A DNA stretch of 38,573 nt from Heterodontus francisci (Eukaryota). The stretch covers positions 496,001 to 534,573 of the forward strand of contig NW_027142325.1 of the NCBI RefSeq assembly GCF_036365525.1. The letters run 5' to 3'. The position numbers and the translations under genes are program-made. The notes beneath the pieces are model-generated. The model was not told the DNA's origin. It made no database searches and saw only the letters and a list, made by a program, of their open reading frames with translations. Shown here in pieces: positions 1 to 38,573 of the stretch. Within the stretch, counting starts at the first letter, position 1; each line of letters begins with the position of its first letter.

Positions 1-98
1 TTCAAAAGTTATTTGTAACAATGTCCAGTACAAGTCTCAGGCAAAGTTCCATATGATGAAATTAATATTTCCATTTGGCATGTGGGGCTTCCGTCACA
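1..98 (-). repeat. Partial LTR (start of the 3' LTR of the - strand LTR retrotransposon, running off the window)
   Basis: 1-98 matches 7151-7248 at an exact offset of 7150 with 9 mismatches in 98 nt. Both end in ...TCACA, i.e. a TG start on the - strand. Confidence 0.85.
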
Positions 99-284
99 CC
101 TCTGGACCACGCCAAATGAAATGTGACAATGGATGCATTTCATTATAGGAGTTAAAAAAAAGAGAAAACACTGGAAAACACACATGCATTTTTTCATTCA
201 CTCTCATCCACTCTGTCATCCACTCAGAAATCTTAATATTGTTGCAGCTTGTCCTTTTTCCCTCTGAAGCAGCAGTGTTGATTT

Positions 285-3200
285 CACAGAATCACAGAAT
301 CGTTACAGTGCAGAAGGAGGCCATTGTCTCCGCACTGGCTCTCTGAAAGAGCAATTTCCTCAGTTCCATTCCCCTGCCTTCTCTCCATAACCTTGCACAT
401 TCTTCCTTTTCATATAACTGTCTAATTCCCTTTTGAATGCTTCAATTGAACCTGCCTCCACCACATTCTCAGGCAGTGCATTCCAGACCTTAACCACTTG
501 CTGCAGGAAAAAGTTTTTCCTCATGTCACTTTTGCTTCTCTTACCAAATACTTTAAATCTGTGCCTTCTCATTCTCAATCCTTTCATGAGTGGGAACAGT
601 TTTTCTCTAGCTACTCTTTCCAGACCCTTCATGATTATGAATACCTCTATCAAATCACCTCTCAGCCTTCTCTTCTCCAAGGAAAACAGTCCTAACTTCT
701 CCAATCTATCTTCATAACTGAAATTCCTCATCCCTGGAACCATTCTGGTGAATCTTTTCTGTACTCTCTCCAATGCCCTCACATCTTTCCTCAAGTGCGG
801 TGCCCAGAATTCAACGCAATACTCCAGCTGAGGACAATCTAGTGTCTTATACAAGTTCAACAAAACTTTCTTGCTCTTGTACTCTATGCCCTTATTAATA
901 AAGCCCCAGACTCTCAATGACTTATGCACGTATATACCTAGGTCCCTCTGCTCTTGCACCCCCTTTAGAATTGTACTCTTTATTCTATATTGCCTCTCCA
1001 TGTTCTTCCTACCAAAATGAATCACTTCACATTTCTCAGCATTGAACTTCATCTGCCACCTGTCTTCCCCTTCCACCAACTTGTCTATGTCCTTTTGTAG
1101 TTCTACACTATCCTCCTCACAGTTCACAATGTTTTGTATCATCTGCAAACTTTGAAATTGTGCCCTGTACACCAAGGTCTAGGTCATTAATATATATCAG
1201 GAAAAGCAAGGGTCCCAACACTGATCCCTGGGGAACTCCACTACAAACATTCCTGCAGTCCGAAAAACATCCATTAACCACTGCTCTTTGTTTCCTGTCA
1301 CTCAGCCAATTCCGTATCCATGTTGTTACTGTCCTGCTTATTCCATGAGCTACAGGTTTGTTCACAAGTCTGTTATGTGGCACTGTATCAAACGCATTTT
1401 GAAAGTCCATGTACACTACATCAACAGCATTGCCCTCATCAACCCTCTCTGTTACCTCCTCAAAAAACTCTAGCAAATTAGTTAAACATGATTTTCCATT
1501 AAGAAATCCATGCTGGTTTTCCTTAATTAACTCGTATTTGTCCATGTGACTATTGATTTTGTCCCAAATTATTTTTCCTAGAAGTTTTCCCACCGCTGAA
1601 GTCAAACTGGCTGGCCTGTAGTTGCTGGGCTTATCTTTACACCCTTTTTTGAACAAGGGAGTAATGTTTGCAATTCTCCAGACCTCTGGCACCACCCTCG
1701 AGTATAAGGAAGACTGAAAAATTATGGCCAGTGCCTCTGCGATTTCCACTGTCACTTCCCTCAATATCCTTGGATGCATCTCATCTGGTCCTGGTGCTTT
1801 ATCCTCTTTAAGTACAGACAGCCTATCTAATACTTCCTCATTGTCAATTTTAAACCCTCTAATGTCTGACTTGCCTCCTCTTTCAACAATGCTTAGGTTG
1901 CATCTTCGTCCTTGGTAATGACAGATGCAAATTTAATACCTCAGCTATGCCCTTTAACTCCATGTGTAAATCCCCTTTCTGGTCCCTAATAGTCCCCACT
2001 CCTCCTTTTACCACCCTTTTACTATTTATATTCCTATAGAAAACTTTGGGATTCCCTTTAATGCTAGTTGCCAGTCTCTTTTCATGCTCTCTCTTTGCTT
2101 CTCTTATTTGATTTTTCACTTCCCCTCTGGACATTTTATATTTAGCCTGGTTCTCAATAGTATTTTCTACCTGGCATCTGTCACAAGCACACTTTTTCTT
2201 CTTTATATTAATCTTTACCTCTTTTGTCATCCAGGGAGCTCTGGATTTGTTTGCCCTACTTTTCCCCATTGTCATCGACCGGTTTTCCTGCCAGCTTTTA
2301 ACTCTAATTTATTCGCCCAACTCCATTCTTCTCCCATTGAAGTTGATTATTCTTACTCTGGATTGCTCTTTGTCCTTTTCCATAGTCAGCCTAAACCTTA
2401 TGATACAATGATCACTATCCCCTAAATGCTCTCCTACTGATACTTGATCCAATCGGCCCACCTCATTCCCAAGAACCAGGTCTAGCAGTGCCTCCTTTCT
2501 TGTTGGACTAGCAACATACTGTTGTAAAACATTTTCGTGAACACACTCTAGGAACTCTTGCCCGTCACTGACCTTTACACTCCTATTATCCCAGTCTATG
2601 TTTGGATAATTAAAGACCCCCATTATAACTACCCGATAATTTTTGCAGCTCACTGGAATTTTCTTGCAAATTTGTTCCTCCACGTCCTTCCCACTAGCTG
2701 GTGGCCTGTAGATAACACTGAGCAATGTAACTGTATCTTTTTTCTTCCTTAGCTCTAGCCAAATTGATTTTGTCCTCGACCCCTCTGGGACATCCTTTTT
2801 CTCCAGCACTGCAACAGTTTCCTTCAACAATACCGCCACTCCTCCCCCTTTTTCCCTTTCTTACCTTTCCTGAACACCTTGTATCCAGGAATATTCAACA
2901 CCCAGTCCAGCCCTTCTTTGAGCCTGGTCTCTGTTCAAGCCTCAACATCACATTTCCACAAGGCAATCTGCACCTGTACCTCACTGGTCTTATTACCCAC
3001 AGTCCATGCATTCACATACATGCACATTAACCCTGATTCAGACTTTATTACTTTCTCCCTTACGCTGACCCCACCTAATAATTTACTATTCCCGACTCCG
3101 AGTCGTGGATAGTGATGAGGATTGTCAGAGGATACAGCAGGATAGAGATCGGTTGGAGACTTGGGCGGAGAAATGGCAGATGGAGTTTAATCCGGACAAA

Positions 3201-4841
3201 TGTGAGGTAATGCATTTTGGAAGATCTGATACAGGTGGGAAGTATACAGTAAATGGCAGAACCCTCAGGAGTATTGACAGGCAAAGAGATCTGGGCGTAC
3301 AGGTCCACAGATCACTGAAAGTAGCAACGCAGGTGGATAAGGTAATCAAGAAGGCATACGGCATGCTTGCTTTCATCGGTCGGGGCATAGAGTATAAAAA
3401 TTGGCAAGTCATGCTGCAGCTGTACAGAACCTTAGTTAGGCCACACTAGGAATATTGCGTACAATTCTGGTCACCACACTACCAGAAGGAAGTGGAGGCT
3501 TTGGAGATGGTACAGAAGAGGTTTACCAGGATGTTGCCTGGTCTGGAGGGCATTAGCTATGAGGAGAGGCTGGATAAACACGGATTGTTTTCACTGGAAT
3601 GACGGAGGTGGAGGGGCGACATGATAGAGGTTTACAAAGTTATGAGTGGCATGGACAGAGTGGATAGTCAGAAGCATTTTCCCAGGGTGGAAGAGTCAGT
3701 TACTAGGGGACATAGGTTTAAGGTGCGAGGTGCAAAGTTTAGAGGGAATGTGCGAGGCAAGTTCTTTACACAGAGGGTGGTGAGTGCCTGGAACTTGCTG
3801 CCAGGGGAGGTGGTGGAAGCAGATACGATAGCGACGTTTAAGAGGCGTCTTGACAAATGCATAAATAGGATAGGAATAGAGGGATACGGTCCCCGGAAGA
3901 GCAGAAGGTTTTAGTTTAGGCAGGCATCAAGATCAGCGCAGGCTTGGAGGGCCGAATGGCCTGTTCCTGTGCTGTACTGTTCTTTGTTTTTTGCACTCTT
4001 GTTCTATCTATCTCCCCCAGTATTCTGTGCTCCTTGGTTTTCCTCTCTGATACTTGCTCCTGGTTCACACACCCCTGACAAGTTACCAGTTTTGCTTCCC
4101 TGCAATCTGAGCTCCCTCTCAGGTTCCCACCCCCTGACAATTTAGTTTAAACCTTCCCCCAACAGCACTGGCAAATCTCCCTGCAAGGATATTCGTCCGT
4201 CTTGCTCAGATGCAACCCGTCCATCTTGTACAGGTCCCACCTGCCCCAGAACAGGTCCCAATGCCTCAGAAATCTGATGCGTTCCCTTCTACACCAGTTC
4301 TTCAGCCACATGTTCAATTGCTCAATTCTACTATTCCTCTGCTCACTTGCATATGGGACTGGGAGTAATCCTGAGATTACTGCTTTTGAGGTCCTGCTTT
4401 TTAGTCTCCTTCCTAGCTCCCTAAAATCTGCTTTCAGGACCTCATCCCCCTTCTTAACTATGTCATTGGTACCAATGTGGACCACGGCCTCTGGCTGTTC
4501 ACCCTCCCCCAGAAGAATGTCCTGCAGCCGCTCCGTGACATCCTTGACCCTAACACCAGGGGAGGCAACACACCACCCTGGAGTCATGTTTACTGCCATA
4601 GAAACGCCTCTCTGTTCCCCTAACTAATGAATCCCCTATCACTACTGCTCTTCCACTCTTCGTCCCCCCATTCTATGCAGCTGAGCCACCTGTGATGCCA
4701 CAAACTTGGATCTGACTGCCACTCCTCTGAGGAATCATCACCCTCACTAGTATCCAAAATGGAAAACCGATTAGCGAGTGAGATCATATCAGGGGACTCC
4801 TGCACTACCTGCCTGGTTCTCTTAGATTGCCTGGCGGTCAC
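285..4841 (-). mobile_element. Near full-length decayed CR1 LINE (ORF1 esterase domain, APE endonuclease, RT), interrupted at ~3103-3990
   Basis: ORF1 SGNH-esterase-like segment 4147-4599 (PGVRVKDV..VVHIGTNDI). Endonuclease 2309-2839 (IYRPP, MGVFNYP, LLDLVL, DSDH). RT 1117-1779 ([22 protein letters not shown]). C-terminal part 360-1175. (ATTCTGTG)n-type tail at ~285-300. Frameshifts and stops are present. Confidence 0.93.
3103..3990 (+). mobile_element. 5'-truncated CR1 LINE 3' fragment nested in the opposite orientation
   Basis: ORFs 3105-3449 (WQMEFNPDKCEVMHFG) and 3621-3914 (TRGHRFKV, FFTQRVV). 3' UTR ends gccgaatggcctgttcctgtgctgtactgttctttg. Confidence 0.9.
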
Positions 4842-5945
4842 TCATTCTTTGGGGTATGGGGTTACTCTCCCTTTGGACACAATATCCTGATAACATTCAG
4901 GGATCTCGTTACATTTTCCTGTACCCAGAGCAGACTGTTTCCTGGGACTTACTGCTGTTGCAATTAAAGCCACAGCCTGCTCTGCTGTGCTTTCCATCAG
5001 GGTCCCTTTTCCAGCACTGGGCAGGTGTGCCCTGATTAACCTTATAGGCTTTCCCCTAAGCTGCAACTGGACTCGCTCTGTGCACTTTTTGTTCCTCCAC
5101 ATGGGTCTTTATAGAAAGAGGGAGAGAGTTTTTCAATTCCTCAAGTAGAATCAACTCTCTGAGGTTTTCATACGTGGGCTGCACTTTAAGGGCCCTTAAC
5201 CACTGGCCAAAAAACAGCTCCTTACTGCTTTCAAACTCGAGGTAAGTTTGATCAGCTTGTTACCGGAGGGTTCGGAATTTCTGGCAGTACGCTTCTGGTA
5301 CTAGCTCATATGCCCCAATGATAGCATTTTTAGTCAATTCATAATTTAATGAACCAGCAACAGTGAATAAACCTTTTCCTGTTAGCTTGCTTTGTCGCTG
5401 GAGGATCCAGCTCTTTGCCGGCCATTTCAACTGTCTCGCAAGCTTTTCAAAAGTTACAAAAATGCTTCCACATCCCCCTCATTGAAACTTGGGATCAATT
5501 GGGAGAACTTTATGAGCTCAGCACATGGTCCTGAGTTAAGTGCAGTCTCCATATTGGCCATGCTTTCACTGGCCCCACACTGCCCCACCCCACCCCACCC
5601 CCAGCTAATTCAAGCCGCCGTAACTCCCTATCTTGCTGCTCCTTCTGGAAAATTCTCTCTCTTTCTTCCTGTCTTCCAATTCATGTTTCCTTTGTTCGAA
5701 TTGTGTCCTAGCTAACATTACCTTGTCTGAGTCTGACTCCAACCCTGTCTCCGAATCTTCAGGTTCGAGTGAAAAATGGTTGGCCACAAGTCTTAGGATG
5801 TCGGATTTCTTACCTCTTGCACGGAAAGTAATCCCAAACTGCCCAGCCACATTTTTCAACTTTTCCACTTATAGGGCCTTTATCTTATCCCAAGTTACTT
5901 CATCCTGGCTTGGGAAAGTACTGGCCTCGGATGCGGAGATGTTAG
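4842..5945 (-). pseudogene. Disrupted gag of a Gmr1-like Gypsy LTR retrotransposon with a SCAN-like domain
   Basis: Minus-strand translation across stops and frameshifts gives EKLKNVAGQFGI..KKSDILRLV, a coiled coil, IPSFNEGDVEAF..EKLARQLKWP, and YELVPEAYCQKFR..TYLEFESSKELFFGQW..LRELILLEELKNSLP. These are typical of SCAN-containing Gmr1-type gag. Confidence 0.8.
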
Positions 5946-6046
5946 TATTCTAGCAACACAAACCACAAGAAAACCTGTATTGATTTTTTTTTTGTTGGGA
6001 TCAATTTGGTTTCTCACTTCCAATTTCTCGTTTGTCTGTGTACAAT

Positions 6047-6065
6047 GCCAGACTAGAGCCCCCAA
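6047..6065 (-). promoter_or_regulatory. Degenerate primer-binding site, tRNA-Pro type
   Basis: The - strand reads ...CGTAACA gaaat TGGGGGCTCtagtctggcat just after the LTR end. TGGGGGCTC matches the canonical tRNA-Pro PBS start (TGGGGGCTCGTCCGGGAT). Confidence 0.65.
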
Positions 6066-6340
6066 ATTTCTGTTACGACCAGGTGAGGAAGGGGTCTCAG
6101 ACTCCCCTTTTGCCCCTTCTCTGGGTTGACCACAGCAGGGTTTATCTTTTTTAACAGAGATTTAACTTACCACCTCAGTGAGCGCTTACTCCTGTTCCTC
6201 TAATATATTTGCAAATGAACCAATCAGACAGGTTTTCTTTCTTGAGTTTAAACAAGAAAGATGTAAGTTTATTAACCTTATCACTCTAAACCGGTTAAAA
6301 TTACTAAAATACGCTATGCATCCATACCCACATTCACACA

Positions 6341-6494
6341 NNNNNNNNNNNNNNNNNNNNNNNNNNNNNNNNNNNNNNNNNNNNNNNNNNNNNNNNNNNN
6401 NNNNNNNNNNNNNNNNNNNNNNNNNNNNNNNNNNNNNNNNNNNNNNNNNNNNNNNNNNNNNNNNNNNNNNNNNNNNNNNNNNNNNNNNNNNNNN
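6341..6494. other. Assembly gap (Ns)
   Basis: Run of n preceded by a CA-repeat start, probably a collapsed microsatellite. Confidence 0.99.
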
Positions 6495-6740
6495 CAGAGT
6501 TGGGAGGTTGGAATCGAGTCCTTTATAAATGGAATGTAAATACTGAGTCTCAGTCCCAGAGTTTTTAGTTGAAATTGCAGTCCTGAAGATCTCGCTGGGC
6601 CATGTGCACGGGTCAGGCTGGTTACTCAGGTTCTGGAAGGCAGGAGAGAGACTTTATCCTTGTCCCCCGGTTGCTGACTGTAAGGATCTGTAGACTTGTC
6701 TTCCACCAGACGCAGATTGAGGCTTCTCAGGATCTCTACT

Positions 6741-6772
6741 AGAGAGAGAGAGAGAGAGAGACAGAGACAGAG
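6741..6772. repeat. (AG)n microsatellite
   Basis: agagagagag... directly visible. Confidence 0.9.
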
Positions 6773-7819
6773 ATGCTGTTCCCTTGCTGGATCCCAGTGA
6801 CTGTCTGACTTCTGAGTCACCAATCACAAATCTCTTGAGTGGGCCAAGCAGTCATGTGATGTGACCACCACTTTATGTCTGAATCAGCATCTTCCGGAAT
6901 GATCTTTGAAATTCAGGGCTCTCCTCCTAGCTGTTCAGACATACTTGGCAGGGGAGATTTGACTCTTTCAATGTCAATGGGTGTCGATGGCTTTTGATGA
7001 CCCCTCATTGATAAGGTCATCCCAGATAAGTGAATCAGAGAGCACCCCATTGTTCTGACTAGCTGAGTAATCATATCTGTCTCCAGACTGATTCTTTGGT
7101 ATTTCATATGCAAATTGTGCTTGGCCATCTGGGCTGCTAGCTGTTCAGTTTTTAAAAGTTATTTGTAACAATGTCCAGTACAAGTCTCAGGCCAAGTTCC
7201 ATGCGATAAAACTAATATTTCCATTTGGCATGTGGGATTTCCATCACAGGGTTTTCAAATCTTCAATACTTAATCAATTTAACTTATCATGTGACATGTC
7301 TCCTGCTCTTCTGCATGAAATGCGTCCTTTTGTTTCTCGCACCCGAGAAAAGAAATGAATGATATGAGAAAACCTGTTTGTTCAATTTTCACAGTTTTAG
7401 AGATCCATTTTCCTCCCATTTCCAAATATTTTATTTAAGCAGTTCAGAATCCCAGCTTTGAGCCCCCATTTTGGTATGGACAGGTGGTAACTTGTGTGGG
7501 TGGCTTCCAATTTTCACCTCCCAACTGATTGCGATTGTGTTTTGTTAAAAATGGTGCATTTTTAGGGCCAAATAAACTGACAAACGATAGTTTTCTTGTA
7601 GGTTAAAAAAACACCTATTTTCTTTGGAACAATTCCTGAAATGGTCGCAACCTTCACCCACTCGCACATTCACACATACACAAGAATAGATAGAGAGAAA
7701 AAGGTCGGATGCATTTAAAGTCCAAGGTAATATAAAACTTTGTGGATTACAGAATGCTGTTGAATCATCTGGGGAGAAAAGTCTTCTTTTAAAGGTACAG
7801 GCCTGGTTGTCTGCTTGCT

Positions 7820-8136
7820 CTTTATTTATTTATTTAGAGATACAGCACTGAAACAGGCCCTTCGACCCACCGAGTCTGTGCTGACCGACAACCACCCATT
7901 TTATACTAATCCTACATTATCCCCATATTCCCTACCACATCCCCACCATTCTCCTACCACCTACCTACACTAGGGGCAATTTACCTATCAACCTGCAAGT
8001 CTTTGGCTGCGAGAGGAAACCGGAGCACCCGGCGGAAACCCACAGGGAGAACTTGCAAACTCCGCACAGGCAGTACCCAGAACTGAACCTGGGTCGCTGG
8101 AGCTGTGAGGCTGCGGTGCTAACCACTGCACCACCC
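7820..8136 (-). mobile_element. tRNA-derived V-SINE (HE1-like shark SINE)
   Basis: (TTTA)n tail at 7820, CR1-like tail, V-core ggaaaccggagcacccggcggaaacccac, and a tRNA-like head (A box GGTGCAGTGGTTAGCA, B box GGTTCAG) on the - strand. Confidence 0.85.
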
Positions 8137-8139
8137 TAA

Positions 8140-8281
8140 ATGAACTTAATTCAATTAATTAATTAATTGAATTTAAATTCCACCAGCTGCCATGTTGGGA
8201 TTTGAACCCATGTCCCCAGGACATTAGCCTGGACCTCTGGATTGCTAGTCCAGTGACATTACCACTACGCCACCATCTCTC
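8140..8281 (-). mobile_element. 5' part of a tRNA-derived SINE (same family as 11801-12173)
   Basis: The - strand reads GGTGGCGTAGTGGTAATGTCACTGGACTAG...GGGTTCAAATCCC...GCAGCTGGTGGAATTTAAATTC, matching the head of the 11801 element. Confidence 0.8.
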
Positions 8282-8989
8282 CATTTTTTCTCTCCATCTT
8301 GCTGAGGTGTTGTACAGTTCTATTGGTTAAAACTCAGCCCAAGGTTGGTGGTGTGAATTTGGTTTACCTTCACAGATGGAGAGTCTTAAAGTCACTTTGT
8401 AATTTCTCTGCTGTAATGGTTGTTCAGTTCTTGCTCAGCAGGGTTCTGCTTAGCTGGATCTCTCTCTCAGCCTCTGGCTGGAAACTGGCTTTCGGTGGTC
8501 TTGTCTGGATCTTCCTCTCTCTCCAGAGGGCTACCAATTAAGGTCAAAATCCATCACATTTGACTTTCTGTTAGGTGGTGCATGGCCCTGTTCCCTGGTG
8601 TGAGCACACAATGGACCAGGATGTAGAAACCATGGCTATCTATTGACGTCTGAATGGGAATCATTCTGTTATAATGATGCTACTTAACTCATTCATTTTG
8701 GTTTGGGCTGTGAGTCAGTCTGTCTTCTGAACCTTTTGTTAGTTCATGCAGGTAGATAGGAGTCATCAATATGCAATGGGTTCTCCCAGAGCTATTTCAG
8801 ATGAAGTTAACAAGTTTAACCCTCCACAGACGGAACTGTGTATTGTCAACACAAGAGGGGGTTCACGTGATCACTACTCCATATTGTCTGTGCAATAATT
8901 GTCCTTGTTCTTGTGGTTCAGTGTAAAAGTTGACTTTTTATTTTCATAATTCCTCCAATTCATTGTTTATTTCAACACAGCTCCTTCCA

Positions 8990-9352
8990 AGCATGTGAGG
9001 AGAGACTGAAGAAGCTGGCATTGTCCCCTTAGAGCAGAGAAGGTTGAGGGAGATTTAGTCGAGGGGTTTAAAAACATTGAGGAGTTTTGATAGCGTAAAT
9101 CATGAGAAACTGTTTCCATTGGCAGGAGGGTGATATTTTCTTACAGAGTGAGTTCAGATGATCTGGAATGCAGTGACTGAAAGGCTGGTGGAAACAGATT
9201 CAATACCAACCATCAAAAGGGAATTGGATAAATACTTGAAGGGTAAATATTGCAGAACCATGGAGAAAGAGTAAAGGTGTGGGACGAATTAGATATCTCT
9301 CTCAAAGAACCAGCACAGGCATGATGGGGGAATGGCCTCCTGTGCTGTTTGA
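8990..9352 (+). mobile_element. Old CR1 3' fragment
   Basis: gaggagagactg..agagaaggttgaggggagattt..aaaagggaattggataaatacttg..aatggcctcctgtgctg resembles the CR1 3' ends elsewhere in the window. Confidence 0.75.
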
Positions 9353-9374
9353 TTTTATTTATAAAATAATGGAT

Positions 9375-9482
9375 AGCTGGAAGTGAATTACAGCCTAGAA
9401 TCTAATCGAGAGTTCTGGGGATTGAAAATCCTGTCCTGTTACACTGACAGTGGGATATTGCTCATCAGACACAGCGCTCTCT
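9375..9482. repeat. 108-bp dispersed direct repeat, copy 1; its first half is an inverted monomer of the large satellite
   Basis: Matches 10410-10517 with 6 mismatches. Confidence 0.85.
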
Positions 9483-9519
9483 GATGACCTCAGGATTTAA
9501 TACAGGATCAGCTCATTTA

Positions 9520-9680
9520 CATACGGAACAACAAATAATATAATGGAGGTGTTTTAGATGATGGAAGTATTTAACAATTTCCTCTGGTGGGGGAATTACA
9601 GAACAAGGGAGCATAACCTTAGATTTATAGTTAGGCTGTTCAAGGGTTATGTCAGTAAGAACTTCACACAAAGGGTGACG
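9520..9680 (+). mobile_element. Short degenerate CR1 ORF2 C-terminal fragment
   Basis: tttcctctggtgggg..agaacaagggagcataaccttag..ttcacacaaagggtg (TREHNL, FTQRV). Confidence 0.6.
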
Positions 9681-10037
9681 AGACATTTCCTGCGACACTT
9701 GCTGAGACATTTGTTAATAAGACCTGCCTGTTTGAAGTCTGTGCCATGAAATTTATTCATGTAGTGTTGCCTCTTGTGGTGCTCTGCAGGCTGCCCTTGC
9801 TTCCCGGAGACAGGCAGTCCCACAGGTCACTACCTGTGTGACCCCATGCCCCGTTCTTCATTGATATGTGCGCAAGCAGCAGCATCCCCTGCCAGGGCCT
9901 GAACACGTTGAATTGGCACCATCCTGAAGACAACTGGCTGATGTAACGTCAGGATTCCAAATTTGAACAGCCCAGATCCTGGTAACGCTGAATTGTCCAC
10001 TCCTGAGCAAAGAAGCAAGATGGACTCTACAGCAGCT

Positions 10038-10255
10038 CCCCTGCTCTGCTTCAAGTAGTGCAGTGGGATCTTTTACATCCACCTGAGAGCAGACAGGGCC
10101 TCGAGTTAACGTCTCACCCGAAAGACAGGACCTCCAACAGTGTAGCACTGCCTGAGTACTGGACTGGAGTGATTTTGTGCTGAAGCCTCTGGAATGGGCA
10201 TTGAACAGACAGCTTTCTGATTGCAAAGTGAGAGTGCTACACACTAAGCCACAGC
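10038..10255 (-). mobile_element. tRNA-derived Deu-domain SINE (SacSINE1/AmnSINE-related)
   Basis: cagacagggcctcgagttaacgtctcacccgaaagac is Deu-core-like. Head TGTGGCTTAGTGTGTAGCACTCTCAC on the - strand. Homologous to 29432-29735. Confidence 0.75.
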
Positions 10256-10261
10256 TCTCAC

Positions 10262-11370
10262 TATAAAGGGTTAGCATAACTTCCCTGCTTTTGTAATCTA
10301 TGTCACTATTTATAAAGCCCAGGATCCCATATAATTTTTAAAGACCATTATCCACTTCTCCTGCCACTAAGACAGATTTTTATATAGAAATGCCCAAGTC
10401 TCTTGTCCGAGCTGGAAGTGAATTACAGCCTAGAATCTAATCGAGAGTTTTGGGGACTGAAAATCCTGTCCTGTTGCACTGACAGTGGGACATTGCTGTT
10501 CAGACACAGCGCTCTCTACAGCCTCTTTAAAATTGTATTTTTTGTTATATTGCCTCTCCTCATTCTTCCTTCCAAAATGCATTATTGCACACTTCTCGGA
10601 ATTAAATTTCATCTGCCATGTGTCTACCCATTTTACCAGTCTGTTTATGTCCTCCTGAATTCTTTACCATTCCCCTCATTTCTTTGTTTCGTGTCATCTG
10701 CAAACTTTGAAATTATGCCTTGTATACCAAAGTCCAGGTTATTACTTCATCAAAGAACTCAATCAAGTTGTCAGAAATTATTTGCCTTTAACAGATCTGT
10801 GCTGGCTGACATTTGTTAACCCATATTTTTCTAAGTGACAACTAGTTTTGTCTTAGATTATTGTCTGGAATAGTTTCTCCCCCACCCCACAGCCCCCAAT
10901 CTACCCACTGACATTAGGCTGACTGGCCTGTAGTTATTAGGTTTATCCCTCTCCTCCTTTTTGAACAGGGGTGTAACATTTACAACCTGCCAGCCCTCTG
11001 GCATCACTCCCATATTGAAAGAGGATTGGACGATTGTAGCCACAGCTTCTGCTATTTCCATCCTTATCCCTCAGGAATCTAGGATGCTTCCCACATCTGG
11101 TCTGGGTGACTTTCCTACTTTGGACACTGCTAACCTTTCAAGTACTTCCTCTTTATCTCGTTTCTCCGAGTCAATTTCTCTACTACCTCCTCCATTACTG
11201 TGACACCGGCAGCTTCCTCCTATTTTGGGGAGAAATGTTCATTCAGTACCTCAGCCATGCCCTCTGCCTCCACACCATTTATTTTCTGGTCCCTAATCAC
11301 CAGAACCTTTCCGCTGACTATCCATCTACTATGTTTAGAAAGGACTTTAGTGTTCCAGATGTTTATGCTT
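10262..11370 (-). mobile_element. Degenerate, internally deleted CR1 ORF2 fragments
   Basis: ORFs 10430-10612 (MKFNSEKCAIMHFGRKN) and 10858-11061 (NVTPLFKK..NYRPVSL). The 108-bp repeat copy 2 interrupts it. Confidence 0.8.
10410..10517. repeat. 108-bp dispersed direct repeat, copy 2, embedded in a CR1 fragment
   Basis: Offset 1035 from copy 1. CR1-like sequence flanks both sides. Confidence 0.85.
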
Positions 11371-11374
11371 GTTG

Positions 11375-11800
11375 GAGGCCAATCATCTCAGGCCCAGATG
11401 CAGGAGATCCTCAGAGTAGTGTACCAGGTCCAACCATCTTCAGCTGCTTCATCAATGACCTTCTCTCCATCATAAGCTCTGAAGTGGGGATGATCCCTGA
11501 TGATTGTGCAATGTTCAGCACCTTTTGTGACTCCTCAGAATCTGAAGCAGTTCAAGCCTGCATGTAGCAAGACATGGACAACATTCAGGCTTGGGCTGAT
11601 AAGTGGAAAGTAACATTCGCACCACAGAATTGCCAGGCAATGACCATCTCCAACAAGAGAGAATCTAACCATCAGCCCTTGACATTCTACAGCATTACCA
11701 TCGTTGAATACTCCACCATCAACATCCTGGAGGGATTCAGAAGAAACTTAACTGGACCAGCCATATAAATACTATGGCTACAAGAATAGATCAGAGATTG
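11375..11800 (+). mobile_element. Fragment of a second CR1-group LINE family (RT region), same family as 37128-37886
   Basis: GDPQSSVPGPTIFSCFINDL..DD, then QAWADKWKVTFAP. Shares ccaggcaatgaccatctccaacaagagagaatctaacc with 37138. Confidence 0.8.
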
Positions 11801-12173
11801 AGGGTGACAGTGGTTCAGTGGTGCTGTCACTGATGTAATAATCTAGAAGCCCAGGCTAATTCCCCTGGGGCATGTGTTCAAATCCCACCATAGCAGCTGG
11901 TGGAATTTAATTTCAAATAATTGAAAAGAATCTCAAAATAATTGCCACTTTCAAGAATGGTGCCATAAAACTATTATCACTTGCCATTAACAAAAACATT
12001 TGGTTCACTAATGTCCTTGTCTGGCCTATAGGTGACTGCAAACCCACAGCAATGTGGTTGACTCTGAACTGCCCTCTGAAATAGCCCAGCAAGTCACTCA
12101 ATTGTCTGGGGCAATTAGGGATGGGGAACAAATGCTGGCCTTGCCAGTGATGCCCACAGGAATTTAAAAAAAA
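11801..12173 (+). mobile_element. Full-length tRNA-derived SINE with a LINE-derived 3' tail
   Basis: A-box-like GTGGTTCAGTGGT, B box GTTCAAATCCC, tail gggcaattagggatg..aaatgctggcc..gccag..gcccaca, and an A-rich end. Confidence 0.8.
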
Positions 12174-12480
12174 CTTTATGTTACCCACTTATATTTTCTC
12201 ATACATTCTCTTTGTCTTCTTTCCTTTTTCAGGTCTCCCAAACACTTTCAGTACTGACTCTCTATGTATAATGAATCAGACATTGATCATAAACCTTCTT
12301 TTCCTGTCCCATTTTAAACTCAATATCTTTATTCATCCAAGAAGCTGTAGTATTGGATGTTCTTCTTCCTTTCGCCATCCTAGGAATGTTTTTAGCCTGT
12401 ACCTGAAATATCTCCTCATTAAAGGCCCCCATTGCTCACATTCTGTTTCACCTGTCTATCTTGGTTTTGAACCCATCAAC

Positions 12481-15400
12481 TATAAACCATCTGAACCCGT
12501 CTGTTATATTCCAGCCTGTAACTCACTGTTATTTATCCATTATTTAATGTATAAACTACCCAAACCCATCTGTTATATTCCAGCTTGTAACTCACTGTTA
12601 TTTATCCATTATTCTATGTATAAACTACCCAAACCCCTCTGTTATATTCCAGCCTGTAACTCACTGTTATTTATCCATTATTCTATGTATAAACTACCCA
12701 AACCCCTCTGTTATATTCCAGCCTGTAACTCACTGTTATTTATCCATTATTTAATGTATAAACTACCCAAATCCCTCTGTTATATTCCAGCCTGTAACTC
12801 ACTGTTATTTATCCATTATTCTATGTATAAACTACCCAAATCCCTCTGTTATATTCCAGCCTGTAACTCTCCGTTATTTATCCATTATTCTATAAATTAC
12901 CCAAATCCCTCTGTTATATTCCGGCCTGTAACTCACTGTTATTTATCCATTATTCTATGTATAAACTACCCAAATCCCTCTGTTATATTCCAGCCTGTAA
13001 CTCACCGTTATTTATCCATTATTCTATGTATAAACTACCCAAACCCCTCTGTTATATTCCAGCCTGTAACTCACTGTTATTTATCCATTATTCTATGTAT
13101 AAACTACCCAAATCCCTCTGTTATATTCCAGCCTGTAACTCACTGTTATTTATCCATTATTCTATGTATAAACTACCCAAACCCCTCTGTTATATTCCAG
13201 CCTGTAACTCACTGTTATTTATCCATTATTCTATGTATAAACTACCCAAACCCCTCTGTTATATTCCAGCCTGTAACTCACTGTTATTTATCCATTATTC
13301 TATGTATAAACTACCCAAACCCCTCTGTTATATTCCAGCCTGTAACTCATCGTTATTTATCCATTATTCTATGTATAAACTACCCAAACCCCTCTGTTAT
13401 ATTCCAGCCTGTAACTCACTGTTATTTATCCATTATTCTATGTATAAACTACCCAAACCCCTCTGTTATATTCCGGGCTGTAACTCACCGTTATTTATCC
13501 ATTATTCTATAAATTACCCAAATCCCTCTGTTATATTCCAGCCTGTAACTCACCGTTATTTATCCATTATTCTATAAATTACCCAAATCCCTCTGTTATA
13601 TTCCGGCCTGTAACTCACCGTTATTTATCCATTATTCTATAAATTACCCAAATCCCTCTGTTATATTCCGGCCTGTAAATCACTGTTATTTATCCATTAT
13701 TCTATAAATTACCCAAATCCCTCTGTTATATTCCAGCCTGTAACTCACTGTTATTTATCCATTATTCTATAAATTACCCAAATCCCTCTGTTATATTCCA
13801 GCCTGTAACTCACCGTTATTTATCCATTATTCTATAAATTACCCAAATCCCTCTGTTATATTCCGGCCTGTAACTCACCGTTATTTATCCATTATTCTAT
13901 AAATTACCCAAATCCCTCTGTTATATTCCGGCCTGTAAATCACTGTTATTTATCCATTATTCTATAAATTACCCAAATCCCTCTGTTATATTCCAGCCTG
14001 TAAATCACTGTTATTTATCCATTATTCTATAAATTACCCAAATCCCTCTGTTATATTCCAGCCTGTAACTCACTGTTATTTATCCATTATTCTATAAATT
14101 ACCCAAATCCCTCTGTTATATTCCGGCCTGTAACTCACTGTTATTTATCCATTATTCTATAAATTACCCAAGTCCCTCTGTTATATTCCGGCCTGTAACT
14201 CACCGTTATTTATCCATTATTCTATAAATTACCCAAATCCCTCTGTTATATTCCGGCCTGTAACTCACCGTTATTTATCCATTATTCTATAAATTACCCA
14301 AATCCCTCTGTTATATTCCAGCCTGTAACTCACCGTTATTTATCCATTATTCTATAAATTACCCAAATCCCTCTGTTATATTCCGGCCTGTAACTCACTG
14401 TTATTTATCCATTATTCTATAAATTACCCAAATCCCTCTGTTATATTCCGGCCTGTAACTCACCGTTATTTATCCATTATTCTATAAATTACCCAAATCC
14501 CTCTGTTATATTCCGGCCTGTAACTCACCGTTATTTATCCATTATTCTATAAATTACCCAAATCCCTCTGTTATATTCCAGCCTGTAACTCACTGTTATT
14601 TATCCATTATTCTATAAATTACCCAAATCCCTCTGTTATATTCCGGCCTGTAACTCACCGTTATTTATCCATTATTCTATAAATTACCCAAATCCCTCTG
14701 TTATATTCCGGCCTGTAACTCACCGTTATTTATCCATTATTCTATAAATTACCCAAATCCCTCTGTTATATTCCAGCCTGTAACTCACCGTTATTTATCC
14801 ATTATTCTATAAATTACCCAAATCCCTCTGTTATATTCCGGCCTGTAACTCACTGTTATTTATCCATTATTCTATAAATTACCCAAATCCCTCTGTTATA
14901 TTCCAGCCTGTAACTCACCGTTATTTATCCATTATTCTATAAATTACCCAAATCCCTCTGTTATATTCCGGCCTGTAACTCACCGTTATTTATCCATTAT
15001 TCTATAAATTACCCAAATCCCTCTGTTATATTCCGGCCTGTAACTCACCGTTATTTATCCATTATTCTATAAATTACCCAAATCCCTCTGTTATATTCCG
15101 GCCTGTAACTCACCGTTATTTATCCATTATTCTATAAATTACCCAAATCCCTCTGTTATATTCCGGCCTGTAACTCACTGTTATTTATCCATTATTCTAT
15201 AAATTACCCAAATCCCTCTGTTATATTCCGGCCTGTAACTCACCGTTATTTATCCATTATTCTATAAATTACCCAAATCCCTCTGTTATATTCCGGCCTG
15301 TAACTCACCGTTATTTATCCATTATTCTATAAATTACCCAAATCCCTCTGTTATATTCCGGCCTGTAACTCACCGTTATTTATCCATTATTCTATAAATT

Positions 15401-18400
15401 ACCCAAATCCCTCTGTTATATTCCAGCCTGTAACTCACCGTTATTTATCCATTATTCTATAAATTACCCAAATCCCTCTGTTATATTCCGGCCTGTAACT
15501 CACCGTTATTTATCCATTATTCTATAAATTACCCAAATCCCTCTGTTATATTCCGGCCTGTAACTCACCGTTATTTATCCATTATTCTATAAATTACCCA
15601 AATCCCTCTGTTATATTCCGGCCTGTAACTCACCGTTATTTATCCATTATTCTATAAATTACCCAAATCCCTCTGTTATATTCCGGCCTGTAACTCACCG
15701 TTATTTATCCATTATTCTATAAATTACCCAAATCCCTCTGTTATATTCCGGCCTGTAACTCACCGTTATTTATCCATTATTCTATAAATTACCCAAATCC
15801 CTCTGTTATATTCCGGCCTGTAACTCACCGTTATTTATCCATTATTCTATAAATTACCCAAATCCCTCTGTTATATTCCTGCCTGTAACTCACCGTTATT
15901 TATCCATTATTCTATAAATTACCCAAATCCCTCTGTTATATTCCGGCCTGTAACTCACCGTTATTTATCCATTATTCTATAAATTACCCAAATCCCTCTG
16001 TTATATTCCGGCCTGTAACTCACCGTTATTTATCCATTATTCTATAAATTACCCAAATCCCTCTGTTATATTCCGGCCTGTAACTCACCGTTATTTATCC
16101 ATTATTCTATAAATTACCCAAATCCCTCTGTTATATTCCGGCCTGTAACTCACCGTTATTTATCCATTATTCTATAAATTACCCAAATCCCTCTGTTATA
16201 TTCCGGCCTGTAACTCACTGTTATTTATCCATTATTCTATAAATTACCCAAATCCCTCTGTTATATTCCAGCCTGTAACTCACCGTTATTTATCCATTAT
16301 TCTATAAATTACCCAAATCCCTCTGTTATATTCCAGCCTGTAACTCACCGTTATTTATCCATTATTCTATAAATTACCCAAATCCCTCTGTTATATTCCG
16401 GCCTGTAACTCACCGTTATTTATCCATTATTCTATAAATTACCCAAATCCCTCTGTTATATTCCGGCCTGTAACTCACCGTTATTTATCCATTATTCTAT
16501 AAATTACCCAAATCCCTCTGTTATATTCCGGCCTGTAACTCACCGTTATTTATCCATTATTCTATAAATTACCCAAATCCCTCTGTTATATTCCGGCCTG
16601 TAACTCACCGTTATTTATCCATTATTCTATAAATTACCCAAATCCCTCTGTTATATTCCGGCCTGTAACTCACCGTTATTTATCCATTATTCTATAAATT
16701 ACCCAAATCCCTCTGTTATATTCCGGCCTGTAACTCACCGTTATTTATCCATTATTCTATAAATTACCCAAATCCCTCTGTTATATTCCGGCCTGTAACT
16801 CACCGTTATTTATCCATTATTCTATAAATTACCCAAATCCCTCTGTTATATTCCGGCCTGTAACTCACCGTTATTTATCCATTATTCTATAAATTACCCA
16901 AATCCCTCTGTTATATTCCAGCCTGTAACTCACCGTTATTTATCCATTATTCTATAAATTACCCAAATCCCTCTGTTATATTCCGGCCTGTAACTCACCG
17001 TTATTTATCCATTATTCTATAAATTACCCAAATCCCTCTGTTATATTCCGGCCTGTAACTCACCGTTATTTATCCATTATTCTATAAATTACCCAAATCC
17101 CTCTGTTATATTCCGGCCTGTAACTCACCGTTATTTATCCATTATTCTATAAATTACCCAAATCCCTCTGTTATATTCCGGCCTGTAACTCACCGTTATT
17201 TATCCATTATTCTATAAATTACCCAAATCCCTCTGTTATATTCCAGCCTGTAACTCACTGTTATTTATCCATTATTCTATAAATTACCCAAATCCCTCTG
17301 TTATATTCCGGCCTGTAACTCACTGTTATTTATCCATTATTCTATAAATTACCCAAATCCCTCTGTTATATTCCAGCCTGTAACTCACCGTTATTTATCC
17401 ATTATTCTATAAATTACCCAAATCCCTCTGTTATATTCCAGCCTGTAACTCACCGTTATTTATCCATTATTCTATAAATTACCCAAATCCCTCTGTTATA
17501 TTCCGGCCTGTAACTCACTGTTATTTATCCATTATTCTATAAATTACCCAAATCCCTCTGTTATATTCCGGCCTGTAACTCACTGTTAGTTATCCATTAT
17601 TCTATAAATTACCCAAATCCCTCTGTTATATTCCAGCCTGTAACTCACCGTTATTTATCCATTATTCTATAAATTACCCAAATCCCTCTGTTATATTCCG
17701 GCCTGTAACTCACCGTTATTTATCCATTATTCTATAAATTACCCAAATCCCTCTGTTATATTCCAGCCTGTAACTCACCGTTATTTATCCATTATTCTAT
17801 AAATTACCCAAATCCCTCTGTTATATTCCGGCCTGTAACTCACTGTTATTTATCCATTATTCTATAAATTACCCAAATCCCTCTGTTATATTCCAGCCTG
17901 TAACTCACTGTTATTTATCCATTATTCTATAAATTACCCAAATCCCTCTGTTATATTCCGGCCTGTAACTCACTGTTATTTATCCATTATTCTATAAATT
18001 ACCCAAATCCCTCTGTTATATTCCAGCCTGTAACTCACTGTTATTTATCCATTATTCTATAAATTACCCAAATCCCTCTGTTATATTCCGGCCTGTAACT
18101 CACCGTTATTTATCCATTATTCTATAAATTACCCAAATCCCTCTGTTATATTCCGGCCTGTAACTCACCGTTATTTATCCATTATTCTATAAATTACCCA
18201 AATCCCTCTGTTATATTCCAGCCTGTAACTCACCGTTATTTATCCATTATTCTATAAATTACCCAAATCCCTCTGTTATATTCCGGCCTGTAACTCACTG
18301 TTATTTATCCATTATTCTATAAATTACCCAAATCCCTCTGTTATATTCCAGCCTGTAACTCACTGTTATTTATCCATTATTCTATAAATTACCCAAATCC

Positions 18401-21400
18401 CTCTGTTATATTCCGGCCTGTAACTCACCGTTATTTATCCATTATTCTATAAATTACCCAAATCCCTCTGTTATATTCCAGCCTGTAACTCACCGTTATT
18501 TATCCATTATTCTATAAATTACCCAAACCCCTCTGTTATATTCCAGCCTGTAACTCACCGTTATTTATCCATTATTCTATAAATTACCCAAATCCCTCTG
18601 TTATATTCCAGCCTGTAACTCACTGTTATTTATCCATTATTCTATAAATTACCCAAATCCCTCTGTTATATTCCAGCCTGTAACTCACCGTTATTTATCC
18701 ATTATTCTATAAATTACCCAAATCCCTCTGTTATATTCCAGCCTGTAACTCACCGTTATTTATCCATTATTCTATAAATTACCCAAATCCCTCTGTTATA
18801 TTCCGGCCTGTAACTCACTGTTATTTATCCATTATTCTATAAATTACCCAAATCCCTCTGTTATATTCCGGCCTGTAACTCACTGTTATTTATCCATTAT
18901 TCTATAAATTACCCAAATCCCTCTGTTATATTCCGGCCTGTAACTCACCGTTATTTATCCATTATTCTATAAATTACCCAAATCCCTCTGTTATATTCCA
19001 GCCTGTAACTCACCGTTATTTATCCATTATTCTATAAATTACCCAAATCCCTCTGTTATATTCCAGCCTGTAACTCACTGTTATTTATCCATTATTCTAT
19101 AAATTACCCAAATCCCTCTGTTATATTCCAGCCTGTAACTCACCGTTATTTATCCATTATTCTATAAATTACCCAAATCCCTCTGTTATATTCCGGCCTG
19201 TAACTCACTGTTATTTATCCATTATTCTATAAATTACCCAAATCCCTCTGTTATATTCCAGCCTGTAACTCACCGTTATTTATCCATTATTCTATAAATT
19301 ACCCAAATCCCTCTGTTATATTCCAGCCTGTAACTCACTGTTATTTATCCATTATTCTATAAATTACCCAAATCCCTCTGTTATATTCCAGCCTGTAACT
19401 CACCGTTATTTATCCATTATTCTATAAATTACCCAAATCCCTCTGTTATATTCCAGCCTGTAACTCACCGTTATTTATCCATTATTCTATAAATTACCCA
19501 AATCCCTCTGTTATATTCCAGCCTGTAACTCACTGTTATTTATCCATTATTCTATAAACTACCCAAATCCCTCTGTTATATTCCAGCCTGTAACTCACTG
19601 TTATTTATCCATTATTCTATAAACTACCCAAATCCCTCTGTTATATTCCGGCTTGTAACTCACTGTTATTTATCCATTATTCTATAAATTACCCAAATCC
19701 CTCTGTTATATTCCAGCCTGTAACTCACCGTTATTTATCCATTATTCTATAAATTACCCAAATCCCTCTGTTATATTCCAGCCTGTAACTCACCGTTATT
19801 TATCCATTATTCTATAAATTACCCAAATCCCTCTGTTATATTCCGGCCTGTAACTCACTGTTATTTATCCATTATTCTATAAACTACCCAAATCCCTCTG
19901 TTATATTCCAGCCTGTAACTCACCGTTATTTATCCATTATTCTATAAATTACCCAAATCCCTCTGTTATATTCCAGCCTGTAACTCACTGTTATTTATCC
20001 ATTATTCTATAAATTCCCCAAATCCCTCTGTTATATTCCAGCCTGTAACTCACCGTTATTTATCCATTATTCTATAAATTACCCAAATCCCTCTGTTATA
20101 TTCCAGCCTGTAACTCACCGTTATTTATCCATTATTCTATAAATTACCCAAATCCCTCTGTTATATTCCAGCCTGTAACTCACTGTTATTTATCCATTAT
20201 TCTATAAATTACCCAAATCCCTCTGTTATATTCCAGCCTGTAACTCACTGTTATTTATCCATTATTCTATAAATTACCCAAATCCCTCTGTTATATTCCA
20301 GCCTGTAACTCACTGTTATTTATCCATTATTCTATAAACTACCCAAATCCCTCTGTTATATTCCAGCCTGTAACTCACCGTTATTTATCCATTATTCTAT
20401 AAATTACCCAAATCCCTCTGTTATATTCCAGCCTGTAACTCACCGTTATTTATCCATTATTCTATAAATTACCCAAATCCCTCTGTTATATTCCAGCCTG
20501 TAACTCACTGTTATTTATCCATTATTCTATAAATTACCCAAATCCCTCTGTTATATTCCAGCCTGTAACTCACCGTTATTTATCCATTATTCTATAAATT
20601 ACCCAAATCCCTCTGTTATATTCCGGCCTGTAACTCACCGTTATTTATCCATTATTCTATAAATTACCCAAATCCCTCTGTTATATTCCGGCCTGTAACT
20701 CACTGTTATTTATCCATTATTCTATAAATTACCCAAATCCCTCTGTTATATTCCAGCCTGTAACTCACTGTTATTTATCCATTATTCTATAAATTACCCA
20801 AATCCCTCTGTTATATTCCGGCCTGTAACTCACCGTTATTTATCCATTATTCTATAAATTACCCAAATCCCTCTGTTATATTCCAGCCTGTAACTCACCG
20901 TTATTTATCCATTATTCTATAAATTACCCAAACCCCTCTGTTATATTCCAGCCTGTAACTCACCGTTATTTATCCATTATTCTATAAATTACCCAAATCC
21001 CTCTGTTATATTCCAGCCTGTAACTCACTGTTATTTATCCATTATTCTATAAATTACCCAAATCCCTCTGTTATATTCCAGCCTGTAACTCACCGTTATT
21101 TATCCATTATTCTATAAATTACCCAAATCCCTCTGTTATATTCCAGCCTGTAACTCACCGTTATTTATCCATTATTCTATAAATTACCCAAATCCCTCTG
21201 TTATATTCCGGCCTGTAACTCACTGTTATTTATCCATTATTCTATAAATTACCCAAATCCCTCTGTTATATTCCGGCCTGTAACTCACTGTTATTTATCC
21301 ATTATTCTATAAATTACCCAAATCCCTCTGTTATATTCCGGCCTGTAACTCACCGTTATTTATCCATTATTCTATAAATTACCCAAATCCCTCTGTTATA

Positions 21401-24400
21401 TTCCAGCCTGTAACTCACCGTTATTTATCCATTATTCTATAAATTACCCAAATCCCTCTGTTATATTCCAGCCTGTAACTCACTGTTATTTATCCATTAT
21501 TCTATAAATTACCCAAATCCCTCTGTTATATTCCAGCCTGTAACTCACCGTTATTTATCCATTATTCTATAAATTACCCAAATCCCTCTGTTATATTCCG
21601 GCCTGTAACTCACTGTTATTTATCCATTATTCTATAAATTACCCAAATCCCTCTGTTATATTCCAGCCTGTAACTCACCGTTATTTATCCATTATTCTAT
21701 AAATTACCCAAATCCCTCTGTTATATTCCAGCCTGTAACTCACTGTTATTTATCCATTATTCTATAAATTACCCAAATCCCTCTGTTATATTCCAGCCTG
21801 TAACTCACCGTTATTTATCCATTATTCTATAAATTACCCAAATCCCTCTGTTATATTCCAGCCTGTAACTCACCGTTATTTATCCATTATTCTATAAATT
21901 ACCCAAATCCCTCTGTTATATTCCAGCCTGTAACTCACTGTTATTTATCCATTATTCTATAAACTACCCAAATCCCTCTGTTATATTCCAGCCTGTAACT
22001 CACTGTTATTTATCCATTATTCTATAAACTACCCAAATCCCTCTGTTATATTCCGGCCTGTAACTCACTGTTATTTATCCATTATTCTATAAACTACCCA
22101 AATCCCTCTGTTATATTCCAGCCTGTAACTCACCGTTATTTATCCATTATTCTATAAATTACCCAAATCCCTCTGTTATATTCCAGCCTGTAACTCACTG
22201 TTATTTATCCATTATTCTATAAATTCCCCAAATCCCTCTGTTATATTCCAGCCTGTAACTCACCGTTATTTATCCATTATTCTATAAATTACCCAAATCC
22301 CTCTGTTATATTCCAGCCTGTAACTCACTGTTATTTATCCATTATTCTATAAATTACCCAAATCCCTCTGTTATATTCCAGCCTGTAACTCACTGTTATT
22401 TATCCATTATTCTATAAACTACCCAAATCCCTCTGTTATATTCCGGCCTGTAACTCACTGTTATTTATCCATTATTCTATAAACTACCCAAATCCCTCTG
22501 TTATATTCCAGCCTGTAACTCACTGTTATTTATCCATTATTCTATAAACTACCCAAATCCCTCTGTTATATTCCGGCCTGTAACTCACCGTTATTTATCC
22601 ATTATTCTATAAATTACCCAAATCCCTCTGTTATATTCCAGCCTGTAACTCACCGTTATTTATCCATTATTCTATAAATTACCCAAATCCCTCTGTTATA
22701 TTCCAGCCTGTAACTCACTGTTATTTATCCATTATTCTATAAACTACCCAAATCCCTCTGTTATATTCCAGCCTGTAACTCACTGTTATTTATCCATTAT
22801 TCTATAAACTACCCAAATCCCTCTGTTATATTCCGGCCTGTAACTCACCGTTATTTATCCATTATTCTATAAACTACCCAAATCCCTCTGTTATATTCCG
22901 GCCTGTAACTCACTGTTATTTATCCATTATTCTATAAACTACCCAAATCCCTCTGTTATATTCCAGCCTGTAACTCACTGTTATTTATCCATTATTCTAT
23001 AAATTACCCAAATCCCTCTGTTATATTCCAGCCTGTAACTCACTGTTATTTATCCATTATTCTATAAACTACCCAAATCCCTCTGTTATATTCCGGCCTG
23101 TAACTCACTGTTATTTATCCATTATTCTATAAACTACCCAAATCCCTCTGTTATATTCCAGCCTGTAACTCACTGTTATTTATCCATTATTCTATAAACT
23201 ACCCAAATCCCTCTGTTATATTCCGGCCTGTAACTCACCGTTATTTATCCATTATTCTATAAATTACCCAAATCCCTCTGTTATATTCCAGCCTGTAACT
23301 CACCGTTATTTATCCATTATTCTATAAATTACCCAAATCCCTCTGTTATATTCCAGCCTGTAACTCACTGTTATTTATCCATTATTCTATAAACTACCCA
23401 AATCCCTCTGTTATATTCCAGCCTGTAACTCACTGTTATTTATCCATTATTCTATAAACTACCCAAATCCCTCTGTTATATTCCAGCCTGTAACTCACTG
23501 TTATTTATCCATTATTCTATAAATTACCCAAATCCCTCTGTTATATTCCAGCCTGTAACTCACTGTTATTTATCCATTATTCTATAAACTACCCAAATCC
23601 CTCTGTTATATTCCAGCCTGTAACTCACTGTTATTTATCCATTATTCTATAAACTACCCAAATCCCTCTGTTATATTCCAGCCTGTAACTCACTGTTATT
23701 TATCCATTATTCTATAAATTACCCAAATCCCTCTGTTATATTCCAGCCTGTAACTCACTGTTATTTATCCATTATTCTATAAACTACCCAAACCCCTCTG
23801 TTATATTCCAGCCTGTAACTCACTGTTATTTATCCATTATTCTATAAACTACCCAAACCCCTCTGTTATATTCCAGCCTGTAACTCACTGTTATTTATCC
23901 ATTATTCTATAAACTACCCAAATCCCTCTGTTATATTCCAGCCTGTAACTCACTGTTATTTATCCATTATTCTATAAATTACCCAAATCCCTCTGTTATA
24001 TTCCAGCCTGTAACTCACCGTTATTTATCCATTATTCTATAAATTACCCAAATCCCTCTGTTATATTCCAGCCTGTAACTCACTGTTATTTATCCATTAT
24101 TCTATAAACTACCCAAATCCCTCTGTTATATTCCAGCCTGTAACTCACTGTTATTTATCCATTATTCTATAAATTACCCAAATCCCTCTGTTATATTCCA
24201 GCCTGTAACTCACCGTTATTTATCCATTATTCTATAAATTACCCAAATCCCTCTGTTATATTCCAGCCTGTAACTCACTGTTATTTATCCATTATTCTAT
24301 AAATTACCCAAATCCCTCTGTTATATTCCGGCCTGTAACTCACCGTTATTTATCCATTATTCTATAAATTACCCAAATCCCTCTGTTATATTCCGGCCTG

Positions 24401-27143
24401 TAACTCACCGTTATTTATCCATTATTCTATAAATTACCCAAATCCCTCTGTTATATTCCAGCCTGTAACTCACTGTTATTTATCCATTATTCTATAAACT
24501 ACCCAAATCCCTCTGTTATATTCCAGCCTGTAACTCACTGTTATTTATCCATTATTCTATAAACTACCCAAATCCCTCTGTTATATTCCAGCCTGTAACT
24601 CACTGTTATTTATCCATTATTCTATAAATTACCCAAATCCCTCTGTTATATTCCAGCCTGTAACTCACTGTTATTTATCCATTATTCTATAAACTACCCA
24701 AATCCCTCTGTTATATTCCAGCCTGTAACTCACTGTTATTTATCCATTATTCTATAAATTACCCAAATCCCTCTGTTATATTCCAGCCTGTAACTCACCG
24801 TTATTTATCCATTATTCTATAAATTACCCAAATCCCTCTGTTATATTCCAGCCTGTAACTCACCGTTATTTATCCATTATTCTATAAACTACCCAAATCC
24901 CTCTGTTATATTCCAGCCTGTAACTCACTGTTATTTATCCATTATTCTATAAATTACCCAAATCCCTCTGTTATATTCCAGCCTGTAACTCACCGTTATT
25001 TATCCATTATTCTATAAATTACCCAAATCCCTCTGTTATATTCCAGCCTGTAACTCACTGTTATTTATCCATTATTCTATAAATTACCCAAATCCCTCTG
25101 TTATATTCCAGCCTGTAACTCACCGTTATTTATCCATTATTCTATAAATTACCCAAATCCCTCTGTTATATTCCAGCCTGTAACTCACTGTTATTTATCC
25201 ATTATTCTATAAACTACCCAAATCCCTCTGTTATATTCCGGCCTGTAACTCACTGTTATTTATCCATTATTCTATAAACTACCCAAATCCCTCTGTTATA
25301 TTCCAGCCTGTAACTCACTGTTATTTATCCATTATTCTATAAACTACCCAAATCCCTCTGTTATATTCCGGCCTGTAACTCACCGTTATTTATCCATTAT
25401 TCTATAAATTACCCAAATCCCTCTGTTATATTCCAGCCTGTAACTCACCGTTATTTATCCATTATTCTATAAATTACCCAAATCCCTCTGTTATATTCCA
25501 GCCTGTAACTCACTGTTATTTATCCATTATTCTATAAACTACCCAAATCCCTCTGTTATATTCCAGCCTGTAACTCACTGTTATTTATCCATTATTCTAT
25601 AAACTACCCAAATCCCTCTGTTATATTCCAGCCTGTAACTCACTGTTATTTATCCATTATTCTATAAATTACCCAAATCCCTCTGTTATATTCCAGCCTG
25701 TAACTCACTGTTATTTATCCATTATTCTATAAACTACCCAAATCCCTCTGTTATATTCCAGCCTGTAACTCACTGTTATTTATCCATTATTCTATAAACT
25801 ACCCAAATCCCTCTGTTATATTCCAGCCTGTAACTCACTGTTATTTATCCATTATTCTATAAACTACCCAAATCCCTCTGTTATATTCCAGCCTGTAACT
25901 CACTGTTATTTATCCATTATTCTATAAACTACCCAAATCCCTCTGTTATATTCCAGCCTGTAACTCACTGTTATTTATCCATTATTCTATAAATTACCCA
26001 AATCCCTCTGTTATATTCCAGCCTGTAACTCACCGTTATTTATCCATTATTCTATAAATTACCCAAATCCCTCTGTTATATTCCAGCCTGTAACTCACTG
26101 TTATTTATCCATTATTCTATAAACTACCCAAATCCCTCTGTTATATTCCAGCCTGTAACTCACTGTTATTTATCCATTATTCTATAAATTACCCAAATCC
26201 CTCTGTTATATTCCAGCCTGTAACTCACCGTTATTTATCCATTATTCTATAAATTACCCAAATCCCTCTGTTATATTCCAGCCTGTAACTCACCGTTATT
26301 TATCCATTATTCTATAAATTACCCAAATCCCTCTGTTATATTCCGGCCTGTAACTCACCGTTATTTATCCATTATTCTATAAATTACCCAAATCCCTCTG
26401 TTATATTCCGGCCTGTAACTCACCGTTATTTATCCATTATTCTATAAATTACCCAAATCCCTCTGTTATATTCCAGCCTGTAACTCACCGTTATTTATCC
26501 ATTATTCTATAAATTACCCAAATCCCTCTGTTATATTCCAGCCTGTAACTCACTGTTATTTATCCATTATTCTATAAACTACCCAAATCCCTCTGTTATA
26601 TTCCAGCCTGTAACTCACTGTTATTTATCCATTATTCTATAAATTACCCAAATCCCTCTGTTATATTCCAGCCTGTAACTCACCGTTATTTATCCATTAT
26701 TCTATAAATTACCCAAATCCCTCTGTTATATTCCAGCCTGTAACTCACTGTTATTTATCCATTATTCTATAAATTACCCAAATCCCTCTGTTATATTCCG
26801 GCCTGTAACTCACCGTTATTTATCCATTATTCTATAAACTACCCAAATCCCTCTGTTATATTCCGGCCTGTAACTCACCGTTATTTATCCATTATTCTAT
26901 AAATTACCCAAATCCCTCTGTTATATTCCAGCCTGTAACTCACTGTTATTTATCCATTATTCTATAAATTACCCAAATCCCTCTGTTATATTCCAGCCTG
27001 TAACTCACCGTTATTTATCCATTATTCTATAAATTACCCAAACCCCTCTGTTATATTCCAGCCTGTAACTCACTGTTATTTATCCATTATTCTATGTATA
27101 AACTACCCAAACCCCTCTGTTATATTCTAGCCTGTAACTCACT
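12481..27143. repeat. Tandem satellite/minisatellite array of ~225 units: 65-bp core flanked by 69-bp variants
   Basis: Unit AAAYTACCCAAATCCCTCTGTTATATTCCRGCCTGTAACTCACYGTTATTTATCCATTATTCTAT. The line pattern recurs every 780 nt (12 x 65). Units at ~12481-13510 and ~27095 carry an extra GTAT (69 bp), which gives the 23-aa repeated ORFs. Confidence 0.98.
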
Positions 27144-27305
27144 CGTGTCTGATGTCTGTGTATAAACCATCCCAATCTGACCATATGATGTTATATCTGC
27201 TGTCACTAGATCACAATCAGTATATTATCTCACAGTTTGATTTTGAAACAGTATTCTCTGTCCCTGTGCTGTTTTAATATTCTCGCTCTCTCTCTCTCTC
27301 CACAG

Positions 27306-27689
27306 AGGTTTCTGCTAATGGTTGGACAATGAGCGCTGCGGATGATGTGAGTGTTGAGGAAGGAGGGTCCGCTGTCTTGCCGTGTACTTTCACTCACCCA
27401 CACCCTGATCAGACGGTCACCGGCTCTGTGATATGGTACAAAGGCCGTTACAATGTTATTTTTAAGTGTACATATTCTGGTCCAGGCCATTCACAGAGTG
27501 AGCTGTGTGAGAATGTGATACAGCAGGACGGCGGGAATCGATTCAGATTCGTGGGGAACTTCAGTAACAAAGATGTCTCAATAATGATGGAGCGGCTGAT
27601 CCGGGCGGACAGCGGTCCTTATCAGTGTCGTGTGGAGCTCAATATTGGAAATATTAATGTACTGAAACTAACGAGTCTGAGAGTGGAAG
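27306..27689 (+). CDS. Internal exon: Ig V-set domain 1 of a Siglec-15-like protein
   Basis: Acceptor (CT)n-cacag| and donor G|gtgagg, phase 1-1, no stops. WTMS..EEGGSAVLPCTFTHPH..IW..FKC..SELC..RFRFVGN..D..YQCRVEL matches the Siglec-15 pattern (AVLPCTFTHPH, FRC, SELC, YFCRVEF). The essential Arg codon CGT is at 27629-27631. Confidence 0.9.
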
Positions 27690-27714
27690 GTGAGGAACAA
27701 TGTTCAGGGGCTGC

Positions 27715-27960
27715 AGCTGCCCCGATAGCTCAATGGCTAAAGACTCCACCTGGTCTGGTCCTGAACCACACGGGTAAATAAACTCTCAGCAATCCCGGGA
27801 TTTGAAAGGGGAATATTGCCCGGGATTCCTGCTCCTGATCACTCTCCAGACACTCCTGCTGGAAGGTGTCTTATTGGACATTGAATAAGACAATGGGCCA
27901 GCATGTGATGCTCTCCACAGTCAAATAGTCCATTGCCACTCATTGACCAGGCTTGTGCTG
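27715..27960 (+). mobile_element. Degenerate LF-SINE-like element in the intron
   Basis: tRNA-like head atagctcaatgg. Body gggattcctgctcctgatcactctccagacactcctgctggaag..tgtgatgctctccacagtcaaatag resembles the LF-SINE consensus as recalled. Confidence 0.6.
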
Positions 27961-28299
27961 TAAGGAAGGCCATCTGGGTGAGATCAGTAATAATATTTTA
28001 GGATAATGAGCTATTTCAGTTTGGACATTGGGTAAGTGCAGCATGTCCATCTCAGTCTCAGTGCTGTAGGCCTGCAGTGTCCAGCTCAAAGCTGATTGGA
28101 CCTGTTCCACCACTTCATATATTCTCAGTGGAGAATTGGCGGGTGGATCACAGGGAGACGATGTCAATTGGGTAATTGCTGCTCAGCTCACACTTCAGGG
28201 CAGTACCGAGGGAGTGCTGCACTCGCTGAGGTGCCATTAGCTGCACTTTAACCTTCCTCCGATGTTGCCCCGCACGTCGATTGAATCTTCTGGGCATTT

Positions 28300-28535
28300 C
28301 TGGGACCAATGGGAAATGATATTTAACCGAGACAAATGCAGTGTGATGCGGGTAGGTAGGATCAACACGGAATTCACTGAACATTTACAGGGAATAATAC
28401 AGAAAGTGGCTGAGAGAGAAAAGGATCGAGACTGTTAATGTACACACATCACTCAAAATTCACAACCAATGCAGTGAAGCCATTGACAAAACAAACAGGG
28501 CATTGGGTTGTATTAACAAAACCATTCAGTACAAG
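28300..28535 (+). mobile_element. Ancient CR1-group LINE fragment
   Basis: caatgggaaatgatatttaaccgagacaaatgcagtgtgatg (QWEMIFNRDKCSVM), followed by ALGCINKTIQYKS. Confidence 0.55.
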
Positions 28536-28774
28536 TCAAACCACTTCCCACTTTCTGCTAGTCTGAGAAACGTCCCTGACCTCTTACCCTCTGTTTCCTG
28601 TTTTGTCACCATCTTTCAATCTGTTCTGCTACCCGGCCTCCTGAGCCCACAATCCCTGGGATCTCCACTGGCTGAGTACTACACTGGGCAATGCCTCTAC
28701 CTACTGGACCACAGGGAGAGCTCAGAACTGAAATAAATTAAAGTTCTCATCAAGACCTGGATTTTGCTGCCTCA

Positions 28775-28964
28775 CTGTGTGGTGGAGGGAGGTTCAATTG
28801 AAACATTTAAAAGGGAATTAGATTGAAATAAAGGAAGAATGTGCAGGGTTTTGGGGAGAAGGCGGGGGGAATAGCAGGAAGTGAATTGCTCTTTCGGTGA
28901 GCCGGTGCAGACATGTTGGGCTGAATGGTCTCCTTCTGCAGTGTAGCAATTCTGTGATCTGTGA
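28775..28964 (+). mobile_element. CR1 3' end fragment ending just upstream of the exon-2 acceptor
   Basis: Reverse complement of the 3' end at 285-470. The tail reads aattctgtgatctgtga. Confidence 0.8.
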
Positions 28965-29001
28965 AGACACTGATCCATTCTAATGTCTGTCCTTTCCTCA
29001 G

Positions 29002-29352
29002 CTGCTAGTGGAAATGTCTCAGTGGTGACTGGGACCGAGGGAGCTTCAGTTACATTGCCCTGTATGTTCACACCCAGGAGTTACCGCACCCTGTCCACTG
29101 TTACATGGATGAGGAAGGAGCCCTACCAACACATAGTCCCATTCAGAGCCCAATCAAATGGATCTTGGACAACTGCAAATGGTGGAAATCGGTACGAGCT
29201 CATCGGGAATCCACAGGAGGGAAACGCCTCAACCAGGATAAACCAGCTGAGTGTGAATGACAATCACCCTTACCTGTGTCTGGTGGAATACACATCATTG
29301 GACAATTATCAACATCTGATCCAGACTGAGACACAGCTGCTGGTTGTACATG
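29002..29352 (+). CDS. Internal exon: Ig V-set domain 2 of a Siglec-15-like protein (lacks the essential Arg)
   Basis: Acceptor cctttcctcag| and donor G|gtaaga, phase 1-1, in frame with exon 1 (G+CT=Ala). TEGASVTLPCMFT..VTWMRKEPY..RYELIGNP..D..YLCLVEY..TQLLVV has the canonical B-strand Cys, C-strand Trp and F-strand Cys. Confidence 0.88.
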
Positions 29353-29431
29353 GTAAGAAACCATTCCCACATTCTCCAGTGTATCGAGGTTGTACAGTGA
29401 GGGTGAGCGGTGTAATATAAAACACTCATCA

Positions 29432-29735
29432 GCTGTGGCTCAGTGGTTATCACTCTCACCTCTGAGTCAGTCGGTTGTGGGTTCAAGACACTCCAATGCA
29501 ATACTGATGGAATGTGACACTGTTTAAGGTACTGTGTATGAGAAGAGATATTAAAGTAAGGCCTTATCTGGAAGAGTATGGGAGTTGACCTAATGTCCTG
29601 GTCAATATTTATCTCTGAACCAACATCATCAAACCATAGTCTGATAATTATCTCATTGCTGTTTATGGGATCTTGCTGTGTGCAAATTATCTGCTGTGTA
29701 TCCTGCATTAAAACAGTGACTACACTTCAAAAACA
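29432..29735 (+). mobile_element. tRNA-derived Deu-domain SINE
   Basis: Head ctgtggctcagtggttatcactctcacctctgagtcag..gggttcaag. 3' part tctcattgctgtttatgggatcttgctgtgtgcaaat..acagtgactacacttcaaaa. Confidence 0.8.
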
Positions 29736-29749
29736 AAGTTCTGTCATTC

Positions 29750-30024
29750 ACTGACTTCCTGGCTGACCTGCATCTTAACTCCATTTAATGAACTTGTTTC
29801 TGGAACCCTTCCTACCCTTGTCGAACAAAATCTATCAATCTCAGTGTTGAAATTTTCAATACATTCCCAGCATCAATAGCTTTTCCAGGGAGAGTTTCAG
29901 ATTTCCATTATCCTTTGTGTGAAGAAGTCCTTCCTGACATCACCCCAAACAGCCTAGCTCTAATTTGAAGGTTATGGCCCCTTGTTCTGGACTCTCCCAC
30001 CAGAGGAAATAGTTTCTCTCTATC
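29750..30024 (-). mobile_element. Old CR1 3' fragment
   Basis: Reverse strand resembles CR1 ORF2 C-terminus (tttcctctggtgggagagtccagaacaagggg, ttcttcacacaaag). Confidence 0.7.
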
Positions 30025-31828
30025 TGTCCGGTGCCAGGGATCGGGACATCGGCTCAGGGCTGGAGAGGAACTTGCAGTGGGAGGGGGAGGATCCAGTTGT
30101 CATCATCCCCATGGGTACCAACAACGTATTTATAGAACCAGGAAAAAGGTTCTGCAAAGCGAGTATGAGCAGCTAGAAGCTAAATTAAAAAGCAGGACCA
30201 CAAAGGAAATAACCTCTGGGGTATTACCTGAGCCACGAGCAAATTGGCGGAGGGTAAATAAGATTAGATAGTTAAATGCATCGCTCAAAGAGTGATGAGG
30301 GAGAACTGGGTTTTGATTTCTGGGGCACTGGCACCTGTACTGGGGAATGTGGGAGCTGTACCGTTGGCACGGTCTTCATCTGAACCATGTTGGGACCAGT
30401 GTTCTGTCGAGTCATATAACTAGGGCAGTAAAGAGGGCTTTTACACTAAAAGGAAGGATGAATGAGAATGGACAGAGACTGCTTGAGTTGTGTACCTATC
30501 ATAACCTCTGCATCACCAACTTGTTCTTTCACACTAAACCCTGTCACCAGGTTTCTTGGAGGCACCCAAGATCACGTCGTTGGCACCAGCTGGACCTCAT
30601 CGTCACAAGGCGAGCCTCTCTAAACAGCGTTCAAATCACACGCAGCTTCCACAGTGCGGACTGCAACACTGACCACTCCCTGGTGTGCAGCAAAGTTAGA
30701 CTCAAATCAAAAAAGCTGCATCACTCCAAGCAGTAGGGCCGCCCGCGCATCAACACGAGCAGAATTTCTTATCCACAGCTGTTACATAAGTTTCTAAATT
30801 CACTTGAAAAAGCCCTTCAAAACACTCCCACAGGGGATGCAGAGACCATGTGGGCCCGCATCAGAGACGCCATCTATGACTCAGCAATGACCACCTATGG
30901 CAAACGTGTGAAGCAGAATGCAGACTGGTTTCAATCTCACTTTGAAGAGCTGGAACCTGTCATAGCTGCTAAGCGCATTGCACTGTTGAACGACAAGAAA
31001 GCCCCCAGCGCGTTAACATCCATAGCACTTAAAGCAGCCAGAAGCACTGCACAAAGAACAGCCAGGCGCTGCGCAAATGACTACTGGCAACACCTATGCA
31101 GTCATATTCAGCTGGCCTCTGACACCGGAAACATCAGAGGAATGTATGATGGCATTAAGAGAGCTTTTGGACCAACCATCAAGAAGATCGCCCCCCGTCA
31201 AATCTAAATCAGGGGACACAATCACTGACCAACGCAAGCAAATGGACCGCTGGGTTGAGCACTACCTAGAACTGTACTCCAGGGAAAATGTTGTCACTGA
31301 GACCATCCTCAATGCAGCCCAGTCTCTGCCAGTCATGGATGAGCTGGATGTACAGCCATCAAAATCGGAACTCAGTGATGCCATTGATCCTTTAGTCAAC
31401 GGAAAAGCCCCTGGGAAGGATGGCATTACCCCTGAAATAATCAAGAGTGCCAAGACTGCTATACTTTCAGCACTGTACAAACTGCTTTGCCTCTGCTGGG
31501 ACGAGGGAGCAGTACCACATGACATGCGCGATGCCAATATCATCAACCTCTGTAAGAACAAGGGTGACCGCGGTGACTGCAACAACTACCGTGGAATCTC
31601 CCTGCTCAGCATAGTGGGGATAGTCTTCGCTCGAGTTGCTTTAAACAGGCTCCAGAAGCTGGCTGAGCGTGTCTACCCTGAGGCAGAGTGTGGCTTTCGA
31701 GCACAGAGATCCACCACTGACATAATAATATAAAAGCAAAATACTGCGGATGCTGGAAATCTGAAACAAAAACAAGAAATGCTGGATTCACTCAGCAGGT
31801 CTGGCAGCATCTGTGGAAAGAGAAGCAG

Positions 31829-31865
31829 AGTTAATGTTTCGGGTCAGTGACCCTTCTTCGGAACT
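31829..31865 (-). ncRNA. Putative minimal hammerhead ribozyme in the Penelope terminal repeat
   Basis: The - strand reads AGUU CCGAAGA A GGGUC-ACU-GACCC GAAA CAUU AACU: stem I, CUGANGA-like core with U4C, stem II, GAAA. Minimal hammerheads are an established feature of Penelope pLTRs. Confidence 0.55.
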
Positions 31866-32245
31866 GACAAATATTAGAAAAGTCACAGATTATAAACAAG
31901 TGAGGTGGGGGTTGGGCAAGAGATAACAAAGGAGAAGGTGCAGATTGGACCAGGCCACATAGCTGACCAAAAGGTCACGGAGCAAAGGCAAACAATATGT
32001 TAATGGTGTTTTGAAAGACAAAGCATTAGTACAGATTAGGTGTGAATATACTGAATATAGAACATCAGCAAGTGCAAACCTGAAGAAAAACAACCTGAAA
32101 AAAACAGTGGGTAAGCAAACTGAATAAACTAAGATGAAATGAAATAAATGCAAAAAAAGATTGTAAAAAATGTAAAAAGGAATGCAAAAAAAAGGAAGAA
32201 AAAATAACTAAAAATGACTAAAAATGAAAGTAAAGTGGGGGGCTG

Positions 32246-33409
32246 TCATGCTCTGAAATTATTGAACTCAATGTTCAGTCCGGCAGGCTGTAGTGTGCCT
32301 AATCGGTAGATGAGATGCTGTTCCTCGAGCTTGCGTTGATGTTCACTGGAACACTGCAGCAATCCCAGGACAGAGATGTGAGCATGAGAGCAGGGGGGAG
32401 TGTTGAAATGGCAAGCAACCGGAAGCTCAGGGTCCTGCTTGCGGACTGAGCGGAGATGTTCCGCAAAGCGGACACCCAGTCTGCGCTTGGTCTCCCCAAT
32501 GTAGAGGAGACCACACTGTGAGCAGCGAATACAGTATACTACATTGAAAGAAGTACAAGTAAATCGCTGCTTCACCTGAAAGGAGTGTTTGGGGCCTGGG
32601 ATAGTGAGGAGAGAGGAGGTAAATGGGCAGGTATTACACCTCCTGCGACTGCAGGGGAAGGTGCCCTGGGACGGGGACGAGGTGGTGGGGGTAATGGAGG
32701 AGTGGACCAGGGTGTCGCGGAGGGAACGATCCCTTCGGAATGCTGACAGGGGAAGGGAGGGGAAGATGCGACTGGTAGTGGCATCATGCTGGAGGTGGCG
32801 AAAATGGCGGAGGATGATCCTTTGGATATGGAGGCTGGTGGGATGAAAAGTGAGGACAAGGGGAACCCTGTCACGGTTCTGGGAGGGAGGGGAAGGGGTG
32901 AGGGTAGAGGTGCGGGGAATGGGTCGGACACGGTTGAGGGCCCTGTCAACCACAGTGGGGGGAAATCCTCGGTTGAGGAAAAAGGAGGTCATATCAGAAG
33001 CACCGTCATGGAAGGTAGCATCATCAGAGCAGATGCGTCGGAGACGGAGAAACTGGGAGAATGGAATGGAGTCCTTACAGGAGGTAGGGTGTGAAGAAGT
33101 GTAGTCGAGGTAGCTGTGGGAGTCAGTGGGCTTATAATGGATATTAGTAGATAACCTATCCCCAGAGATGGAAACAGAGAAGTCGAGGAAGGGAAGGGAA
33201 GTGTCAGAGATGGACCATGTAAAGGTGAGAGAAGGGTGGAAATTGGAAGCAAAGTTGATAAAGTTTTCTAGTTCGGGGCGGGAGCAGGAAACGGCACCGA
33301 TACAGTCATCAATGTACCGGAAAAAGAGTTGGGGGAGGGGGCCTGAGTAGGACTGGAACAAAGAATGCTCGACATATCCCACAAAAAGACAGGCATAACT
33401 AGGACCCAT
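32246..33409 (-). CDS. Penelope RT C-terminal half, Cys-rich linker and GIY-YIG endonuclease (truncated, uninterrupted 387 aa)
   Basis: MGPSYACLF, FFRYIDD, FLD, YKPTD..SSHP, PFSQFLRLRRICS, CxxxRCxxC, VVYCIRCSQCGLLYIGETKR..RFAEH, GLN. Confidence 0.9.
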   Translation of the reverse strand: MGPSYACLFVGYVEHSLFQSYSGPLPQLFFRYIDDCIGAVSCSRPELENFINFASNFHPSLTFTWSISDTSLPFLDFSVSISGDRLSTNIHYKPTDSHSYLDYTSSHPTSCKDSIPFSQFLRLRRICSDDATFHDGASDMTSFFLNRGFPPTVVDRALNRVRPIPRTSTLTPSPPSQNRDRVPLVLTFHPTSLHIQRIILRHFRHLQHDATTSRIFPSLPLSAFRRDRSLRDTLVHSSITPTTSSPSQGTFPCSRRRCNTCPFTSSLLTIPGPKHSFQVKQRFTCTSFNVVYCIRCSQCGLLYIGETKRRLGVRFAEHLRSVRKQDPELPVACHFNTPPCSHAHISVLGLLQCSSEHQRKLEEQHLIYRLGTLQPAGLNIEFNNFRA

Positions 33410-36400
33410 GCGGGTCCACCACTGACATGCTGTTCTCTCTTCGCCAGCTACAGGAGAAATGCCGCAAACAACAGATGCCCCTCTACGTTGCTTTCATTGA
33501 TCTCACCAAAGCCTTTGACCTCATCAGCAGACGTGGTCTCTTCAGACTACTAGAAAAGATCGGATGTCCACCAAAGCTACTAAGTATCATCACCTCATTC
33601 CATGACAATATGAAAGGCACAATTCAACATAGCGGCGCCTCATCAGACCCCTTTCCTATCCTGAGTGGCGTGAAACAGGGCTGTGTTCTCACACCCACAC
33701 TGTTTGAGATCGTCTTCTCCCTGCTGCTCTCTCATGTGTTCAAGTCTTCAGAAGAAGGAATTTTTCTCCACGCAAGAGCAGATGGCAGGTTGTTCAACCT
33801 TGCCCGTCTAAGAGCGAAGACCAAAGTACGGAAAGTCCTCATCAGAGAACTCCTCTTTGCTGACGATGCTACATTAACATCCCACACAGAAGAGTGTCTG
33901 CAGAGTCTCATTGACAGGTTTGCGGCTGCTTGCAACGAATTTGGCCTAACCATCAGCCTCAAGAAAACGAACATCATGGGACAGGACGTCAGAAATGCTC
34001 CATCCATCAATATCAGTGACCATGCTCTGGAAGTGGTTCAAGAGTTCACCTACCTAGGCTCAACTATCACCAGTAACCTGTCTCTCGATGCAGAAATCAA
34101 CAAGCGCATGGGAAAGGCTTCCACTGCTATGTCCAGACTGGCCAAGAGAATGTGGGAAAATGGCGCACTGACACGGAACACAAAAGTCCGAGTGTATCAA
34201 GCCTGTGTCCTCAGTACCTTGCTCTACGGCAGCGAGGCCTGGACAATGTATGTCAGCCAAGACCGACGTCTCAATTCATTCCATCTTTGCTGCCTCCGGA
34301 GAATCCTTGGCATCAGGTGGCAGGACCGTATCTCCAACACAGAAGTGTTCGAGGTGGCCAACATCCCCAGCTTATACACACCACTGAGCCAGCGGCGCTT
34401 GAGATGGCTTGGCCATGTGAGCCGCATGGAAGATGGCAGGATCCCCAAGGACACATTGTACAGCGAGATCGTCACTGGTATCAGACCCACCAGCCGTCCA
34501 TGTCACCGCTTTAAAGATGTCTGCAAACGCGACATGAAGTCCTGTGACATTATTCACAAGTCGTGGGAGTCAGTTGCCAGCGATCGCCAGAGCTGGCGGG
34601 CAGCCATAAAGGCGGGGCTAAAGCGTGGCGAGTCGAAGAGACTTAGCAGTTGGCCGGAAAAAGAACAGAAGCGCAAGGAGAGAGCCAACTGTGTAACAGC
34701 CCCGACAACCAATTTTATCTGCAGCGCCTGTGGAAGAGTCTGTCACTCTAGAATTGGCCTTTATAGCCACTCCAGGCGCTGCTCCACAAACCACTGACCA
34801 CCTCCAGGCGCTTACCCATTGTCTCTCGAGACAAGTAGGCCAAAGAGTGGGGGGAAGAGATCATGTGAGAGGAGATGTGGTAAATCAAATGAAAACGATA
34901 AGGTAATAGAGCAGAGTGGCGAATTAAGTAATGATAACCAGAGTGTGGCAGGAAGGAACATGGCATACAAGCTTAAGAGTGTACCAGCAGAGAAGACCAG
35001 AGATGGCAGAAATGGTATAAAGAGAGAGTTAAAGGCGCTGTATCTGAATGCACACAGCATTCGTAATGAACAGTTGCTACACTGTATGACAGAGTATACA
35101 GGAAGAAATAAATGGGGCCTGTAAGAAAGGTACTGCAATCACATGGGTGATTTTAATCTATATAGATTGGACGAATCAGATTGGCAAATGTTGCTTGAAA
35201 AATGAGTTCACAGAGTGTATTTCGGACAATTTCACAGAGCAGTACGTTCTGGAACCAACTAGGGAGCATGCTATTCTAGACCTGGTAATGTGCAATCAGA
35301 CAGGATTGGTCATTAACCTCATGGTAAAGGAGCCTCTAGGTGACAGTGATTATAACATGAGAGAATTTCACATTCAGTTTGAAGGGGAGATGTGTGGGCC
35401 TAAGACTAGTGTTTAAACCTAAATAAAGGTAAATACAAGAGTATGCCAGCAAAAAATATAAAATCAGACTGTAAAAGCTTCTACAGGTACGTAAAAAGGA
35501 AAAAGACAAATGTGGGTCCATTACAGGCAGAGTCAGGACAATTTATAATGGGGAATAGAGAAATGGCAGAGAAGCTAAATAATTATTTTGTGTCTGTCTT
35601 CACTGAGGAAGATATAAGAAATTTCCCAGAATTAGAGATCCAAGGGGTTAGGGGGAATGAGGAATTGAAGGAAATTAGTATTAGTAAGAAGGTTGTATTG
35701 GAGAAATTAATGGGGCTGAAGGTTGATAAGTCCCCAGGACCTGATATTCTACATCCCAGAGTGTTTAAAAAGGTAGCTATGGAGATAGTGGATGCATTGG
35801 TGATCATCTTCCAAAATTCTATAGATTCTGGAGCAATTCCTGCAGATTGGAAGGTTGCAAATGTCATCCCACTATTTAAGAAGGGAGGGAGAGAAAACAG
35901 GGAATTACAGACCTGTTAGCCTTACATCGGTCATTGGGAAAATGCTAGAATCTATTCTAAAGGATGTGATAAATGGACACTTGGATAATAATGATCTGAT
36001 TGAGCATAGTCAACATGGATTTATGAATGGGAAATCATGTTTGATGAACCTGTTGAAGTTTTTTGAGGATGTTACTAACAGAATTGATAAAGCAGAGTGG
36101 TATACCTGGATTTTCAGAAGGCTTTTGATAAAGTCCCCCACAGGAGGTTGTTTAGCAAAATTAAAGCACATGGGATAGGAGGTAATCTACTGGCATGGAT
36201 TAAGGATTGGTTAACAGGCAGAAAGCAGACAGTAGGAATAAACGGGTCATTCCCGTATTGGCAGGCTGTGACTAGTGGGGTACCGCAGGGATCAGTGCTT
36301 GGGCCCCAGCTGTTCACAATATATATCAATGATTTGGATGTGGGCACCATATGTAGTATTTCCAAGTTCACGGATGACACAAAACTAGGTGGGAATGTGT

Positions 36401-36653
36401 GTTGTGAGGAAGATGCAAAGTGGTTTCAAGGGGATTTGAACAGATTTAGTGAGTGGGCAAGAATGTGGCAGATGGAATATAATGTGGAAAAATGTGAGGT
36501 TATCCACTTTGGTAGGAGGAACAGAGGTGTAGAGTATTTCTTAAATGTTAAGTGATTAGAAAGCAATTAGATGTGCAAAGGGACCTGGGTATCCTTGTCA
36601 ATAAGTCAATGAAAGCCAACATGCAGGTTCAGCAAGCAATTAAGAAGGCTAAT

Positions 36654-36872
36654 AAAAACAAGAAATGCTGGAACCACTCAGCAGGTCTGGCAGCATCTGT
36701 GGAAAGAGAAGCAGAGTTAACGTTTCAGGTCAGTGACCCTTCATCGGAACTGGTCACTGACCCGAAACGTTAACTCTGCTTCTCTTTCCACAGATGCTGC
36801 CAGACCTGCTGAGTGGTTCCAGCATTTCTTGTTTTTATTTCAGATTTCCAGCATCCGCAGTATTTTGCTTTT
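36654..36872. mobile_element. Palindromic Penelope terminal-repeat insertion with a 15-bp TSD
   Basis: TSD attaagaaggctaat at 36639-36653 and 36873-36887. Arms 36651-36738 and 36752-36839 are inverted repeats with one mismatch. The sequence matches 31730-31865. Confidence 0.9.
36715..36751 (-). ncRNA. Putative minimal hammerhead ribozyme
   Basis: The - strand reads AGUU CCGAUGA AGGGUCACUGACCU GAAA CGUU AACU, with a palindromic ACGU stem III. Confidence 0.6.
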
Positions 36873-37127
36873 ATTAAGAAGGCTAATGGTAGGTTAGCCT
36901 TTATTGCAAGAGGATTTGATTACAGGAGTAGTGAAGTTTTGTATAGAACCTTGGTTAGACCACACTTGGAATACTATGTGCAGTTTTGGTCCCCTTACCT
37001 TAGGAAAGATATTATTGCAACGAAGATTTACCAGACTAGTTCCTGGGATGGAGGGACTGTCTTATGAAGAGAGATTGGGGAAACTAGGCCTGTATTCTGA
37101 AGAGTTTCAAAGAATGAGAGGTGATCT

Positions 37128-37886
37128 CACACAAGTGCCAGGCATTGACCATCTCCAACAAGAAAGAATCTAACCATCTCCCCTCGATATTCAATGGCAT
37201 TACTGTTGCTGAATCCCTTACTATCAACATTCTGGGGTTACAATTGATCAGAAACTGAACTGAAGTAGCCATACTGTGGCTACAAGAGCAGGTTAGAGGC
37301 TAGGAATCCTGCGGCGAGTAACTCACCTCCTGACTCCCCAAAGCCTATCCACCATCTATAAGGCACAAGTCAGGACTGTGATGGAATACTCTCCACTTGC
37401 CTGGATGGGTGCAGCTCCAACAACACTGAAGAAGCTCGACACCATCCAGGATAAAGCAGCCCGCTTGATTGGCAGCCCATCTACAAATATTCACTCCCTC
37501 CACCACCGATGCACAGTGGCAGCAGTGTATACCATCTACAAGATGCACTGCAGCAATGCACCAAGGCTCCTTAGGCAGCAACTACCAAACCCATGACCTC
37601 TACCAACTAGAAGGACGAGGGCAGCAAATGCATGGGAACACAACCACCTGCAAGTTCTCCTCCAATTCACACACCATCCTGACTTGGAACTATATCGCCA
37701 TTCATTCACTGTCACTGGGTCAAGATCCTGGAACTCCCTAACAGCACTGTGGGTGTACCTACCCCACTTGGACTGCAATGGTTCAAGAAGGCAGCTCACC
37801 ACCACCTTCTCAAAGGCAATTAGGGATGAGCAATAAATGCTGGCCTGGCCAGCGACGCCCACATCCCATGAAAGAATAGAAAAAAA
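37128..37886 (+). mobile_element. 3' fragment of the second CR1-group LINE family nested in CR1-B
   Basis: YKAQVRTVMEYSPLAWMGAAPTTLKKLDTIQDKA. Tail gacgcccacatcccatgaaagaatagaaaaaaa. CR1-B resumes across it (gaggtgat|ctaattgaaacctac). Confidence 0.85.
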
Positions 37887-38573
37887 CTAATTGAAACCTA
37901 CAAAATACTTAAAGGGATAGACAGAGTAGATGCAGCCATGATGTTTCCCCTGGGTGGGGAGTCTCGAACCAGGGAACACAATTTCAAAATAAGCGGGAAG
38001 CCACTTAGGACAGAAATGAGGAGAGATTTCTTTACTCAGAGGGTTGTGAATCGTTGGAATTCTCTACCCCAGAGGGCTGTGGAAGCTCAGTCATTGAGTG
38101 TGTTTAAAGCAGAGATTGACAGATTTCTAAATACCAATGACATAAGGGGATATGGGGATAATGTGGGAAAAATGCATTGAAGTGGATGATCAGCCATGAT
38201 CATCTTGAATGGCAGGGCAGGCTGGATGGGCTGAATGGCCTACTCCTGCTCCTATGTTCCTATGAAGGCAGAGTTATCTAAAGTGAACTGGGAAACTAGG
38301 TTAAAAGGTAGGACAGTAGAGATGCAGTGGCAGACTTTTAGGGAGATATTTAATAACTCTCAGCAAAGATTTATTCCAGTGGAAAGAATGATTCTTTGAG
38401 AAACATGCATCATCCGTGGTTAAATAAGCAAGTTGAGGATAGTATCAAATGAAAGAAACACTGTATAAATCTGCAAAGGTTAGTGCTATGTCAGAAGCTT
38501 GGACAGTCTGAGAGAGAACTAGCTGGTGATATAAAAACAGATTGTAAGGGTTTCTACATGTATTTAAATAAGA

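Follow-up and report, generated by a model that had tools for sequence, protein, structure and literature searches.

A Siglec-15-derived elasmobranch receptor family, probably of paired type, and its likely incomplete copy in Heterodontus francisci

Siglec-15 is described as an activating receptor composed of one V-set and one C2 domain (PMC7226832, PMC10264397, PMC6288428). In the human protein, roles have been assigned to W44, to the C64–C142 and C95–C104 pairs, to R143 and to Y154 (PMC10264397), and the membrane lysine of Siglec-15 is reported as required for DAP10/DAP12 binding (PMC7226832). Siglec-15 is presented as conserved, single and activating, and the CD33-related Siglecs as fast-evolving. 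The paired Siglecs, as Siglec-5/14 and Siglec-11/16, are described as having ectodomains that gene conversion keeps alike, and primate Siglec-12 as a CD33-related receptor in which two V-set domains are followed by C2 domains (PMC6288428). For cartilaginous fish, the skate MDIRs have been described as multigene Ig receptors, similar to CD300, TREM and pIgR (PMC3031540).

The window, that is, the whole stretch of 38,573 nucleotides that was analysed, carries two V-set exons, here named V1 and V2. The features of the locus are:

27306..27689, plus strand: V1 exon, a Siglec-15-type V-set of 384 nt (acceptor CCACAG, donor GTGAGG).
27629..27631, plus strand: Arg codon CGT of V1, aligned with R143 of Siglec-15 (F strand).
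27690..29001, plus strand: GT..AG intron of 1312 nt between V1 and V2, skipped in contigs of 4/4 runs.
29002..29352, plus strand: V2 exon, a V-set with 2 cysteines and no Arg, 351 nt (acceptor CCTCAG, donor GTAAGA).
29139..29141, plus strand: Pro codon in V2, where 112 of 114 V2 domains of the family have Thr.
29268..29270, plus strand: Pro codon in V2, two residues upstream of the F-strand Tyr-Leu-Cys; Pro occurs here in 0/114 other V2 domains.
29280..29282, plus strand: Leu codon CTG of V2 at the Arg position.
30551..30672, plus strand: cryptic acceptor within a broken LINE; V2 is spliced to it in one contig from run X1 and also in P0051, a database model.

Both exons are open, with phase 1-1 and an in-frame junction through an Ala codon, and score 48.4 (V1) and 54.5 bits (V2) against the Pfam V-set curated cut-off of 26. 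A first-pass annotation of this DNA had proposed two intact V-set exons joined in frame, a V1 with the four Siglec-15 cysteines and the Arg, and a V2 with Leu in its place and without the extra Cys pair. All of this stands: the splice sites are canonical, V1 presents equivalents of W44, C64, C95, C104, C142 and R143 in a domain that includes the sequence YQCRVE, and V2 has two cysteines and the Leu codon. At the position of Y154 the window V1 has Ile, where most paralogues have Phe. In the PDB comparison, the best solved relative of V1 was Siglec-15 (7zoz, E 3.5e-17), followed by CD33 (2e-7).

The junction 27689->29002 was present in contigs of all four public runs compared (4/4; two samples, two studies, presumed to be RNA). 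The spliced contigs bear the letters of paralogues, so the junction documents the splice of the family and not that of the window copy itself.

A search with V1 returned 51 longer protein matches, each of them (51/51) belonging to a shark, ray or skate; Heterodontus francisci models with 86–93% identity came closest, and P0051 is the database model identical to the window locus. A profile search gave 185 matches, of which the 120 listed are all elasmobranch and come from 22 species, with no chimaera member among them. We call this elasmobranch V1-V2 family without C2, to which the window exons belong, family A. Most of its proteins are gene-model predictions, some of them isoforms, and they bear only automatic and conflicting names (pIgR-like, JAML-like, A33-like, Siglec-10, -12 and -15). 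No description of the family was found in the literature; reviews of Siglec evolution or supplementary gene lists may mention it.

The locus had been taken for unusual, a claim that falls: among the layouts annotated by machine in family A, V1-V2 is the most frequent, an outcome named beforehand as speaking against it, and was found in 91 of the 120 listed proteins, a count that overstates complete V1 domains since some "V1" labels scoring below 50 are a V1 end or a leader. Later domain counts were restricted to domains above 140 bits. Other layouts are V1-V2-V1-V2, V1-V2-V2-V2, V1-only and V2-only, and V2-only proteins with a membrane segment occur. Intact paralogues read leader-V1-V2-membrane-tail, and a Siglec-15-type C2 was found in 0/123 family A proteins. 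An AlphaFold model of the paralogue P0008 (26-row alignment, pLDDT 79) presented two V domains and a membrane helix; a Foldseek search with the two-domain model returned only generic V-V proteins (JAML, scFv), by which the family could not be named.

The contrast between an Arg-bearing V1 and an Arg-less V2, read at first from a single locus, extends to the family. Arg is present in 76/95 V1 and in 0/114 V2 domains, which have Leu in 102/114, and the pattern is therefore a fixed trait of family A. In the remaining 19/95 V1 domains the Arg is substituted by His (8), Cys (3), Gly (3) and others. The cysteines C64, C95, C104 and C142 are kept in 88, 94, 92 and 93 of the 95 V1 domains, W44 in most, and an aromatic residue (Phe) stands at the Y154 position in 75/95. 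V1 has no conserved equivalent of Y87; the Siglec-15 Y87 motif is kept by V2 in 112/114.

Family A thus resembles Siglec-15 (7zoz) in V1 sequence, in both disulfide pairs, C64–C142 and C95–C104, in R143 and W44, and in a membrane Lys located in a homologous segment in 44/120 paralogues. The proposed derivation from Siglec-15 is supported, and Siglec-15 is the best single-domain match of V2. On the other hand, a second V domain replaces C2, the copies are many, inhibitory-type forms exist and Y87 is not conserved in V1. Family A is not Siglec-15 proper, since it lacks the layout of one V and one C2 domain. It is not CD33-related either: V1 is not of the CD33 clade by structure match, trees or profiles. 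With the paired CD33-related Siglecs (Siglec-5/14, Siglec-11/16) it shares near-identical ectodomains, opposing tails and apparent gene conversion, and it differs from them in its Siglec-15 lineage, its lack of C2 domains and its more than two members. Unlike what an MDIR relationship would give, V1 and V2 score worst against pIgR-like domains; here the MDIRs were compared by description, with the pIgR-like P0195 as stand-in. PILR alpha and beta are also paired activating/inhibitory Ig receptors; at E 0.001 they appeared in the PDB matches of neither V1 nor V2.

The window copy itself appears to be incomplete. No leader, membrane or tail exon was found in the six frames of the 38.6 kb window, where the best scores were 3.3–5.8 bits against family member minima of 15.6–52.6 bits for these profiles. 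No C2 domain was found by profile in the window either, and with C2 included the scores reached at most 6.2 bits. The exons are flanked by 27 kb upstream and by 9 kb downstream, the latter mostly retroelements. P0051 has no leader and no membrane exon, and its V2 continues into the LINE (534,573-nt contig); reading on from the 30551 acceptor gives 39 more residues and then a stop, with no membrane anchor, so that this join would yield a soluble protein. The V2 prolines at 29139 and 29268 occur in 0/114 relatives and both are located in predicted strands. A single-sequence AlphaFold run on the window V2 had a pLDDT of 35 and was uninformative on them. Taken together, these features incline us to regard the window copy as a fragment or a decaying copy, a reading we hold to be somewhat favoured.

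Alternatively, the copy may be intact and expressed, with exons beyond the window, or may encode a soluble V1-V2 decoy, and the odd residues would then be alleles or assembly errors; we give this a lesser but appreciable probability, well short of even. Both exons are open and have canonical splice sites, no conserved column of V1 carries a private change, and a single private change at such a column is ordinary for the family (one is present in 26 of 115 V2 domains, more than one in 14). In V2, three rare changes lie within 130 nt; each is C versus A, and they could be a consensus error. Leader and membrane exons could sit outside the 38.6 kb, with introns swollen by the minisatellite and the LINEs, and annotated paralogue isoforms without a membrane segment exist. 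One contig links V2 to 30551, but paralogues share the intron downstream of V2 (contig 29325–29686, 5 differences), so the LINE splice is not attributable to the window copy. The letters of the window copy at 29139 or 29268 were in none of the contigs compared, which is no sign of silence because contigs lose rare variants. Against an intact copy or a decoy stand the database model without leader and membrane exon and the position of both prolines in predicted strands.

Several repeats surround the two exons. A 65-bp minisatellite of 14.6 kb at 12500–27142, with about 224 copies and 97% matches, stops 163 bp before the V1 acceptor and would occupy the leader-V1 intron if the gene were intact; 210 of its units measure 65 bp and the other 14 measure 69 bp, 29 distinct pieces are present, and the GC skew is near -0.6. 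A broken plus-strand LINE, presumably of RTE type, lies at 30317–34797, with a reverse transcriptase (PF00078) at 33403–34794. It is interrupted at 32246–33493 by a minus-strand ORF of 415 codons, which we take to be Penelope-like from a GIY-YIG motif; Pfam gave no match for this ORF at 32246–33490. The first 12 kb and the last 4 kb of the window contain mostly decayed retroelement ORFs, and an assembly gap of 154 N is located at 6341–6494.

Membrane and tail features had also been sought for this receptor. The window has no such exon, but the paralogues provide both tail types: among the 120 listed proteins, 44 have a membrane Lys, mostly with a short tail, 36 have a neutral segment followed by tyrosine motifs (33 under a stricter ITIM pattern) and 40 are unclassifiable. 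Both types are present in 14/22 species. With a profile of the Lys segment, the membrane segments of Siglec-15 and of a second cartilaginous-fish family, family B, ranked top among 189 other proteins, with low scores as expected for 29 residues. In contigs of run X1 the end of V2 is spliced to a Lys-type exon, and in those of run X6 its partner is a neutral-type exon. Opposing signalling by the two tails is what their motifs predict.

The ectodomains do not follow the tails. Between Lys and tyrosine forms of the horn shark, V1 is 86–93% and V2 91–96% identical; similar ectodomains on opposing tails within one species are one feature by which paired receptors are recognized. A tree of 47 ectodomains, restricted to proteins whose V1-V2 is complete and whose tail is classified, has 6 changes for 7 orders, which is the minimum, versus 10 for tail type, at least 6 of these forced by starred branches; tail type is nevertheless more clustered than shuffled labels (10 vs 15.8). 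On this tree the ectodomains sort by taxonomic order and not by tail type, as gene conversion in paired receptors would give, the evidence for concerted evolution being at the protein level. In six horn shark copies, V1 differences concentrate in three places: the N-terminus, the C-C' loop and the F-G loop/G strand. Multi-residue patches in the last two of these are found in all four combinations. V2 varies in patches too. In V1, the variable positions gather on the side that corresponds to the glycan-contacting face of Siglec-15.

Family A likely works like a paired Siglec, to judge from its sequences. As its members carry activating- or inhibitory-type tails, a paired on/off system for sensing sugars has likely arisen in sharks from a gene that in mammals is known as a lone activating receptor. 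We think it likely that the window holds the ectodomain of a probably incomplete or decaying copy of a Siglec-15-derived elasmobranch family of paired activating/inhibitory sialic-acid sensors. In such a system V1 would bind a sialylated glycan via its Arg, and V2, having lost lectin function, would now serve as the spacer in place of the absent C2. The Lys forms would couple to DAP12/DAP10 and activate, and the tyrosine forms would recruit SHP phosphatases and inhibit. Gene conversion would keep both forms matched, so that a microbe engaging the inhibitory form would also trip the activating one. The C2 loss, the two opposing tail types and the signs of an incomplete window copy were overlooked in the earlier reading.

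Some observations speak against sialic-acid sensing: Y87 is not conserved in V1, the Arg is replaced in the 19 V1 domains counted above and the window copy has Ile at the Y154 position. In addition, zebrafish Siglec-15 is reported to bind the tested glycans poorly (PMC7226832), so the Arg alone is no proof of lectin activity. The receptors may then be paired but recognize another kind of ligand, either protein or lipid, borne by microbes or by self cells, through the variable loops of V1 and V2 together, the Arg being a relic. The V2-only proteins with a membrane segment and the patchy variation of V2 agree with this, as do the Lys-type members of family B, which, the horn shark's included, are Arg-less in both V domains. 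However, the Arg in 76/95 V1 domains and the W44 and Y154-position aromatic in most are found across sharks and rays, and V1 varies on the glycan-contacting face of Siglec-15. A ligand other than sialic acid seems unlikely to us.

Family B was obtained with V1 against 1.84 billion representatives (241 matches, 150 listed) and by name look-ups. It has a V-V-C2 layout with Lys or ITIM tails and occurs in chimaera, sharks and rays, including the horn shark. Families A and B are collinear across leader-V1-V2 (E 2e-46, 257 columns), their longest contigs agree in length in several species, and in Mobula hypostoma their locus tags are adjacent, all of which suggests a single gene cluster. Chimaera P0130 and horn shark P0298 illustrate the likeness: leader-V1-V2 is collinear, V2 is homologous to the second V of family B (B2), and both Lys and ITIM forms exist. 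Unlike family A, family B has a C2 domain, lacks the C95–C104 pair in its first V (B1) and occurs in chimaera. Its Lys-type members P0298, P0295, P0300–P0302 and P0146, several of them named "Siglec-15", have no Arg in either V, many ITIM-type members retain the Arg in the first V, and several B2-C2 gene models without a first V exist. No canonical V-C2-Lys Siglec-15 was found in cartilaginous fish by searches that were not designed to exclude one and that included name look-ups for 30 of the 133 new representatives.

The second V domain had been read as a simple duplicate of the first. This does not hold: V1 and V2 are only 36% identical and are sisters in neither domain tree, and V2 sides with the B2 of chimaera and sharks. 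V2 groups with B2 with support of 96/96 in a tree of 91 rows, and V1 with B1 with 82/94 in a tree of 47 rows, which omits 44 of the 91 for speed. V1 had no supported grouping with the canonical Siglec-15 V in either tree. Deep branches are poorly resolved, because the alignment has only 124 columns. A clade of V1 and V2 (p-AU 0.158) and a grouping of all Siglec-15-like domains with V2/B2 (p-AU 0.369) were not rejected, and holding the four cartilaginous-fish V types together was 0.31 log units better (p-AU 0.51).

Profiles place V2 nearest to B2 and then to Siglec-15 (mean 76 bits for B2, 49 for canonical Siglec-15, 40 for TIM, 25 for other Siglecs and 16 for pIgR-like), but the 91-row tree puts V2 and B2 beside TIM-like domains (98/77), and the other tree puts them with the pIgR outgroup. 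A V2-centred profile scored Siglec-15 at 47.5 bits, TIM-2 at 31.8 and each pIgR domain shown at 19.7 or less. B2 scored 61 bits with Siglec-15 and 32 with TIM, and V1 scored 68 with Siglec-15 and 35 with other Siglecs; for V1 and V2, pIgR-like was the lowest-scoring outgroup (about 16 bits, P0195 as pIgR-like stand-in). The TIM family combines a six-cysteine V domain with a mucin stalk; membership in it was rejected, as V2 has two cysteines and at most 30 residues separate the last V from the membrane segment.

The best reading of these profiles and trees is that V2 is an old duplicate of a Siglec-15 V that predates the chimaera-elasmobranch split. That the receptor is instead a hybrid, its V2 acquired by shuffling from a gene of TIM-, pIgR- or CD300/MDIR-like type, is quite improbable: the window V2 on its own scores TIM-2 (2e-9) slightly above Siglec-15 (5.4e-9) in the PDB comparison, and V2 and B2 adjoin TIM-like domains in one tree, but in the profiles B2 and then Siglec-15 score higher than TIM, other Siglecs and pIgR, the V2-centred profile likewise favours Siglec-15 over TIM-2 and pIgR, the Y87 motif of Siglec-15 is nearly constant in V2, and uniting the four cartilaginous-fish V types costs nothing. 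With V2 as an old Siglec-15 V duplicate, both families may go back to a Siglec-15-like gene of V-V-C2 layout that the ancestor of cartilaginous fish possessed. The Arg would have been lost from the second V, and then the C2 from family A, which would have retained the Siglec-15 features of V1; family B would have retained C2 and lost the second disulfide of its V1.

Tandem V domains are not restricted to cartilaginous fish. The lungfish Siglec-15 P0125 is V-V-C2-Lys with Arg in both V domains, the lungfish model P0121 has a single C2 and a tandem array of seven V domains of Siglec-15 type, all with Arg, and V-V forms are also found in gar, newt, axolotl and piranha relatives. The tandem V domains of lungfish, gar, salamanders and piranha relatives do not group with V2, and duplication has thus recurred. 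The specificity to cartilaginous fish that was first suggested as possible agrees with the Arg-bearing/Arg-less pair, which was seen only there, and fails for tandem V domains as such. Likewise, the supposed convergence with Siglec-12 is no special parallel, as it concerns domain count only, the two N-terminal V domains being all that Siglec-12 shares with family A, and tandem V is more widespread; lungfish P0125 and the salamander V-V receptors P0126 and P0136 are closer parallels. The lamprey multi-V proteins P0131, P0152, P0284 and P0285 have Arg at the Siglec position and score 44–50 bits against the V1/V2 profiles, exceeding other Siglecs and TIM; they are possible jawless relatives of the Siglec-15 lineage.

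Inhibitory-type tails are also more widespread. The profile of the inhibitory tail of family A scored 31.8 bits in newt, 34.3 in axolotl and 16.7 in turtle Siglec-15-like receptors, which were retrieved via the V domain alone; the best of 300 shuffles each reached 7.8, 10.7 and 3.5 bits. ITIM-type Siglec-15-like proteins occur in eel and whitefish too. It may be, then, that the Siglec-15 lineage was already paired, activating and inhibitory, in the jawed-vertebrate ancestor, and that the lone activating Siglec-15 of mammals is a remnant. We hold this tentatively, at a little under even confidence, because short tyrosine motifs can converge.

The significance of these results rests with family A; the single window locus matters little. 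Siglec-15 itself and the paired CD33-related Siglecs were known, and what is new here is a probably paired multigene family derived from Siglec-15, whose recognition corrects inconsistent database names. A multi-copy, gene-converting paired family of such origin would break the division between Siglec-15 and the CD33-related Siglecs and, if true, would mean that paired receptors for sialic acid arose independently a second time. Whether inhibitory partners of Siglec-15 are ancestral would become testable. If the ancestral pairing is true, sharks and rays would run a fast-evolving sialic-acid arms race that is independent of the CD33-related cluster.
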